A DNA stretch of 64,000 nt from a virus (IMGVR_UViG_3300037478_000520:32001-96000); one strand, 5' to 3'. Positions 1 through 64,000 are shown, numbered from the stretch's first letter. Notes: a model not told the origin generated them from the sequence alone. Numbers and translations: made by a program.

Positions 1-589
1 GAAGTGCAGCGACGCTTCCAGCAATGAATGGTTTGCGATTTTCCCCAACGCGCGATTTCGTGTGCTGTTTCAAGAGGCGTGGCGGGTGCTGAAGCCGGAC
101 ACGCACCTGTATCTGTTCGTCGACGCCGAGACGATGTTCGTGGCCAAGCCGATCGCGGAGGAGGTCGGCTTTCGGTTCTGGAAGCCAATCGTATGGGACA
201 AATGCCGGATCGGGATGGGCTACCACTACCGTGCGCGCTACGAGTTCGTGCTCTTCTTCGAGAAGGGCGCTCGACGACTCAACGACCTAGGGATTTCCGA
301 CATCATCGCTGCCCCGCGCATTCATCGTGGCTACCCGACCGAGAAGCCGCCGGAGGTGGCCGACGTTCTGATTCGTAACAGCAGCCAGCCTGGTGGACTC
401 GTGATCGACCCATTCATGGGGTCCGGGTCAACGGGCGTCGCGGCGATGCGCAGCGGTAGACGGTTTCTCGGGAACGACGTTGCGGCGATGGCGCTCAGCA
501 TCGCGCGCCCGAGGCTGGAAGAAGCAGGAGGCCGAGAGGTTCTGGTCAATGAATCCGTCAAGGGCCAGATATCGATGGGGATCAGATGA
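1..589 (+). CDS. Site-specific DNA methyltransferase (N4-C/N6-A, beta class), 5'-truncated by the window
   Basis: Frame is open from position 2. Motifs RVLKPDTHLYLF, YPTEKP and SAM-binding VIDPFMGSGSTGVAA. Confidence 0.9.
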   Translation, partial: KCSDASSNEWFAIFPNARFRVLFQEAWRVLKPDTHLYLFVDAETMFVAKPIAEEVGFRFWKPIVWDKCRIGMGYHYRARYEFVLFFEKGARRLNDLGISDIIAAPRIHRGYPTEKPPEVADVLIRNSSQPGGLVIDPFMGSGSTGVAAMRSGRRFLGNDVAAMALSIARPRLEEAGGREVLVNESVKGQISMGIR

Positions 590-1083
590 AGGGAGATTTC
601 GGAATGAAGCGCGTCTTTTGGGCAGTGCGGAACGATCGCGGCGAGTACGTGAGCCACGACGGGAGCTGTGGACCTGTGCCGTGCCTCTACTTCGATCGCG
701 GAGTGGCGGAGATGGACGCCGAGCGGCTTGGCGGCATGGTCGACATGGTGGTCATGACGCCGCCGGACGTCGAGCCACAGCAAGCTACTGCAGCGGCGCC
801 GAAGAAGCGTGCACCGGTGAAATGGAAAGACATCACAAGCTACTCGCAGAGTGAAAAGGATCGCACTCCGCGTACCTTCCAGTGGTGTCTCCCGCACTAC
901 ATAAGGGTAACCGTGACACGACACCGTGACTACGACCCAGATGTTTGGCTATTGGGCGTGCCTGGGATCATAAATCAGAAGATTCTTTGCCGAGGCGACA
1001 ATCCGAACGAAGCACAGCGCCTTGCGGTTGACGATGTGACAGCCTTTTTTCAATCACTAGTCAACGCTTTGGTGGAGTCGTAA
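586..1083 (+). CDS. Hypothetical phage protein
   Basis: 165-aa ORF with ATGA overlap to the methyltransferase. Confidence 0.65.
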   Translation: MKGDFGMKRVFWAVRNDRGEYVSHDGSCGPVPCLYFDRGVAEMDAERLGGMVDMVVMTPPDVEPQQATAAAPKKRAPVKWKDITSYSQSEKDRTPRTFQWCLPHYIRVTVTRHRDYDPDVWLLGVPGIINQKILCRGDNPNEAQRLAVDDVTAFFQSLVNALVES

Positions 1084-1145
1084 ACACGTCGTGGAGGGTG
1101 ACCATGCGCAGTGGTCGGGGTTGTCTGTGGACATGAGAGGATACG

Positions 1146-1574
1146 ATGGCAATTAAGAACATGGACGAGATGCTGATCGATGAACCCGACTACGAGGAGA
1201 CTCGTGAAGCCGTCCAGAGCTCGATCGGAAAGACGATCGTGGGCGCTGAAATAGACAGTGAGGCGAACGGTGGGCGCGGCGCTCTGGTGCTCCGACTTGC
1301 CGACGGCACCGTGATACACGTCTACGACTCTGTGGTGACGCAGCCTGGATCTCAGTTCTTGACGACCGACGACGATCTGACATGGCTTTGCGGTGGCAAA
1401 CTGCGATCGATTGAGGTCGAGGTGGGTCCAGATGAAACCGACGAAGACGGCTACACCCACGAAGTGGATTTCGTCCGCGTGGTCACGGACATCGGCGACG
1501 CCACGCTGGTCGCGCACAACGATCACCCTCCGTACTACGGGGGGATCACGATGTGCGCCAGGCTGGTTTCGTGA
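1146..1574 (+). CDS. Acidic hypothetical phage protein
   Basis: GAGAGG SD; HNDHPPYYGG tail typical of a conserved phage family. Confidence 0.7.
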   Translation: MAIKNMDEMLIDEPDYEETREAVQSSIGKTIVGAEIDSEANGGRGALVLRLADGTVIHVYDSVVTQPGSQFLTTDDDLTWLCGGKLRSIEVEVGPDETDEDGYTHEVDFVRVVTDIGDATLVAHNDHPPYYGGITMCARLVS

Positions 1575-1939
1575 AAGTCGTGCTCGTAACAGGCTCGCGA
1601 GATTGGGGTGACGTGGACGCCGTGGTGGCTGCATTAAGCAAGGCGGATCCGGAGCTTCTTGTGCATGGAGCCTGCCCGTCTGGCGCTGACAGGATCGCTG
1701 CCGAGTGGGCAATCGATGCCAAGGTTCCGGCGCTGACATTCCCGGCGCTTTGGGGAGAGTGCGGCAAGGCAGCCGGGCCGATCAGGAATTCTGAGATGGT
1801 TGGTCTGCTTGACCTGCTACGGATCTATGGTCACGAAGTGGAGGTGCACGCGTTCCCGCGAGCGGGCAGCAACGGTACGCGCGACTGCATCGCGAAGGCG
1901 AAAGCGAAGCTCCTGCACGTGATCGTGCATGGCCGATGA
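1571..1939 (+). CDS. SLOG-family (DUF2493/YspA-like) protein
   Basis: VLVTGSRDW, LVHGACPSGAD, AAGPIRN, AFP..GSNGT motifs; GTGA overlap. Confidence 0.85.
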   Translation: MKVVLVTGSRDWGDVDAVVAALSKADPELLVHGACPSGADRIAAEWAIDAKVPALTFPALWGECGKAAGPIRNSEMVGLLDLLRIYGHEVEVHAFPRAGSNGTRDCIAKAKAKLLHVIVHGR

Positions 1940-2216
1940 GGTTAACCCAACCATGACAACCATCGAGACGATAGAGTTCGACGCTCGCAAGCACCACGGG
2001 ACCGCGTTGAAGGACAAAACTGGAGCGGTCTACATCACCGTGGCGCCCGGACCGTTCGACGTCGCGACGTGGTTATGGTGGTGGCTGGCGCCGTCCGACA
2101 AGCGAGTGTGGGTTCACCTGAGAACGGGTGACGGCCAGAAGGTAAGAGCGCGGGCCATTCGGATAGCGACGCGGCTGGTAACGATTGGCAAGGCTATCGA
2201 AGACGAGCCAAAATAG
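1929..2216 (+). CDS. Hypothetical protein
   Basis: 95-aa ORF in operon context. Confidence 0.55.
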   Translation: MADEVNPTMTTIETIEFDARKHHGTALKDKTGAVYITVAPGPFDVATWLWWWLAPSDKRVWVHLRTGDGQKVRARAIRIATRLVTIGKAIEDEPK

Positions 2217-2269
2217 GGTCTCGCCTGGTTGAATCCGGGCTCAATCAAGATCAGGAGAGGAAACAGGGA

Positions 2270-3019
2270 ATGCCAAAACTTCACGAAGTGCTAGCGATCG
2301 AGAAGGGCGAGCGTGCTCGCGTGCAAAAGTCGTTGACCGATCTTCACCGAGCTGCGTCCACGGAGGGCCTCTACAACGGGCTTGCTAGGACGTACAAGCC
2401 AGCCGTGGACGGCGGCGAGGAACTCCCGCCAGAGAGCCAGATCGTCCAGGTACGCGCCGTTGATGCCTTGCGAAAGGAAGCTGACCTGCTTGCACCTCTG
2501 TGGGACATCATCGCCGCAAAGGACTGGACGAACGCGAGCGGAGATGCCGTAGCCAACATTGTGGTAGACGGGGATGTGCTGATTGACGGAGTCCCCGTCT
2601 CGTACCTGCTGTGGCTTGGCAAGACGCTTGACGACGTGAGCACGTTCATCGCCAAGATTCCGACGCTCGATCCGTCGGAGAAGTGGCATTGGAACGGTGA
2701 TCAGAACTGCTATGCTACCGAGGTGGCGTTCACGAACCGGACCAAGAAGGTGCTTCGCAACCATACGAAGCACCCTGGTTCCGAGCACCACCCTCCGCAG
2801 GTCGAAACCTACACGGAGGACGAGGTGATTGGGAAGTTCGAGCGCATCCGGTATTCCGGAGCCCTACCCGCGGATCTCAAAGAGAAGCTAGTCGGTCGTG
2901 TTAGCGCACTCAAGAATGCCGTGGCGCAGGCCCGGGAGCGCGCAAACTCGGTGGAAGCACTTCGCCCAGAGGTTGGTCGCAAGGTGTTCGATTTTCTGCT
3001 GGAGCCCATCCAGCAGTAA
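2270..3019 (+). CDS. Conserved coiled-coil protein (DUF7873-like) upstream of tRNA-like RNAs
   Basis: KL..VLAIEKG, RTYKP..DGGEELPPESQ.VQ, KDWTN, VPVSYLLWL.K, RTKKVLRNH, HPPQVETYTED, YSGALP, ARERAN. Confidence 0.8.
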   Translation: MPKLHEVLAIEKGERARVQKSLTDLHRAASTEGLYNGLARTYKPAVDGGEELPPESQIVQVRAVDALRKEADLLAPLWDIIAAKDWTNASGDAVANIVVDGDVLIDGVPVSYLLWLGKTLDDVSTFIAKIPTLDPSEKWHWNGDQNCYATEVAFTNRTKKVLRNHTKHPGSEHHPPQVETYTEDEVIGKFERIRYSGALPADLKEKLVGRVSALKNAVAQARERANSVEALRPEVGRKVFDFLLEPIQQ

Positions 3020-3106
3020 GGATTTCCCGTCGGCGTGCTGGCGGGAGGAGACAAAGATCAAGCTGAAGAGGTGACGTTGAAAAAGACGCTGGGCTAACAA
3101 GCTCTT

Positions 3107-3194
3107 GCAGGTTCGAGTCCTGCCTCCTGCGCTGAAGTCTTGCGTGCATTGTCATGCGAGGGTTGAGCGCAGGGGTGGCGAAATGGCAAACGCG
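3107..3194 (+). ncRNA. Circularly permuted tRNA-like module 1 (YrlA/Y-RNA-like order)
   Basis: T-arm GCAGG-TTCGAGT-CCTGC, then CTCCTGC pairing 7/7 with downstream GCAGGGG, then D-arm TGGCGAAATGGCAAACGC. Confidence 0.7.
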
Positions 3195-3282
3195 GCGTTC
3201 CATAAAACAAAAGCTATGTCTCCAAGCTCGATGACGATAGCGATTGCCATCTCTACCGACTTGCAACCCAAACTCCCAAGAC

Positions 3283-3341
3283 GTCGGTTCGAATCCGACC
3301 CTGGTCGCCAATTTATGACCCGGTAGCTTAGCGGAAAAGCG
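3283..3341 (+). ncRNA. Circularly permuted tRNA-like module 2
   Basis: T-arm GTCGG-TTCGAAT-CCGAC, CCTGGTC-G-CCA, 6-nt linker, GACCCGG (6/7 pairs), D-arm TAGCTTAGCGGAAAAGC. Confidence 0.7.
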
Positions 3342-3426
3342 TGGGTGCTCAATCTGAGGGGCGAGCGACCGTCGTTGGCATGTCGGATAGGCTATCGTCT
3401 CTGTCCTACAAGGCAGAGAAAAACTG

Positions 3427-3462
3427 GACGGGATCGGAAGGCTATCCGGTCCCGTCTTTTTT
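3427..3462 (+). terminator. Intrinsic terminator
   Basis: GACGGGATCGGA-aggcta-TCCGGTCCCGTC followed by T6. Confidence 0.85.
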
Positions 3463-3587
3463 GATGGCGATACTTGCGCGGACGACTGGCTCGTAATACG
3501 TCTAGATGGATTCACGATGAACCATCGTTTTCCACGGACGGACAGCCCAGGACGACCGCGCGATTGAAGCGCGGAACCGTCGCTGTC

Positions 3588-3662
3588 CGCCGTGTGGGTC
3601 ATTGGGTGACCGCTCGTTTCGGGAACGAGATCAAGGCAGTTCGATTCTGTCCACGGCGACCA
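3588..3662 (+). tRNA. tRNA-Pro(CGG) with encoded CCA
   Basis: Acceptor CGCCGTG/CACGGCG, D GGTC/GACC, anticodon arm CTCGT-TTCGGGA-ACGAG, T GGCAG-TTCGATT-CTGTC, A73-CCA. C1:G72 and A73 fit Pro identity. Confidence 0.8.
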
Positions 3663-3664
3663 TC

Positions 3665-3947
3665 ATGAACTACGAACTACACGAATCCGAGGGCTGCGCG
3701 CCGATCAAGCTCTGGACGCGCGGGGTTCCAGTCGAAGGTGAGGCGCTGCGCCAGCTCGAGAACGTGGCGCGGCTGCCGATCATCCACAAGTGGGTGGCGG
3801 CCAACACGGTTGTGCACCTGGGCACCCTGGGCACGGGCATAGCTGCAGCCATGGCGCCGGCCGCGTCATGTCGCGCACGAAGGCGAAGAAGGTGTTCACG
3901 GTCGAAGACCACGCACTGGCAACTGCAGGTGTCGAGTGTCGCAAGGG
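3665..3947 (+). pseudogene. rtcB: rtcB RNA ligase, internally deleted remnant
   Basis: N-terminus PIKLWTRGVPVE..ALRQL.NVARLP jumps to HLGTLGTG, then out of frame to HSCSHGAGRVMSRTKAK. Confidence 0.85.
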
Positions 3948-3999
3948 ACCAAACTCGTGAATCTGATCGTTGCTGGAGCGATCGAAGGCCCTCCCAAAA

Positions 4000-4338
4000 A
4001 TGGCTGACGAGGACCTGCCGATTCTTCGCCATGACGACATCGTTCCTGCGCGGGACGGTGCGCCGGTACAGGCCATCATCTGGCGAGGCGAAGCTGTGAC
4101 CGAACTAGCGTCCAAAACGAACATCGAGGTTGCGAGGCAGACGTACGCGGAGCCGGCCAAGTACAAGTACGCGATCCCGTCCGGATTCAGGTGGGCAGGG
4201 ACTACCATTCTTGGCGTCGGCACCTTGTGGGCGATCCACTCAAAGTCATCGAATATCTACGAGTTGGTTGCGGGGCTGGTCGCGTCGGCTGTACTGGTCG
4301 GGATCTACAGATTTGTATTCGATGCGAAACGTGGATAG
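4000..4338 (+). CDS. Small two-TM membrane protein
   Basis: Two hydrophobic segments in the C-terminal half. Confidence 0.55.
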   Translation: MADEDLPILRHDDIVPARDGAPVQAIIWRGEAVTELASKTNIEVARQTYAEPAKYKYAIPSGFRWAGTTILGVGTLWAIHSKSSNIYELVAGLVASAVLVGIYRFVFDAKRG

Positions 4339-4429
4339 CTATCTCCGCCCGGACTTCGAGCCCCACGCGGCAACCTCGGACTCGGGGATCAGCGCTAGCA
4401 GGTCTTCGATCGCCCAGACGCGATCGGTC
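4339..4429 (-). pseudogene. 3' remnant of a second IS1-family transposase
   Basis: DRVWAIEDLLALIPESEVAAWGSKS matches the intact transposase C-terminus DHVWAIDDLLALIPEPERAARGSKS. Confidence 0.8.
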
Positions 4430-5074
4430 GGTAGTGGGTCAGTTTGAATTTCGGACGTCCTGAAGCCGATCACAGCCGATAGCGCTTGTTTGCGTCCCGG
4501 AACGCCATAGCACCATCCTTCGCGATACGAAGGCGAATGAGTCTCTTCGACACCGTCCAGCACGATTGATTTCAGGGCGTCGGCGCCGTCGCGTAGTCCG
4601 CGGATGTAGTCCGGGTCTTGCGGTTGTTCGTCGCCATGGAGGCGCTCGCTCGCGCTGTAGACCCAGCCGCTCATGTACTGGTTGCGGCGCGACATCCTCT
4701 GATCGGTCGAGCCCATCGGGGGTGAGTCTATCGCAGTCCCACGCTTTCTACCTGCACGGAGGACGCTGCGAAGACTCCGGCGTCCAGGCCCGTAGTTGAG
4801 GTCCCGGACCAAGTTGGGCATGCTGCGGTGGTCGAGGACGGACATGGCTAGGTGAAACCTGGTGTGACAAGGCAAGGAATGGCTCGTGGCCACCGGCGGG
4901 CAATCGCTGGTGGCCTTTTCATTCTGCATGACGTCGCTCACGGCTGGGCGGCCCTCGCAGACTGACGCCGACCCCACACTGGCCGAGTCCCTCGTTCCTG
5001 GCTTGGCACGTAACTTGCTTGCTTATGCCGGCGAGAGGATCGCGGTAAATGAGTTACGGCGTAACCATGTTGTC

Positions 5075-5557
5075 ATGCAGGGTCAAATCGGAGAGCATTC
5101 GAGCCCGATGGGGGATTCGCGCGGGGATAGAGAGAGGCCGGCGGCGGTGTCCGGAGGTGCCGCAAGCCCGGAGCCCGTTGCCGCCTTTTCCGGAAGGGTC
5201 GAGGTTGAACGGGGCCATTACAAGGGATGGGTTTCCTTTCGGGGTGGCGCTCTGCTTACCGGCGTCCTCGGCGGGGCCGGAGCGCTGTGGCTTGCGGCCA
5301 CAGAACTGGACCCATTCAACAATCCAGCGCACTTTGTCGTCGCAATGATTGCCTGCTTTGCGGTTGGACTCGGGCTTCAAGCTGCCGTTAGTCACGGCAG
5401 GCTACACGACGCGCTTCAAGAGAAGGACAACTATCGAAAAGAGATGGAGAAGCTTGCGCAACGAAACCGCGACCTCGAAGAGCGCTTACTTCATCACAGA
5501 CTGTCGAGCATCCCAGCACTCCAGAACACGCAAAAACGCAAGCGAGGTAGGCGATGA
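5075..5557 (+). CDS. Two-TM membrane protein with coiled-coil tail (IS cargo)
   Basis: Two hydrophobic helices followed by a charged heptad tail; start uncertain. Confidence 0.55.
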   Translation: MQGQIGEHSSPMGDSRGDRERPAAVSGGAASPEPVAAFSGRVEVERGHYKGWVSFRGGALLTGVLGGAGALWLAATELDPFNNPAHFVVAMIACFAVGLGLQAAVSHGRLHDALQEKDNYRKEMEKLAQRNRDLEERLLHHRLSSIPALQNTQKRKRGRR

Positions 5558-6162
5558 CCATGTTCTATGAGTCTCTGTCTGTCGCCGGATGTGTGATCGC
5601 GATCGGATCGGTCGTGGCGTACAACAGGTCCGTTTGGCGCGAACTCGACCTGGCGCGCCGAGAGACTTCTCGTTTCCCCTTGTTCGCTGCGAGATCACAT
5701 CTCGTACGCATGATCGCTACCGGCAAGATGAGGGAGGACAACCGCGCTTGGCGCGACATGTATGAGACGGTCAATTTCCTTCTGGACATGCACCAGCGAC
5801 TACACCTCCTCGACTTCGTATCCAGGTACATTAGATTCGCGCTCTCCGTACAGCGTGATAGCGACCATCGGCAGCGAGTCGAAGAGGCTAAGTTGATTGC
5901 GGACGAGGCCGAAAAAGTTGTTCCCGAATTTGCGGCGATTCGAGAAGAGGTTGCATCCGCATTTGTCTTCATGACGAAGAAGAGAACAAGCCGATTTCAC
6001 CTCATGGCTGTATACGCGCTGGCAGCGACCCTCAGAATTGCGGCGACTGCCGCGAAAGCAGGTGTCGGTCCCGCTTTTGAGGTTGCGCGGATCGTACATT
6101 CGTCTCGCGTCGGCGTATCTACTGACCAGCTACAGGTGTGGCGCGGCGACTGCGCCGCCTGA
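5554..6162 (+). CDS. Membrane-anchored hypothetical protein (IS cargo)
   Basis: ATGA overlap; N-terminal TM helix. Confidence 0.6.
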   Translation: MTMFYESLSVAGCVIAIGSVVAYNRSVWRELDLARRETSRFPLFAARSHLVRMIATGKMREDNRAWRDMYETVNFLLDMHQRLHLLDFVSRYIRFALSVQRDSDHRQRVEEAKLIADEAEKVVPEFAAIREEVASAFVFMTKKRTSRFHLMAVYALAATLRIAATAAKAGVGPAFEVARIVHSSRVGVSTDQLQVWRGDCAA

Positions 6163-6168
6163 GCGTCA

Positions 6169-7044
6169 TCAAACAGAACGCGACTTCGATCCCCTCGCGG
6201 CGCGCTCCGGCTCCGGGATCAGCGCGAGCAAGTCATCGATCGCCCATACGTGATCGGCCAGTCCGGCTTCCATGGCCGGCGTCACGCGCAGCGTCTGGTG
6301 AACGCGGCAGAAGTTGTAGAACATGAAGTGCAACGACACCGCGTGCTCCAGGTTTTCGAGCTTCTTGCTGAACGCGTTCGTGAGGCGCGTGAACCGACGC
6401 ATGGCCATGCGCATCGTCAAGTTCTGGCGCTCGACGTAGCTGGTTGAGACGTGTTCGGTCTTCGGGCAGCCGGTGATCGGCTTCTTGCTGATCCCGGTGC
6501 ACGCCGCGGGGCTGTAGCGGCCCGCTCCGGCGTCCACCTCGCCGTACTGCTTGACCAGCATGGCGTAGTCGATCTCGCCCGCGAACGCGGCGTCTACGGC
6601 GGCCAGGTAGGGCTTGTGGCCGTCCGTAGTGAGCTGAACGCGGTTCGACAGACGGGCGGCCACGTCCTGCATGAACTCCCACGCGTAGCCGGCATCTCGC
6701 TGCCCGATCAGATACGAGATGACCAGCTTGCTGTCCGCGTCGATCGCGGTCCACGTCCACATGGAGCCCTTCTCGCCGGTCGCCTTTTCGGACTCGCTCA
6801 GGTTCTTGTCCTTGGCGTACACGAAAGACCAAATCTCGTCGCACTGCACCCGCTTGGCCGTCACGCCGCGCACATGATCGTCGTGGTATGCACGGCAGGC
6901 GGCGCCCAGGTCGCGCAAGAGCTTGGTCACGGTGTTCTTGGACACGCCGACGATCCGCGTGGTCGCGCGGAGGGAATTCCCGTCCACCAGGCAGCGAACG
7001 ATCTGCGCGCGGGTCTTCATGTCCAACCGGTTCATGTTGACCAT
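6169..7044 (-). CDS. IS1-family DDE transposase
   Basis: HTH (GNSLRATTRIVGVSKNTV), VQCDEIWSFV, LTTDGH, STSYVERQNLTMR..MRRFTRLTNAFSKK. Confidence 0.92.
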   Translation of the reverse strand: MVNMNRLDMKTRAQIVRCLVDGNSLRATTRIVGVSKNTVTKLLRDLGAACRAYHDDHVRGVTAKRVQCDEIWSFVYAKDKNLSESEKATGEKGSMWTWTAIDADSKLVISYLIGQRDAGYAWEFMQDVAARLSNRVQLTTDGHKPYLAAVDAAFAGEIDYAMLVKQYGEVDAGAGRYSPAACTGISKKPITGCPKTEHVSTSYVERQNLTMRMAMRRFTRLTNAFSKKLENLEHAVSLHFMFYNFCRVHQTLRVTPAMEAGLADHVWAIDDLLALIPEPERAARGSKSRSV

Positions 7045-7141
7045 TATGCTTGAATGGTCATGCATATGCAAGCACATTCTATTGCATGTGCTTGCATTAT
7101 CCCCGCCCGCCGTTAGAATGGAGCAGGAGGCAAAGCTTGCA

Positions 7142-8152
7142 ATGACTGACGAAGAAAGCCCGAACGGTCCGAAGCCCCGGGAGAAGAAGCCGACTGGCAA
7201 GGCTATCGGCGCGAAGGCCCGCGCCGATGCGCTGAGCCCGGAACGGAGAAAGGAAATAGCCAAAAAGGCAGCGGCGGCGCGCTGGGGCGAAAAGGCTCCA
7301 AAGGCAACGCACAAGGGCAGTTTCAAGGAGGATTTCGGGATCGACGTCGACTGCTACGTGCTCGACGACGATCAGAAGACGGCCGTCGTCAGTCAACGTG
7401 GAATGGGGGCTGCACTCGGTCTTGGCCAGACAGGTGGAGCTAAGCTTCCTCGGTTTCTGGACGGTGAAAAGGTGGCCCCGTACGTCGGCCCTGAACTAGG
7501 CCAAAAAATACGAAATCCTATTGTATTTCAACTGTCTTCCCCGGCCTCGAACCAGCCAATCACCCCGATCTACGGGTACGACGTGACCATTCTGATCGAC
7601 GTCTGCAAGACGATCATTAAGGCGCAAGAAGACGGCGGCTTGCTGAAGCGCCAGGCGCATATTGCTCGGCAGGCTCAGGTCATCGTCAACGCTTCGGCCA
7701 AGGCCGGAATCAAGGGGCTCGTCTACGCGCTGGCTGGCTACGACGCGAAGCGCGAAGACGTCATTCAGGCGTTCAAGTTCTACGTGCGGGAGGAAGCACG
7801 CGAGTACGAGAAGGAATTCCCGGACCAGCTCTACACCGAGTGGTACCGGCTCTATCAGTTGCCCAAGCCCAAACGGAACAAGCCGTGGAAGTTCAAGCAC
7901 ATGACTCTCGACCACGTCTACACGCCGCTGGCGCACAGCAACGGCAAGGTGCTGGAGCTTACGCGAGTAAAGAAGGCTGGCAGCGGAGCGCGGCACAAGA
8001 AGCTGCATCAGTTCCTATCAGAGATCGGCGTCAAAGCGTTACGTACTCACCTCGGGCAGTTGCTAGGCATCGCGCTGGTTTCGGACAGCCAAGAGCAGTA
8101 CGAGCGCTACATCAAGAAGGTGTTTGGTCGACAGGTGGAGTTGGACGTCTAG
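7142..8152 (+). CDS. P63C-domain protein
   Basis: ARADALSPERRKEIAKKAAAARW, IDVDCYVLDD, AKAGIKGLVYALAGY, YEKEFPDQLY.EWYRLY, KLHQFLS. Confidence 0.85.
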   Translation: MTDEESPNGPKPREKKPTGKAIGAKARADALSPERRKEIAKKAAAARWGEKAPKATHKGSFKEDFGIDVDCYVLDDDQKTAVVSQRGMGAALGLGQTGGAKLPRFLDGEKVAPYVGPELGQKIRNPIVFQLSSPASNQPITPIYGYDVTILIDVCKTIIKAQEDGGLLKRQAHIARQAQVIVNASAKAGIKGLVYALAGYDAKREDVIQAFKFYVREEAREYEKEFPDQLYTEWYRLYQLPKPKRNKPWKFKHMTLDHVYTPLAHSNGKVLELTRVKKAGSGARHKKLHQFLSEIGVKALRTHLGQLLGIALVSDSQEQYERYIKKVFGRQVELDV

Positions 8153-8158
8153 GGGGCA

Positions 8159-8389
8159 CTACTTCCCCCACCGCGCGTTTGCCGCCTTCCGCGCGATATC
8201 GGTTCGCTTCTTCTTCGACAGCTTCGCCGCCCGCGCCTTCCCGCCCTTGAGCCCACCCTTGCGCCCGAGCGCAACGGCGGCCGGGTCCTTGTCGCCAAGG
8301 TCTTCGGGCTCGCCATCGCCGATCGCGTCCGCCACGATGCTGGCAGCCAGCTTGTTGATGTCGACAGGTCGTTTCTTCTTGCTTGCCAT
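8159..8389 (-). CDS. Small basic IS-associated protein
   Basis: RPVDINKLA, KDPAAVALGRKGGLKGGKARAAKLS..RTDIARKAA.ARW. Confidence 0.8.
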   Translation of the reverse strand: MASKKKRPVDINKLAASIVADAIGDGEPEDLGDKDPAAVALGRKGGLKGGKARAAKLSKKKRTDIARKAANARWGK

Positions 8390-8398
8390 TGCGGTTCC

Positions 8399-8719
8399 CT
8401 AGCGCCCACAGGTCGGGCAGCTGCATTCCCGGGGCCATACCCCGGAGAGAATATCCTCGACGGGCACGCCGGCCACCTGGGCGGCTCTGAGAGCCAGCCC
8501 CGGTGATGGAACGCTGTTGCTCCCGATGCCGTTCCCGGCGGGCTTTCTGACCGCTTCAACGCTACAGCGTAGCCGCTGCGCGAGGGGTCGCCAGCCACCG
8601 ACTTGCGCGCGGATGGCCTTCAGCGCGCGCTTGACGTTGGCCTGTTCTTCCGGGCTAAGCTCGAAGGCCACGTGCTTGCGTGGGCGGCGCCAGGTCTGGG
8701 TCTTGCTAAGAACCGTCAC
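8399..8719 (-). CDS. XRE-like HTH protein with C-terminal CPxCG
   Basis: LAQRLRCS..., PSPGLALRAAQVAGVPVEDILSG, CPTCG. Confidence 0.7.
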   Translation of the reverse strand: MTVLSKTQTWRRPRKHVAFELSPEEQANVKRALKAIRAQVGGWRPLAQRLRCSVEAVRKPAGNGIGSNSVPSPGLALRAAQVAGVPVEDILSGVWPRECSCPTCGR

Positions 8720-8791
8720 CCGATCAGAATGCGTATGCTTGAGCGGTCATGCAAGCGGGGATCGCTCGGCAATTCAAACTGACCCACTACC

Positions 8792-9138
8792 TCTTCATCA
8801 CACGCAAGGGCGCCGTGAGCGCACGCCCCGGTGAGCTCGGCATCATTCCCGGCAGCATGGGCGCCCGTTCCTACATCGTCCGCGGCAAGGGCAACCCGGA
8901 AAGCTTCCATAGCTGCAGCCATGGCGCCGGCCGCGTCATGTCGCGCACGAAGGCGAAGGAGGTGTTCACGGTCGAAGACCACGCGCTGGCTACGGCTGGG
9001 GTCGAGTGCCGCAAGGATGAAGGCGTGCTCGACGAGACGCCCGGCGCGTACAAGGATATTGATGCTGTCATGGCTGCGCAGGAAGACCTGGTCGAGGTCG
9101 TGCACACGCTCAAGCAAGTGGTTTGCGTGAAGGGATGA
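8792..9138 (+). pseudogene. rtcB: rtcB C-terminal fragment truncated by the IS end
   Basis: FITRKGAV.A, GIIPGSMGA.SYIVRG, HSCSHGAGR, DETPGAYKDI..VM..Q.DLV, LKQVVCVKG. Confidence 0.9.
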
Positions 9139-9142
9139 GCGA

Positions 9143-9547
9143 ATGGTGTGCTGGGAACACGGCCGCCAAGGAACCGGCTACCTCAAGCACAGGCTCGCAA
9201 GCGCCATGTGGCCGATCCCGTGGGACGTGTACTTGCTGAAGTTCCCGCCAGGCTCGCACATTCCAAGGCATCGGGATCTGTCCGTGCTTGGCCGTCACTA
9301 CCGCCTGAACGTGACACTGTGGAATGCGCACCCAAAGCACCCGTTCCAGTCCACAGGCTGGCTGTGGCGGGGATTTGGGCGCCGCGTGGTACTGTTCCGG
9401 CCGGACATTCACGCGCACGCTGTGCGGCGGATTGAGATCGGGACGCGGTACGTGTTGAGCTTTGGGTGGTTGTGCCGTGATCGTGATGGCCGCCAGCCCA
9501 TGGGGTCAGGAAGTTCTGAAGTTGCAGAAGGCTCTCGGCGCCTTTGA
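9143..9547 (+). CDS. 2OG-Fe(II) oxygenase-like protein
   Basis: HxD (RHRD), LFRPD..AHAV, TRYVLSFGW. Confidence 0.75.
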   Translation: MVCWEHGRQGTGYLKHRLASAMWPIPWDVYLLKFPPGSHIPRHRDLSVLGRHYRLNVTLWNAHPKHPFQSTGWLWRGFGRRVVLFRPDIHAHAVRRIEIGTRYVLSFGWLCRDRDGRQPMGSGSSEVAEGSRRL

Positions 9548-9556
9548 AGCCGAGAT
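9521..9556 (+). CRISPR. Solo degenerate CRISPR repeat
   Basis: GTTGCAGAAGGCTCTCGGCGCCTTTGAAGCCGAGAT, close to the array consensus with both helices intact. Confidence 0.85.
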
Positions 9557-9583
9557 TGACCCAAAGCCGGACTGGGCGACCTT

Positions 9584-9892
9584 TTAAAGCCCCACATCCC
9601 TCTTCATCGCGTCGAGCATCTCTTTGGCCTTCACCAGCCCAACGTTCAGAACTAGGCGGCGGAACGCGGCTTCATCACTGGAGGCATGCGTAGCGGGAAG
9701 CTTGCCACTGCTGTCACTGCCGCTGGCCCCTAGCGCATGTTTCTTTCCGGTGCTGCGCGCCGTGTAGACCTGGGCTACGGTCATCTGGATCCCTTCCTTC
9801 TTCGCCTTGTCCAGCACCTCTTTGGCGGACAGCGACAGTGGTTGAGAGCGGACCCACGCTGACTTGTTGACGGTCTTTTTCTTGTTTGCCAT
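9584..9892 (-). CDS. Small basic putative DNA-binding protein
   Basis: NKSAWVRSQP.S.SAKEV...AKKEG....AQVYTARS; Lys-rich. Confidence 0.7.
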   Translation of the reverse strand: MANKKKTVNKSAWVRSQPLSLSAKEVLDKAKKEGIQMTVAQVYTARSTGKKHALGASGSDSSGKLPATHASSDEAAFRRLVLNVGLVKAKEMLDAMKRDVGL

Positions 9893-9934
9893 AGCGGGCG
9901 CTATTAAACGCACCGCGAAGTCCCCGTCAACAAC

Positions 9935-9970
9935 AAAAAAACCCCCTGACCGCGCAAGGCGACCAGGGGG
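9935..9970 (-). terminator. Intrinsic terminator downstream of CRISPR array 1
   Basis: Minus strand CCCCCTGGTCGC-cttgc-GCGGTCAGGGGG followed by T7. Confidence 0.85.
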
Positions 9971-10017
9971 ATCAGAGATTCTTCAATGTCGTTCTGCTAG
10001 TTGGCAGGCTTGCCCGC

Positions 10018-10560
10018 CAAAGGCGCCGAGGGCCTTGTGCGACGTGCCGTGCTCGCAGTGCCAGAGCTTCCTTGCACCCTTGTCTCAGCTTCAAAGGCGC
10101 TGAGGGCCTTGTGCGACGGTCAGGGAAGTAGTGCGAGAGGTGCGCGTAGCCAAGTCTCAGCTTCAAAGGCGCTGAGGGCCTTGTGCGACGGCCGCCTCGT
10201 CCAGCACGTCCTTGTTCGGAGTTCGGTCTCAGCTTCAAAGGCGCTGAGGGCCTTGTGCGACCGCGAGGAGGCCGCCTGTCGAAGCGCCACAGATGAGGTG
10301 TCTCAGCTTCAAAGGCGCTGAGGGCCTTGTGCGACTCAACCGCCCTGCGGCGAGGGCCGCAAGTACCACCCTCATGTCTCAGCTTCAAAGGCGCTGAGGG
10401 CCTTGTGCGACTCGGCGATCACCTCGGCCATCACGTACCGTCGGTGCTCGCGTCTCAGCTTCAAAGGCGCTGAGGGCCTTGTGCGACTACCCGAGTCCGG
10501 CGCGCGCCACCGCGCTCGCCCCACGTCTCAGCTTCAAAGGCGCTGAGGGCCTTGTGCGAC
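10018..10560 (-). CRISPR. CRISPR array 1 (orphan): 7 full plus 1 truncated repeat, 7 spacers
   Basis: Minus-strand repeat GTCGCACAAGGCCCTCAGCGCCTTTGAAGCTGAGAC (36 nt); spacers 36-40 nt; leader at 10561-10752. Confidence 0.97.
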
Positions 10561-10752
10561 CGCTTCGTCAGATTGTCAAAGATCCCAAGCGCTTGCAAGC
10601 CGGTTTGCGAGAGCCTGTCGCTACGCGCTACAGGACGTCTACCACGGAAGCTGCTTTGGGCTGACGACCATCGGATTTCGCTAATATCCCCGCATTCTTA
10701 GCCAGTTTGCGAGCGGTCCCCGGGGTTGGCGCGCCGCCGGACCTCTCGCGAA
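10561..10752 (-). promoter_or_regulatory. CRISPR leader 1
   Basis: Near-identical reverse complement of 24472-24663. Confidence 0.85.
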
Positions 10753-10806
10753 TTTTAGCGTAGTTAATCTGCATTGGTCCAGCGCCCGATTCGTCAGAGT
10801 TACTCG

Positions 10807-11259
10807 TCAACGGTTGATTTCAGCCGGTTCAGCGTCCGCGACCTCTTGGATGGCTTCGATCCCTGCGAATGGGTCTTCTTGCACGCCAGCGGCGTCCGCC
10901 TTCTCGCGCACCTGCTCGATCGACCTCGCCATCTGCTTGCGACGCTGCGGATTTCGCCTGACCTGCTCAGCTTGTGCCGAGAGCAACACGTTGAGTTTAC
11001 CGTTCACGACCGCGTCTCTCACCGCGGCGTCCTTATCGATCTTGGCGATGGCCGCGGTCTGGTCATCGTTCACTTGAGTATTCCGCGCAACCTCTACCAC
11101 GATCGATGATGGGGCTGCTCGGCTGACAGCCTTCTCGACATCGCTCGTTGTCGCGAGATCAACAAGAAAGGTAGCGGCACCAGAGCCCGCAGCCACCACG
11201 CCAACGGCGATTGAGAGTGCCTTCGCGATCCCACCACCGGTGGTCAGGTTGAAGTCCAT
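10807..11259 (-). CDS. Membrane-anchored coiled-coil protein
   Basis: GGAGG SD, N-terminal TM helix; last gene of the late cluster. Confidence 0.7.
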   Translation of the reverse strand: MDFNLTTGGGIAKALSIAVGVVAAGSGAATFLVDLATTSDVEKAVSRAAPSSIVVEVARNTQVNDDQTAAIAKIDKDAAVRDAVVNGKLNVLLSAQAEQVRRNPQRRKQMARSIEQVREKADAAGVQEDPFAGIEAIQEVADAEPAEINR

Positions 11260-11279
11260 ACGCGCCTCCTATCCATTTT

Positions 11280-11600
11280 TCAAATTGAAGGTTCAATCGT
11301 GACCGAGATCCGTTGCGACTTCGATGTCGAGCCGTTGGAGTGCTGCACGGTGAACTGCGCCAGGTAGCGGCCGGAGACCAACACGTCAGCGGGCAATCGC
11401 GTGTACTCGATCACGCCTCCGGGAAGAATGTCCGCGGATGCGTCGTCGACCACAACTCGCCCCGTGTCTCGGTGCACGAGCCGAAACGTAGCGCTAATCG
11501 CATCTTCCAGAACGAGGTTGTGCTCTGTGGCATTGACGGACCACTGCCCGTGCGTCTCGCCAGTCTGGACCTTTTTGAAACTACTCTCGGTTGCTGGCAT
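11280..11600 (-). CDS. BppU-like virion/baseplate protein
   Basis: G.IEY....D....GRYLAQFTV.H.NG pattern. Confidence 0.65.
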   Translation of the reverse strand: MPATESSFKKVQTGETHGQWSVNATEHNLVLEDAISATFRLVHRDTGRVVVDDASADILPGGVIEYTRLPADVLVSGRYLAQFTVQHSNGSTSKSQRISVTIEPSI

Positions 11601-11609
11601 GGCTCACAC

Positions 11610-13850
11610 CTATCCGTTCACAGAGAATTTCACGCCGCGGTCACCGTGTCGACTCGACGGCTTCACCACGAGCGGCATGGGGATCACGCTGGTGTTGACC
11701 ACGAGTGCTGGTGAGACCACCTTTTGGGGCGCCTTGGTGAGTGTGGGGCCGAATACCTGCGACGTGCTCTCGACCAGGTCCGGCGGTCCAACCAGCGGAG
11801 CGACGTCGGGTTCAAAGACAACGCTCGAACTCGGCGTGAGTGCGGGCGCCACTTCCGCTGGCGCCACCTTGGCGATGGTCGGCGCAAACACCTGCGACGT
11901 GCTCGACACGGCGTTCGGTAGGACGCTCGGTGCGACCGCCTTCGCAACCGTAGCCCCGAATACCGTCGAGCCACTGGGTACCAGGTTGGGTGCCGCCACA
12001 GGCACGGGGATAGCCGTCACATAGGGCGGCAACACCACCGCGAAATTGCCCACGAGGCTGGGCGATACCGTCTTTGGAGTCGCCTTGGAGACCGTCGGAG
12101 CGTAAACGGTGCTGGTACTGGCCACGATGTCCGGGAACATCTGGATGAGCTGCCCAACATCCGGCTCGAACACCTGCGATGTGCTCGGCACGAGTCCAGG
12201 TTCGACGGCCGGGACGGCTGCCTTGGCGACGGCGGGCGACGCAACGGTCGATGTGCTCGGCGTAAGTCCAGGCTGGACGCTTGCGGGGGTCGCCTTCGCG
12301 ATGGTCGGCGCAAACACTTGCGACGTGCTCGACACGGCGTCTGGCTCGACGCTGGCTGGCGTCGCGAGTGCCACGGTGGGTGCAAACACCTGGGATGAAC
12401 TGGAGACCGCATCGGGGACAACGCTCGCAGGGGTCGCCTTGGCGACGGTCGGGGCGAACACCGTGGACGAACTCGGAACCAGGTCAGGGGCCACGTCCCC
12501 GTCGTCGATTGCCACGGTGGGCCCGAAGACTTGCGACGTGCTCGCAACAACGTCCGGTTCGACGATGGCCGGCGTGGCTTTTGCTACCGTCGGACCGAAG
12601 ACCTGCGCAGTGCTCGCGACAAGGTCGGGTGGGCCGACTTCCTTGGGGGTCGCCTTGGCTACCGTCGGAGCGAAGACCTGCGCGGTGGATGCGACCAGGT
12701 CCGGTTGCACCTGCGGAACAGTTGCCTTGGCTACCGTCGGGCCGAAGACGGTCGCAGTGCTCGCCACCGCGTCGGGCTGCACTGATTGTGGCGTTGCTTT
12801 TGCCACGGTCGGTTGAAAGACCGTGGATGAACTCGGGACGATGTCTGGCTGCGCCGTCAGATCAGACAGCGCGACCGTCGGGCCGAAGACCGAAGAAGTG
12901 CTCGCAACCAGGTCCGGCTGCACCGATGCGGGAGTCGCCTTGGCAACCGTCGGGCTGAAGACCTGGGATGAACTCGCTACCGCATTCGGCTGCACTGACG
13001 CCGGCGTCGCCTTGGCGACGGTCGGCCCAAAGACTTGCGCAGTCGAAGCCACAGCGTTCGGCTGCACACTTGCTGGCGTGGCCTTCGCGACCGTCGGCCC
13101 GAAGACAGAGGATGTGCTCGCGATAAGATCAGGAGGACCGACCTCGATGTCGCCGCCTGGCGTGATGTACTTGGCCTCGAGGTACGCGCTGTTCGTGGCG
13201 ACGTCTGTGTCATCATGGACGACGTCGTAAAAGATCGCCGCGCACGCTCTGAAGTGCTGAAAGCTGCCGTTGAGCGAACGCCCGAACCGCGCGGTGTCCA
13301 TCGACGTTGCGCCAGTGAAGACGTCTGACGCCGTCACGACGTTGACCTCAACGCCGTTCTTGTAGAACGTCATCGCGTTGCCGACGTCGACAAGCGTTAC
13401 AGCCCAGACAGCCCACTCCACGAAGTCACCAGCCGTGGCAGCGTAGATTGCTCCAGAAATGTTGATCTCAAGCCGATCCGGAGCGTCCTGCGCCATGATC
13501 AACGGGAACGCTTGGTCTGCCTGGTTGCGGCCGTAGTTGAAGCCGACCTCGTCGGCGCCGTCATCGTAGTAGTATCCGACCTGATAGATGGTCCGATCTG
13601 AGTCTTGGTTGGGCAGGCCAGTCGGGCTAGCTTTCTCCAGCGACTCGTCGGTGCCGTTGAAGTCGACGTAATCGGCTCCGCTCGGCGTTCCACCAGCAAC
13701 TAACTCGCCACCGATGTCAGAACCGATAGGCGTGAAGTCGTTGCCCTGACCGCTTGAATCGGCCCACTCCGTGACTTCGGTCCCATCGAGCGAGATGCCG
13801 GTGTCGGACTCGAGATCAATCCGTCGGTTGGCCGTGATCGGCGTCGTCAC
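11610..13850 (-). CDS. Virion protein: LamG/ConA-like head plus about 19 tandem ~26-aa repeats
   Basis: Repeats of VQPDxVASTSQVFGPTVAKATPAS. Confidence 0.85.
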   Translation of the reverse strand: MTTPITANRRIDLESDTGISLDGTEVTEWADSSGQGNDFTPIGSDIGGELVAGGTPSGADYVDFNGTDESLEKASPTGLPNQDSDRTIYQVGYYYDDGADEVGFNYGRNQADQAFPLIMAQDAPDRLEINISGAIYAATAGDFVEWAVWAVTLVDVGNAMTFYKNGVEVNVVTASDVFTGATSMDTARFGRSLNGSFQHFRACAAIFYDVVHDDTDVATNSAYLEAKYITPGGDIEVGPPDLIASTSSVFGPTVAKATPASVQPNAVASTAQVFGPTVAKATPASVQPNAVASSSQVFSPTVAKATPASVQPDLVASTSSVFGPTVALSDLTAQPDIVPSSSTVFQPTVAKATPQSVQPDAVASTATVFGPTVAKATVPQVQPDLVASTAQVFAPTVAKATPKEVGPPDLVASTAQVFGPTVAKATPAIVEPDVVASTSQVFGPTVAIDDGDVAPDLVPSSSTVFAPTVAKATPASVVPDAVSSSSQVFAPTVALATPASVEPDAVSSTSQVFAPTIAKATPASVQPGLTPSTSTVASPAVAKAAVPAVEPGLVPSTSQVFEPDVGQLIQMFPDIVASTSTVYAPTVSKATPKTVSPSLVGNFAVVLPPYVTAIPVPVAAPNLVPSGSTVFGATVAKAVAPSVLPNAVSSTSQVFAPTIAKVAPAEVAPALTPSSSVVFEPDVAPLVGPPDLVESTSQVFGPTLTKAPQKVVSPALVVNTSVIPMPLVVKPSSRHGDRGVKFSVNG

Positions 13851-14563
13851 GTGCGGCCTCGACTCGCGGCGGCGCGCAACCGGTCGCGCTCAGCGCGAAG
13901 GGCGTTGGTCTCCGCACGCTGCCTGGCGATCTCCTCTGGAGGCGGATCTCGCTGCAACCGCTCCTGCTCTTCGACCTCCGACATCTTGCTGTCGAATCGC
14001 CCAGCGATCGAAGCGCGAACAACCACGTCGCCAGCCGTGACAAGGAACTGCTGCGGGCGAGCGAGGGGAACGCCGTTGCTATCCACGCGGCCGTCGGGCG
14101 CAAGCCGCAAGTATCCAAGCAGCGCGCGCGCGCGGTGTGCCGCCTGCGCGCCGGCTACCTCCCCCTTCTCTCGGAGATTGGTGAGCGCCTCGGCCTTGGC
14201 GATGTCCGGATCAGCGCAGACAGCAATCGGTCGCCCGGCCCAGCGCTCGAAGTTGGCCACGTTTCCGCGACGTGGATTTCGCGCAATCCGCACGATAGCC
14301 CCGTCCCCAGCATCAACCGGAAACGCTTCCAGTCCTCGAGCCTCGACGGTGTTCCACCACCACGCTCGACGATCCTCGTTGAACGTGATCGGCCCACCGA
14401 GCGTCGGCAACGGCTCTCCGAGTGCCACCCAACGCGGCCAACGTGCCGCAGCAAGAGCCGCCCACTCCGCGTGCTTATCCGCGTAGTGCTGGCACCATGC
14501 CGCAGCGCGAAGGCGCGACAGCATGATCGCGTCTGGCACCTCGATGTAGCGGTACTCGGGCAT
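13847..14563 (-). CDS. Hypothetical protein
   Basis: 238-aa ORF, GAGG SD, GTGA coupling to the next gene. Confidence 0.65.
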   Translation of the reverse strand: MPEYRYIEVPDAIMLSRLRAAAWCQHYADKHAEWAALAAARWPRWVALGEPLPTLGGPITFNEDRRAWWWNTVEARGLEAFPVDAGDGAIVRIARNPRRGNVANFERWAGRPIAVCADPDIAKAEALTNLREKGEVAGAQAAHRARALLGYLRLAPDGRVDSNGVPLARPQQFLVTAGDVVVRASIAGRFDSKMSEVEEQERLQRDPPPEEIARQRAETNALRAERDRLRAAASRGRT

Positions 14564-14649
14564 GGGGTGCGCCTCACATAGAAAAAAATCGCGCCCAACG
14601 CAGACGCCGATATACGATCGGTATCTGCGCCAGGCGCGTGGATGAGAAC

Positions 14650-15075
14650 TTAGAGTTGCCCGATTCCGGAGCCGTTCCAGGTGATGTTGACGTTGCCACC
14701 GTCAGGTGGTTGCGTCATACCGGTTCCGGTATCGATCCACATGATCAACGTCGAAGTGCCAGCCGTGCCCGTCCACTTGTAGATCAAACAGGCTTCGAAC
14801 TCGTCGCCAGTAACCGACGTGATCGTTGTATCTGCCGCGTCAAAGACAGCCGTGTCGCTGATCGTCTTGGAAGCCAGCGCAACGCCATCGCTGCCAGCAT
14901 TGCCGCCGCCAGCCCCAACCATGGCGCCAGCAGCGATATCGGCGATGTCCTGGTCCGCGGCGTTGTACGTCTCATCGCCGGTATCGATGAAGATGACGCG
15001 GATGTCGTCTGCCAATAGGTCGATGTTGCCGCGCGCAACCTCGGCTTTCCCGAATGGGTACCACGCATTTGCCAT
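14650..15075 (-). CDS. Conserved virion structural protein
   Basis: MANAWY..GK....G.IDL..DDIRV, FDAAD, PDGGNVNITW. Confidence 0.75.
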   Translation of the reverse strand: MANAWYPFGKAEVARGNIDLLADDIRVIFIDTGDETYNAADQDIADIAAGAMVGAGGGNAGSDGVALASKTISDTAVFDAADTTITSVTGDEFEACLIYKWTGTAGTSTLIMWIDTGTGMTQPPDGGNVNITWNGSGIGQL

Positions 15076-15107
15076 TGCTGAGTTCTCCTAATGCAGGCGG
15101 TGCGCGG

Positions 15108-15308
15108 TCAGCGCTTCCCGCGAAAAAGGCTGAAGCGCGAAAGGAATCCGAGGATTGCCGAGGTGATCGGCTTCACGACCTCGTCGTCGCGCTTGGTTGG
15201 AGTTGCGTCGACGAATGCGTCAACCACAGTGCAGATAGCAACCAGGAGCGTCACCACCGCGGAGACGTACGTCACCCAGTCGATCTCAAGGATCGATTCG
15301 ATACTCAT
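15108..15308 (-). CDS. Holin-like membrane protein
   Basis: Hydrophobic, TPTKRDD motif, basic tail, next to the endolysin. Confidence 0.7.
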   Translation of the reverse strand: MSIESILEIDWVTYVSAVVTLLVAICTVVDAFVDATPTKRDDEVVKPITSAILGFLSRFSLFRGKR

Positions 15309-15342
15309 TGCTGAACCTCTGAGTTAGCGCCGAGCTTTTAGG

Positions 15343-16185
15343 TCAGCGCGTGGTCTCATTCTTCGGCGCGCGAACGTCCACTGTTCCGCGTTCCCAGTTG
15401 TCCCGCTGCTCGTGCAAAGGAAACCAGTTCACGTACCCCGTGATCGTTTCTCGTGAACGCTTGCTAGCGCGAAATGCATTTCCGTAGTTTCCCTCAAGCC
15501 CGTTCACGTGCGTGTCATCGACGCGCACCACCGTGAACTTGTGACCCTTCTGAGTGAGATCCCCGGTCGGGTCGCGATACAGAATGACCGCTTGGTCTCC
15601 AGGAGTCGGTGACAACGTCAATTGGCCTAAGTCACGCGCCGCGAGGTACGACTGGTAGCAGCTCCCCATCTTTTGACCTTTGGGGTGCTTCGCGCTGACG
15701 TGTGGGTAGCAACCCGTCGCGTTGTAGGCGATTTGGTCAGCGCAGAATGCGCACCACGGCGGGCCCTTCTTCGCGGCCATCGCGCCTGTGGTGCGCCACT
15801 TCGGAAGGCACGTATCGATCAGCGGCCCGCGGTTGCTGCCGATCGGCACCTCGCGGACGTCGGCATCGAGCCACCGCATGGCTTCTTTGAGAACCGCGCG
15901 CCGCATCGGCGTCAATCCAGATGGAATCGTGATCCCGTGGGTCGTGTGCTCCTCGACATGCGGGTCTCGCTTCAGCGACCACCACGTCTTGGGTCCGACG
16001 ACGCCGTCCACTTCAAGAGGCAGCCCATCCGGGCCGCTGTGGGTCTGCTGGAACTCTACGACAGCGTCTCGCAGGTCGATGTCAAACTCGTCAGAGTCGC
16101 GTGCGTCGCACATGCCGAACTCGCGGAGGAACCCGCGCACGTAGCGAACCTCGGTTGCCTTGTCTTGGTAACGAAGCGTCAGCAT
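15343..16185 (-). CDS. Endolysin: peptidoglycan-binding domain plus CHAP amidase
   Basis: AVVEFQ...L.VDGVVGPKTW; GSNRGP.ID; PWCA; GH; LEGN. Confidence 0.88.
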   Translation of the reverse strand: MLTLRYQDKATEVRYVRGFLREFGMCDARDSDEFDIDLRDAVVEFQQTHSGPDGLPLEVDGVVGPKTWWSLKRDPHVEEHTTHGITIPSGLTPMRRAVLKEAMRWLDADVREVPIGSNRGPLIDTCLPKWRTTGAMAAKKGPPWCAFCADQIAYNATGCYPHVSAKHPKGQKMGSCYQSYLAARDLGQLTLSPTPGDQAVILYRDPTGDLTQKGHKFTVVRVDDTHVNGLEGNYGNAFRASKRSRETITGYVNWFPLHEQRDNWERGTVDVRAPKNETTR

Positions 16186-16204
16186 GTTCGTGGTGGTCAG
16201 GCGG

Positions 16205-17116
16205 TCAGTTTGTGAGTGCGTTAGGAAAGTGAAAAGCTAACCACGCGTCGATCTCGGCCTCTTGATCGGCAGTTGGGTTGCCCCCGAAGCAAATGAACGC
16301 TGCCGCAATCTGCACGGTGCGTGACGAGTTGTTGGTGAACAGCTCGATGATTGTCGTGTCCTCGATTGCTTCTCCCCAATCGTAGCCATTCGAGCCCGCC
16401 GAACTGGACACCGGTGCACGCTGGCCGACCTGAAGAGAGTGCACGTGGCTGGAGTTGAGCCGGAAGCGCACGATCTGAAACTTGGTGGAGTCCAACGGCG
16501 TGGCAGCGGCCGATCCGATCGAGTGCGCGTGACCGCTGCCAGCCGAGGTGAGCGCCCATGCGGTCTGGCTTGCGTGACGATGCAGGGTGACGAGTTCGCC
16601 TGTGCCCGGGTTGCCGAAGGCGACGACCTGGGAGTTTCCAGTCAGGTCTAGCGGTTTTGCAATCGCAAACCCGAACATCGTCCCTGGATATGAGACGTTG
16701 CCGTTGTCTGATATTGCGTAGCCGAGCACCACTCCAACGCTAGATAGCGACGCAACACTCGGAGCGTCCGACAAATAGTACGATGGCACGGAGCGCATGT
16801 CCGTGCTGGCGGTTAGTGCCCTGCGCGGACGGGCCGCATCGCTGGCCGACGTAAGCGAAACCGGTTGGTATAGAATAGGCAACGAGCTTTCTTCAGGCTT
16901 ACCAATCTGATTTCTTGACTCCCATTCATCAACATTTACTGGCCCATCCAGCGTGATCGCCGGGCCGTCATCGGCCAACCACAGAATCGGGTAAGCGCCG
17001 CCCGGTACCGTGGTGTTGGCCATCACCTGCGCCGGGTTGCGCAAGCCGACCTTCACGTTGCTTCGAACCTTCACGTGCGCGCGAAGGGTAGAACGAGCTG
17101 TATCTACGCCGCTCAT
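16205..17116 (-). CDS. Tail-associated beta-rich protein
   Basis: ATGA coupling downstream of the fibre gene. Confidence 0.65.
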   Translation of the reverse strand: MSGVDTARSTLRAHVKVRSNVKVGLRNPAQVMANTTVPGGAYPILWLADDGPAITLDGPVNVDEWESRNQIGKPEESSLPILYQPVSLTSASDAARPRRALTASTDMRSVPSYYLSDAPSVASLSSVGVVLGYAISDNGNVSYPGTMFGFAIAKPLDLTGNSQVVAFGNPGTGELVTLHRHASQTAWALTSAGSGHAHSIGSAAATPLDSTKFQIVRFRLNSSHVHSLQVGQRAPVSSSAGSNGYDWGEAIEDTTIIELFTNNSSRTVQIAAAFICFGGNPTADQEAEIDAWLAFHFPNALTN

Positions 17117-19767
17117 GACGATGTGCTATTTGTGATGAGACCCAGATTCGTCAGCGCCGCCAGCAGACTGACTAGCGCCGCGCCACTCGTCCGTGACCCC
17201 GTGACCCCGGGCCGTCCGATCGGTGTATTGCCGAAGAACCCTAGGTCACCGTCAAGCGTGTCGACCACGTTGTCCAGCGTATGACCGATGATCGCCTGCC
17301 CGTAGTCGCTGGTACCGATGCCGCCACGGAAGTACGCGCTTCCACCGTCCGACCCGGTTCCTGTGGCGGACTGCGCCTGCACGATCAAATCCGTTCCGAC
17401 GGTCGACGTAGCCGCCGTGTCTTGAATCTGAATCGTTGCCGCGCCTGCAAAGTTGAGGCCGGTTGCGATGCCTCCCTGACGCCATGCGCTGGCGTTGTAA
17501 CCCTCGACCTCACTCGTCGTGGTGTTGTAGATCATCATCCCAGCTTCGGGGGTGAGCGTGTCGCGCTGGCCCGTGTTGAGACGATTGAGAAGCAGCGCTC
17601 CATTCGTCGTGTCCAGCCTAAGTGAGGCCGAACCCGTGACCGCTCCGGACCCGCCAAGACGTAGCCGGATGCCGTCAACGTCGGCGAACAGGTCAGAGAA
17701 CACGACCGCGTTGCCCGCCTCGTTGACGACAGGGTACTTGCCCGCTGCGCTCGTGTAGTTCGCAGGCGTGTCTGTCAGCGCGATAAATGTGGTCGACCCA
17801 CCTCCATCGTCGACCGCCGCCCAAGTGGAACCGTTGTAGACCTCGAGCTGCGCTGTCGTCGTGTTCCAAACGATGTCGCCATCCTCGGCCGGCAGCGCGT
17901 TTCGCTCCGTCGTGTCCAGACGGCTAGCGAACGTGACGTGGAACTCCAGACCGGTTTCCGCGTTGTTGATGCGCGGAACGGCGCGGGCGAACGCAGTGCC
18001 AGCGGACGTGTACGAAGATGGCGTGTCGGTCAGGCTAAGAAACGTGGTCGAACCAACCCCGATCTGAAACCACGCAGACCCGTCGTAGGCGTCGATGGTA
18101 TTGGTCGTCTCGTTGTAGACGACCAGACCCTCTCGCGGGCTGCTGATCGCGTCGCGCTCGGCGGTCGTGACGGTCGGGAAACCGATCCCTAGGTTGACGC
18201 TCTGGAAGTCGATTGCCGCGCTAGCGTGTGGGGTCGTGCCACCGAGGGAGATTTGCGCGACGTTCCTGATGTCGAACGCGTTGAAATCGAGGTTCGCGTC
18301 AATCTCGGGCTGAATCGGCCGGATGATCAGCGCGTCGGAGCCAAGGCTGACCAGTGCATCGGTGTTCACCGCAAACATGTTGTTCGCGTACTTCGAACCG
18401 CTGTTGACGAAGAACTGCCGTCCAGGCGGGAACTGGTAGTTAAATTGGAATCCAGGAGCTCGCGACCAAGCACCCGAAGAAGCGGTGTAGACACCGTTCT
18501 CGCTCGGTGCGGATTGGTTGGCTACGAGCACCGGGTATCCCTCTGACAGGATCACACCGTCGACATCCGCCAGCCCGCTCAGCCCATGGTCGGATACCGT
18601 CGCCGCCTGAACGAAGGCGAGCCTGTCCAGCTCGTTGAGCATAGGGACGATGGCAATTGCTGTAGCGCCAACCGTGATGGCCGTGTCATTGACGACGCTA
18701 AACAGCTTGTCACCGTAGGTAGCGCCCTCGTTGACGTAGATCATCAGGCCGCCGAAGATTCCGGCCCCAGTGTCATACGGAACCGTGCGCGTCCAAGCGC
18801 CCGCAGTGTCGACCGTGTAGATGCCGTTCTGGGAAGGGGTGGTCTGCGCCCAACACAGGAACGTGTCACCGGTAACCAGGGTCACCGTATCGGAAACCGC
18901 TGGTCCCGTGAGAGGAGCATTACCGGTCGCTGCAGCACGCACGATTGCGTAGCCGGACGAAGTCGCGCTTGTCGACGTGATCGCCACCCAGCTCGACCCA
19001 TCCCAGTATTCAAACTGGTTGGTCGTCTCGTTCCAGATGAGCAGTCCTGTCGCCGGAGATCCGATTGCGTCTCGCTCGGCGGTCGTCAGCGACGGGATTA
19101 GAATTCCGCTATTGTTGACCTGGGAGAAGTCGATGATCGCGCTCGCGTCACCCGACGTTCCGGAGATGATCGACCCGCCATTCAGAATCAGGTCGCCGCC
19201 GTTTAGGTTCAGGTCGCCATCGATGAGCGGCTGCAGCGGCCCGATGTTGATCGACGTCGTGCCGATGAGTACGGCGTTGTCGTTGCGAACCGAGAAGAGC
19301 GTGTCGCCGAAGCTCGCGCCGGCTTTCACGTAGATCAACTGACCGGGGAAAATCTCCGGGTCGGCATCGTAGGCAGCCGCGCGCGTCCACGCTCCGCTTG
19401 TGTTGACCTCGTAGATGCCATTCTCAGTGCCAGCCGATTGCATCCACGCGAGCACAAGGTCGCCGTTGATCAGCGCCGTACCGTCGATCGTCCCGCCGCC
19501 CGTCAGTGCATGGTTGCCCGTGGTGGCCAGTCGCACAACCGCTGCGCCCCACCCGCTACCGCCGTCTCCGCCGCCCACTCCACCACCGCCGCCGCCACCA
19601 ACCGCGCCCGACATGTCGACGACGTAGCGACGGTTCGGCGAGTCGGCGGAGCCAACCGCACCGGGCGCAACGATGTTCAGGATCTTATAGGTCCCGTCGA
19701 TCGTGAGTCCGTTGACCTGGATCTCGTCGATGCCGATGTGAATCCAGGACGGTGGTGTTCGTGGCAT
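17113..19767 (-). CDS. Tail fibre-like modular protein
   Basis: Three copies of the VR.AT.....L.G...DG..L..GD..L...Q....NG.Y....GAW.R module and repeated LTTAERDAI.SP..GL motifs. Confidence 0.85.
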   Translation of the reverse strand: MPRTPPSWIHIGIDEIQVNGLTIDGTYKILNIVAPGAVGSADSPNRRYVVDMSGAVGGGGGGGVGGGDGGSGWGAAVVRLATTGNHALTGGGTIDGTALINGDLVLAWMQSAGTENGIYEVNTSGAWTRAAAYDADPEIFPGQLIYVKAGASFGDTLFSVRNDNAVLIGTTSINIGPLQPLIDGDLNLNGGDLILNGGSIISGTSGDASAIIDFSQVNNSGILIPSLTTAERDAIGSPATGLLIWNETTNQFEYWDGSSWVAITSTSATSSGYAIVRAAATGNAPLTGPAVSDTVTLVTGDTFLCWAQTTPSQNGIYTVDTAGAWTRTVPYDTGAGIFGGLMIYVNEGATYGDKLFSVVNDTAITVGATAIAIVPMLNELDRLAFVQAATVSDHGLSGLADVDGVILSEGYPVLVANQSAPSENGVYTASSGAWSRAPGFQFNYQFPPGRQFFVNSGSKYANNMFAVNTDALVSLGSDALIIRPIQPEIDANLDFNAFDIRNVAQISLGGTTPHASAAIDFQSVNLGIGFPTVTTAERDAISSPREGLVVYNETTNTIDAYDGSAWFQIGVGSTTFLSLTDTPSSYTSAGTAFARAVPRINNAETGLEFHVTFASRLDTTERNALPAEDGDIVWNTTTAQLEVYNGSTWAAVDDGGGSTTFIALTDTPANYTSAAGKYPVVNEAGNAVVFSDLFADVDGIRLRLGGSGAVTGSASLRLDTTNGALLLNRLNTGQRDTLTPEAGMMIYNTTTSEVEGYNASAWRQGGIATGLNFAGAATIQIQDTAATSTVGTDLIVQAQSATGTGSDGGSAYFRGGIGTSDYGQAIIGHTLDNVVDTLDGDLGFFGNTPIGRPGVTGSRTSGAALVSLLAALTNLGLITNSTSS

Positions 19768-19944
19768 TTGGTTACATTCGCTCCCGAGGCGCGGTCGTGT
19801 GGTCTAGAAGGATGGGGCTTCCATGAGGGAACTTGCACGCGTAGGCACGCATACCGTCACGGTCGAACGACGGCGCGCGTTCCAGAGGAGAACCGCAAAG
19901 CCGGCATCGGACGACTATCGACTTTCCAGCGAACTCGATTTCCA

Positions 19945-20838
19945 TCAGTCTGCCGCAGCGTCCTGCAGGCCGAGCACGATGACTGTGAAATTCATCTTAT
20001 CGATGGGATATCCCAACTGCTTGATCTTGCCACCGTCATTCAAGTCAGCGAACGGGTACAAGCAGTAGAGTGAGAATTCCTGGTTGGTGCGCGAAAACCC
20101 GGTGCTTTCGAAATTGTGGAACGGTCGCACCTCAGCGAATCGGGCTGCACCGGTGTTAGGGTCGGTCGAAAGCAGCCAACTAGATGTCACAAACACGCCG
20201 TAGTTGACGGTAGGAAATCCATCTGTCATGCGAACACGCATGTAAGGTCCGCTCGAGACAATCGATTCGATGTTGAACCCATCGATGATTGTGTTGTCGT
20301 AGATGTGCGCCCACGCCTTGATTGTGTTGCGTGCGGTGATCGTGTTTACGAAGCCAGTTGAGTGGTGAGGATTTACTTGCGACGACGCACCCGTGTGCTG
20401 GGCGAACCGGATGTGCCCGCGAGACAAGAGTGCCTTACCGCCGCTCATGCCTTGCGCCTCGATCGCATGGCCGTTCAGCGACTGCGCAAATACTCCGACC
20501 GCTTCACCGTTTTCGGCAAGGCCTGTCACGGCCTTGTGGAATCTCGTATCTCCAGTGCTCGTTCCAACCAGACCAAAAGGAGCCGTCCCGAGCACCCCGA
20601 TCCCAGTTGCCTCGTTTGAAATGCCATGGATGGCGTTGCCCGTGTTGCCGTTGTCGGCGACCTCCAAGGCACGAGTCGAGAAGTTCTTGGTAGGGAGCAC
20701 CGTCTGAACGATCGCCTTCATTCGATCGGCAAGCCGCTTCCCGAACTCCACGCTAGCCGCGGTGACTTCCTCGCCAGGGTTGGGTACCTGGATTGTCTCA
20801 GTCGATGTGGCGCCGTCCGGCGTGTAGGTCGTTGGCAT
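19945..20838 (-). CDS. Tail fibre/baseplate-associated protein
   Basis: LADR motif after the N-terminus, Gly-rich beta repeats; position after the gpI-like gene. Confidence 0.7.
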   Translation of the reverse strand: MPTTYTPDGATSTETIQVPNPGEEVTAASVEFGKRLADRMKAIVQTVLPTKNFSTRALEVADNGNTGNAIHGISNEATGIGVLGTAPFGLVGTSTGDTRFHKAVTGLAENGEAVGVFAQSLNGHAIEAQGMSGGKALLSRGHIRFAQHTGASSQVNPHHSTGFVNTITARNTIKAWAHIYDNTIIDGFNIESIVSSGPYMRVRMTDGFPTVNYGVFVTSSWLLSTDPNTGAARFAEVRPFHNFESTGFSRTNQEFSLYCLYPFADLNDGGKIKQLGYPIDKMNFTVIVLGLQDAAAD

Positions 20839-20844
20839 GCGTTG

Positions 20845-21528
20845 CTACCCGTTCCAGTACACAGCGGCTCCGCTGCGTTGTGTTGGATCTCCCCATGTCC
20901 CGTCAGGCTGCTCGACGGCCCACGTTCCAGGATCCGTGACCACAATGATGTGTGAGCACCACGTATGCGCAGGCTTCCACTGCCGGATGATTTGCCGGAT
21001 GTCCGCTAAGTGCGTTGTGTTTGCCCCGAGCCCATCCCAAGGGTGCCCGTCGTCGTAAAGGCTTCCATCGTCGTACTCGATGCCCGCCTCGTGCGTGAAC
21101 GGGTGACCGGTGAGTACGACCCAAAAGCGCGCCCACGCGCCGGTGTTTCCGTCCCAATCCCAGTCATCGTTTTCAACGACCTCGGCCGTGTAGCCGAGCA
21201 AGGCTAGCTGCGAAACGATCGCGTGTGGCGTGCCTGCAAACAACCATGCAGTCCACGCGTCGCCAAGACGAGCCCGATATTGCTGAGCCGTCTCGGACGG
21301 GACCTTGCCCATCTTACGTTCGGTGCCGATCAGCTTCAGAACGCTCGGGAGGCCGCTCGGATTGCGGAATGCCCGCGCGCGAATAGCAAGCGTGTCGCCT
21401 TCTAGCCCCAAGTGATTCAAGAACGGGCAGATCGTTCCGAAGTACCGGTCTGCGTTGGGTCCAGAATAGCAACTCGGCATGACTTCGAGTTGGTAGTCGA
21501 AGTACGCGGTCTCCGGAGTCTTAGTCAT
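20845..21528 (-). CDS. Baseplate wedge protein (P2 gpI-like)
   Basis: IG.ER......ET..QYRARL..AW..W..AGT; IRQWKPAH. Confidence 0.8.
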   Translation of the reverse strand: MTKTPETAYFDYQLEVMPSCYSGPNADRYFGTICPFLNHLGLEGDTLAIRARAFRNPSGLPSVLKLIGTERKMGKVPSETAQQYRARLGDAWTAWLFAGTPHAIVSQLALLGYTAEVVENDDWDWDGNTGAWARFWVVLTGHPFTHEAGIEYDDGSLYDDGHPWDGLGANTTHLADIRQIIRQWKPAHTWCSHIIVVTDPGTWAVEQPDGTWGDPTQRSGAAVYWNG

Positions 21529-21536
21529 CGCTATGA

Positions 21537-22745
21537 TTAGACCGGCACAACGTCAGCGATGGTGATCTGCGGTATCGCGACGAAGCCTTTTGGAATCGAC
21601 TGGTTTACGGCCGGCGAAAAAGTCAGGTTGACGACCCCAGGAACAGCCGCAGCGGATCGGTAAACCTGTCCAATAAGTAGAAACCCTCCGAAGTCCAGCG
21701 GGTCGACCTTGGTGCCGCCGATCGGCACGAGCGCGAAGTAGTCCTCAATTGCTTCAGTTACCGCGACGGCGATGCCGTCCTGATAGGCAGCCTCACAAAT
21801 GATGACCACTGAGATGGCGATCGGAATGTCAGTTGCGGATTGGATGGTAACCGTCGAGCCGATTGGAACGCGGCGTACGATTCCGAGTCCCGCATTGCCA
21901 TTGACGTAGTCGTTGACATCCGTGACGGATGCCGCGTCAGCACCACCTGTGACGGTAGCCAAGTACACACCGACGTTTCCTGTCCCAGTCGCGTCCTGGT
22001 CGTCGACTTGAACGCGGGTAACCGCTTCGGCGGCGAGAAGCGCCCAGTAGATGTAGGCGTCTCGTGGACCTGTGGCGAATGCGAGCGTTGCCCACTTGCT
22101 CGTGTTGCGAACTTTGAGCTTTAGATCCGACTCCTCGTTGGCGCCCTCGATAGTCAGCCATGATTCGACCGGAGTTAGCGGAGGATTTGGGAAGTTGGTT
22201 AGCGTGACTCCGCTGATCGGAGTCTGGAGTTCCAGCGTGGAAGTCGCGCTCGTAGCCAGTTGCGTGCCGACGTTGCCATCCGCTCCAGCCACTTCCGCTT
22301 TCAACAGGAACTGGTACGCGACCAACGGGTCTACGATCGTCCCAGCGCTGTCGATGCGGTAGGTTAGTCCCGTGTTCCGGTCGACGACCACTTGCTCGCC
22401 AGCAACGATATCAATCGGCAGCGATGCGTCCGACCCGGCGGTGAGTTGAACGTATCCCTCCGTCCGCACCGCCTGCAGTCGTTGGTTGTCGTAGTGGCTG
22501 TCCGAGAATACGGTCAGCCAGTCACCCTCTGCAGTTTGGTTGTAGCCACCGCGCGCAATCAGCGCAGTAACCCGCGTGCGGTCTGCGAAGAACGCCGCGC
22601 ACGCGAACGCGATGTCGCGTGCTGCCGTGCCATCGCCCCACGCCGTTATGTCGATCTCATGTTTTCGGAGTTGCTCGATGAGAAACTCCTCCGCCTCATC
22701 GAGAGAGAGAATCTCGGAGAGTTGCTCAATCGTTGGTGACGCCAC
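21537..22745 (-). CDS. Baseplate J/gp47-family protein
   Basis: TAEGDWL, AEVAGADGNV, GANEESD..LK.R, G..DAYIYWAL, GTGNV.VY. Confidence 0.9.
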   Translation of the reverse strand: MASPTIEQLSEILSLDEAEEFLIEQLRKHEIDITAWGDGTAARDIAFACAAFFADRTRVTALIARGGYNQTAEGDWLTVFSDSHYDNQRLQAVRTEGYVQLTAGSDASLPIDIVAGEQVVVDRNTGLTYRIDSAGTIVDPLVAYQFLLKAEVAGADGNVGTQLATSATSTLELQTPISGVTLTNFPNPPLTPVESWLTIEGANEESDLKLKVRNTSKWATLAFATGPRDAYIYWALLAAEAVTRVQVDDQDATGTGNVGVYLATVTGGADAASVTDVNDYVNGNAGLGIVRRVPIGSTVTIQSATDIPIAISVVIICEAAYQDGIAVAVTEAIEDYFALVPIGGTKVDPLDFGGFLLIGQVYRSAAAVPGVVNLTFSPAVNQSIPKGFVAIPQITIADVVPV

Positions 22746-22746
22746 G

Positions 22747-23148
22747 TCAATTGACCTCTCGGAGCAGCTCGACCGTCAGGTCAGGAAACTCGACCACAGC
22801 CTCAAACGGCCCATCTCGGTCGGTCAGACGAAGATGAATCTGGATGTGATTCGGGTCGTTGCTGTGCGTCGTCACCGTCACGGATGCATTGAGGACCCGC
22901 TCATCCTGCTCGGCCTGCTCAGTGCACTTGGCGTTGATGTAGGATCCCGTGACACCGCTCGCGCTGAGCTGCGCTTTCAGGTCAAACCCGCGAGCAGGCG
23001 ACCTCGGCCAGTGCCCGCGCGCGTAGGTGAAACGTCGAGCGATGTCGATCGCCAGTGCGCGACGCCCCGAGCACGTCGAAATGGTCGCGCTGAAGTCAAG
23101 CCCCGGGCCGAAGCCGTCGAATGTGCTTCCAAGTCCAAGGTTTGCCAT
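22747..23148 (-). CDS. Baseplate gp25/gpW-like protein
   Basis: SG...LA..IARR, GFDL, EQDERV; position before baseplate J. Confidence 0.75.
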   Translation of the reverse strand: MANLGLGSTFDGFGPGLDFSATISTCSGRRALAIDIARRFTYARGHWPRSPARGFDLKAQLSASGVTGSYINAKCTEQAEQDERVLNASVTVTTHSNDPNHIQIHLRLTDRDGPFEAVVEFPDLTVELLREVN

Positions 23149-23222
23149 GTTTTCCCAAACGGTTCCGCTGAGTTAGGGGTATCCGGTTGTTCGCCGTTCG
23201 CTGACGACGTACGCTTTTCGCT

Positions 23223-24284
23223 ATGCGCACGACCATCTTCCTATTTGCGCTCGTCGCGGCATGCGCCGCGGAGCAAGCCCCCACCACGCCCTCTGAGCCC
23301 GTCCAGCGCGACGCCGTGACGCTCGGTACCGGCGGTGGCGCGCGGGCAGTGCGGGGCGACGTGGGGCTTTCTCTGGCCGCGTTTGGCGACGATGGCGCCG
23401 ACGATCCGAGTGGCCAGGGTCCGAATGGCCCAGGCGGCGCGGTCGACCCTTCGGAGTCGACTCCGGACCCTCCTGAGCAGCTGGCCGGCACGGACATGCC
23501 GGTTGCCGGAGGCGGGGCGCCGGAGCCGGTGGATTCGACAAGCGACGTTGCGAGCCCAATCCCGAGCGGTGAGTTGGCCAACTTGCTGATCGTGTTTGAT
23601 CGCTCCCAAAGCATGGGGGAGCGGTGGAGTGGTGAGCCGCGCTGGCAAGCGGCCGGCCTCGCCGTTGCCCGTGCCATGAGCGCGTTGCAGCCCGACCACC
23701 TCGGCGCCATCACGACAGGCGCTGTGCTTTTGCCAACGCCGGACCCGAACGCTACGCCGACATGCGTCGAGCCCTCCGGGGTTACCTGCGTCTTCGTTCC
23801 AGGCGAACCGGCTGACGCGGACAACTGCATGGTAGCGCCCGGGGCGACCTCGCACATTGCACTCACGTCGGGCTACGATTTCTTGGACGCGTTCACCGTT
23901 GGGCCAGATGGAGCGCCGTTCTACTTCCCGATTCAGAGCGGCTCCACGCCTCTGAGGGAGGGACTGCTAGAAGCTCAGCGCGCGCTCGGCGACGCGACTC
24001 TTGTGGGGCAAACCGCCGTGGTCGTGATCACAGACGGCGAACCGGACTGCGGATGGGACGCTAGCGTCGCCACCAGCGTGGTGGCCGAATGGCGCGAGCA
24101 AGGCATCATCACCTACGTGATTGGGCTGCCCGGCCCAGACGGGGCGTTCGCCGGTGGTGCTGGCGGGGCATCGGCACTGAATGCCATTGCCGTGGCGGGC
24201 GGAAGCGTGTCGATGATCACGCCGGGCAGCGCTCCGGGCATGCAAGCTAAGTTGCTGTCGATCTTGCGTGGCGAGGCGCTGTGA
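23223..24284 (+). CDS. vWA-domain lipoprotein (moron)
   Basis: Lipobox LVAAC, MIDAS FDRSQSM, STPL, VVITDGEP, TYVIGLPG; opposite strand to the tail genes. Confidence 0.88.
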   Translation: MRTTIFLFALVAACAAEQAPTTPSEPVQRDAVTLGTGGGARAVRGDVGLSLAAFGDDGADDPSGQGPNGPGGAVDPSESTPDPPEQLAGTDMPVAGGGAPEPVDSTSDVASPIPSGELANLLIVFDRSQSMGERWSGEPRWQAAGLAVARAMSALQPDHLGAITTGAVLLPTPDPNATPTCVEPSGVTCVFVPGEPADADNCMVAPGATSHIALTSGYDFLDAFTVGPDGAPFYFPIQSGSTPLREGLLEAQRALGDATLVGQTAVVVITDGEPDCGWDASVATSVVAEWREQGIITYVIGLPGPDGAFAGGAGGASALNAIAVAGGSVSMITPGSAPGMQAKLLSILRGEAL

Positions 24285-24471
24285 AACCCTGCAAAGAGTC
24301 TGAAAAGCCAATCGGTCAAACCGCGATGGACTGTCCGCATTGCGGGGCTAACCCCGCATCCCATCCAGCACCGCGCACAGCATCGCAATCGCGACGATCA
24401 GCGTTGCGAGATCGATAGCGTCGATCATTGTTCTGGCCTGTCTGCCACCCCCGGATGTGGGCGACGTCTGA

Positions 24472-24663
24472 TTCGCGAGAGGTCCGGTGGCGCGAAAACC
24501 CCGGGGACCGCTCGCAAACTGGCTAAGAATGCGGGGATATTAGCGAAATCCGATGGTCGTCAGCCCAAAGCAGCTTCCGTGGTAAACGTCCTGTAGCGCG
24601 TAGCGACAGGCACTCGCAAACCGACTTGCAAGCGCGTGGGATCTTTGACAATCTAGCGGACCT
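24472..24663 (+). promoter_or_regulatory. CRISPR leader 2
   Basis: Shared with leaders 1 and 3; ends GGGATCTTTGACAATCT. Confidence 0.85.
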
Positions 24664-25287
24664 GTCGCACAAGGCCCTCGGCGCCTTTGAAGCCGAGACT
24701 CCTGTGCTCCGGGCGGGGCGACCATTGCGAGGCAGTGTCGCACAAGGCCCTCGGCGCCTTTGAAGCCGAGACTTGTGCTCGAGGGCGCGCAAGGCATCGG
24801 AAAGTCTACCGCGGTCGCACAAGGCCCTCGGCGCCTTTGAAGCCGAGACGTGGGGGCGAGCGCGGTGGCGCGCGCCGGACTCGGGTAGTCGCACAAGGCC
24901 CTCGGCGCCTTTGAAGCCGAGACCGGCTGCAGGACGTGCTGGATTGGCTTGCGAGCCGGGGGGTCGCACAAGGCCCTCGGCGCCTTTGAAGCCGAGACGT
25001 GATCAGCCGCGTAGACCGCCAGCAGCGTCCACGCGGTCGCACAAGGCCCTCGGCGCCTTTGAAGCCGAGACTCTTGTTCTTGCATCTCTCCAAGAATCGC
25101 CCTATGGGGGTCGCACAAGGCCCTCGGCGCCTTTGAAGCCGAGACCCCAATCCCAGGTCGGAGACGGAACTCGCGCAGTCGTCGCACAAGGCCCTCGGCG
25201 CCTTTGAAGCCGAGACCGTAGGTCTGTGAGCACGTGGTGCAAGCCGATGGAGTATCACAAGGCCCTCGGCGCCTTTGAAGCCGAGAA
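24664..25287 (+). CRISPR. CRISPR array 2 (orphan): 9 repeats, 8 spacers
   Basis: Repeat GTCGCACAAGGCCCTCGGCGCCTTTGAAGCCGAGAC; degenerate last repeat. Confidence 0.98.
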
Positions 25288-25311
25288 ATCAGATGAAGTG
25301 CGCCTAGTGCG

Positions 25312-27450
25312 CTAGATCAGCAACCCGGGAAGTCGAACGTAGACCGGATGAACGCTCAAGCTTAGCGCGATCGACCCGCCACTCGAGGCGATTGTCGACG
25401 TTCCTCCGACGACGTCGGTGAGAGTCGCCGTCCCGACCGCGGGGTGGTTGTAGGCGCTGGCGACGGTGGAGTCACGCTTCCACACCGCTAGCCTCACCAC
25501 ACCACCGTCGTTCACAAATTCGAAGACGTACTGGTTACTGTTTCCCGTGGCGATTCGTCGGACAAACCGAAAGCTACCAAGCTCTTGCGCGAGCACGCCG
25601 GCGGCCGTCATCGCTGGTCGACCGTTGATGAAGAAAACCTCCTGTCCGCTGGTGTTTGCTCGCAGATACCAGCTTCGGAAGCGCACGCCGCGTGACAGCC
25701 CAAACAGGAAGTCACGCACGTGATAGCTCGCCTGGAGCAGGTTTTGCGTAGCCCCGCCGTCAGTGCGCCACCCGTGCTCGGAGTTTAGGATCGTTCCGAC
25801 GTCATGCCCGACAAGATCCCAATACGAGTCGTAGTGGGCTTCCTCGGGCGCCCGCCCTGCGGCCATGTTGTCCGTCGGGCTGAAAGACTCCGCCGTGTAG
25901 AAGTGGACGCTTACGCGATCGAGCAGTGCCACCACGCCGTTGTCGATTAGGCGCTGCAGGTACGCCTGTGCGACGGACAGGTTCACGCCTGTCCCGGCCA
26001 AACCCGGCCCGGTGATAAAGACGTTGGGGTCCGCAGCGCGCATCGCTGGAATCACCACATGCGCAAGCGCCGAGTACTCGTCCGCCGCTGCGAGTGCCCC
26101 CTCCAGCGTGTTCACCATCGGCCAGAAGTTCGAGATGTTAGGCTCGTTCCCAAGCTCGAACATCACCTTGGCGCCAGCCCAGTGCGCCGCCGCGGCAGCC
26201 GCGAAGTTCGCATAGGCCGTACGTCCTCCGGCGTCATATGGAGGAGCCGACCCGGCGCCGTAGATGGGCGTATTGTGCGTCATTTGCAAGTTCTGCAAAA
26301 CGCCGATCCCAAGGGCGTTGAACTCGTCGACGATTCGATCGTAGTTGGGCGCCGTCGTCCAGTCGTAGACACCCTCCGACTCTTCGATGTCAGACCAGTA
26401 AAGGCGAGACCGGACCCACTTGAAGCCGTCCGCCGCGACGTCGGCCGCGTAGACGCTGACGTCGCCAGGATTCACCCCAAGATTCAGCGACAGGCCATCC
26501 GTCGCGTAGTCAAGAACGCCAAGAGCGCCGCCGAGGTCATCAGCCTCAAGCGAACTACCCGGCGAATACGCGCCTATTTCCCACTGAGACATCAGCGCTT
26601 GCTCGGCTTGCGACTGGTTTGTCTCGTCGTGGGCTACCGAGTAGCACAGAAGACGCCCGAACAGCTGCTCGACGTTTGTTCCTCCGAGATTGGCGCCAAC
26701 GGCGACCATCCCGTAAACAGTATTGAAGGTTGGCGTGCCTGTGCCAACCAACGTTCCGTTTTTGTGCATCGTAAGGGTGCCCGAGGCTAGCTTGATGCAC
26801 CACACGGCCCACTCTTCGTAGCTGTGCTCGTTCGCATTCACTTCGCCAGAGGTTGAGGTGAACCGAGCGAAGTCCGGAGTTCCTTGGCGCATTTCGACTA
26901 CAAACGCGCCAGCTGTGCTGAGGCTACCGCTGACGAAGATCCAATTCGTCGCCGCGTTGTCCGCGACTTTTCCAACCCAGTACCATGTACGATCGGCAGC
27001 GCCCGTTGGCAGTCCTACCGGGCCTGTCTTCGCATTGCTCTCGCTTGACCCGTTGTAGGCAATGCAGTCGATGCCGCTTGGTGCACCCGCGGCAACGATC
27101 TGACCTCCGCTGTCGCCGCCCATCGGTGTCGCGTGGTTGTCGTTGCCGCTGGCGTCGTTCAGCGACGTGACTTCGGTGCCCGATAGCCCGTGATTCCCGG
27201 AGCTAGCGTCCCAATCAAGCACGAGATCGTCCGTCGGGACGAGCAATTCCACTTCGTTTTCTGGCTGTTGCTCTGGGACTTGTGGCGATGGGACAGGAAT
27301 CTGTGGATCTTCAGGCTGAAGCAACCCGGCTTCATCGAACCAGCCAGCCCACATAGCGGCCCACGATTCGGCTGCTTCCTCTGTACTGCCAGGACGAGCC
27401 GCGAACAGAGCAAGCACGTCGTTCACGATCCTGGTGTTAGTTAGCGCCAT
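25312..27450 (-). CDS. LamG-like domain plus clan GH-A glycoside hydrolase (GH5/GH39-like)
   Basis: GFKWVR..LYWSDIE..EGVYDW, FELGNEPN (acid/base), VSVHFY, ILNSEHGW (nucleophile). Confidence 0.85.
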   Translation of the reverse strand: MALTNTRIVNDVLALFAARPGSTEEAAESWAAMWAGWFDEAGLLQPEDPQIPVPSPQVPEQQPENEVELLVPTDDLVLDWDASSGNHGLSGTEVTSLNDASGNDNHATPMGGDSGGQIVAAGAPSGIDCIAYNGSSESNAKTGPVGLPTGAADRTWYWVGKVADNAATNWIFVSGSLSTAGAFVVEMRQGTPDFARFTSTSGEVNANEHSYEEWAVWCIKLASGTLTMHKNGTLVGTGTPTFNTVYGMVAVGANLGGTNVEQLFGRLLCYSVAHDETNQSQAEQALMSQWEIGAYSPGSSLEADDLGGALGVLDYATDGLSLNLGVNPGDVSVYAADVAADGFKWVRSRLYWSDIEESEGVYDWTTAPNYDRIVDEFNALGIGVLQNLQMTHNTPIYGAGSAPPYDAGGRTAYANFAAAAAAHWAGAKVMFELGNEPNISNFWPMVNTLEGALAAADEYSALAHVVIPAMRAADPNVFITGPGLAGTGVNLSVAQAYLQRLIDNGVVALLDRVSVHFYTAESFSPTDNMAAGRAPEEAHYDSYWDLVGHDVGTILNSEHGWRTDGGATQNLLQASYHVRDFLFGLSRGVRFRSWYLRANTSGQEVFFINGRPAMTAAGVLAQELGSFRFVRRIATGNSNQYVFEFVNDGGVVRLAVWKRDSTVASAYNHPAVGTATLTDVVGGTSTIASSGGSIALSLSVHPVYVRLPGLLI

Positions 27451-27452
27451 AT

Positions 27453-28607
27453 CTAATTGCTTGTTGGCTTTGGAATATCAGTAGGACCAGCACTAGACCC
27501 GTGTATGTGAGATATCAGGCTTATAGAAACTGCAGGCAACGCTCCAACAGGAGCTTGTACGCCAGTCACATCACCGTCCGACGCAACGCTTTGCGCACTC
27601 GCCTCACCCTCGACACGCAGTGTTCCGTTGATCGTCACGTCTCCCGTGATCACCATGCTGGTCAGCGCGGCGCCCATGAGCCAGAGGCTCGCGAACGGCT
27701 TGCTCGGGTCTGAGTTTTCCCATCCGATCAGCACGATCGAACGAGGCGGAAACGTCACTTCGACGCCCGGCATCCCGAGACGTAGAGGAACGCGCGTAAT
27801 GCCCTGACCACGGATCCTCTCGTCGTCCGGCATGACGTCGACAAATTTGCCGGACTGCGAAATCACCTCAGCGGTGTACATCCGTGAATAGTCAAGCTTG
27901 CGGTCGATCCGTCTATCGGCCTGCTGCTCGGACGTCTGATTCTGGGAGGTCTCCGAGACGCACAACAACTCTTGCCGAAGTTTCGTCCCGCTCAGGTACG
28001 TCGTGACCTCGGTCACGCATCGTCCGGAGTACGTCACCCCCGGGTACGCGAGCGGGGTCTCTGGGGCAATCTCGTAGCGCCCGGAAGCCGGCATGGGGTC
28101 GGTCTCGATATCGACGTTTTCGTCGGACTCGAGTTCGGGAAAGGAGTCGATCCCGATCCACACTGTGCCGTCGCGCAGGACACGCCAGGTAGCCCCGGGG
28201 AAGCGCTCCACAACTGCGGAGAGTGCCTCGGCGACCGTGCCCTTAGCGCGGTGGTAGGCGTTGAGACGGTGTCCGACAACAGCCACGTCGCTGTCTGGTG
28301 AGAGGACTTCACCTCCGACTCGAAGGATGTCCCTGGCGATCAGTGACACCGATGGCCCGGCATCGTACCAGAGTGGCTTGACTGGCTTTTGAAGCCCGCC
28401 AGCGCCTCCGACGAGCCTGCAGCGGTAACGTCCTGCGTCGAGTTCGCCACGGGTCACTGTTCCCCGCCACTCGATTCCCTCGATCTCGAAGGTGACGACT
28501 GGTGCGAGTTCTTCGTCGGTGTCTACGTCAATGCTTGCGGACCAGGCACCCTTCGTGCGCTCCTGAATCTTCGCGGAGATAAGTCCTTGGTCGTTTGCTG
28601 ACGCCAT
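27453..28607 (-). CDS. Baseplate hub plus spike fusion protein
   Basis: GAWSA.ID, WRVLRDGTVWIG, OB-fold VLIGWENSDPSKP, C-terminal SHIH metal tip. Confidence 0.8.
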   Translation of the reverse strand: MASANDQGLISAKIQERTKGAWSASIDVDTDEELAPVVTFEIEGIEWRGTVTRGELDAGRYRCRLVGGAGGLQKPVKPLWYDAGPSVSLIARDILRVGGEVLSPDSDVAVVGHRLNAYHRAKGTVAEALSAVVERFPGATWRVLRDGTVWIGIDSFPELESDENVDIETDPMPASGRYEIAPETPLAYPGVTYSGRCVTEVTTYLSGTKLRQELLCVSETSQNQTSEQQADRRIDRKLDYSRMYTAEVISQSGKFVDVMPDDERIRGQGITRVPLRLGMPGVEVTFPPRSIVLIGWENSDPSKPFASLWLMGAALTSMVITGDVTINGTLRVEGEASAQSVASDGDVTGVQAPVGALPAVSISLISHIHGSSAGPTDIPKPTSN

Positions 28608-28611
28608 CGGA

Positions 28612-29226
28612 TCACGGAGCGAAGTTGATGAAGTCGGGCTGCCCGACGAGTGACTCCAGATCGACCTCGAGGCTCGGAGGTTGCGCACCGTACCATGCTG
28701 AGCCCTCTATGCCCTGTGGTCGCTGAATGCCGCCCGTTGCGACGTAGTACCCTCCCAGCGGCCCCACCTGCGCCGGGTCTGGCTGTGGCTTTCGCTTCTT
28801 CGGCTCAGGAATCCATTCGATCGCCGAGATCGAGACTTCGCCGATCCCGTCGTCCCCGATATGGGGGCCGTCGACATCCTTCAGCTCGATCTCGTTGACG
28901 TTGTACCAGTCGGTCGCGGGGTGCGAGATTGTGATCGGCCCACGCGCGTCGCCCCGCTTGGGTAGCAGGTAGCGCATGATGTCCGAGAGTTCCTCCGACT
29001 CGTCTGCAGTGAACCGGACGCTGATCGACACCCTGTGCGGCAGAAGACCTCGATCGCGCACCCGAGCCCCGTCACGCCCGCGTCGCACCTTGACATCAAG
29101 CTCCTTCGACCAGTTGACGCTGACCTTCACCGCGCCGGGCATGGTGAACCGGCCGAGATACAGGTTGTCCCACTCGGAATCGATAGAGCCCGGGGTTTCC
29201 CACCTTGGAACGAGCGCCATGGTCAC
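28612..29226 (-). CDS. Tail tube initiator-like baseplate protein
   Basis: LG...MPG...V......DVK...G.DGA; follows the tape measure. Confidence 0.7.
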   Translation of the reverse strand: MTMALVPRWETPGSIDSEWDNLYLGRFTMPGAVKVSVNWSKELDVKVRRGRDGARVRDRGLLPHRVSISVRFTADESEELSDIMRYLLPKRGDARGPITISHPATDWYNVNEIELKDVDGPHIGDDGIGEVSISAIEWIPEPKKRKPQPDPAQVGPLGGYYVATGGIQRPQGIEGSAWYGAQPPSLEVDLESLVGQPDFINFAP

Positions 29227-31082
29227 GCACCTTGAAGTTGCATGTTGTCGAAGGCGTCGCGGTTGACGCGATCGACCAACTTCGCGATCTGTTCGGGATC
29301 AGGATTCCCGTCCACGTTGATCTGCACGCTCGGTGCGTACGTCATGTTCTTCATCATGGACGACAGTGCGCCACTAGGCTTTGCGTTGCTTGCCGCCGCC
29401 GCCTCGTCAGTCACGTTGCTGCTTGGGAAAAGCTCGTTCCACGACTTCTTGTTCCACAACCATGAAAAGTCACGTGTCACAGAACCAGGCTCGCCGCGCG
29501 ATTCTTCACTGCCAACAAATTCCCGAAGACTCTGCACGGCGTACAGGACACCGATGAACCCAGCGAGCTTTGACACTACAAAAAGCAGCGGTAGAGCCTT
29601 CGACATAATGGTGCCGAATGCTCCGCTTAGTGACTTGGCGGCTTCTGGCGCTCCCTTGAACAACCTATTCATCTCCAGCATGCCGCCGACAATGCCGCCA
29701 ACTACACTCACCACCTTGCCGAGTGCTAGCACAGCACCACCGGCCCACAGGGTGACCTCTCCCGCTGGCGTCTGGAAGAACTGAATCGCCTTGCCGGCCA
29801 GCTTGAAGCCACTGGCAACCAGCCCGAGAGCTTCCGCGGCTAGGTTGCCTAGGCGTCTCCAGTCGATGTCGCCGTCAACGCCTCGCATCGATTCCATGAC
29901 GCGATCGAACCCTTCGCCAAACCCGGTCATGAACGCGTCCAACTTCGGCACGGCTGCTAACATTCCGCCAAATACGAGGTCTGTGAACTTGGCGATCTTC
30001 CCCGTGTCTATGTTCTTGATCACGTCGATGAGACGAGATAGCGCTTCCCTGTACTTTTCGATGCCGGACTTCCCTGTCGCGAGCACCCGCATCTGAAGCC
30101 AGGCGGGGGCCGCCTTCAGGCGCGCTTGCTTTCCAAGCTGGCTGTCTGCGAACTGGAGCCCTGTATCGCCAGCTTGTGACTGATTCAGCTTCTGGTTGAT
30201 CGCGGCAGAGACAGCGGTCAGGCCCATATCAGCGTTGACATTGCCGGCCGTAATCGCTGACATGACTTGAGCGTTCGTTTTCAAGCCAAGCGGCTTCTTC
30301 AGATTCTCGAGCACTAACGCAACGGACACGCCCGCTTCCGAGAACTGCTGGTTGAGTTCCTCCGCTTGCAGACGTCCCTTCGCCATGACCTGCGTCGCCG
30401 CGCGCAAGAAGCGCTTGTATTCAACGTCGTCCGCGATCCCTGCGCCACGAAGGTCGGCGCCCAGCTTGATGAACTCTTCGGCTCGACTCTTCGAAAACTG
30501 CATGGCGCGCAGTTTCACGTACTGCTTCTGCGTATCGACGGGGTCTAGCGCGAACTTGTCCGCCAGTGCTAACGAACCTCCATACTCCTCGTTGCCCGCT
30601 GCCTTTGAACCGGTGATTGCCGAAAGCGCCATCTTCATGCGCTCAACGTGCCCAGCCATGCTAGCCACGCCACGAACAACCGAGCCACCAACCAGCGCAG
30701 CAAACGCGCCACCGGCGAAGGCTGCCATTCGTCCGACGCTGAACAGCGAGCTGGTGACCCTGTTGAGTCCGCGAACGATGGAGCTATCTCCAGCCTCTTT
30801 CAGACCCGACCCCATGCGCTCGAACGATGTCTTCGTTTTGTGCGCGGACAATGCGGTACGGTTGATGCCACCGCGGATCCTGCGCATGGCAGCGCCCGCG
30901 CGACCGGCCGCCATCGTGCCCGGCAGTGCGCGCGTGAACGACTTCATGCGTCGTTCTGTCATCTCGGCAGTCCTGCCAAGACCCTTCATGGCTCGCTCTA
31001 CGTCACGGATGGACTCCGCTGCACGTCGAGCGGGAGCGCTCACGCGGTCCACGAGCTCTAGCACAAAGCGGAGTTTGTTCAC
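29223..31082 (-). CDS. Tape measure protein
   Basis: F.LELVDRVSAPAR, QVMAKGRLQAEELNQQFSEAG, Ala/Gly-rich with TM segments. Confidence 0.92.
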   Translation of the reverse strand: MNKLRFVLELVDRVSAPARRAAESIRDVERAMKGLGRTAEMTERRMKSFTRALPGTMAAGRAGAAMRRIRGGINRTALSAHKTKTSFERMGSGLKEAGDSSIVRGLNRVTSSLFSVGRMAAFAGGAFAALVGGSVVRGVASMAGHVERMKMALSAITGSKAAGNEEYGGSLALADKFALDPVDTQKQYVKLRAMQFSKSRAEEFIKLGADLRGAGIADDVEYKRFLRAATQVMAKGRLQAEELNQQFSEAGVSVALVLENLKKPLGLKTNAQVMSAITAGNVNADMGLTAVSAAINQKLNQSQAGDTGLQFADSQLGKQARLKAAPAWLQMRVLATGKSGIEKYREALSRLIDVIKNIDTGKIAKFTDLVFGGMLAAVPKLDAFMTGFGEGFDRVMESMRGVDGDIDWRRLGNLAAEALGLVASGFKLAGKAIQFFQTPAGEVTLWAGGAVLALGKVVSVVGGIVGGMLEMNRLFKGAPEAAKSLSGAFGTIMSKALPLLFVVSKLAGFIGVLYAVQSLREFVGSEESRGEPGSVTRDFSWLWNKKSWNELFPSSNVTDEAAAASNAKPSGALSSMMKNMTYAPSVQINVDGNPDPEQIAKLVDRVNRDAFDNMQLQGA

Positions 31083-31085
31083 GGT

Positions 31086-31609
31086 TCAGTCCTTGCCAAC
31101 AGCCATGGTCCGGATCGCTCGCATATCCAGCGCGATCCCGATCAGGATTTCAACGACGGCACGCTTAGCGTGAGCCTCGAAGTGGGCCTCTGGCATCGCG
31201 TCCTCGCCGAGTTCCGGTGAACTTGTGGAATAGAGCCTGGCGACGCCAAGGGCTCTCTCCCATGTCAGAGTTTTTTTGCAGAAGAATCGTCCAGCCCGGA
31301 CGCCTCAACAATCTCCGCGAAGAACTTCTGCACGACAGGCGGGCGCGACTTGATCAACTCGTCGAGATCCTCGCGGCTGGTTCGCACGCACTGCAGGACC
31401 AGCGTCTTCATGGCCAAAGCCGTGTTCTTCTTCGCATCCTGCATGTCATTGAAGCACACAAACCACTGCCCCTCGCTTGGGGCTGCGAACGCGTATGCCT
31501 TGCCGTGGACGGGCACGACGACGATCGCGCCCTTGTTTTGCTTCAACGACTCAATCTGCTCGGCCGACAGATCTCCGATATTCGGCTCCAACTCCGACTG
31601 CTCTTCCAT
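31086..31609 (-). CDS. Tail assembly chaperone G (31265-31609) and -1 frameshift product GT (to 31086)
   Basis: Between tube and tape measure; GCA AAA AAA CTC TGA slippery run; -1 frame open up to the tape-measure start. Confidence 0.8.
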
Positions 31610-31622
31610 GAATTCTCCTAAA

Positions 31623-32123
31623 TCAGATGCCTAAAGCACCCGTGATCAGATTTGCGACGTCGGAAAGACCTCCGGTCATTGCCTTGCCGTTGCGAAGGAT
31701 TCGGACGATGTCGAGCGTGAAGACGGTGCGAAGGACATCCGTTCCGTCCGAGTGGCTGTCTTCGTCTCCAATGATCTGGCAACCGATCAACGAGTCGATG
31801 ATCGGAACGCCAGCGAGTCCCGCCTCGAAGTAGGTGACCGTCAGGTCGAAACTGTTCTCGCCGTAGCCGCCGATCCCTAGACCGGAGGTGATATCGAGAA
31901 GGGCGTCGCCATCCTCTTTGTACATGGTGATCGAACCCGTCGGCTCTTCTCGGCCCTTCGTTCGGCCTCGCTTGACGCTAGAAAAGCCATAGAGCGTACC
32001 GATCGTTCGCTGGTTGCTGTAGCTCAGCTCGATGATGTTCTGCACCGGGATAGGGCCGATCTTGACTTCGATCGAGGACGACTGGAACAGATGCCCGTTT
32101 ACGCGGAAACCGAGGAATGTCAT
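31623..32123 (-). CDS. Tail tube protein
   Basis: NG......SIEV, ELSYS, GRTKG...PTGSITM; follows the sheath. Confidence 0.85.
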   Translation of the reverse strand: MTFLGFRVNGHLFQSSSIEVKIGPIPVQNIIELSYSNQRTIGTLYGFSSVKRGRTKGREEPTGSITMYKEDGDALLDITSGLGIGGYGENSFDLTVTYFEAGLAGVPIIDSLIGCQIIGDEDSHSDGTDVLRTVFTLDIVRILRNGKAMTGGLSDVANLITGALGI

Positions 32124-33625
32124 GCCGCCCCCGACGCGCTAAGGTTCAGCGCATAGCCGATGAAGTTGTCGATGTGCTTCAGGTAGCCGAGCGGTCTGAC
32201 CGCGGTGTTGCACTGAAGCGTGTTGTTCAGAGCGACGTTGTAGGACCCGTCGATCGTGAACTTGACGCCGCTGACGTGCGACTTGCCGTCGAGGTTGCGC
32301 GGGTGCATGAGAGCCGCGTCCAACTGTCGCTGAACGTCGTCCTCGATCTGCACCTTGTCGCGTGGATCGATCGTGCCGTCTTCCTGCACACGAACCGAGG
32401 TGCTGAGGTACGGAAGAAGAGCCCCGTACGTGGTCGCGCACGCCAGATCCATGACTCGTCCGTGTTGGATGTAGACGTAGTCCGACCCAGGAGGCGACGT
32501 CAGTGGGGCGTTGGTGACCCAGTAGCCTGCTTCACCGACGAACGTCCTTAGCGTCGCGAAACTGTGAGGCGCCTCGTCGACCGCGATGTTTGCGGTTCTC
32601 TCGTCGTGGGACACACCCTGCGACGTGATCGACCCTTCTGGACCGCTGGAGAAGCGGGCTGGATCATCCGAGACCGTGCCAAACGCGGATCGGGCTACGA
32701 TGTGAACCGACGCCTCCATGTCGGGAGCACCCCAGCCAGCAAAACCTTTGTAGGTGATGGTGTTGGCGGTTCCGAAGCACTTGGTGGCCCGTCGGTTTGG
32801 ACTTACGCCAGCATAGTCAGACTTGGCGTCGCTCGCGGTTCCGATGCCCGCGTTCATGATTCCACGGAAGTACTGATGCGAGTTCACGAGTGCTGCCAAC
32901 TGAGACTGGAACGCCGTGAACATGGCCGCGCCAGCGCTTGTCGAAGCCGCGTTTCCAGCCAACGCCACTACGCCTCGGCGATACGACGCTGCCGCGATCG
33001 CTGCGAACCCGTCACCAAGATTGGTGGTCGAGTAGTAGGGAGCGGTGCATGCAAACGTGTGCATGTCGCCGTCCTTGAAGAAGACGCTTCCGGCACCCGG
33101 GACGAACGTCAACGTAAGCCCCGTGTTGGGCACTGCGTACGCGCCGCCTCCCGACGGAACGAGGATGCTTTGCGACCAGGTCCCGGTGATCAGGTCCGTC
33201 GCACTGAGCTTGTCGAGTCGGTAGCGAAACTCGGCATCGCCAAGCGTTCCTGTTCCCGTGATCTCGACGGTTGCCTGGTAAGCGTCGTAGGGAGTTCCCG
33301 AGACGGTGATCGTTCCAGTAGACGGGTCACCAGCCCCCGAGGAAGCCGTCTTTGCGACCGCCCCCGCGGTTCCGACGATCGAGCCTGTTAGACGAACCGC
33401 GCGGACAGGACCACCGACCCCCTCGGTCGAGAGCGTGTGGCACACGCCTTCGACCAGCGGCCCGTGTCCAAGCGTGTCCTGCGCACTCCGTGGATTGGAG
33501 AACGTGTAGACGGTGTTCGCGGTTCCGGACGAGCTGATGCCCATCCAAATGAATCCCGCGTCACGGTTCTGAGCGAGACCGAGACCCGGATCGATGATCG
33601 TCTGCGTGACGTTTGGGATCGTCAT
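32120..33625 (-). CDS. Tail sheath protein (DUF2586-like)
   Basis: IP.V..TI.D.GLG, LGHGPLVE, FATLRTF.G..GYWVTN..L.SP.GSDY.YIQHGRVMD, RPLGY. Confidence 0.9.
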   Translation of the reverse strand: MTIPNVTQTIIDPGLGLAQNRDAGFIWMGISSSGTANTVYTFSNPRSAQDTLGHGPLVEGVCHTLSTEGVGGPVRAVRLTGSIVGTAGAVAKTASSGAGDPSTGTITVSGTPYDAYQATVEITGTGTLGDAEFRYRLDKLSATDLITGTWSQSILVPSGGGAYAVPNTGLTLTFVPGAGSVFFKDGDMHTFACTAPYYSTTNLGDGFAAIAAASYRRGVVALAGNAASTSAGAAMFTAFQSQLAALVNSHQYFRGIMNAGIGTASDAKSDYAGVSPNRRATKCFGTANTITYKGFAGWGAPDMEASVHIVARSAFGTVSDDPARFSSGPEGSITSQGVSHDERTANIAVDEAPHSFATLRTFVGEAGYWVTNAPLTSPPGSDYVYIQHGRVMDLACATTYGALLPYLSTSVRVQEDGTIDPRDKVQIEDDVQRQLDAALMHPRNLDGKSHVSGVKFTIDGSYNVALNNTLQCNTAVRPLGYLKHIDNFIGYALNLSASGAA

Positions 33626-33948
33626 CAGTCAACGCCTCCAAGAGTGAAAAGCGCCGGTCGATGGGCGCGGGGATTCGGTTCAAGCGCTGCTTTGATGGCT
33701 GCGAGGTAGTCCTTCTCGCTCAGCTGCATCGGTGCGCTGTTGTGATGGGCGTGACTCGCCCACCGGTGGACATAGGCAGCCACGTCGTGCTTCCAGTCCT
33801 CACGATTCGGGCCACGCCGGTCAGCCGGGAATGCTGCCGCGCGCCACTCATCGACGGTCCGCAGTTCCGTAACGGGCGATTGGTCGTCGCCTGAATGCAC
33901 GTCATCGCTCGTCGTGTCGCCTTGCGGCGAACCGGATTTTTTGCCCAT
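33625..33948 (-). CDS. Small protein preceding the sheath
   Basis: WKH.VAA..H.W......A...L...DY.AA. Confidence 0.75.
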   Translation of the reverse strand: MGKKSGSPQGDTTSDDVHSGDDQSPVTELRTVDEWRAAAFPADRRGPNREDWKHDVAAYVHRWASHAHHNSAPMQLSEKDYLAAIKAALEPNPRAHRPALFTLGGVD

Positions 33949-34057
33949 GAGGGCTCCTTATTGAAATATCGCGCTACTCGTGCGCGCTGCTGAAAACGCT
34001 AGGTGGCGCTACGCCGCAACGAAGCTAAAACGTTCCGATAGGGGACGGTCGACGTCG

Positions 34058-34480
34058 CTATTCCATCGACTGTTCGTGCTGCACCACTCGCGCTAGGAAC
34101 AGCCCAGTCAGGTCAGGTCGCCCTCTGGATACGCGCGGCGAGCCGACTCGCTTGTCCACCATGTTCGTGGCGTCTCGCTCGGGCGGCACCAAAAACACGG
34201 CTCCTGTGTGCCCGCCAGTCGTGATGGGCAGCACGATGGCCCGCTTTGGCGGCCGGCCAGGCGGGGTGTGCCAACCAGAAGCGCTGTCCCAGTCTGTGCC
34301 TTGCTGCGCGGTTGGAGGCGTCGGGTGATTGGCCACCAGCCACCAGTCCGGGACCGAGCCCGGGTCGCTGTTCCACGCGGCATAGAGTTCGCGCACGTAC
34401 TCGTCCTCGGCCTCGAGCAAGCGCTGAAGCTCGTCGTCGACCTCGGAAGCGTCCTCGCACTGAATGTACTTGGTCGTCAT
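34058..34480 (-). CDS. Hypothetical protein
   Basis: ATGA coupling to the upstream gene. Confidence 0.55.
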   Translation of the reverse strand: MTTKYIQCEDASEVDDELQRLLEAEDEYVRELYAAWNSDPGSVPDWWLVANHPTPPTAQQGTDWDSASGWHTPPGRPPKRAIVLPITTGGHTGAVFLVPPERDATNMVDKRVGSPRVSRGRPDLTGLFLARVVQHEQSME

Positions 34481-35256
34481 GGCAGGGCCGCCGCAATCGT
34501 GGGGTAGTGCGTCGCCACGTAGCCGTACGCGAGCGCTGCCGCTTCGTCGTCGTCAGATTCAAGCGCGACGACAACAACGGACACGTCAACCGCGGTGGGG
34601 TTTCCGGCAACCGAGTTGTGCCCCAAGTGAAAGCGGTCGATGCCTCCCGCCGTTGTGCCGGTTGTCAACGCGGTCTCGGCTTTAGTGCCGAAGTTTTTTC
34701 GCGCGTAAAAGCCCGTGACCGGCCAGCCGCACTGCACCAGTACCGGGGTGCCAACGGTGGCTACACCGGCGCTAGTCGTTAGCGACGCACCGTCGTAGGC
34801 TCTCCAAAATGGGGTGGCGCCACTCTGGATTATTGCCGACCCCTCTTCGGCGGAGCCAGCAGTCCCCCGAAGACCCCAAATCGCCCTGAAAAGTGAGACA
34901 TTTTGCGCTTGCGCTACCGTGTGAACCGAAGGGCGCGAACCTGCGACGATATCCCAGCCGAGCGAGAACCCGCGCTCGGTCACGCCGTCAAAGCGCAAGC
35001 AGGGCTGGCCGTCTAGACCGTCCGCCACGTAGAGCGGAGGCGCCGCGCTGCAGTCGAGATCCCGCGTGCCTGGCGATGCCTGGTTGCGCACCGTGACGAC
35101 GTCTGCGCCGGAAAATACGAGTGAATCAAAATCGAGGATGTCGTAGATGGCATAAACGCCAGATGCAAACCCATCCGCGATCGATGGAGAATTTTGGACA
35201 TTGCCGCAGATGACGTCTCCGACAACATCACCAATTCGATCAATGAAATGGGGCAC
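34477..35256 (-). CDS. LamG/ConA-like virion protein
   Basis: SGADV....NQ, P.YVADGLDGQPCLRFDG, terminal YV..HY. Confidence 0.7.
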   Translation of the reverse strand: MPHFIDRIGDVVGDVICGNVQNSPSIADGFASGVYAIYDILDFDSLVFSGADVVTVRNQASPGTRDLDCSAAPPLYVADGLDGQPCLRFDGVTERGFSLGWDIVAGSRPSVHTVAQAQNVSLFRAIWGLRGTAGSAEEGSAIIQSGATPFWRAYDGASLTTSAGVATVGTPVLVQCGWPVTGFYARKNFGTKAETALTTGTTAGGIDRFHLGHNSVAGNPTAVDVSVVVVALESDDDEAAALAYGYVATHYPTIAAALP

Positions 35257-35585
35257 TAGGCTACAGACCCGATCAGGACCTCGATAGTCGGGCTGCCGGA
35301 CGAATGCACGAGTTGCAGTCGAAAGTGATCGTAGCCGCTGCCCTGAAAACAGATGCCTGTTGTCCTTTCAGCGCCGCCTGCCGGAAGCTGCTTGACAGTG
35401 ATGTCGCTCGTGTAGTTGAGCCAATTCACGCCGTCGTTGCTAAAAAACAGGTTTACGGCACTGACAGCCAAGGCTTGGCTGTAGTTGATCTGAATGGCGA
35501 CTGTGCGCCCCATCAACGCCTTGCCGTAGCGATCGATGTTCAATGTCCCAGTAGAAAACACGAGTGGCCCGTAGATGCGTTCCAT
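35256..35585 (-). CDS. Small beta-rich virion protein
   Basis: SNDGVNW motif. Confidence 0.65.
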   Translation of the reverse strand: MERIYGPLVFSTGTLNIDRYGKALMGRTVAIQINYSQALAVSAVNLFFSNDGVNWLNYTSDITVKQLPAGGAERTTGICFQGSGYDHFRLQLVHSSGSPTIEVLIGSVA

Positions 35586-35595
35586 TCTCTAAACC

Positions 35596-36156
35596 CTATT
35601 CCCCACCCGAGGGCGGCCACGCTGGCAGGAGTATGCACTTGTGCTCTGGAACGACGTTGATCGTGCTCGTCTTCTGCGTCTTTTTCGGCACGGGCTGCGT
35701 CCAATCGAACTGTTGAATCACCAACTCGCTGTTCTGGTACGCGTGCGCAGCCTTGTTTTCTTCTTGCGTCACATAGACCGCGCTTCCGATTTCTACGTCG
35801 CGACCCAGGTCTCTCGACACTTGAAACACGGCTGCGACTAGGTTGCGACGTATCGTCTCTGTCCACTCGAACGCATCGATGGGCGCACCATCACACTGAC
35901 CGCTGATGTGGCATTCGATACGAAGGTCTTCGTTCGGGAGGAAGTCGATCGAGATTCCCTCTTGCTTACTCGAAGAAGGAACCTCGTTGGTGGGGGATAG
36001 GCTTCGCGGTATCCACAACACGTAGTTGCTGACGTGCTGCTCAGCCTGCCCAAGGCGCATCGTGTAGGCGGCTACCTCGGGCATATCGAGAAGTTTCATC
36101 ACCGCTACGACCAGAGTCCGAAACTCCTCTACGTAGGCATCAGCAAGAAAGGCCAT
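35596..36156 (-). CDS. Putative tail terminator/neck protein
   Basis: Synteny between the morphogenesis gene and the sheath. Confidence 0.6.
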   Translation of the reverse strand: MAFLADAYVEEFRTLVVAVMKLLDMPEVAAYTMRLGQAEQHVSNYVLWIPRSLSPTNEVPSSSKQEGISIDFLPNEDLRIECHISGQCDGAPIDAFEWTETIRRNLVAAVFQVSRDLGRDVEIGSAVYVTQEENKAAHAYQNSELVIQQFDWTQPVPKKTQKTSTINVVPEHKCILLPAWPPSGGE

Positions 36157-36603
36157 TCAGGAACCGATCTTCTTACCGAGCACGTCTGCGATCGCCTTGC
36201 CGAGATCCCTCGCCCATTCCTGTGGCAAGCCGCGGCTCTCATCAGGAACCTGCATTCTGACCAAGGACTCGCCGTCCTTGCGTCGCCGTCGCTTGATGGG
36301 TTCCTGGTGAAAGATGGCCTTTCGTTCTGCGGTGAGTTCGACGCCGTCCTTGTCGACGCGTGTGGCCTTCCATCCCTCGCGCAAGTCACGGCTTGGCCCT
36401 GTCAGTGTCTTGCGACCGTCCTTGGCGAGCTTCTTGGTCCAGGGTTGTCCGTAGGGATCCCGCTGCGTTGCGTAGCCACGCTTGATCTTCCGAATGAGTT
36501 CGTCGCGAGCAGCACGAGCAGACGCATTCAAGATGGCGTCTGGGTTGTTCAGGTCACGAACCAGCGCGCTGAGTTTTTTGAAGTCACCTCGAACGCGAAG
36601 CAT
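36157..36603 (-). CDS. Virion morphogenesis protein (Mu gpG-like)
   Basis: QRDPYGQPW, TL....DL, AIFHQ, R..VP...GLP..W. Confidence 0.8.
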   Translation of the reverse strand: MLRVRGDFKKLSALVRDLNNPDAILNASARAARDELIRKIKRGYATQRDPYGQPWTKKLAKDGRKTLTGPSRDLREGWKATRVDKDGVELTAERKAIFHQEPIKRRRRKDGESLVRMQVPDESRGLPQEWARDLGKAIADVLGKKIGS

Positions 36604-37325
36604 TAGCGCACCCAGCCCCTCTTTGGACGGCTCACGACATAGGCGCCGGTCTCTTCGATCGGGTCGCTATCGACGATCCCGGACGGCTTGGCGCGGGCGT
36701 AGGAGACTTCCTTCAGCCAGCGAATCGCGTCCTTCTTGTCGTTGATCCAGTTCACGTCCGGGCTGTCCGGGTCGAGTCCCTTTTCTCGAATCAACTCGTA
36801 GTCAGCGATGGACGCCGTGGCCGACGCGATATCGTCGCCCCACTCTAGAAGCGGAAGCGTGAACGCCGTGCCAAGATAACTTTCGACCACGCTGGATGCT
36901 CGGATCAGTGCCTTTGCGACGTTCTGCCCTTCGATCTGGTCAAGCAGACGTCCGGCAATCCGGCTGTCCTGGCGACGTGCGTACACGGTGTGAGCTTCGC
37001 CTGACAGTGAGAAGGTGAACGATGGTGTATCCGTTCCGCCGATCGTCCAGACCAGCCTTACGTACCGAGCCAGGTCGTAGAGGTAGAAGGGCGGTAGCGG
37101 CGCAGGCGCCAGCACCGATGGAAACTGCGCCGCAAACCGCCAACTGGTGCCGTCCGGCGACGTCTGAACCTGAAGGCCGAGCGAAGGGCTGGTCCCGCTC
37201 GCTGCCACCACGTCTCCCTGGACTTTCAGGGCTGTCCGAAGCTCGCCGATGTCGACCGATGATCCGGTCCCACCGGCTGTCTGTGTATCGACACTGTGGA
37301 GGACAACGGCGAGCTTGTTTGCCAT
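36603..37325 (-). CDS. Head-tail adaptor (DUF1320/Mu gp36-like C-terminus) with an extra N-terminal beta domain
   Basis: AL.RASSVVESYLG..F.LPL..W, IADYEL, DAIRWL..V. Confidence 0.8.
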   Translation of the reverse strand: MANKLAVVLHSVDTQTAGGTGSSVDIGELRTALKVQGDVVAASGTSPSLGLQVQTSPDGTSWRFAAQFPSVLAPAPLPPFYLYDLARYVRLVWTIGGTDTPSFTFSLSGEAHTVYARRQDSRIAGRLLDQIEGQNVAKALIRASSVVESYLGTAFTLPLLEWGDDIASATASIADYELIREKGLDPDSPDVNWINDKKDAIRWLKEVSYARAKPSGIVDSDPIEETGAYVVSRPKRGWVR

Positions 37326-37328
37326 GCT

Positions 37329-37985
37329 TCAGTTGATCTGACGGGCGATGACGTGGACGAATCCGGTGCCTGCGGTGAAGGCGCTCGTGATTCTGTCAAA
37401 CCTGATTGTGTCCGTCGCCTCGAGAACCGCCAGGTTTGGCGCCGAAGAGAAGGACACGCCGACCGTCCCTTGCGTCTCACCGGTCGTAGCCACAAGCGTC
37501 GCCAGCACGTCTCCTGTTGCTCCGCCCAACAGGTCGCCCTTGGTGCTATGTGGGGCATCCGCGCTGGACACGCCGATCGCGCTCGACGAACCACCCGTCC
37601 AATCCGCGGTGATCTCCCAAAAGAGCTTTTCGAGTTCCAACCGAACGCCTGCCGGCACCGTGAACAGCGTCGCTGCGTCCGCAGTCCCGAACGCGACCGC
37701 CAGTTTCATGTGCACGGACGGGTCCGTGCGTAGCCAGCGCCCGAGCCCGACGTCTGGCGTCAGCACGAAGTTATCGGTGGTGTCGGCGGCCGTGCTGGAG
37801 GCCGAAAACACCCATGACGACTTGTTCGCGCTGACGTAAGCGCGCTGCCCATCGACTCGGAGGCCGGCATTCAGCGACTTCAGCGCGGCAAGCGTACTCG
37901 CCGAAAAGGCGTGCTCCACAAGCGATACACCGGCTGCGATAGTGCGCGACCCCGGCACGAACTGCTGGTTTTTGTCAAATCCCAT
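37329..37985 (-). CDS. Head decoration-like structural protein
   Basis: Ala/Thr-rich beta protein in the head module. Confidence 0.6.
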   Translation of the reverse strand: MGFDKNQQFVPGSRTIAAGVSLVEHAFSASTLAALKSLNAGLRVDGQRAYVSANKSSWVFSASSTAADTTDNFVLTPDVGLGRWLRTDPSVHMKLAVAFGTADAATLFTVPAGVRLELEKLFWEITADWTGGSSSAIGVSSADAPHSTKGDLLGGATGDVLATLVATTGETQGTVGVSFSSAPNLAVLEATDTIRFDRITSAFTAGTGFVHVIARQIN

Positions 37986-37998
37986 TGATCGATATCCT

Positions 37999-38283
37999 TC
38001 AAATGGTCGGCACTGCCGAGAGGATGGTGATTGCCATGCTCGCCGTGAACCCGGCGATTTCACAAAGCTCGTCCGCGTCGGCGCCGTCGATGTCCTCGAG
38101 GGTTGAATAGCCTGCGTTCACGAGCATTTCTTGATAGGGAAAATCGGACGAGAGGGCGGTGCCTGGCTCAGATTCCTGTTTCGATCGCCAGACACTCGCC
38201 TGTCCCTCGTCCTCTTCGACGCGCGAGTAGTAGAGCCGTTTGCGCAAGTAGTACCGGCGCGCACGGCGAAACTCTGCAGCCAC
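37999..38283 (-). CDS. Small protein with a helix-hairpin-helix motif
   Basis: LVNAGYSTLEDI..ADADEL.EI.G. Confidence 0.65.
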   Translation of the reverse strand: MAAEFRRARRYYLRKRLYYSRVEEDEGQASVWRSKQESEPGTALSSDFPYQEMLVNAGYSTLEDIDGADADELCEIAGFTASMAITILSAVPTI

Positions 38284-38284
38284 G

Positions 38285-38839
38285 TCAATCCTTGCCGGAT
38301 TCGGCTTCGGCCTTTTCGATCTCTACGTAGAGGCGATCTGCGCCCCAACGCTTGTCGACCTTGACGCCCGCCTTCTCCGCCATCTCCCGGAGTTCGTCCA
38401 ACTCGGACTTGTCCTCTGTGGACTCCTCCTCTGGAGGAACTTCGGGCACCAGCTCCGCCTTTGGCTCCGTTTCCAGCTTCGGCGGCGGTGAAGGCGGCTG
38501 CACGGTCGACTTCTCCGCCATCTCCCGGAGTTCGTCCAACTCGGACTTGTCCTCTGTGGACTCCTCCTCTGGAGGAACTTCGGGCACCAGCTCCGCCTTT
38601 GGCTCCGTTTCCAGCTTCGGCGGCGGTGAAGGCGGCTGCACGGTCGACTTCTCGATGGACGGCTTGGGCGGTTCAAGCGGCAAGCCTCCAGGTAGTTGCT
38701 TGCGCAACTCGAGAAGCCGCAACTCGTACCCGTGCGCCTGCTCCTGCATGAGGCGCCGGTGCTCGGACATGGGGATCGACGATGGCGTGGGAGGCGCATT
38801 TCCTACCCCCACGCCATGTCGGAATGAAACGCGACCCAT
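38285..38839 (-). CDS. Pro/Glu-rich protein with HeH/LEM-like tail
   Basis: ELREMAEKAGVKVDKRWGADRL; internal 46-aa duplication. Confidence 0.75.
   Translation of the reverse strand: MGRVSFRHGVGVGNAPPTPSSIPMSEHRRLMQEQAHGYELRLLELRKQLPGGLPLEPPKPSIEKSTVQPPSPPPKLETEPKAELVPEVPPEEESTEDKSELDELREMAEKSTVQPPSPPPKLETEPKAELVPEVPPEEESTEDKSELDELREMAEKAGVKVDKRWGADRLYVEIEKAEAESGKD
38372..38653. repeat. Exact 138-bp tandem duplication
   Basis: 38372-38509 equals 38510-38647. Confidence 0.9.
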
Positions 38840-40074
38840 CAGTTATCCAACGTGCCGTCGTAGTTGGCGACGTCGTGACGGATGGAGATGACGCCGCTCT
38901 GGTGAGAACCGCGACGCCGACGGTAGCGGTGAGCCACCGCGTAGAGGTGCATGGCCGCCAAGTCGCTGTCCTTGAGGATGTCTTTGTCGGTCTGCATGGT
39001 GAGGGCCGCCCTGTTGTACCAGAAGCAGCAGCTTGCCGGCTTGAGCAGCAGGGTGCGCGGCGTGAGGTCGGCCTCGGCACGGTAGACGTTGTCCACGTTG
39101 TAGGTGCCGTTGGTGAAGGTGGCGGTGACGCCCGTCGCCCCGTTGAATCCCACCAGCGAGTCGGCGGAGGGGTTCGTCGCGGTCCGGCTCTCGTTCAGCG
39201 CGTAGGCACCGCCGCCCGCCGTCACCGTGTGCTCGTCCGACCAGGTCGAGCCGTCGTCGGTGCTGAACTTGAACTTCGCAGTTCCGTCCGACGATCCACC
39301 CACCGTGATCTGAATCTTCAGATCCCACGGCCCGAGCGGTGTTCCCGTGAGGGTCACGTCGGGAGGAGTCGTTCCGTCCTCCGTGACCGCGCCCATGGTG
39401 CTGCCAGCGACCGAAACGCGGTCAGAGACCACGATCGGGATACCGGCCATGCGTGGGAAGTCGCCATCCCGCATCGAGTCGAGCAGCAGCGGGCGACCAT
39501 TGGTGTCCTTGAGTTGCAAGGCGTCGCGGTAGCTCTGCGAGTGCATGACAAGCACCGCAGCGCCGACCATTTCGTCCCCAAAGCTTGCCTTCGCGGAGAT
39601 GATCATGTCCCAGGTGATGTTGCTTCCGACGTAGTTCAGTTCACGAACTCCGGAGGCTACGACCGCATCGAGGATGCGCTTGTCCATCGCACGCGTGGCA
39701 GCGACCCGGATCTGACGCGCTGCCTCCTGGTACGGGTCCGCCACCGCCGCGAACTGCGAAAAGACAGACGCCTCGGTCGCCAACGAATCGCGAGTGATCG
39801 TCGCTTCCTCGGTGACCATCGCGATGTTTCGCGGAGTCGCCGCGGTCGACTCGGAGAGGTTCTCTTGGAAGTCGCCGATGGTTCCGAAGTAGGGCACCTT
39901 GATCGTCTGACCGACGACGTTGTTGCCCTTCTCGCTCATGCTCGGATCAACAACGACAGCGCCAGTCGCCACGAATGCCGAGCCAACGAAAACGTTCTTG
40001 TTTGCGAACTCGCCTTGCACGGCGTCTTCGATCATCGCCGGGTTGTAGGTGTTCGCAGTAGTCGTGAGAGCCAT
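38839..40074 (-). CDS. Major capsid protein with an inserted beta-sandwich domain
   Basis: GQTIKVPYFGTIGD, ADPYQEAARQI, LVMHSQ.Y.D, GIPIVVSD; follows the head protease. Confidence 0.88.
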   Translation of the reverse strand: MALTTTANTYNPAMIEDAVQGEFANKNVFVGSAFVATGAVVVDPSMSEKGNNVVGQTIKVPYFGTIGDFQENLSESTAATPRNIAMVTEEATITRDSLATEASVFSQFAAVADPYQEAARQIRVAATRAMDKRILDAVVASGVRELNYVGSNITWDMIISAKASFGDEMVGAAVLVMHSQSYRDALQLKDTNGRPLLLDSMRDGDFPRMAGIPIVVSDRVSVAGSTMGAVTEDGTTPPDVTLTGTPLGPWDLKIQITVGGSSDGTAKFKFSTDDGSTWSDEHTVTAGGGAYALNESRTATNPSADSLVGFNGATGVTATFTNGTYNVDNVYRAEADLTPRTLLLKPASCCFWYNRAALTMQTDKDILKDSDLAAMHLYAVAHRYRRRRGSHQSGVISIRHDVANYDGTLDN

Positions 40075-40126
40075 TGTTAGATTTACCTTTCAGGCTTTGG
40101 ATTGCAGGCTGTGAATTGCTGGGCGT

Positions 40127-41425
40127 TCAGCCCGCGGAAGGAGTCGGGCACCCAGATGCGCGCCAATCGGTACGCATCTGCGCCCAGAGTTCGGGGTTGG
40201 CTTTGCAGAGTGCTTCTCGCTCCACCCCCGTCATGGCGGCGTAGGTCTTGCCCTGGTAGGTGACATCGCCGCTGGCGTTGCCTTCGCCCTTCGGCGGTTT
40301 GACCTCGCCCTGCGGTACCTTCACGCTGGCGATGTCGAGGTACGCTTTGAGCGAAGCGACAGGCTGAGCGCCCCAGAACTCGGCTTCCTTGACGGTGAGC
40401 TTCCCGTCAGCCTTGCCCTTGGCGATGAGGTCCTCACGCTCTTTTGCGGAAGCGGCCTCGGCGTCCTGCTTGATCTTCGCCTCAAGCTCGACTACGCGTT
40501 CGGTGCTCTTGACGTGTGCGCGAATCGCTCCGATCGCCTCGTCACCCTTTTTGCCGACGGCTTCCTCGATCGCGCCGACCTGTGCACGAGCTTCTGCGGC
40601 TTCTGCACGCGCCGCGGCGAGGTCGGCTTCGAGTTGCTTTTGCTTGGACGCCGAAGCGGCCTTGTTTTCGTGGATGGATGCGAGGACTTCACCTTCGGTC
40701 GCGTTCTCGGAGAGCCCAAATGCCTTTGCGATTGCTTTCATTTCTGATGTCTCCTCCGGCTCAACGACCGGCAGATTGAGTTGTGGGTCCGCGACAGCGA
40801 CCGCTGCGGATGCGCGGGCCTGCGGAGCGTTTTTGAATTGGTAGCGACCGAGGTCGAACAACCCTTGCGCTTTGGCAGCAGCCGCTGATTTGCCTGCTAC
40901 CAAACTGTCAGCGAGTCCTACTTCGACTGCTTCAGAAGCTGAGAACCAGGTTTCAGCCGCCATCTTATCGAGTGCCCACTCTCGCGTTTGCGAGGTGCGC
41001 GCGGCGTAGATGTCCGCCATCGATCCGCCCATGGACGCGAGGATGTCTGCTGTTGAACGGTGGTCCTGTTCGTTGCCGCGTGTGTGCGACCACGGGTCAT
41101 GGATCATGAACATCGCGCCTTCGAAGACTTCGATGTTGTCGCCAGCCATGGCGATGATCGAAGCTGCAGACGCTGCGAGCCCTTCGACCTTTACGTTGAC
41201 GGTCGCGCTGTGTGTGCGCATCAGGTTGTAGATGGCGACAGCCTCAAGAACCATCCCGCCTGGGCTGTTGATGTGGACCGTTAGTTCGTCGAACTCACCT
41301 AGTCCTTTGATCGCTTGGCGAACCGAGTTGGCGGAAATGCCCCACCAGTCGTCGATCTCGTCGTAGATCCATAGTTCGGCGACGCCGCCGTTGATGGCAG
41401 CGCGTAGTTCAGGCTTGGATTTCAT
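40127..41425 (-). CDS. ClpP-like head maturation protease with scaffold tail
   Basis: HINSPGG, GLAASAASIIAMAGD, FMIHDPW, ETWFSASEAVEVGLAD. Confidence 0.95.
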   Translation of the reverse strand: MKSKPELRAAINGGVAELWIYDEIDDWWGISANSVRQAIKGLGEFDELTVHINSPGGMVLEAVAIYNLMRTHSATVNVKVEGLAASAASIIAMAGDNIEVFEGAMFMIHDPWSHTRGNEQDHRSTADILASMGGSMADIYAARTSQTREWALDKMAAETWFSASEAVEVGLADSLVAGKSAAAAKAQGLFDLGRYQFKNAPQARASAAVAVADPQLNLPVVEPEETSEMKAIAKAFGLSENATEGEVLASIHENKAASASKQKQLEADLAAARAEAAEARAQVGAIEEAVGKKGDEAIGAIRAHVKSTERVVELEAKIKQDAEAASAKEREDLIAKGKADGKLTVKEAEFWGAQPVASLKAYLDIASVKVPQGEVKPPKGEGNASGDVTYQGKTYAAMTGVEREALCKANPELWAQMRTDWRASGCPTPSAG

Positions 41426-41625
41426 TGGACGGATCTCTCCGATGGCCGTTTGCGAACGACGCAAACGTTCCTAGAAGGCGCCTTAAGTTCGGTACTGAAC
41501 GGACTTGGGCGACTATGAAATGGGAGCCACGCTACTTGGCGGGCGGATGCTTACTATCGCGGAATTCTTTGCATGCGCGGCAGTGGCAGTTTGACATCGG
41601 TTCCAGGTGAACGAAGCGACCGTCT

Positions 41626-42915
41626 TCAGGAATCATCGGGACGGACATCGGTATCGTCCTCGTCCTCAGCGTCACTATTGGGGTCTGACTGGATCGAAAT
41701 CGCTTCTGGATCCCTTTGGATCTCAACGTGGAACTCCTCTTTTACCCAAGCAGGGTCAACCTTATGTCCGCCCTGCCATAGTTTTTTTACTGCACCGGCA
41801 ACCTTGTCGAATCGCTGCGCCTTCTTGGTCAGGTCTTCGTTCTCGGCTTTGAATTCGATGTAGGGAGCTGCGCGACGGTTACCGAAGTTGAACTCTGCCC
41901 ACCAAACCAGAATTTGGCGGCGAATCACGTCTTGCGTGCGCTTCAGCAGGTTGATGATCACGCGGTCTTCGACTCGCTCGTGGACCTCTGCCGCGGCACG
42001 TGAACCGCCGGAATCGATCTCTGTGGTCAGGTTCTGACCCTTGATGCTGATCTCAAACGCCATGTTGGCGAGTTTGATTTGCGCGCTGTAGATCGACCAG
42101 GTGCTCGCCGCAGCCTGCAGGATCTTCAGGTCGTAGCCGGGCGGCAGGACAACCGTGCCGTCCGCGCCAGCCGAATCGATCTGTTCAGCGAGCGCCCTGC
42201 GCTGACCCTTGTCTGCTCCCCCAGCCTCTGCGACCTCGAACGCCGCGCCTTTGTCCAGGTCTGCGGTCGCGACGCGCGTAGACGCGCCCTCGCCGGCCCT
42301 TGCGAAGTCCATCCGAGCGAAGTCTTTGACCAGCCACCATTCTGCGATGCCCCGCCATTTTCCCTCAGCCCAAGGACGTCCTTTCCCGTACGGGGTGTAG
42401 ACGACCCACTTGCCATCGCCAGGCTCGATCTCAATTTCGCTTTCGGAGGTCCGCAGGAACCATTTTTGTAGGTTGTGGTCCCAGCGAGCCCAGCGCGGAT
42501 GATAGAAAACCACGCGCGGCACTTGTCGGCCTTCGTGTTCCATCCAAACGAGTTGTGCAAACCCGACTCCGAGAATCAGTCCCCATGCGATGAGCTTGTG
42601 GAGTTCCTCCTCTTCGAACGCCTCATCCCAGTCTTCGGGGAGTGCTCGTGCGGCGGATGCAGCTCCGGTTCCTTTGCCCTGGTTGAAGTTCAGTTCGAGC
42701 TTGAGGAAACCACCGATGACGGTCTCTAGCGCCTGCTTGATACGGTCGTCCGCCATGATGATCTCGCACAGGTCGGCGAGGTGCATCATGGTTCCGCCAT
42801 CGGCGATGTGGATCATCGACCGAATGCGCGCGGGTGTCCAACTGGTGGACAGGCGCACCGTGGGCTGTAAGACCTCCTTGGCGCTCAGCCGTCGGTCCGT
42901 GGGATGCTCTGGCAA
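41626..42915 (-). CDS. Portal protein (DUF935/Mu gp29-like)
   Basis: G.GFAQLVW, VVLPPGYDL, I.GQNLTTE...GSRAAAEVHE.V, W.EFNFG. Confidence 0.9.
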   Translation of the reverse strand: MPEHPTDRRLSAKEVLQPTVRLSTSWTPARIRSMIHIADGGTMMHLADLCEIIMADDRIKQALETVIGGFLKLELNFNQGKGTGAASAARALPEDWDEAFEEEELHKLIAWGLILGVGFAQLVWMEHEGRQVPRVVFYHPRWARWDHNLQKWFLRTSESEIEIEPGDGKWVVYTPYGKGRPWAEGKWRGIAEWWLVKDFARMDFARAGEGASTRVATADLDKGAAFEVAEAGGADKGQRRALAEQIDSAGADGTVVLPPGYDLKILQAAASTWSIYSAQIKLANMAFEISIKGQNLTTEIDSGGSRAAAEVHERVEDRVIINLLKRTQDVIRRQILVWWAEFNFGNRRAAPYIEFKAENEDLTKKAQRFDKVAGAVKKLWQGGHKVDPAWVKEEFHVEIQRDPEAISIQSDPNSDAEDEDDTDVRPDDS

Positions 42916-43168
42916 GGGCGGTTAGTGATGCGCCTTGGTGATGAGCGCTAGTCTGTCTAAAGCGTCGTTTGCCATGGGAGTTGTGCCTCGTTCATTGCTC
43001 GGTACCGACAATCACAACGTACCTGACCGCTTTGGCACGTGCACATGGCGTGAGGTCTGTTGGGGTCGATGGATCGCAACTGGCACATCGCGCCGGTGTT
43101 CTGGCCCATGTGGGCGATATGAACCGGCAGTGACTTGCTTCGGAGGAAGCACGCCGGGCATACCCACA

Positions 43169-44746
43169 CTACCGTCGCCTCGTTCTAACGCCGTTCCCGC
43201 CGAACACCACAACGTTGCTCGTGCCCGTCCGCTGCGCTGTGCGTCCTGCGCCCGGAGCCAGCGAGCCCGCCAGAGTACGTTTGGTTAGACCATCGAACCC
43301 GCTTACGTAGGCGTCGACCTGGTCGTCAATCGGGTCTCGCAGCCCCGTGAACGCTTGCAACTCGTCAACGAAGGCGTCTGCCCATTCCATGTTGCGGGGA
43401 CGTCCGTTCTTGTCAAGCCACACACAATCGTCCGACGTGTCCGGGACGTAGATCGTGTAAGCGGGTTTCGACTCCGCACCGTCAATCGAAACCACGCCGT
43501 TCCAGGCATCGGCCGCGTCGTGGGAACGAGTCAGCTTGTCCCGCCCGCGGGTGTTGACCATCACCAGCGGCACGCCCTTCGTGTTCATGAAGTTCACTGA
43601 CCCCTTTTCAGGGCCCGAACCGTACATCCACATGTTGCCTCGACGTGCTCTGAATCGTTCGCGCAGGATGATCGAGAACGTTGGCGCGTCAATCTGCTTG
43701 CGGTCCACGTTGACCACAAACACCTCACGCTTCGCCGTGACCCACATTTCCACGCAGACCGACCAGTCACTCGAGGTCCTCTCGGAGTAAGCAAGGTCGA
43801 CCCCGTAACCAACGATGTACCCGTACTTGGGGAGTGCCTCCGGCCGGTAGTACCGCGGCGAGCCAAACACCGCCCCGCCCCGTGGTCGCGGCATGCCCTG
43901 ATACAGCGAGGCAAAGTTCCACGGGTTGTGGTGCTGGCGCTTCTCTAAGCGCTCAAGCGAGTGCTTCGCTGGCCACAGCGGCTTTCCAGGCTCCCGGTTG
44001 TCGTTCGCCGGCTGGTTGTCGCCGTCCGAAATCGCTTTGAGGTTGACGTAGTCGAAGTCGCGTTCGCGCTGCAACCAGCCGGACGGATCGTCGACATGCC
44101 AGCGGGTCATCACCAGGATGACACTCGAGCCCTCGTGTAAGCGCGAGTCGCAGTCGCCGTCGTACCAGCCGCGGAACTTCTCACGCATGGTCTCGGACTC
44201 GGCGTCCTCACGCCCCTTCACGGGGTCGTCGATGACCGCCACACCAGTCAGGTCGTAGCCCGTCAACATGCCACCCACCGACGTCCAGCGGATGCCACCG
44301 CCCTCCGCCGTCTCCCACTTGTCCAGGTTGTCGAGAGTGAGTTCTAACCCGGCCTCCGCGGCGATTCGACGCGCCATCCGGGCGACTTCCTCAGCCCGCG
44401 TCTGCGAGTACGTGATGTACGCGAACTTCAGGTCCGGGTACTTCAACAGCCACATCACTATGGCATGCAGAATGGCGATGGTTTTCCCGTGCTGGGGCGG
44501 TGTCGCTACACAGCTTCGCAGACTTCCTTCAGGCGCTTTCTCTAGGATGTCAATGACGTCTTTGAGGTGAGTTGGGGCCTCCATCCTCGGGCTTACCCTC
44601 GGGATGAAGTCCATCAAGCTCTCCGTCCATGTCGGACGCTTCGGTTTCGATGACTTCGTCGCCTTCGCTTTCGCCCGGGCCAATTGCTCGTGCATCCAGT
44701 CCTTGGATACCGAGTACTGCGGACGCGACTTCAAGGAATCGGACAT
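43169..44746 (-). CDS. terL: Terminase large subunit
   Basis: PPQHGKT Walker A, VIDDPVK, VMTRWHVDD, LYQG.P, GVDLA, DDQVDA. Confidence 0.96.
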   Translation of the reverse strand: MSDSLKSRPQYSVSKDWMHEQLARAKAKATKSSKPKRPTWTESLMDFIPRVSPRMEAPTHLKDVIDILEKAPEGSLRSCVATPPQHGKTIAILHAIVMWLLKYPDLKFAYITYSQTRAEEVARMARRIAAEAGLELTLDNLDKWETAEGGGIRWTSVGGMLTGYDLTGVAVIDDPVKGREDAESETMREKFRGWYDGDCDSRLHEGSSVILVMTRWHVDDPSGWLQRERDFDYVNLKAISDGDNQPANDNREPGKPLWPAKHSLERLEKRQHHNPWNFASLYQGMPRPRGGAVFGSPRYYRPEALPKYGYIVGYGVDLAYSERTSSDWSVCVEMWVTAKREVFVVNVDRKQIDAPTFSIILRERFRARRGNMWMYGSGPEKGSVNFMNTKGVPLVMVNTRGRDKLTRSHDAADAWNGVVSIDGAESKPAYTIYVPDTSDDCVWLDKNGRPRNMEWADAFVDELQAFTGLRDPIDDQVDAYVSGFDGLTKRTLAGSLAPGAGRTAQRTGTSNVVVFGGNGVRTRRR

Positions 44747-45194
44747 ATTCGTCGGCTCTCAGGTGATCGGCCATCGCGGTGATCAACTGCTGCAGTGCCG
44801 CATCCCCCTTCACCTCAAGCGTCGTGTGGTTGCCATATTGCGATGGACGACGCTTCTCCAACAACCACGTCGCCGCCTTGAACTTCGTCTGGTAGTCCAG
44901 TGCCACCAAAAACTTGTGCTTACAGTCAGGGCACTGGATCTCTTTCGTGCCAGCATGACGAGCCATCTCGTCCAACTGGTCCAGCATCCCGCCTTCCCAC
45001 TTGGCAATCGCCTTCCGAGCCTTCACCGCGAAATCGCGGTACTTCTTCTTCGTGAGTTCCAGTTCCCCCCACTGGATCCAACGGTAGAACGTCTGCTCAC
45101 TGATCCCAGCCGCCGCACACGCCGTAGTCACAGGTCGACCCGCCTCGAGCTGCTCAAGGATCAACTCCTGCCTCGGGGGCGTCAATTTCAGCAT
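44550..45194 (-). CDS. terS: Terminase small subunit
   Basis: KLTP..QE.I...L.AG....ACAAAGIS.QTFYRW, AATWLLEKR.P..YG; 3' end overlaps terL. Confidence 0.85.
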   Translation of the reverse strand: MLKLTPPRQELILEQLEAGRPVTTACAAAGISEQTFYRWIQWGELELTKKKYRDFAVKARKAIAKWEGGMLDQLDEMARHAGTKEIQCPDCKHKFLVALDYQTKFKAATWLLEKRRPSQYGNHTTLEVKGDAALQQLITAMADHLRADEYVRFLEVASAVLGIQGLDARAIGPGESEGDEVIETEASDMDGELDGLHPEGKPEDGGPNSPQRRH

Positions 45195-45479
45195 TCTGGC
45201 CAAGATTTCAGCGTTCCTACACGAAAAATAGCCGTTTTCAGGCCGTTTCCTCGATTAAAGTTGGGCGTTTTCGGAGCCCTGGTACGCCCAAACCAAGTGC
45301 ACGCGCGCCACGGGAGAAATGCAGCGCCGCTCCAACCCCATCAACCAGGACCAAAAGGACCCAGGATAGAACAGCGGGTTTCCTAGGCACTGGCACCCGC
45401 TAGCCAGCTGCGTACCAACGTCGAGTGAAATTTGAGTGCACTCAAGTCAGTTGCCTAGCTTCTCGTTGAGGACCCAACA

Positions 45480-45749
45480 TCAGCCCTCCTTGTTAGCCTT
45501 ACTCACGCCGTCAAACTCCCGGGTCAAATCCCGCGGCGACCAGCGATACCTCAATAACTGACCAGGCTCCCGGTCGAACAGCACAAGCCCCGAATCACAC
45601 ATCCGCCAAAGCATCCGCCGGCAGTCAGACTCAGGAACCTTCAGCCAATCCGACAACTCCTCAACCGTCCACGAACCACCGTCGTCTTTCAACAACTTCG
45701 AAATCAGTCCTAACAACTTGTTCGGGTTCGTCGAAATCCTAGCCGTCAT
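45480..45749 (-). CDS. Winged-helix DNA-binding protein
   Basis: WTVEELSDWL.V.ES..RR.L..M.DSGLV. Confidence 0.7.
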   Translation of the reverse strand: MTARISTNPNKLLGLISKLLKDDGGSWTVEELSDWLKVPESDCRRMLWRMCDSGLVLFDREPGQLLRYRWSPRDLTREFDGVSKANKEG

Positions 45750-46308
45750 CTCTCACTATTCTCAATAGGACCCGTTTTATGTGTCCTAGCTGGGACCACT
45801 TTTCAATCAGAATCCCAGTTGTTTCAATTTTTGAAATGACTGAGCGAAATTACAACCCCCAACACAAACCAAAATGGGACCCCTTTTCCCACACACCCGA
45901 TGGGACCCCTTTTTTTTAATTCCACCCCATTCTCATTTTTGTGGTTGCCCACATGTAGGGCTTAGGGTCCCTTTTGCGTTTGGTGCGTGGGGGAGAGAGG
46001 GGGGTAGCGCGGGGCCCTGAACAGGGGCACCCGTCCTTATTTGGGGGAACCTTCTTTTTTGTTTTGGTGGGGGGTCAAGTCGCTCGAGGCACGTCGCTCG
46101 AGGCAACTGTCCTGTTTATCCGGATGGTTCCGGGTCCATCGCCCCGATGGCGCCTGCGATGCTCTGATCGTGGCGTGGCATCGATGTGCGTGGCTCTGCG
46201 CCCTGCGCTCCACTCACTCACTCTAGCATGCGCGGGCGCGGGCCGTGCTTCCTTATAGGACTGCCTTGAGTTCGACCATGGGTCCGCAGAAAAAATCACG
46301 CACGCGTC

Positions 46309-46368
46309 TTTTTTGTGCACCCAGCGCTTGACACCGTGGGCCGCAGCGCGCATAGTTCTTGTGCACCC
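46309..46368 (+). promoter_or_regulatory. Early sigma70 promoter P1 with two TTGTGCACCC boxes
   Basis: TTGACA 46328-46333, N17, CATAGT. Confidence 0.8.
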
Positions 46369-46402
46369 TGGAAGTGGGTGCGAGAAGGAAGGAAGGAAAC
46401 GG

Positions 46403-46738
46403 ATGGACGCAACTCCTACAAAACTCAAGAACGGCGCCTGGGGCGCCCGTGTGCAAGGACAGGTCGGCATCGGCGACTCGGTCAAGATCGTGACTAAGTC
46501 CGGCAAGTCCTGGACGGCCACTGTCGAAAAGGTCGTGTGGCAAGGCGACGGGGTCACGTTGTGCGCGACGTCTAGCGCCCCGCGGTCCAGCTCGCAAGCG
46601 CGGAACTACGACCCCGAGCGCTTCAACGGCTACGGCGCGCCACGAGGTGGCTACCGCAAGGCGTGCAAAACTGGCGGCAACTGCTCCAGCTTCGGTTCGG
46701 GTCGATCGTGCGGAGGTTACGACTGCGATGGATTCTAA
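46403..46738 (+). CDS. Hypothetical early protein with Cys-rich tail
   Basis: AAGGA SD; GAWGARV...V..GDSV.IVTKSGK.W. Confidence 0.75.
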   Translation: MDATPTKLKNGAWGARVQGQVGIGDSVKIVTKSGKSWTATVEKVVWQGDGVTLCATSSAPRSSSQARNYDPERFNGYGAPRGGYRKACKTGGNCSSFGSGRSCGGYDCDGF

Positions 46739-46800
46739 GAGGAAGACGATCGTAGTCGCTTGGACCGAACGAGCGCCGCGAGAAAAGCGCACGACCTTGA

Positions 46801-46857
46801 TTTTTTGTGCACCCAGCGCTTGACACAAGAGATGCCAGGCGCCATAGTTTCTTGTGT
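46801..46857 (+). promoter_or_regulatory. Early promoter P2
   Basis: TTTTTTGTGCACCC, TTGACA 46820-46825, N17, CATAGT. Confidence 0.8.
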
Positions 46858-46909
46858 GGCCAGGAAACGGCCACTAGACGGACGGAAGAAGGAAGGACGG
46901 ACTGACGGA

Positions 46910-48125
46910 ATGCGAAAACACCTGAACACAATTTGGCCGCGCGACGTCGCGGTAACCGCGGGTTGGCTGACGATCGCGACCGGGGGCTTTGCCTCGCTTG
47001 TGCTGCCGTTGCTGCAGCTGGGAGGTGCGCTGTGATCTACCGCGAGGACAACACGGAGGGGTACAGCGCTGCGGCGCTGGCTGAGCTGAACCGCCGCTGG
47101 GCCGAGCGCCACGCCGATCTCGACCCCGACGGCCAGGAGGGCAAGGTCGCTGCCGAGCTGCTACTCGCTGAGTTCGACGCCGAGATCGACCGCGGAGGTG
47201 CGCTGTGACCGACACCGAAAACCTGGATCTTTGCACGCACGTACAGTTCAGCCGGGGATCGCGGTCCTACCCTGGCACCGAAGCTGACTGGCAGGCGTAC
47301 CTGTCCCACGGGGGGAAGGGGACGCTGACGCGCTTACTGGCAGCTGAGCACGCGGGCGAGTGTCCAGCGTGTGCGAAGATCGCGGAGTCGGAAGGCGGTG
47401 CGCTGTGACGAGCTACACCGTACGCGGAGAGCGTGTCACACTCGACCGCGAAGGCGTCGCGCGGTCTCTAGCGCACGAATTGCGCGAGGTCGAACGGCTT
47501 AGCGCTGGTCGCTACAACCGCGACGAGCTTGCCGACACGCCAGCCGAACGCTGGGCTTATCTGCTGTGGTCGAGATCCGAGGTTGCGCGCTTCGCGGCGA
47601 TCCTACAGTGCATCGACGATAGCGTCGCACAGCTGCCCAAGACACTCTACCCCGGGGCTCCGCTGTGACGTTCTCGCACTTTTTCGGCGGCATGGCGATG
47701 TGCGGTGTTCACGTTGCGATCTACACGATCGAGGGGTCAAACGACGTCATCGCGCGTCTTGAGACGACCGGACGGAAGCCGATCGCTGCTCCACTGCGAC
47801 TAAGCCAGGAAGAGCTCAAGGCGATCCCTGGGAACAAGACGAAAAGCCTTGCGCATCTGATCAACGCCTGCAATCGGGGGTCGCTGTGATCGCGGACGCC
47901 ACCACGCCCGCCGATCACTCCGCGTTCGTGCGCGAGCTGACAGCGCTCTGCCGCGCGTACGGCGTAACACTCGACCTCCGGGCGGGCGATGGGTGCCCGC
48001 CCGAAGTCGCCTCCGCAGTCCGGGACGCGGATGTCGAAATTGTCCTCAGGCCGATCGACCCTAGCGACCTCGGAGAGTGGACCGAAACGAATTCAGGCGC
48101 GGTGTACTGGCCGATTCGCGAGTGA
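46910..48125 (+). other. Six translationally coupled small ORFs (46910-47035, 47032-47208, 47205-47408, 47405-47668, 47665-47889, 47886-48125)
   Basis: Each junction is a GG(A/C/G)G..CGCTGTGA stop/start overlap. Confidence 0.75.
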
Positions 48126-48207
48126 ATGGCTGGCGACGGGGCTTGGACTTCGGCCGAGCCCCAACGCGAGCGACTTTTTTCACTTCGAACAACAAGGGAA
48201 TACCGCC

Positions 48208-48735
48208 ATGACATCTTACACTGTAATCATAACGTGGGCGCTCGCCGCTAGCGCTGGGACCGGACAGACAACCGTCTGCTTTGAGGCCGCATCGCCCGAC
48301 CCTGCCAAGGCGGCCGTGGAAGCGTGGCGGACCCCCGTCACGCACAGCGGTTCCGCTGTAATCGAGTGGATGCCCGAAACCGCTGTAATCGCGTCCGTGC
48401 GGGCCGTGGCTGACGGGTGCGGCAAACATGCCCGCCCGTCCATCGCCAAGCCGCCCGAGGCGACAATCCTCGAGATTCCCGCTGCGACCTATCCCGCCAC
48501 CGTCCACTACCGCACGCCCGACGGATCGACGGCCCGATGCGACGCGACAATCCTGTGCTCCGGGCGGGGCGACCATTGCGAGGCCGTGATAGACCCTGGC
48601 GCCTGCACATCGCACTGGGGACTTGAGCAATGTCTCGCCAGCACCGTGGCCGTACCCGGCGACGATTCCGCCGATACCCTGGGGTGCGACCCGGGCGCCC
48701 GGCTGCTCGATATCGACTGGACGGACCCGCTGTAA
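48208..48735 (+). CDS. Hypothetical Cys-containing protein; carries the protospacer of array 2 spacer 1
   Basis: AAGGG SD; 48551-48587 matches spacer 24700-24736 at 36/37. Confidence 0.65.
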   Translation: MTSYTVIITWALAASAGTGQTTVCFEAASPDPAKAAVEAWRTPVTHSGSAVIEWMPETAVIASVRAVADGCGKHARPSIAKPPEATILEIPAATYPATVHYRTPDGSTARCDATILCSGRGDHCEAVIDPGACTSHWGLEQCLASTVAVPGDDSADTLGCDPGARLLDIDWTDPL

Positions 48736-48910
48736 CGTAAGCCCCTTACCGAGTGCAGTCCCGCGATCGTCGTCGAGCTGGTGTAGCGCCCGGGTGCTGC
48801 GTTCGCGCCGACCGGCGATTCGTGCCTAGCAAAAAAAAAGATCAAAAATCTAATCGGGGGCCACCTAGCCCCCGAATGCGGCCGCACCGGGATGCGCGCA
48901 CCCTGGTCGC

Positions 48911-49096
48911 ATGGACACACCCACCATCCCCGCTGGTCAGCTACGACGTCTCGCCGTCGACGCTGATGCCGATCCCCGGTCGGTGCGGGCCGTCCTGCGC
49001 GGTCGACGACTGCGCGGCATGGTCGACGACCGAATCCGCCGCACGCTGATTGCGCACGGCATCACGCCCCTACCGTATCGGGTGGAGGCCGAATGA
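48911..49096 (+). CDS. Small HTH-like protein
   Basis: LRRLAVDADADPRSVRAVLRG....G....RIRR.L. Confidence 0.6.
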   Translation: MDTPTIPAGQLRRLAVDADADPRSVRAVLRGRRLRGMVDDRIRRTLIAHGITPLPYRVEAE

Positions 49097-50407
49097 CACG
49101 CCTGATCGCCTTGGGGCTGATCACCACCGGCTTACCGGCGCGCCGACCGTAAACCTCTCGGCCCGCCTTGAGGTGCGCTTGGACCGCCGCCGATGCGGCC
49201 TTCCTAGCGCGGCGCATCACAGCCTCCCCCTTGGTCTCGGAAATCTTGCCACGCATTGTCCATTCCACTCGCCATTTCCATCCACCGTGGAAACGTACCG
49301 CGAATCCCTCTGCGATCCCTAGGCGATCTTCCGACACCCTGTAGTCTTCGGTTGTCCCACCCCTCTGGGCGCATTTCCCCTGCCCCGACAGATGGTGAGT
49401 CCTCAGGCTACGAGGCTCAGCAGTCTTGTGGAGGCCGAGGCGGCTCCCACCCCCCTTCCCCATCCCCTTATTACCAGTCTAAACCGCCATCCACCTTACC
49501 GAGCCAATCGCCGCCCCGCATTCCAAGTTACCGTGTGATAACGTGGTGTTGGCTGAGTCTGCAGCGGTTGTTTTGCTGTAATCGCCGCTAGGTATTGGAG
49601 TGGGTTGGTGAGGTTGTTGTGTGGTGTGACGCTGGCTGTATCGCGGGGTGTTTGGCGGCTTCGGTATGGCTGTGGACTGCTCGGTAATTGGTGGACTACC
49701 AGCTGGTATTGGGAGTGTTTTTGTTCTGTTTTGACTCATTCCGGCACGTGCTGACGGATCATTCAGCCAAGACAGATACTGTCTTAAATTGCTTCGGTAT
49801 ACAGCCTTGTTTCCGGGCCTTTCACCGTGTAACAACGTCGCAAATAAGTAATCGCTAGAAATACATTGTGGGCTTGAGTTGTACAGTGGGGAAGTGAGGG
49901 GTTCGCTTGGTGTTTGAACTCGGGAAGTGTGTTCGAGGTGTCCGAGTTGATTGCTGCGGGCGGCTCGCCCAAGCACCAAGCTACCTCTCGCGACCCTCTC
50001 GACCCGCTGGCGGAGCCCCCTGTCGGCGCGCCGTCTCGCGATTCTCCCCGGGCGTGACCGCTTCCCAAATCGGGCTGTAATTTGCGATCCACGCACGGCC
50101 TAGCGCGACCTGCGCAAGCGTCGCGATCCGAACCCGGCCGTTGTGGTGCCAACGCATGTGCGCCTTGCGCCACAGCTCCCCGTCTGGAGCTACGCGGGCG
50201 GCAACGTCCCGACACCATTCCAGCTCGATCCACCGGCTGACTATCAGCGCTACCCGCTCCCCCTGTCGGCCCCTGCAACACGCCGCCCACGTCAGGGCCG
50301 CTAGGTAGCTCTGCCGGCGATCATCCAACTTAGGCGCGCGCACGGGCTAATCCTAGCGGATTTCTCGAACACTTTCACTGGGCGCAAAAAAAGTCCATGG
50401 CTGTCTA

Positions 50408-50467
50408 TTTTTGTGCGCACAAAAGCTTGACTCGCTAGGGACTTGAGCTTAGGTTTCTTGTGCGCCC
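50408..50467 (+). promoter_or_regulatory. Early promoter P3
   Basis: TTTTTGTGCGCAC, TTGACT 50427-50432, N17, TAGGTT, TTGTGCGCCC. Confidence 0.75.
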
Positions 50468-50502
50468 GGGAAATAGGGCGCTCAAAAGGAGCTTGAGACA
50501 CC

Positions 50503-50802
50503 ATGGCAGACCACGTCAGCATCGCTAGGACCGGCAAAGGCCGCACGCTTCGGGGTTGGGAGGATTCGGAGCTCAGCTTCGATGCCTACTTCCAGCCAGG
50601 GGACAGGGTCGATGAAAAAACCTTCTACTACTTTCTAGAAATTCTACCCCCGCGATCCATGCGAGCGGGCGGCTTCCAGGTAGGCGAGCCCACCGACCAC
50701 CGGGGCCCGAACGGGAGTGCTCGATACAGCACCTTTGTGTGCTGCGGGGACTACTACTACGCGGGCGATCATCCCGCCCACACAACCATCACAATCGCCT
50801 AG
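50503..50802 (+). CDS. DUF1419-like protein
   Basis: VDEKTFYYFLEILPP....GGFQVGEP. Confidence 0.65.
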   Translation: MADHVSIARTGKGRTLRGWEDSELSFDAYFQPGDRVDEKTFYYFLEILPPRSMRAGGFQVGEPTDHRGPNGSARYSTFVCCGDYYYAGDHPAHTTITIA

Positions 50803-50832
50803 CCACCTGCAACCAAAACCGGAACGAACACC

Positions 50833-51705
50833 ATGAACACGAACACCATGAACGCCTGCCAACGATGCAACGCCGAATCCAAAACCGATGTGTGCGGGCG
50901 ATGCGCCGCCTACGTGAGCCAGATCGAGGCCAAGCGCGACCGATACGAGGAACGCGCCGAAAAGGCATCGGACGAGTCCGAATCCCGCATGAACGCGTTC
51001 TCACGCGTCACCGGGAACATCCCACTAGGACAGCCGATCCTAATCGGCCACCACAGCGAAAAGCGCCATCGGAAGGATATCGAACGCGCAAAAAACAACC
51101 TCAAAAAGAGCATGGAAGCGGCCGACAAGGCCAAGCACTACGCCAGCAAGGCCGAATCCTACGGTACGCACGGCATCGCTAGTGACGACCCGGCTGCTGT
51201 CGCTCAGCTGAAGCAAAAGATAGCCGGGCTGGAGTCCAGTCGGGACGAAATGAAGCGCATCAATGCGATTTTCCGCAAGGGCGGATGGGATGCAGTGAGC
51301 GCAGAAATTGGACCGGAGCAATTTCGAAAACTCATCAGCCGAGTCCAATACCAAACCGAACAGCGCCCATTCCCTTCCTACGCGCTAGCCAACCTCGGTT
51401 CGGAGATCCGGCGCGTAAAGCAGCGGATCGCGGAGTTGGAGATCAAGGAAGCCTCGCGCCCCGTAGATCCAAATGATTCGGAGGAAACGATCATGGACGC
51501 CCCCGGCAAGTTCGTTGCGGCGGTTCACCACGACCTTGACCGCGTTGCCTTCGACTTCCCTGGGAAGCCCGCGGAAGCCGTTCGCACTGTCCTCAAGTCC
51601 GCCGGATTCCGCTGGGCGCCATCGCTCGGCATGTGGACTCGCAAGGACACTCCGAACGCGCGCGCAGCAACCCGCCGAATCGCCGAGCAAATCGCAGCAC
51701 TCTAA
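50833..51705 (+). CDS. DUF3560-domain protein
   Basis: IPLGQPILIGHHSEKRHR, IASDDP.A..QL, F.SY.L.NL.SEIRR, FPGKP...VR..LK..GFRWAPS. Confidence 0.9.
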   Translation: MNTNTMNACQRCNAESKTDVCGRCAAYVSQIEAKRDRYEERAEKASDESESRMNAFSRVTGNIPLGQPILIGHHSEKRHRKDIERAKNNLKKSMEAADKAKHYASKAESYGTHGIASDDPAAVAQLKQKIAGLESSRDEMKRINAIFRKGGWDAVSAEIGPEQFRKLISRVQYQTEQRPFPSYALANLGSEIRRVKQRIAELEIKEASRPVDPNDSEETIMDAPGKFVAAVHHDLDRVAFDFPGKPAEAVRTVLKSAGFRWAPSLGMWTRKDTPNARAATRRIAEQIAAL

Positions 51706-51735
51706 CCGCCCCGAAAGACACCGGAGAACCTATCC

Positions 51736-52980
51736 ATGCGCACCACCTACATAATCCCCTCAGAACGCGTGCCCGCCTTTGAAAAGCGGATCGGACAGCT
51801 CCGCCGCAAAGCGTCCAAGCTCGGGTGCCCCGAAATCACTTGCGAGCGCTTAGGCGATTATTGGACCCGCTATGTCCTGGAGCACGGACTATGCCAGATC
51901 CACACCTATGTCGCGTTTGAATGCGGCACCGAAGCGCCGTCTTTCGACGGCTGGACCCTAGCCGCGAAGATCGAAAACGGGGCTTGGCTTGGCGATGCGG
52001 ACGGCGCGATCGTCAAGCGAGTACCCGGCTCACCGGAACTCCCCGAAGCCTTCCGCGACCACAGTGCGATCGATCCGCAGCACTGTGATCACTGTGCTGC
52101 ATCCCGCCGGCGCAAAGACACATTCGTTGTCCGGCACGATACCGGCGCGTGCAAGCAGGTTGGACGCCAGTGCATCCGAGATTTCCTTGGGCACGACTCA
52201 CCGGAGAAAATCGCAAGCCGGTATGACTTTTCCTTGGAGCTGCACGGTGAATTGTCCGAGTTTTGCAGCGGCGGGCAAGCCATCGAGCTTGCCGATTACG
52301 CGGAATTCCTCGCCTACGTGTTCAAGTGCATCCGAATGGGCGGGTTCACCTCCGCCAGTACCGCCAAGCGCCGAAGCGAAACCGCTGCGACCGGATGCGA
52401 GGTCTTATCGACAGCCGATGAAGCCGCTAGCGCTATGCGCGCCCGCCCTCAATCACGCGGGTACTGGACCCCAGAGACAAAGGACTTCAAAGACGCACTA
52501 GCCGCCCTGGAATGGGCGCCAGCGTTGACCGAGCAGTCCAGCGACTTCGCGCAAAACATGCGCGCCGCGCTTGCCGGTGCTGGCGTCTCCATCCGGACGC
52601 AAGGCACCGTCGCCTACCTCGCGGAAGCCTACCGCAACCGTAACGGTCGCCCCGACCGTGCCGGCAAGGCCCCTAGCGCGCACGTAGGCGCCGTCAAATC
52701 GCGCGTTGAGCTCACCCTCACCCTGGACCACGAGACAGGCTGGGATGGCACCTACGGCTGGACCCGCCTCTACAAATTCAGCGATGTCGCCGGCAACGTG
52801 ATCACCTGGAAAACCGGCAGCAAGTTTCGCGACGAATCCGGGGAGGCCATCGAAGTGGGCGACACCCTTGACGTCAAGGCGACAATCAAGGCCCACAGCA
52901 ACTACCAGGGGACGGCCCAAACCGCCATTACTCGAGTCACGGCGACCTGCAGCGCGCGCAAGCCCGCGCGATGCGCTTGA
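51736..52980 (+). CDS. Conserved phage protein with Zn-ribbon and C-terminal OB-fold
   Basis: CDHC...RRRKDTFVV, QVGRQC.RDFLG, YG.T.LYKF.D..GN...WK, KATIKAH..YQG..QT.ITRV. Confidence 0.85.
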   Translation: MRTTYIIPSERVPAFEKRIGQLRRKASKLGCPEITCERLGDYWTRYVLEHGLCQIHTYVAFECGTEAPSFDGWTLAAKIENGAWLGDADGAIVKRVPGSPELPEAFRDHSAIDPQHCDHCAASRRRKDTFVVRHDTGACKQVGRQCIRDFLGHDSPEKIASRYDFSLELHGELSEFCSGGQAIELADYAEFLAYVFKCIRMGGFTSASTAKRRSETAATGCEVLSTADEAASAMRARPQSRGYWTPETKDFKDALAALEWAPALTEQSSDFAQNMRAALAGAGVSIRTQGTVAYLAEAYRNRNGRPDRAGKAPSAHVGAVKSRVELTLTLDHETGWDGTYGWTRLYKFSDVAGNVITWKTGSKFRDESGEAIEVGDTLDVKATIKAHSNYQGTAQTAITRVTATCSARKPARCA

Positions 52981-53093
52981 TCACGCCACGGGACTTCCCA
53001 AGAAAAAACGCGCGGGCGTTCGTTTTATGGTTGCACAACAACCCGAATCGTGAGATCTATTGTGCATCCAACAACTGACACGGGAGATTCCAA

Positions 53094-53300
53094 ATGACCA
53101 GCTACCTGAACTTTCTCGAAGCGACCAAGCACCCACGCGGAACCCGCTATGCTGTCCACCTTAGCCCTTCAGCAAGCAACCCAAACGGCGTGCTCTTAGC
53201 CAATGGCCTGACGCGATCTGAAATGCTGAGGTTTGCGCGGAACATGCAACCGGACTTCCGGGTGTTCGCCCACACCCCGGATGCCCTGATCGCGCTGTAA
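53094..53300 (+). CDS. Hypothetical protein
   Basis: GGAG SD. Confidence 0.6.
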   Translation: MTSYLNFLEATKHPRGTRYAVHLSPSASNPNGVLLANGLTRSEMLRFARNMQPDFRVFAHTPDALIAL

Positions 53301-53342
53301 GCACCCCCCGCCACCTCACCCCAACCTCCGGAAGCCAAGCCC

Positions 53343-54038
53343 ATGACCCCCAATACCCTAAAGAAGCAGCGCGCCATGATCCGCAGCCTGTGCGCGGCGT
53401 TCGGTCGCGCGCACGCCGACCAAGCGAAAGCCACCAAGGCGTACACGCGGGCATCACGCCATGTGTCCGTGGACACCCGCGACGCGGGGGAACGCCTTCG
53501 CGACGCTCAACTCGCACTAGAAATCGCCGCGGAAAGGTTCGTCACTTACGTCATGCAACACGATCACGCGTTCGCGGACATCTGCGACCGTCCACACGCA
53601 ACGGTCGTTCAAGCGATCGACGCTGGAATCAAGAAGTCCGGCGGGGATATGATCCAGTTCGCGCGCATGACACGCGCAACGCTGCGAAACATCGCCACGC
53701 GGGCCCTGGAATCAACCCGCAAATCCGCCTTGGCTAAGTGTGATGGCCTTGCGTGGGACGGGACTGTCGCAAGCCTTGCCCAATGCCTTGTGAGCGCCTG
53801 CAAGGGCCGCGCGGATTACCTGGACGTACGCGGGCAAGGGATCGACGCACGCAAGGCGCTGGAAGTCGCCAGGGCGCTCCCCGCAGATGCGACCGTGTCA
53901 CTCACCGGTGGGCACTTGATCTTTCGCTACCGCGACGGACGCGGGCAAATCAGCCTGTGCACCACTTCCGAGTCCCACAGAGCCGAAGGAACGATCACCG
54001 TCCCGGTTGTGCACGCCACCGCTCGAGCCGCAGCTTAA
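53343..54038 (+). CDS. Hypothetical protein
   Basis: 231-aa ORF. Confidence 0.7.
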   Translation: MTPNTLKKQRAMIRSLCAAFGRAHADQAKATKAYTRASRHVSVDTRDAGERLRDAQLALEIAAERFVTYVMQHDHAFADICDRPHATVVQAIDAGIKKSGGDMIQFARMTRATLRNIATRALESTRKSALAKCDGLAWDGTVASLAQCLVSACKGRADYLDVRGQGIDARKALEVARALPADATVSLTGGHLIFRYRDGRGQISLCTTSESHRAEGTITVPVVHATARAAA

Positions 54039-54288
54039 AGCCGCTAGGGCTCAAGCCCGCTGTAACCGAACTGAAAGGGAAATCACATGACCGAACACAC
54101 GAAGTACCCCGAAGCGACCGACAACGGCAACGACGATCCAATTGGGCGATGGTACGCCCGGCGGCAGCGCGAAAAACACGAGGCATTCGACCGCTGGCAA
54201 GCGGCCAAGAGTTCCGGTGCCTAACCGCACTCATGGCGTTTTGGCACGAGTGCTTGTCGCCCCAAGAATAAATCTCGCACGGATTGCA

Positions 54289-54349
54289 TTTTTGTGCGCA
54301 CGAATCATTGACACGGGGCACCGCTAGCTCCACAGTTCTTTGTGCACCC
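54289..54349 (+). promoter_or_regulatory. Early promoter P4
   Basis: TTTTTGTGCGCAC, TTGACA 54308-54313, N17, CACAGT, TTGTGCACCC. Confidence 0.75.
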
Positions 54350-54393
54350 ATCAACCGTCCCGCTAACGCAGCGGGACCCTCGGAAGGAAAACC

Positions 54394-54663
54394 ATGGCAA
54401 AAAAACACCCTGTGAGCACGCACGAGCAATTTGGCGCCGACCGTTGGCTCGGCACGGCCGACGACTGCGATGCAGTGCGATACCTCGCTCGGAATCTACC
54501 GATTGAAGATACCCACATCGAGGACCCCGAGTTTGCGCGTGGTGTAATCTGTAGTGAGTCGGGCGTCGGCGAGTGGGACCCTGAAGCAGCGGACATCTTC
54601 GAGGCCGAGCTACTCGCGCGCCTGCAGAGGATGGCATCAGCCGCGGAAGAAGGTGCGCTGTGA
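54394..54663 (+). CDS. Hypothetical protein
   Basis: AAGGA SD; ends EGAL with the junction motif. Confidence 0.7.
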   Translation: MAKKHPVSTHEQFGADRWLGTADDCDAVRYLARNLPIEDTHIEDPEFARGVICSESGVGEWDPEAADIFEAELLARLQRMASAAEEGAL

Positions 54664-55349
54664 GCGCGCGGTGCGACCAGTGGGACGTCGACACGGTGCC
54701 CGCGCGCCGCTGCAACCAGTCGGGGGTCAACGTCCGGCTACCATGCCCGGTCGGGCGCCCGGACGCCACTGCGTGCTACTGCGACGACCACGGGGGCGAA
54801 ATCCGCGCCCGTCGCGAGGCCGAACGGGATTGGAATTATCTGGCGCCGGAATCCGTTGGTGACGCGGGCGCGGTCCATGCCGCGGGATGCGCGCAACTGA
54901 CCACGATCAACGCCTACCTGGTGATCCGTCAGACTCCGCCGCCGCAAGGCTCGGTTTGGCTCGCGTGGCTGGGCCTCGGATCGCTGCTTACGCCCGTTGG
55001 CCGGCCCGGCGCCGTCCCTAGCCGACGTGCGGGGCAAAAGCACCGGCGCGCTCACAGTCCGGGCGTCGCTCACGTGACCGGCGTCCGGAGCTTTGATTCA
55101 CGAGCCGAAGCCGTATTGGCTGGCATCGGCGCTTGGGCCGAACGCTTGAACGCTGACGTCGCAACCATTCGACGCGCGCGCGGAGGAACCCTCGCATGGG
55201 GCGTGCCGGTCGAGCCGCTGCTCTCACCGATCATGGTAGAGGTGGCACCCGACCAAAACGCGTGGGATGTGGCGATCCAACAGCCTCGTGTCGCTGGGGT
55301 TGGGCTGGGGCGGATCACGGGCCTTCGCGCGAGTGGAGAAGCGTTGTAA
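54660..55349 (+). CDS. Hypothetical protein
   Basis: Coupled by GTGA; Cys-rich N-terminus. Confidence 0.65.
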   Translation: MSARCDQWDVDTVPARRCNQSGVNVRLPCPVGRPDATACYCDDHGGEIRARREAERDWNYLAPESVGDAGAVHAAGCAQLTTINAYLVIRQTPPPQGSVWLAWLGLGSLLTPVGRPGAVPSRRAGQKHRRAHSPGVAHVTGVRSFDSRAEAVLAGIGAWAERLNADVATIRRARGGTLAWGVPVEPLLSPIMVEVAPDQNAWDVAIQQPRVAGVGLGRITGLRASGEAL

Positions 55350-55440
55350 GGAGTCGAAAACTGGTGAAATTCAGTTTTGCCCGAGGCACGCCTGTTTTTC
55401 CCACGGCTCATCCGGCTGTGTCAGCGCGAAAGGCAACACC

Positions 55441-55635
55441 ATGATCCGCACCCTCCTACTCACTCTCGCCACGGTCGCCGCCCTGGCTGCCCTTCACGGC
55501 GCGCCCGAGCCCGCGTGCGCCAAGGGTCGTTGCACCCGCATGAAGCCATGGTGCCCGCCGTTCCGCGAGCCCTTGTGCATCTGCACTGACCCCGTTAGAC
55601 CAAGCTCCTGCAGTTGGGAATGCGTGGCACTATGA
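55441..55635 (+). CDS. Secreted cysteine-rich peptide
   Basis: Signal peptide MIRTLLLTLATVAALAA; 7 Cys in 40 aa. Confidence 0.65.
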   Translation: MIRTLLLTLATVAALAALHGAPEPACAKGRCTRMKPWCPPFREPLCICTDPVRPSSCSWECVAL

Positions 55636-55853
55636 CGACGAATATGGACACCGGCATGATAACAACGACTCGAAAAAAAGGGCGCCCGAAAGAGCCCTAC
55701 CCCGCCGACAAGCGAATCCATGTCCGGTGTCAGACCGCGCAGCTCGCGGAGATCCACCGCCGAGCGTCCGACGCTGGTATGACATTCTCTGAATACGTGC
55801 TGGCGTGCTGCCTTGCCGGCTGGGATCCAGAGCGCAGCGCTAGCGATGCGTGA
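55632..55853 (+). CDS. Ribbon-helix-helix DNA-binding protein
   Basis: KKGRPK, RIHVRC......IHRRA.DAGMTFSEYV. Confidence 0.8.
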   Translation: MTTNMDTGMITTTRKKGRPKEPYPADKRIHVRCQTAQLAEIHRRASDAGMTFSEYVLACCLAGWDPERSASDA

Positions 55854-55880
55854 TTCAGAAAAAAAATCACGCGGACCGCA

Positions 55881-55930
55881 TTTTTTGTGCACCCGAGCAG
55901 TTGACAGAGCGGACGGCGTGATCTAGTTTC
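55881..55930 (+). promoter_or_regulatory. Early promoter P5
   Basis: TTTTTTGTGCACCC, TTGACA 55901-55906, N17, TAGTTT. Confidence 0.8.
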
Positions 55931-55977
55931 TCGGAGTGAGGGACGGACCCTTAACCCGGACGGACCGGGGCGAAAGA

Positions 55978-56655
55978 ATGGATGGACAGATGAGCAAAGT
56001 TGAAATTCTCGCAGCGTGTGACGCAATCCGCACCCGTTTCGCTGGGCGCGCAAAGCTTCGAGATCTCGCCAGCCGCGACGCGATCGCGCGCGCCGAACTG
56101 CAGCGCCGGCTGGGCCTGATCGACGACGCGACATTCGCCGGGCTGGAGCGGGCTGCACTTCGGGTTGCGGCGACCGGTGGAAAATCCGGCTGGTTTGCTT
56201 TCAATCGCCTCGCAGAGATTCGCGAGAATCGCGCGAAGGCGAAGGCTCGCCCGGCAGATCGCAAGCCTGGGCATGTGCAGTCAGTGATCGTCGATCGGCG
56301 GTTTCGCGAGGCCCTAGCCGCTGCTGGGATCCGCGCGACGACTCACGGACACGAAGACGTCTTCGTGTCCGTGCCGGTGGGCGCCGAAGGCGCTATCAGC
56401 GAGACCAGCACAATTTGGCCGAACCAGCTGGGGCTGCCGAATTCGTACAAATACCCGGTCACGTGCAGCACGCACACCTGGCTAATCAGCCCCGCGGTCC
56501 TGCGCCCCGAGGTGCGCGCGCTGAACGCCCGGTGCCCGTCCGGGATCGTCTATCTATCGGCGACCGTGCGCGTCCGGCAAGGCCGCGGAACGTCACTCGT
56601 GGTCGAGACTCTGTCCGCTCGCCAGGCGCTTCGTGCGCTCCGGGTGGCAGCATGA
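55978..56655 (+). CDS. Hypothetical protein
   Basis: First gene after P5. Confidence 0.7.
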   Translation: MDGQMSKVEILAACDAIRTRFAGRAKLRDLASRDAIARAELQRRLGLIDDATFAGLERAALRVAATGGKSGWFAFNRLAEIRENRAKAKARPADRKPGHVQSVIVDRRFREALAAAGIRATTHGHEDVFVSVPVGAEGAISETSTIWPNQLGLPNSYKYPVTCSTHTWLISPAVLRPEVRALNARCPSGIVYLSATVRVRQGRGTSLVVETLSARQALRALRVAA

Positions 56656-57590
56656 GCCTCGCTGCTATCACGCGCGTGGTCGAGCTCGTCGATCGCGGCT
56701 CACCACGCGACGGGCGGCGATTGCGCAGGCTACTATCCGCCGTCGACCGTGCGCCGGTCCCCGTGCGACCACGGCTGTTGGCCTCGATTGCTGTGGTCGA
56801 GCCTGCGCTATCCTCCCTGGTCGCGCAGCACCCCGGACCGCTGTGCCCCGCGTACCCGAGGGTGGACGCGGCAGTCGCCGCGCGGCTGGCGCTGGGCGAG
56901 CGACCCGCAGAGGTTCTCCGCGGCCTCACCCCCCGCGAGGCGCACGAGGCGCTGTCGACCGGGTGTTCGAGCGCTGTCGCGTGGATTCTGCGCGACTGCG
57001 CTGGGACTGAGGGCGTCCGGAGCGTGCCAGTCGCCAGGTGGCTCGTGGCGTGCCTCGCCGACCCTGCGCGCGCCGAAGCGCTCGACCGCACGCGCGAGGA
57101 GCACACTCCCGCGGGCGTGGTCGAGGGGCGGTACACCGATCGTGTCGACGAGATCACGCCGGCGGATCTCGCCAAGGGCGACCGGACCGGGGTGGCCAGC
57201 GCATTCCGCGCTGCGTCCGCGCGAATCTACGCGAAATGGTGCGCGAGCCACGAGCGCGACGAGACTCCGCTTGCCGCCGTTCCGAGCTGGTGGAGGCCAG
57301 TCAGGTGCGCGCGGCTGTGCCTGTCGCGCGCGAGCTTGATCCGAGAAGGTCGCGAGCTGCGGCACTGCGTAGGCACGTACGCACCGCATGTCTCACGCGG
57401 CAAGACCGTGATTGTCTCGATCGCGATTCGCGACGGGGCCGGGCTCGTGCACCGGTCGACGGTGGACATCGATCGCCGCACCGCGGCAGTCGTGTCGCAC
57501 CGAGGGGCCAGTAATTGTGAGCCACCGGCATTGAACAACCGCGCTATCGCGGTGCTCGCGCGGCGCTGGAAGGAAAATTGTCATGGATGA
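56652..57590 (+). CDS. PcfJ-like domain protein
   Basis: L.REG.ELRHCVGTY...V..G...IVSI, RSTVDI, HRG.SN. Confidence 0.8.
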   Translation: MSLAAITRVVELVDRGSPRDGRRLRRLLSAVDRAPVPVRPRLLASIAVVEPALSSLVAQHPGPLCPAYPRVDAAVAARLALGERPAEVLRGLTPREAHEALSTGCSSAVAWILRDCAGTEGVRSVPVARWLVACLADPARAEALDRTREEHTPAGVVEGRYTDRVDEITPADLAKGDRTGVASAFRAASARIYAKWCASHERDETPLAAVPSWWRPVRCARLCLSRASLIREGRELRHCVGTYAPHVSRGKTVIVSIAIRDGAGLVHRSTVDIDRRTAAVVSHRGASNCEPPALNNRAIAVLARRWKENCHG

Positions 57591-57855
57591 TCGAAAATCA
57601 ATCGACGCTGAATTGCACACCCTCCGAAGCTGCATCCGCGGCTGCGAGGACAGCCGGCAGCGCAGTGAAATGGAGGGTGCGCGGTTCCAAATTTACGCGG
57701 CCTTCGAGCACCGCGATCCCGACGCGGCGCGACGCTGGGCGAAGGCGCTTCGGGCCGCGCTGATCGCCGTCGACCACGACGAGCTGCGCGGCATGGGGCT
57801 CGATGCGCTGGGCGTGATCGAGAGCGCGATCGGGGACGGCGGAGGTGCGCTGTGA
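57583..57855 (+). CDS. Hypothetical protein
   Basis: AAGGA SD; ends GGAL. Confidence 0.65.
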   Translation: MDDRKSIDAELHTLRSCIRGCEDSRQRSEMEGARFQIYAAFEHRDPDAARRWAKALRAALIAVDHDELRGMGLDALGVIESAIGDGGGAL

Positions 57856-58244
57856 GCCGTCCCCTTCCCCGCGAGCGGGGCGTATCCTCGGCGGAGTTCG
57901 AACTCCTGCGTGGTGAGGCAATCGCGTACGGGGAGGGCCGGGGTGGCGATGTCGACCCGACGACTCCAGATGCGATCCGCCAAACTCTCGCCGAGCTGGG
58001 CGGTCGGCCCCCGAGCGAGGCGTCAATCGTCGAAACCTCCTCCGCGCTACGCACCGAGGTACTAGCCCACCTGGCGAGAGTGGAGCAGAACCGCCAAGCG
58101 CGTGTGGAGGCAGCGCGTCATCGGTCCGCCCGCACAGGGGACGGTGAGCTAGTCGAAGGCTCACTGTCGGTCGCAGAGCCCACGCCGCAGGATGCCCCGC
58201 GGTCGTGGGCAGAAGTGCTTTGCGCGCGCCGAGGTGCGCTATGA
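57852..58244 (+). CDS. Hypothetical protein
   Basis: Coupled junctions at both ends. Confidence 0.6.
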   Translation: MSRPLPRERGVSSAEFELLRGEAIAYGEGRGGDVDPTTPDAIRQTLAELGGRPPSEASIVETSSALRTEVLAHLARVEQNRQARVEAARHRSARTGDGELVEGSLSVAEPTPQDAPRSWAEVLCARRGAL

Positions 58245-58426
58245 GCCCGCACGACTATGAGCGCGCCAGCGTCATGGATCGCCAGGAACCGACCGAGTAC
58301 CGGCAGACAAAGGAAAAACCATTGGTGAAATTGATCTGCTGTGTGGTGTTGGCGGCTTTGGTCTCCGCTGCCATCTGCCTGGCCGCTTGGTATCTGGCGT
58401 TCTTACACCTCGCGCCATCGCTGTAG
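58241..58426 (+). CDS. Small membrane protein
   Basis: One TM helix. Confidence 0.55.
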   Translation: MSPHDYERASVMDRQEPTEYRQTKEKPLVKLICCVVLAALVSAAICLAAWYLAFLHLAPSL

Positions 58427-58442
58427 CCGAAAGCTTTACAAA

Positions 58443-59069
58443 ATGACCACAACAAAAAAACTACTCGGTGAGATCACCCACGCTGGCAAGTATGTCGAGA
58501 ACCGAGCGCCGAAACTGCTCGGCCCCGACCTGATCCGTAACCAGGGGCTGGTTAGGACCATCATCCAGGACTACCGCGCTAACCCGCGCTTTCCGTTCGC
58601 GCCGGGCTTCGTGGCCACGGCGGTCTACCGCTACGGCTGCTGGACTCGCACGATCGCGTCCAAGACCCTGCGACGCGTGGCCCGCGTGCCCTACTGGCTC
58701 GGTTACCTGTGGACGCGCGACGTGTACGGGATCGAGCTGTTCGACTCCGCGCGCATCGGGAGGCGGCTCAACATCGCGCACCAGAGCGGCATCGTGATCC
58801 ACTTGCACGCGGAGATCGGGGACGACTGCGTGATCCGGCACTGCGTGACGTTCGGCGAGGGCACGGGCCCGAGCGCGGAAGGCCCGGTCATCGGTGATCG
58901 CGTGAGCTTCGGGCCTGGGACGGTTGTGATGGGGGCCGTCGTGATCGGCGATGACGTGAGCGTCGGGCCAAACTGCACGATCTCGCGGGACGTTCCAGCG
59001 TGCACAGCGGTAGTCGCCGGGCGGCCAACCGTGGTCCCGAAGATCCGTCACACGAGGCCCGAGCCGTGA
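58443..59069 (+). CDS. Hexapeptide-repeat O-acetyltransferase (CysE/WcaB-like)
   Basis: YGIEL..SARIGRRLNIAH.SGIVIH..AEIGDDC.I.H.VT.G, PVIGDRV, IGDDV.VG.N....DVP. Confidence 0.9.
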   Translation: MTTTKKLLGEITHAGKYVENRAPKLLGPDLIRNQGLVRTIIQDYRANPRFPFAPGFVATAVYRYGCWTRTIASKTLRRVARVPYWLGYLWTRDVYGIELFDSARIGRRLNIAHQSGIVIHLHAEIGDDCVIRHCVTFGEGTGPSAEGPVIGDRVSFGPGTVVMGAVVIGDDVSVGPNCTISRDVPACTAVVAGRPTVVPKIRHTRPEP

Positions 59070-59377
59070 AAGGCCCTTGGTACATCACGCTGGCCGCCGT
59101 CGAGCACTGGATGCGCGTCCGCCGCTACCCCGACGACGACGCGCACTTTGAGCGCGCCGAGGACGAGCTTTTCGGGTTGATCCAAGGCGCCAAGCTTCGC
59201 CAGACTGACGCTGAAGGCCGGCAGCTGTGGCGCATAGGCCGACCGCACAAAGCCCGCATGATCGTCGACACACGCAAGCTGGAACGCGTGGACGGACGCG
59301 ACTTGCCGCGCCTGATCTGGGTTGGTCAGGGCCACCCGCCACACTGGTGCTGGACGAAAGAAGGAAACATTGACTAG
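59066..59377 (+). CDS. Hypothetical protein, possibly RelE/ParE-like fold
   Basis: GTGA coupling; WYIT..A / helix / LWRIG..RMIV / LIWVG.GH layout. Confidence 0.6.
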   Translation: MKGPWYITLAAVEHWMRVRRYPDDDAHFERAEDELFGLIQGAKLRQTDAEGRQLWRIGRPHKARMIVDTRKLERVDGRDLPRLIWVGQGHPPHWCWTKEGNID

Positions 59378-59486
59378 AGCGCCGATCAGAGAAGGGGAGA
59401 TCGCCACAGTCACCAAACGACTGCGCGTCACACCCGAGCAAGCCGAGGAGCTGGAGCGGGCTCCAGCGCAAAAGAAGGAAACTTGA
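59370..59486 (+). CDS. 38-aa RHH-like ORF (not in the ORF track)
   Basis: AAGAAGGA SD, TTG start, KRLRVTPEQAEELER. Confidence 0.45.
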   Translation: MTRAPIREGEIATVTKRLRVTPEQAEELERAPAQKKET

Positions 59487-59488
59487 AA

Positions 59489-61588
59489 ATGCAAACCATC
59501 GCCTACAAATACCGGATCCTTCGCGTGCTCTCCGACGAGCGGGCTATCATGGACGAGATCCGAGCCGGTCACCGGCTCTACAACGATCTAGTCGCCATCG
59601 AGCGCAAGCGACGGGCCGCGACCGAGGCGTTCTGGGCTGAGCGTGGTGGGTACCAGGATCTTCTGGCCGAGCGTGGGAAGGCCATCGAATTCGCCGAGTC
59701 GATTCCCAAGGGCGATGATCGGCGCGAGGAGAAGCGCGCGGCATGGCGCGCTGTGAACGATCTGCGTAAGCAGATCTGGGAGTGCGAGAAGGACGCCATC
59801 AAAGCGTTCCACGCGAGCGATCCCGTGAAGATCCGCAGGATGGAACGCGCCAAGGAACTCCGTGCTGCTGCGAAGGCGCGCAAGGAAAAGCTAACGGCGA
59901 AAAAGATCGCGGACATTCTTGACGAGGAACCAGATTGCCTGACCGAGCGGGATAAGCTGCGCAAAACGCTTATCCAGAGCTACAAGGATCGCGGCGTCGG
60001 GATCAGTGCGAAAACCGTGGCTGGCAAGCTCGCAGAGGCATTCCCTGGTCCGACGGAACACGTCGAGCAGGAGGCGAAAGCCGCGGCGTACACAGCCTAT
60101 CGCGAACGCGGTGTTACGCCCGGTACGCGCGCGGTGGTTGCGGACGCGCATGAGCGCTCGCTTGAGATGCTCGAGTGGCGAGAGCAACGCTTCAAGCCGT
60201 GGTCCGGCCACGGCGCATTCGGAACGCAAATCCAAGGAGGCGCGACGTACGGCGACCTATGCAGTGGCAGCCACACGTTTGCTCAACTGGAGTGCCTCGA
60301 CCGCGGCAACTACACTCCTGGATCTCGCCGGCATGGCAGTCTGCACAGGCTACGCGTGCGCCTTGGGTCGGACGGTCAGAAGCCCGTCTGGGCGGAATTC
60401 GAAGCGAGCCTACTTCGCAGCGGCCCGCGTACGTCCGCGTCGACATCGGATCCGATCCCACCCGATGCGCGCGTAATGCAAGTGCGCGTGGTGGTCGACC
60501 GAATCGGCGTGCACGACCACTGGTACGTCTGTTTCACGGCTCAGGTTCCGGACGCCGTGCACTTGCGGGATGAGCCGCCGACGAAGGGCGGGACGGTGGC
60601 CATCGACATTGGGTGGCGCAGTTTGGACGGTGGTTTGCGGGTCGGATACTTCCACGACGGGCAAGAGCACGGCCCCATCGACCTGCCAACGATCCGCAAG
60701 CGACTCAAGCCGCACGGGAAGCGAGGCGCCAAGGCGAAGTGGTTCGAAGTGCGCGACGTGTTCGATCACGCGAGTCACATCCAAGGGATCCTGTCTCAGG
60801 AATTCTACTCCGAGGACAAGGATGCGGCCGTGTACGGCGGCGCCTTGCATGACCTAGCGGTCTGGATCGACTCGCGCGGGCGCGATGCTCTCCCCGAGTG
60901 GCTCTCCGAATCTACCGCCGGGATCCGACAGTGGCGTTCGCAAGCTCGGCTCAACGGACTAGTTGAACGATGGCTTCACAACCGTTTCGAGGGCGACGGT
61001 CAAATCGTCGCTCGCATGGATCAGTGGCGCAAAGACTATAGGCATTTGCATGAATGGTGCGCGCGGGAGAGAAACCGCGCCCTGAACGCGCGCGACGAGC
61101 ACTACAGGCAGACCGCGCTACGCCTCGCGCGCGCGTACGAAACGATCGTGATCAACGGCGCCGACCTTGCAACCACGCGCCGCCGCAAACGGAAAGAGAA
61201 GGCCGCCCCCGAGCTGGTCATGGTCGAGGATGCGAAGCGTTCGCAGGCCTTCGACGCCGCGCCGGGGAAGCTCCGGGAAGAGATCGTAAAGGCGGCAAAG
61301 AAGTACGGCCGGACACTGGTCAAATTGCCGTTCGAAACCGAGAGGTGTCACGTTTGCGGGGAGGTGTGTGAATTTGACCGTGCCCGCTATCTCTCACACA
61401 AGTGCGAGCACGAGCCATGCACAGCACAGTGGGACCAGGACGCCAACGCGTGCCTGAATGCCCTTCGCGAGTGGTCCGGTGGCGCGAAAACCCCGGGGAC
61501 CGCTCGCAAACGCGACAAGCCCGCGAAGTCACGTGAGAAAACGACGGGGCGCGGCGACGCAATAGGCGCTGTGAGCGATTCGCTGTAG
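59489..61588 (+). CDS. cas12m: Type V CRISPR effector, Cas12m (V-M/V-U1)-like, probably nuclease-deficient
   Basis: RLGSDG..PVW, TVAIDIGWRS (RuvC-I), QWRSQ.R, R.RAL..RDE.YRQ.A, IVINGADL (RuvC-II E>N), AAPG.LR, CxxC..C...C Zn finger, WDQD.NA (RuvC-III); adjacent 36-nt-repeat array. Confidence 0.88.
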   Translation: MQTIAYKYRILRVLSDERAIMDEIRAGHRLYNDLVAIERKRRAATEAFWAERGGYQDLLAERGKAIEFAESIPKGDDRREEKRAAWRAVNDLRKQIWECEKDAIKAFHASDPVKIRRMERAKELRAAAKARKEKLTAKKIADILDEEPDCLTERDKLRKTLIQSYKDRGVGISAKTVAGKLAEAFPGPTEHVEQEAKAAAYTAYRERGVTPGTRAVVADAHERSLEMLEWREQRFKPWSGHGAFGTQIQGGATYGDLCSGSHTFAQLECLDRGNYTPGSRRHGSLHRLRVRLGSDGQKPVWAEFEASLLRSGPRTSASTSDPIPPDARVMQVRVVVDRIGVHDHWYVCFTAQVPDAVHLRDEPPTKGGTVAIDIGWRSLDGGLRVGYFHDGQEHGPIDLPTIRKRLKPHGKRGAKAKWFEVRDVFDHASHIQGILSQEFYSEDKDAAVYGGALHDLAVWIDSRGRDALPEWLSESTAGIRQWRSQARLNGLVERWLHNRFEGDGQIVARMDQWRKDYRHLHEWCARERNRALNARDEHYRQTALRLARAYETIVINGADLATTRRRKRKEKAAPELVMVEDAKRSQAFDAAPGKLREEIVKAAKKYGRTLVKLPFETERCHVCGEVCEFDRARYLSHKCEHEPCTAQWDQDANACLNALREWSGGAKTPGTARKRDKPAKSREKTTGRGDAIGAVSDSL

Positions 61589-61656
61589 ACCTGGGATCAG
61601 GAGCGCTCGCAAAACGGTTTGCAAGCGCGTGGGATCTTTGACAATCTAGCCGAGCT
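61464..61656 (+). promoter_or_regulatory. CRISPR leader 3, overlapping the cas12 3' end
   Basis: First 48 nt are 47/48 identical to 24472-24519; proximal TTGCAAGCGCGTGGGATCTTTGACAATCTAGC is shared. Confidence 0.85.
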
Positions 61657-62575
61657 GTATCAGAAGGCCCTCGGCGCCTTTGAAGCCGAGACCAGATGGC
61701 GTTGTGCATCTGGTTGTCGAGCCGCCGGGTATCAGAAGGCCCTCGGCGCCTTTGAAGCCGAGACCGCGACTGGCTTCATTCGGTTACTTTTTTCGATACT
61801 CGTATCAGAAGGCCCTCGGCGCCTTTGAAGCCGAGACACGCCCATGTCCGAGCCGCAGCGAAGCGCGTCGCCTCGTATCAGAAGGCCCTCGGCGCCTTTG
61901 AAGCCGAGACAGGGGGACCGCTCACCCGCAAGAGCGCTTTCAGCCGGCGGTATCACAAGGCCCTCGGCGCCTTTGAAGCCGAGACCCGCACGTCCGGATC
62001 GGCGAGCACCGGCGGTACGTGAGTATCAGAAGGCCCTCGGCGCCTTTGAAGCCGAGACTCTTGTTCTTGCATCTCTCCAAGAATCGCCCTATGGGGGTCG
62101 CACAAGGCCCTCGGCGCCTTTGAAGCCGAGACGCGCGCTGGAATGGTGGCGCTGCGCATCGGCGCGATCGTCGCACAAGGCCCTCGGCGCCTTTGAAGCC
62201 GAGACTAACACCCGGGCGCTGTTACCAAACACCCCAAGGCAGGGGTCGCACAAGGCCCTCGGCGCCTTTGAAGCCGAGACCGCGCGGCGCCGAAGCCGAA
62301 GGCGAAGCCACTCGCGCGCGTGTCGCACAAGGCCCTCGGCGCCTTTGAAGCCGAGACACGGGAGTCATCTTCGTGACCGGAACGAATACCCAGTCGCACA
62401 AGGCCCTCGGCGCCTTTGAAGCCGAGACTGTTTGGCGACGGCGCGAACTCCAAGTCGACCATCCTCGGTATCAGAAGGCCCTCGGCGCCTTTGAAGCCGA
62501 GACACTGATCACGACCTACGCGAGGTGGTCGCCGACGTGGTATCACAAGGCCCTCGGCGCCTTTGAAGCTGAGAT
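61657..62575 (+). CRISPR. CRISPR array 3 (cas-adjacent): 13 repeats, 12 spacers
   Basis: Core AAGGCCCTCGGCGCCTTTGAAGCCGAGAC with 5' variants GTATCAG, GTATCAC and GTCGCAC. Confidence 0.98.
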
Positions 62576-62597
62576 CAAGGCGTAGCCCGTTCCCTAC

Positions 62598-62840
62598 CTA
62601 GCTTTCCCCGAGGACCTCCATCAGCTCCGCGTCAGAGAACAAGTGCGGAAGCGTGCGCATCAAATGGTTCTTCGTCGTGCAATAGCGTCCATTACCAAAG
62701 TCCACGAGCATCCCGCGGACGAGTAGCCATTCACGCGCGCGCTCTGTGCTCCATGATTCACCGGTCTTGTCCGACATCCACAGCGCGAAATTCGCGGTGG
62801 TCATGATCGGAGTGAGCTTGACCTTGACATTACCTGCCAC
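62598..62840 (-). CDS. Small HTH/excisionase-like protein
   Basis: IMTTA.FA......S..RAREWL...G......GRYCTT. Confidence 0.6.
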   Translation of the reverse strand: MAGNVKVKLTPIMTTANFALWMSDKTGESWSTERAREWLLVRGMLVDFGNGRYCTTKNHLMRTLPHLFSDAELMEVLGES

Positions 62841-63543
62841 TGAATTTCCTCCCTACCTCATCCCATAATCTCGCGGCGCTGAGGTGCACCTTGCGCGCTT
62901 CACCCATGACCTCGCTGACCAATTCCTTGTGGCGCTGCTTGCTTCCTTCCATCGCAATCCAGCGGTAGATCCGCTCGTGCGTCGGGCCTTCTGTCTGTCC
63001 CGACTTGCGGGCTAGTTCCTCGAGTTGTTGGGCCACCGGAATCAGTGGGACAACGGCGAACAATTCGAACCAGGGCGCGTACACGGACGCCCGCTTGCGG
63101 AGTTCCTCAGGGGAGTTCCCAGCCACTGTGTACCGACTTCCCGCTGACCCGTAGGCAGCCTCGAGGACCGCCGCCAGATAGGCGTCTCGGCGCCGCACAG
63201 CGTCGAGTTGCCGCCCGGTCTCCGAGTAGCGTGTGTACAACGGGTCATCCGCTGGCTCCCAATTGAACGTGGGCTTTTCCGCATTGTGCTGCGCGCTGAA
63301 TCGCCGCTCGCGCAACGCCTCGCTGTATCCGCAATTCTCGCACCACTCGCCAGCGATCGGCTCTTTGCACCCGATACAGGTCCCCGCGGGTTGCGATTTC
63401 GGGCGCTTTTGCGGCGTGTACGACGGCGGTACGAAATACTTCTCCGCCCGGTCCAGTGCAGGACCCATTGATGACGAGCCCTCGAACACGGCCTGACCCG
63501 GCCCCAAGTACCACCGCAGATCCGTGTTGAGTTCGCGCTTCAC
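62830..63543 (-). CDS. Hypothetical protein with Zn-ribbon
   Basis: CIGC...WCENCG. Confidence 0.7.
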   Translation of the reverse strand: MKRELNTDLRWYLGPGQAVFEGSSSMGPALDRAEKYFVPPSYTPQKRPKSQPAGTCIGCKEPIAGEWCENCGYSEALRERRFSAQHNAEKPTFNWEPADDPLYTRYSETGRQLDAVRRRDAYLAAVLEAAYGSAGSRYTVAGNSPEELRKRASVYAPWFELFAVVPLIPVAQQLEELARKSGQTEGPTHERIYRWIAMEGSKQRHKELVSEVMGEARKVHLSAARLWDEVGRKFSGR

Positions 63544-63908
63544 CCGCGCTTGCCAGCCTTCTTCAGCGACTTGGTTCGTTCTCTCTTGTTAGGGACTCGC
63601 TCCTTTCGTGCCGACATGGACGGCGCCTTAGCACGCACGACGGGCACGATCTCCACGGCACGCACGGCCTTAAGAACTCCACCATCGAGCGTCCGAACGA
63701 TCACCGCTCCTGATTCGTCGTAGCCGATCACCTCGCCTTTTTGGCTTGGGTCAGATTTCCATGTGACGGACTGCCCGGGGTCGAGCGGCTTTTGTGGCTG
63801 CAGGGCAGCGAGGCGCGACTCGTGATAACGTCGCATGTACCCGACATCGCCGGTTGTCGTCGCGAGCGTGGCCGCGTGCAGCCAGCCAACGAAGTCGCCA
63901 GCATTCAT
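63540..63908 (-). CDS. Hypothetical protein (start may lie further right)
   Basis: SH3-like PGQSV.W....KGEV; GTGA coupling. Confidence 0.55.
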   Translation of the reverse strand: MNAGDFVGWLHAATLATTTGDVGYMRRYHESRLAALQPQKPLDPGQSVTWKSDPSQKGEVIGYDESGAVIVRTLDGGVLKAVRAVEIVPVVRAKAPSMSARKERVPNKRERTKSLKKAGKRG

Positions 63909-64000
63909 GGACGCGATGGTGATGTTGGCGATCGTTGGCGCGGGACCAGATGCTGTATTCGCCTGCGCTTGCGCCTGTCCCGTCTCGGTAGTCGCGGTGC

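Follow-up and report, generated by a model that had tools for sequence, protein, structure and literature searches.

A phage-borne long-form Cas12m with a D-N-D RuvC triad, probably a DNA binder that does not cut

Results

The cas12m-like gene and its product

The stretch of DNA analyzed here (the window, 64,000 nucleotides) comes from a linear virus record of IMG/VR (113,660 bp, estimated completeness 82%), in which it spans bases 32001-96000. Genes for the large terminase, portal, prohead protease, tail sheath, tape measure, baseplate and tail fibre were found at 11-45 kb. A cas12m-like open reading frame occupies positions 59489-61588 of the top strand. Its start is an ATG with AGGA in front of it; the mechanical start of the frame is a TTG lying two codons upstream of this ATG. 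Residues of the 699-aa protein were counted from the ATG. The features of the gene are as follows:

59489-61588, + strand: cas12m-like effector gene, long form, 699 aa (ORF, PADLOC, PDB match, AF2 model)
59528-60178, + strand: REC region, residues 14-230, nine helices, about 63 aa of the surplus length (DSSP of the model, insert mapping)
60605-60607, + strand: RuvC-I Asp373 in AIDIGWR (alignment to solved chains; strand 369-379 of the model)
61154-61156, + strand: RuvC-II position, Asn556 (codon AAC) instead of Glu, in IVINGADL (alignments; last residue of strand 552-556)
61346-61420, + strand: TNB zinc finger C620/C623 ... C639/C644, second knuckle CX4C (PF07282 at E 1.8e-4, below the cut-off; invariant Cys columns)
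61433-61441, + strand: RuvC-III D649-Q-D651 in WDQDANA, D651 being the triad residue (alignment)

By HMM, by a profile search against solved structures and by its predicted fold, the protein is a Cas12m (type V-M, formerly V-U1). The PADLOC model Cas12u1 (V-U1, now Cas12m) matched it at E 6e-58. The best solved relatives by sequence were the Cas12m chain 23vw (E 2.4e-36) and GoCas12m 8pm4 (E 7e-13), and a profile of 118 relatives matched 23vw at E 3.6e-173 and MmCas12m2 8hhl at 2.3e-97. Pfam returned the Cas12f1-like TNB domain alone, sub-threshold (PF07282), and NCBIfam gave weak TnpB matches. The AlphaFold2 model built on the alignment of the 118 relatives (pLDDT 91.7, pTM 0.87) has the type V-M fold: it is bilobed, with a WED domain, a helical REC, a RuvC domain containing a large helical insert and a zinc-finger TNB. 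The four TNB cysteines (Cys620, 623, 639 and 644) are conserved among relatives and aligned to H549, C552, C569 and C572 of MmCas12m2. In Foldseek searches the top four matches in the PDB were Cas12m structures with target-normalised TM scores of 0.67-0.73 (GoCas12m 8pm4 0.72, MmCas12m2 8hhl 0.71), while Cas12f and TnpB scored 0.57 at most. Deposited phages and plasmids contained relatives only at a distance, with 22-29% identity. Relatives are also encoded at 60 IMG/VR loci, with identities of up to 32% in the best aligned segment and a single exception, a short C-terminal fragment, at 42%.

With 699 aa, the protein exceeds the median of 108 other representatives (603.5 aa) by about 95 aa; the initial annotation had noted a surplus of roughly 100 aa over typical Cas12m. 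Insert mapping distributed this surplus over about 106 aa of inserts and not over one N-terminal block. Some 63 aa are spread through REC residues 54-182; the remainder consists of an 11-aa low-confidence WED loop (residues 311-321), a basic 18-aa insert past RuvC-I (403-420) and 10 aa at 442-451. The stretch from residue 666 on is a disordered basic tail. The N-terminal region had been described as long, helical and Lys/Arg-rich. It is helical in the model, with nine helices in residues 17-228, and 21% of its residues are K/R; however, a further 19% are D/E, and it is better called highly charged than simply basic.

CRISPR arrays of the phage

Three arrays and a solitary repeat were located:

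9521-9556, + strand: single stand-alone repeat copy
10082-10560, - strand: CRISPR array 1, 7 repeats, stem with a compensatory change (CTCAGC...GCTGAG)
24664-25287, + strand: CRISPR array 2, 9 repeats of the same repeat family
48551-48587, + strand: 36/37 self-match, in the phage's own genome, to spacer 1 of array 2 (24700-24736)
61589-61656, + strand: leader between the gene and array 3 (sequence; degenerate terminal repeat at the far end of the array)
61657-62575, + strand: CRISPR array 3, 13 repeats of 36 nt and 12 spacers of 35-41 nt

Array 3 begins 69 nt past the cas12m stop codon. The repeat holds two interleaved pairings, AAGGC/GCCUU (-29..-25/-17..-13) and CUCGGC/GCCGAG (-23..-18/-8..-3), in a register that agrees with the published crRNAs of MmCas12m2 and PmCas12m (PMC10442227; PmCas12m preprint). 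The second stem carries compensatory changes in array 1, where it reads CUCAGC/GCUGAG, and in the array of a 46%-identical relative (locus L064). The locus therefore has the array of a type V-M system, that is, an adjoining array with a 36-nt repeat, a handle with stem and pseudoknot, and spacers 3′ of the repeat. Cas1 (PF01867) was absent throughout the 113,660-bp record, 82% complete by estimate; judged by Cas1, the adaptation module is missing.

Spacer 1 of array 2 is leader-proximal, and its 36/37 match falls in the phage ORF 47989-48735. Exact 26-mers of two spacers found no protospacer in IMG/VR, a codon-degenerate pattern of spacer 11 found nothing in IMG/VR or the genome collection, and a comparison of all spacers with 1.36 Mb of retrieved loci gave only array-to-array matches, in locus L063. 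The 40 nt past the solitary repeat have no match elsewhere in the phage. Two overlapping spacers imply a 5′ flank ATCG and the flank of the self-match is ACAA, so that no PAM could be derived. The same gene, with 4 nt differences, is present in a contig from another metagenome together with a different set of spacers.

The RuvC-II position

The catalytic D-E-D set (Asp/Glu/Asp) of competent Cas12 and TnpB nucleases is incomplete in this protein, since its RuvC-II residue is Asn556. The interval 60605-61441 runs exactly from the first through the last triad codon (D651 is encoded at 61439-61441), and D373, N556 and D651 lie in AIDIGWR, IVINGADL and WDQDANA, where the initial annotation had placed them. 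Residue numbers of the solved chains come from counting in the printed alignments and were checked against PMC10442227 and PMC11013384. Pairwise HMMER alignments with the single sequence set N556 opposite the E of 23vw (IVLEEF) and D497 of GoCas12m (IVVDD); with both the family profile and a clade-only profile it fell opposite D485 of MmCas12m2, the first D of VLVDD. D373 aligned with H317 and H322, and D651 with D579 and D590, of MmCas12m2 and GoCas12m, respectively, D579 being the second D of YDQD. The residues H317, D485 and D579 are those published for the MmCas12m2 catalytic site (PMC10442227), in line with the statement of the initial annotation that MmCas12m has H in RuvC-I and D in RuvC-II. 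Strand 552-556 of the AF2 model closes with N556, and helix 650-663 starts at D651. Of the checks that had been proposed, structure prediction and alignment, the alignments to solved chains confirm that Asn stands for Glu in the RuvC-II column, the column of E, D485 and D497.

It could be argued that cutting of dsDNA is fully retained, with a different carboxylate (D559, E580 or D581) shifted to the metal-B position; in RNase H-like folds, migration of catalytic residues is known. Residue 559 is the D of GADL. This acidic neighbour had been named as one that might occupy the catalytic position, a proposal that found no support and was rejected: two of the five D-N-D proteins described below (P0152 and P0153) have N there, and the residue belongs to a general, family-wide E-D-F-D-L motif, and therefore D559 is not a substitute acid. 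A search for clade-specific replacement carboxylates left E580 and D581 as the only clade-wide candidates. E580 is acidic in 10 of 10 aligned clade members compared with 10% of other Cas12m, and D581 does not vary in the long-form clade; however, in the AF2 model both lie in a helix that starts 18 residues past the strand. Furthermore, the 36/37 self-match would be tolerable to a cutting enzyme only if it had no PAM, and relatives with an N-R-H triad exist. An active dsDNA nuclease is thus highly improbable.

Conservation and origin of the D-N-D triad

Four population variants with 0-3 residue differences keep D-N-D. So do four relatives, P0152, P0153, P0154 and P0160 (locus L064), with 58, 55, 55 and 46% identity, which all read (I/V)(V/I)NGA(D/N)(L/F). 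A sequencing error behind N556 was considered and rejected: changing AAC to GAA or GAG takes two base changes, and both the variants and the relatives keep N. N556 is invariant in the five D-N-D relatives, which says little alone since 30% of all positions are invariant there. It is also among only 4 of 10 Asn that are invariant in the five proteins, and the other three are family-wide conserved positions.

All three triad residues, D373, N556 and D651, are conserved in the D-N-D subclade, so that selection may act on some chemistry there.

An exhaustive family search yielded 2,672 cluster representatives at E ≤ 1e-3. A tree of 35 sequences was calculated with IQ-TREE (quick search, LG+G4, SH-aLRT support only). 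The five D-N-D proteins formed a clade (SH-aLRT 99) that is sister to three D-S-D or D-T-D sequences (96); this joint clade of 8 (99) is in turn sister to three sequences with D-R-D, D-R-H or N-R-H. Together they make up an 11-member long-form clade (99) without an acidic RuvC-II residue, the position being N, S/T or R by subclade, and the sister of this clade is an N-E-D protein (99). By the nested tree and the N-E-D sister, the RuvC-II Glu was therefore lost once, at the base of the long-form clade, after which each subclade took a different residue. A further long-form member, from a Polyangiales (Myxococcota) MAG, is N-R-H and has thus kept none of the acidic triad residues. At the N-R-H locus L145 no array was found within 4.7 kb upstream or 7.9 kb downstream.

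The initial annotation called the triad unusual, which overstates the case. Among the best 150 of the 2,672 representatives the triads were DED in 110, NED in 8 and NDD in 8, with many singletons. Parsimony on a FastTree phylogeny of 152 family representatives counted no fewer than 23 losses of the RuvC-II Glu and 28 or more changes at RuvC-I, while the RuvC-III residue is D in 150 of the 152. A second, unrelated D-N-D protein was found, the short P0049 (572 aa, LVVNGLDL). In the classification by triad of Wu et al. 2022, as quoted by Omura et al. 2023 (PMC10442227), clade 4 comprises DED, DND and NED; going by that quotation, the triad was therefore already catalogued. In the Cas12m family as a whole, RuvC-I and RuvC-II have eroded again and again, and the D-N-D triad described here is real but fairly ordinary.

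Could the gene simply be decaying on the way to loss? The degenerate triad and the lack of adaptation genes (Cas1 was searched for) would fit a non-functional cas gene. Against this, the 699-codon frame is intact, the fold is predicted confidently with all domains present, and about 30% of positions are invariant across relatives that are 46-58% identical. Three arrays are maintained, and the near-identical gene in another sample stands beside other spacers. These are signs of a live system, and we regard decay as barely credible.

Discussion

Probable binding without cutting

Eight orthologs with D-E-D, H-D-D and N-D-D triads showed PAM-dependent binding to dsDNA and none cleaved it (Bigelyte et al. 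2024, PMC11013384); four of the proteins tested there are D-E-D. PmCas12m (N-D-D) likewise binds without cutting (PmCas12m preprint). The site of MmCas12m2 lacks metal B; its single Mg2+ (metal A) is bound by H317 and D579 and touches the non-target strand. Binding is weaker in the D485A mutant, and the conversion of HDD to DED did not restore cleavage (PMC10442227).

Against this background the phage long-form Cas12m probably (we would put it at roughly 70%) binds and silences its targets and does not cleave dsDNA. Guided by crRNA to its targets, presumably rival mobile elements, it would bind their DNA and silence them while leaving it uncut. The RuvC-II Glu of the lineage was lost once, in the ancestor of the small long-form clade, and Asn then became fixed in the D-N-D subclade. 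Under the two-metal mechanism of RuvC/RNase H-type nucleases described in PMC10442227, metal B would not be held without the RuvC-II carboxylate, and hydrolysis would be lost or very slow. D373 and D651 may still make up a one-metal (A) site for gripping the non-target strand once it is displaced, in the manner of H317 and D579 of MmCas12m2, and binding would then block transcription or replication of the target.

The initial annotation had proposed an independent route to inactivation. Independence stands: phylogenetically, this clade lost the RuvC-II acid independently of the H-D-D lineage of MmCas12m and GoCas12m, in a single loss at its base. The word inactivation presumes a DNA-cutting ancestor, and as phrased this part is unsupported, because the tested D-E-D Cas12m fail to cleave and restoring DED brought no rescue. 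Since even D-E-D Cas12m do not cut, the change from E to N is more likely a secondary, lineage-specific one, made possible by the binding lifestyle, than the inactivating event. A lasting non-catalytic role of the pocket is suggested by the constancy seen within subclades and by the RuvC-III Asp, which is near-invariant.

The site could instead be attenuated rather than dead. An Asn carbonyl can ligate Mg2+, and D373, D651 and the Asn amide might, with one or two metals, slowly hydrolyse the displaced strand in cis or in trans, which would make the protein a residual nickase or single-strand DNase. Both the D-N-D and the D-S/T-D subclades conserve D373 and D651 throughout, N556 is one of the few invariant Asn, and in MmCas12m2 a phosphate of the non-target strand lies in the RuvC pocket with metal A bound (PMC10442227). 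As a speculation, Omura et al. also allowed for DNA hydrolysis in clades 3 and 4 (PMC10442227). However, relatives in the same clade are D-R-H and N-R-H, so that catalysis is no requirement of the clade; complete D-E-D Cas12m do not cleave dsDNA (PMC11013384), and the DED version of MmCas12m2 regained no cleavage (PMC10442227). Residual nuclease activity is therefore unlikely.

A pocket tuned for RNA was also considered, the D-N-D site acting as an RNase in pre-crRNA processing, as the RuvC domain does in Cas12c and Cas12j. Cas12m do process their own pre-crRNA in a Mg2+-dependent reaction, by a site still to be located (PMC11013384, PMC10442227). However, MsCas12m D274A (PMC11013384) and MmCas12m2 D485A (PMC10442227) process pre-crRNA normally, and these mutants argue that processing by Cas12m is independent of RuvC. 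Within the clade, moreover, the RuvC-II residue can be N, S, T or R. We consider an RNase role very unlikely.

Returning to binding without cutting, one extension of it is a long shot: the phage may use the non-cutting Cas12m on its own genome too, at ORF 47989-48735, as a programmable repressor that is tolerable only because RuvC cannot cut. The different RuvC-II residues (N, S/T, R) would then tune the hold on the non-target strand rather than reflect decay.

The current picture of Cas12m effectors as binders is unchanged by this protein, and its triad was already on record. What is added to the family is a phage-borne branch of 700 aa. Cas12m are compact and offer natural 'dCas' platforms for editing bases and epigenomes (PMC11013384; PmCas12m preprint), and a question for the family is the role of the degenerate RuvC pocket. 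The series D-N-D, D-S/T-D, D-R-D, D-R-H and N-R-H is a natural one on a single scaffold, in which some members have lost RuvC-I and RuvC-III and others retain them, and it could help to separate metal-dependent strand clamping from catalysis.

Comparison with known systems

By sequence, the closest solved chain is 23vw. With it and with D-E-D orthologs including MsCas12m (PMC11013384) the window protein shares the domain order, the WDQD and GWR motifs, an adjoining array and the absence of adaptation genes; tested members of this group bind without cutting. They keep the RuvC-II Glu and measure about 535-600 aa, whereas the window protein has Asn and 699 aa. Its identity to plasmid-borne Cas12m examples is about 25-30%.

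The best structural matches are the H-D-D proteins MmCas12m2 (8hhl/8hio) and GoCas12m (8pm4), with target-normalised TM scores of 0.71-0.72. MmCas12m2 is similar in having a non-canonical triad, there with metal B lost and a pocket that holds the non-target strand (PMC10442227). Its Arg-rich REC pocket R111/R112/R126 binds the non-target strand as well (PMC10442227), and a REC Arg motif may be shared: R116, R117 and R120 of the clade motif RRKERAKELR correspond to R125, R126 and R129 of MmCas12m2 (ERRKAR), in an aligned stretch that is not significant by itself. The difference lies in which residue has changed. In MmCas12m2 and GoCas12m the RuvC-I D became H and the RuvC-II acid D was kept, whereas the window protein has the RuvC-I D and lost the charge at RuvC-II; the two proteins also belong to a different part of the tree. 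DND is shared with clade 4 of Wu et al. 2022, which, as far as it is quoted in PMC10442227, may refer to the long-form clade or to the short P0049 type.

A phage-encoded Cas12m was described in a preprint of September 2026, MvCas12m of myxophage MV-1 (bioRxiv 10.64898/2026.09.14.751636). Like the window gene it lies beside an array and without cas1; MvCas12m also lacks cas2 and cas4. MvCas12m is a D-E-D protein of 610 aa (D305-E463-D555) with one array, whereas the phage described here has a D-N-D protein of 699 aa and three arrays.

RNA-guided DNA binding after RuvC cleavage was lost or fell into disuse is likewise found in TldR, the nuclease-dead repressors derived from TnpB (PMC10705468), and in Cas12k and Cas12c. 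TldR proteins are not CRISPR-associated and use omega-like guides beside fixed host genes (PMC10705468), whereas a 13-repeat array adjoins the window gene and two further arrays are present in the phage. Cas12k is paired with Tn7-like transposons, and Cas12c keeps its RuvC domain for RNA processing.

Possible spacer exchange among the arrays

Analysis of L063, a contig from another metagenome that carries the same cas12m gene as the window with 4 nt differences, revealed a different set of spacers. The arrays compared were:

L063:3261-3742, array of 7 repeats
61657-62575 (+), array 3 of the window, 13 repeats, downstream of cas12m

The spacers of the L063 array comprise spacer 3 of array 2, spacers 4 and 5 of array 3 and three that are not present in the window. 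The two spacer sets differ, and therefore spacer content turns over or recombines between arrays, despite the absence of cas1 from the phage.

Sequences are also shared among the arrays of the phage itself. Spacer 6 of array 3 (within 62059-62428) is identical to spacer 6 of array 2 (25072-25109), and spacer 1 of array 1 (10488-10524) matches spacer 3 of array 2 (24850-24887) except for one G. At 62059-62428 the 5′ end of the array 3 repeat changes from GTATCA(G/C) to GTCGCAC, as in array 2; this form lasts five units, after which the original one returns. The shared spacers and this switch of the repeat end are consistent with recombination between arrays. Translation of 24465-24575, upstream of array 2, matches the C-terminal tail of Cas12m at residues 657-693 (37 residues, 51% identity), and the array 2 leader looks like a duplicate of the cas12m 3′ end together with the array 3 leader.

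Spacer 2 of array 1 (10412-10451) and spacer 5 of array 3 (61986-62022) overlap by 21 nt in the same orientation with one mismatch. The two guides were therefore acquired 16 nt apart, from one target or its variants, and the implied 5′ flank of the array 1 spacer is ATCG. A single repeat copy was also found:

9521-9556 (+), solo repeat whose 29-nt core carries 2 mismatches; array 1, close by, lies on the other strand

No other sequence in the phage matches the 40 nt following this copy.

Self-matching spacer of array 2

One spacer corresponds to a sequence in the phage's own genome:

24700-24736, leader-proximal spacer of array 2
48551-48587, matching site, within ORF 47989-48735

They are identical at 36 of 37 positions and differ only at the PAM-distal end (spacer position 35); the 5′ flank of the site is ...GCGACAA. 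Such a match could be tolerable to a DNA-cutting effector only without a PAM, while in the case of a DNA-binding effector it could be regulatory.

Neighbouring genes and Cas12m relatives

The non-structural arm of the phage upstream of cas12m encodes DUF3560 (50833-51705) and PcfJ-like (56415-57590) proteins, both typical of plasmids and conjugative elements.

The long-form clade includes a member from an uncultured Polyangiales MAG contig:

L145:4728-6860, Cas12m relative of 711 aa with an N-R-H triad

This occurrence gives a hint that the clade has a myxobacterial host range. Neither the 4.7 kb upstream of this gene nor the 7.9 kb downstream of it contains a CRISPR array, and its product may be array-independent or may use a distant array.

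In the TNB zinc-finger domain of the window protein the second knuckle (61397-61420) reads C-E-H-E-P-C, that is CX4C. It is CX2C in most aligned relatives; among the others, P0006 is without the spacing and P0034 also has CX4C.
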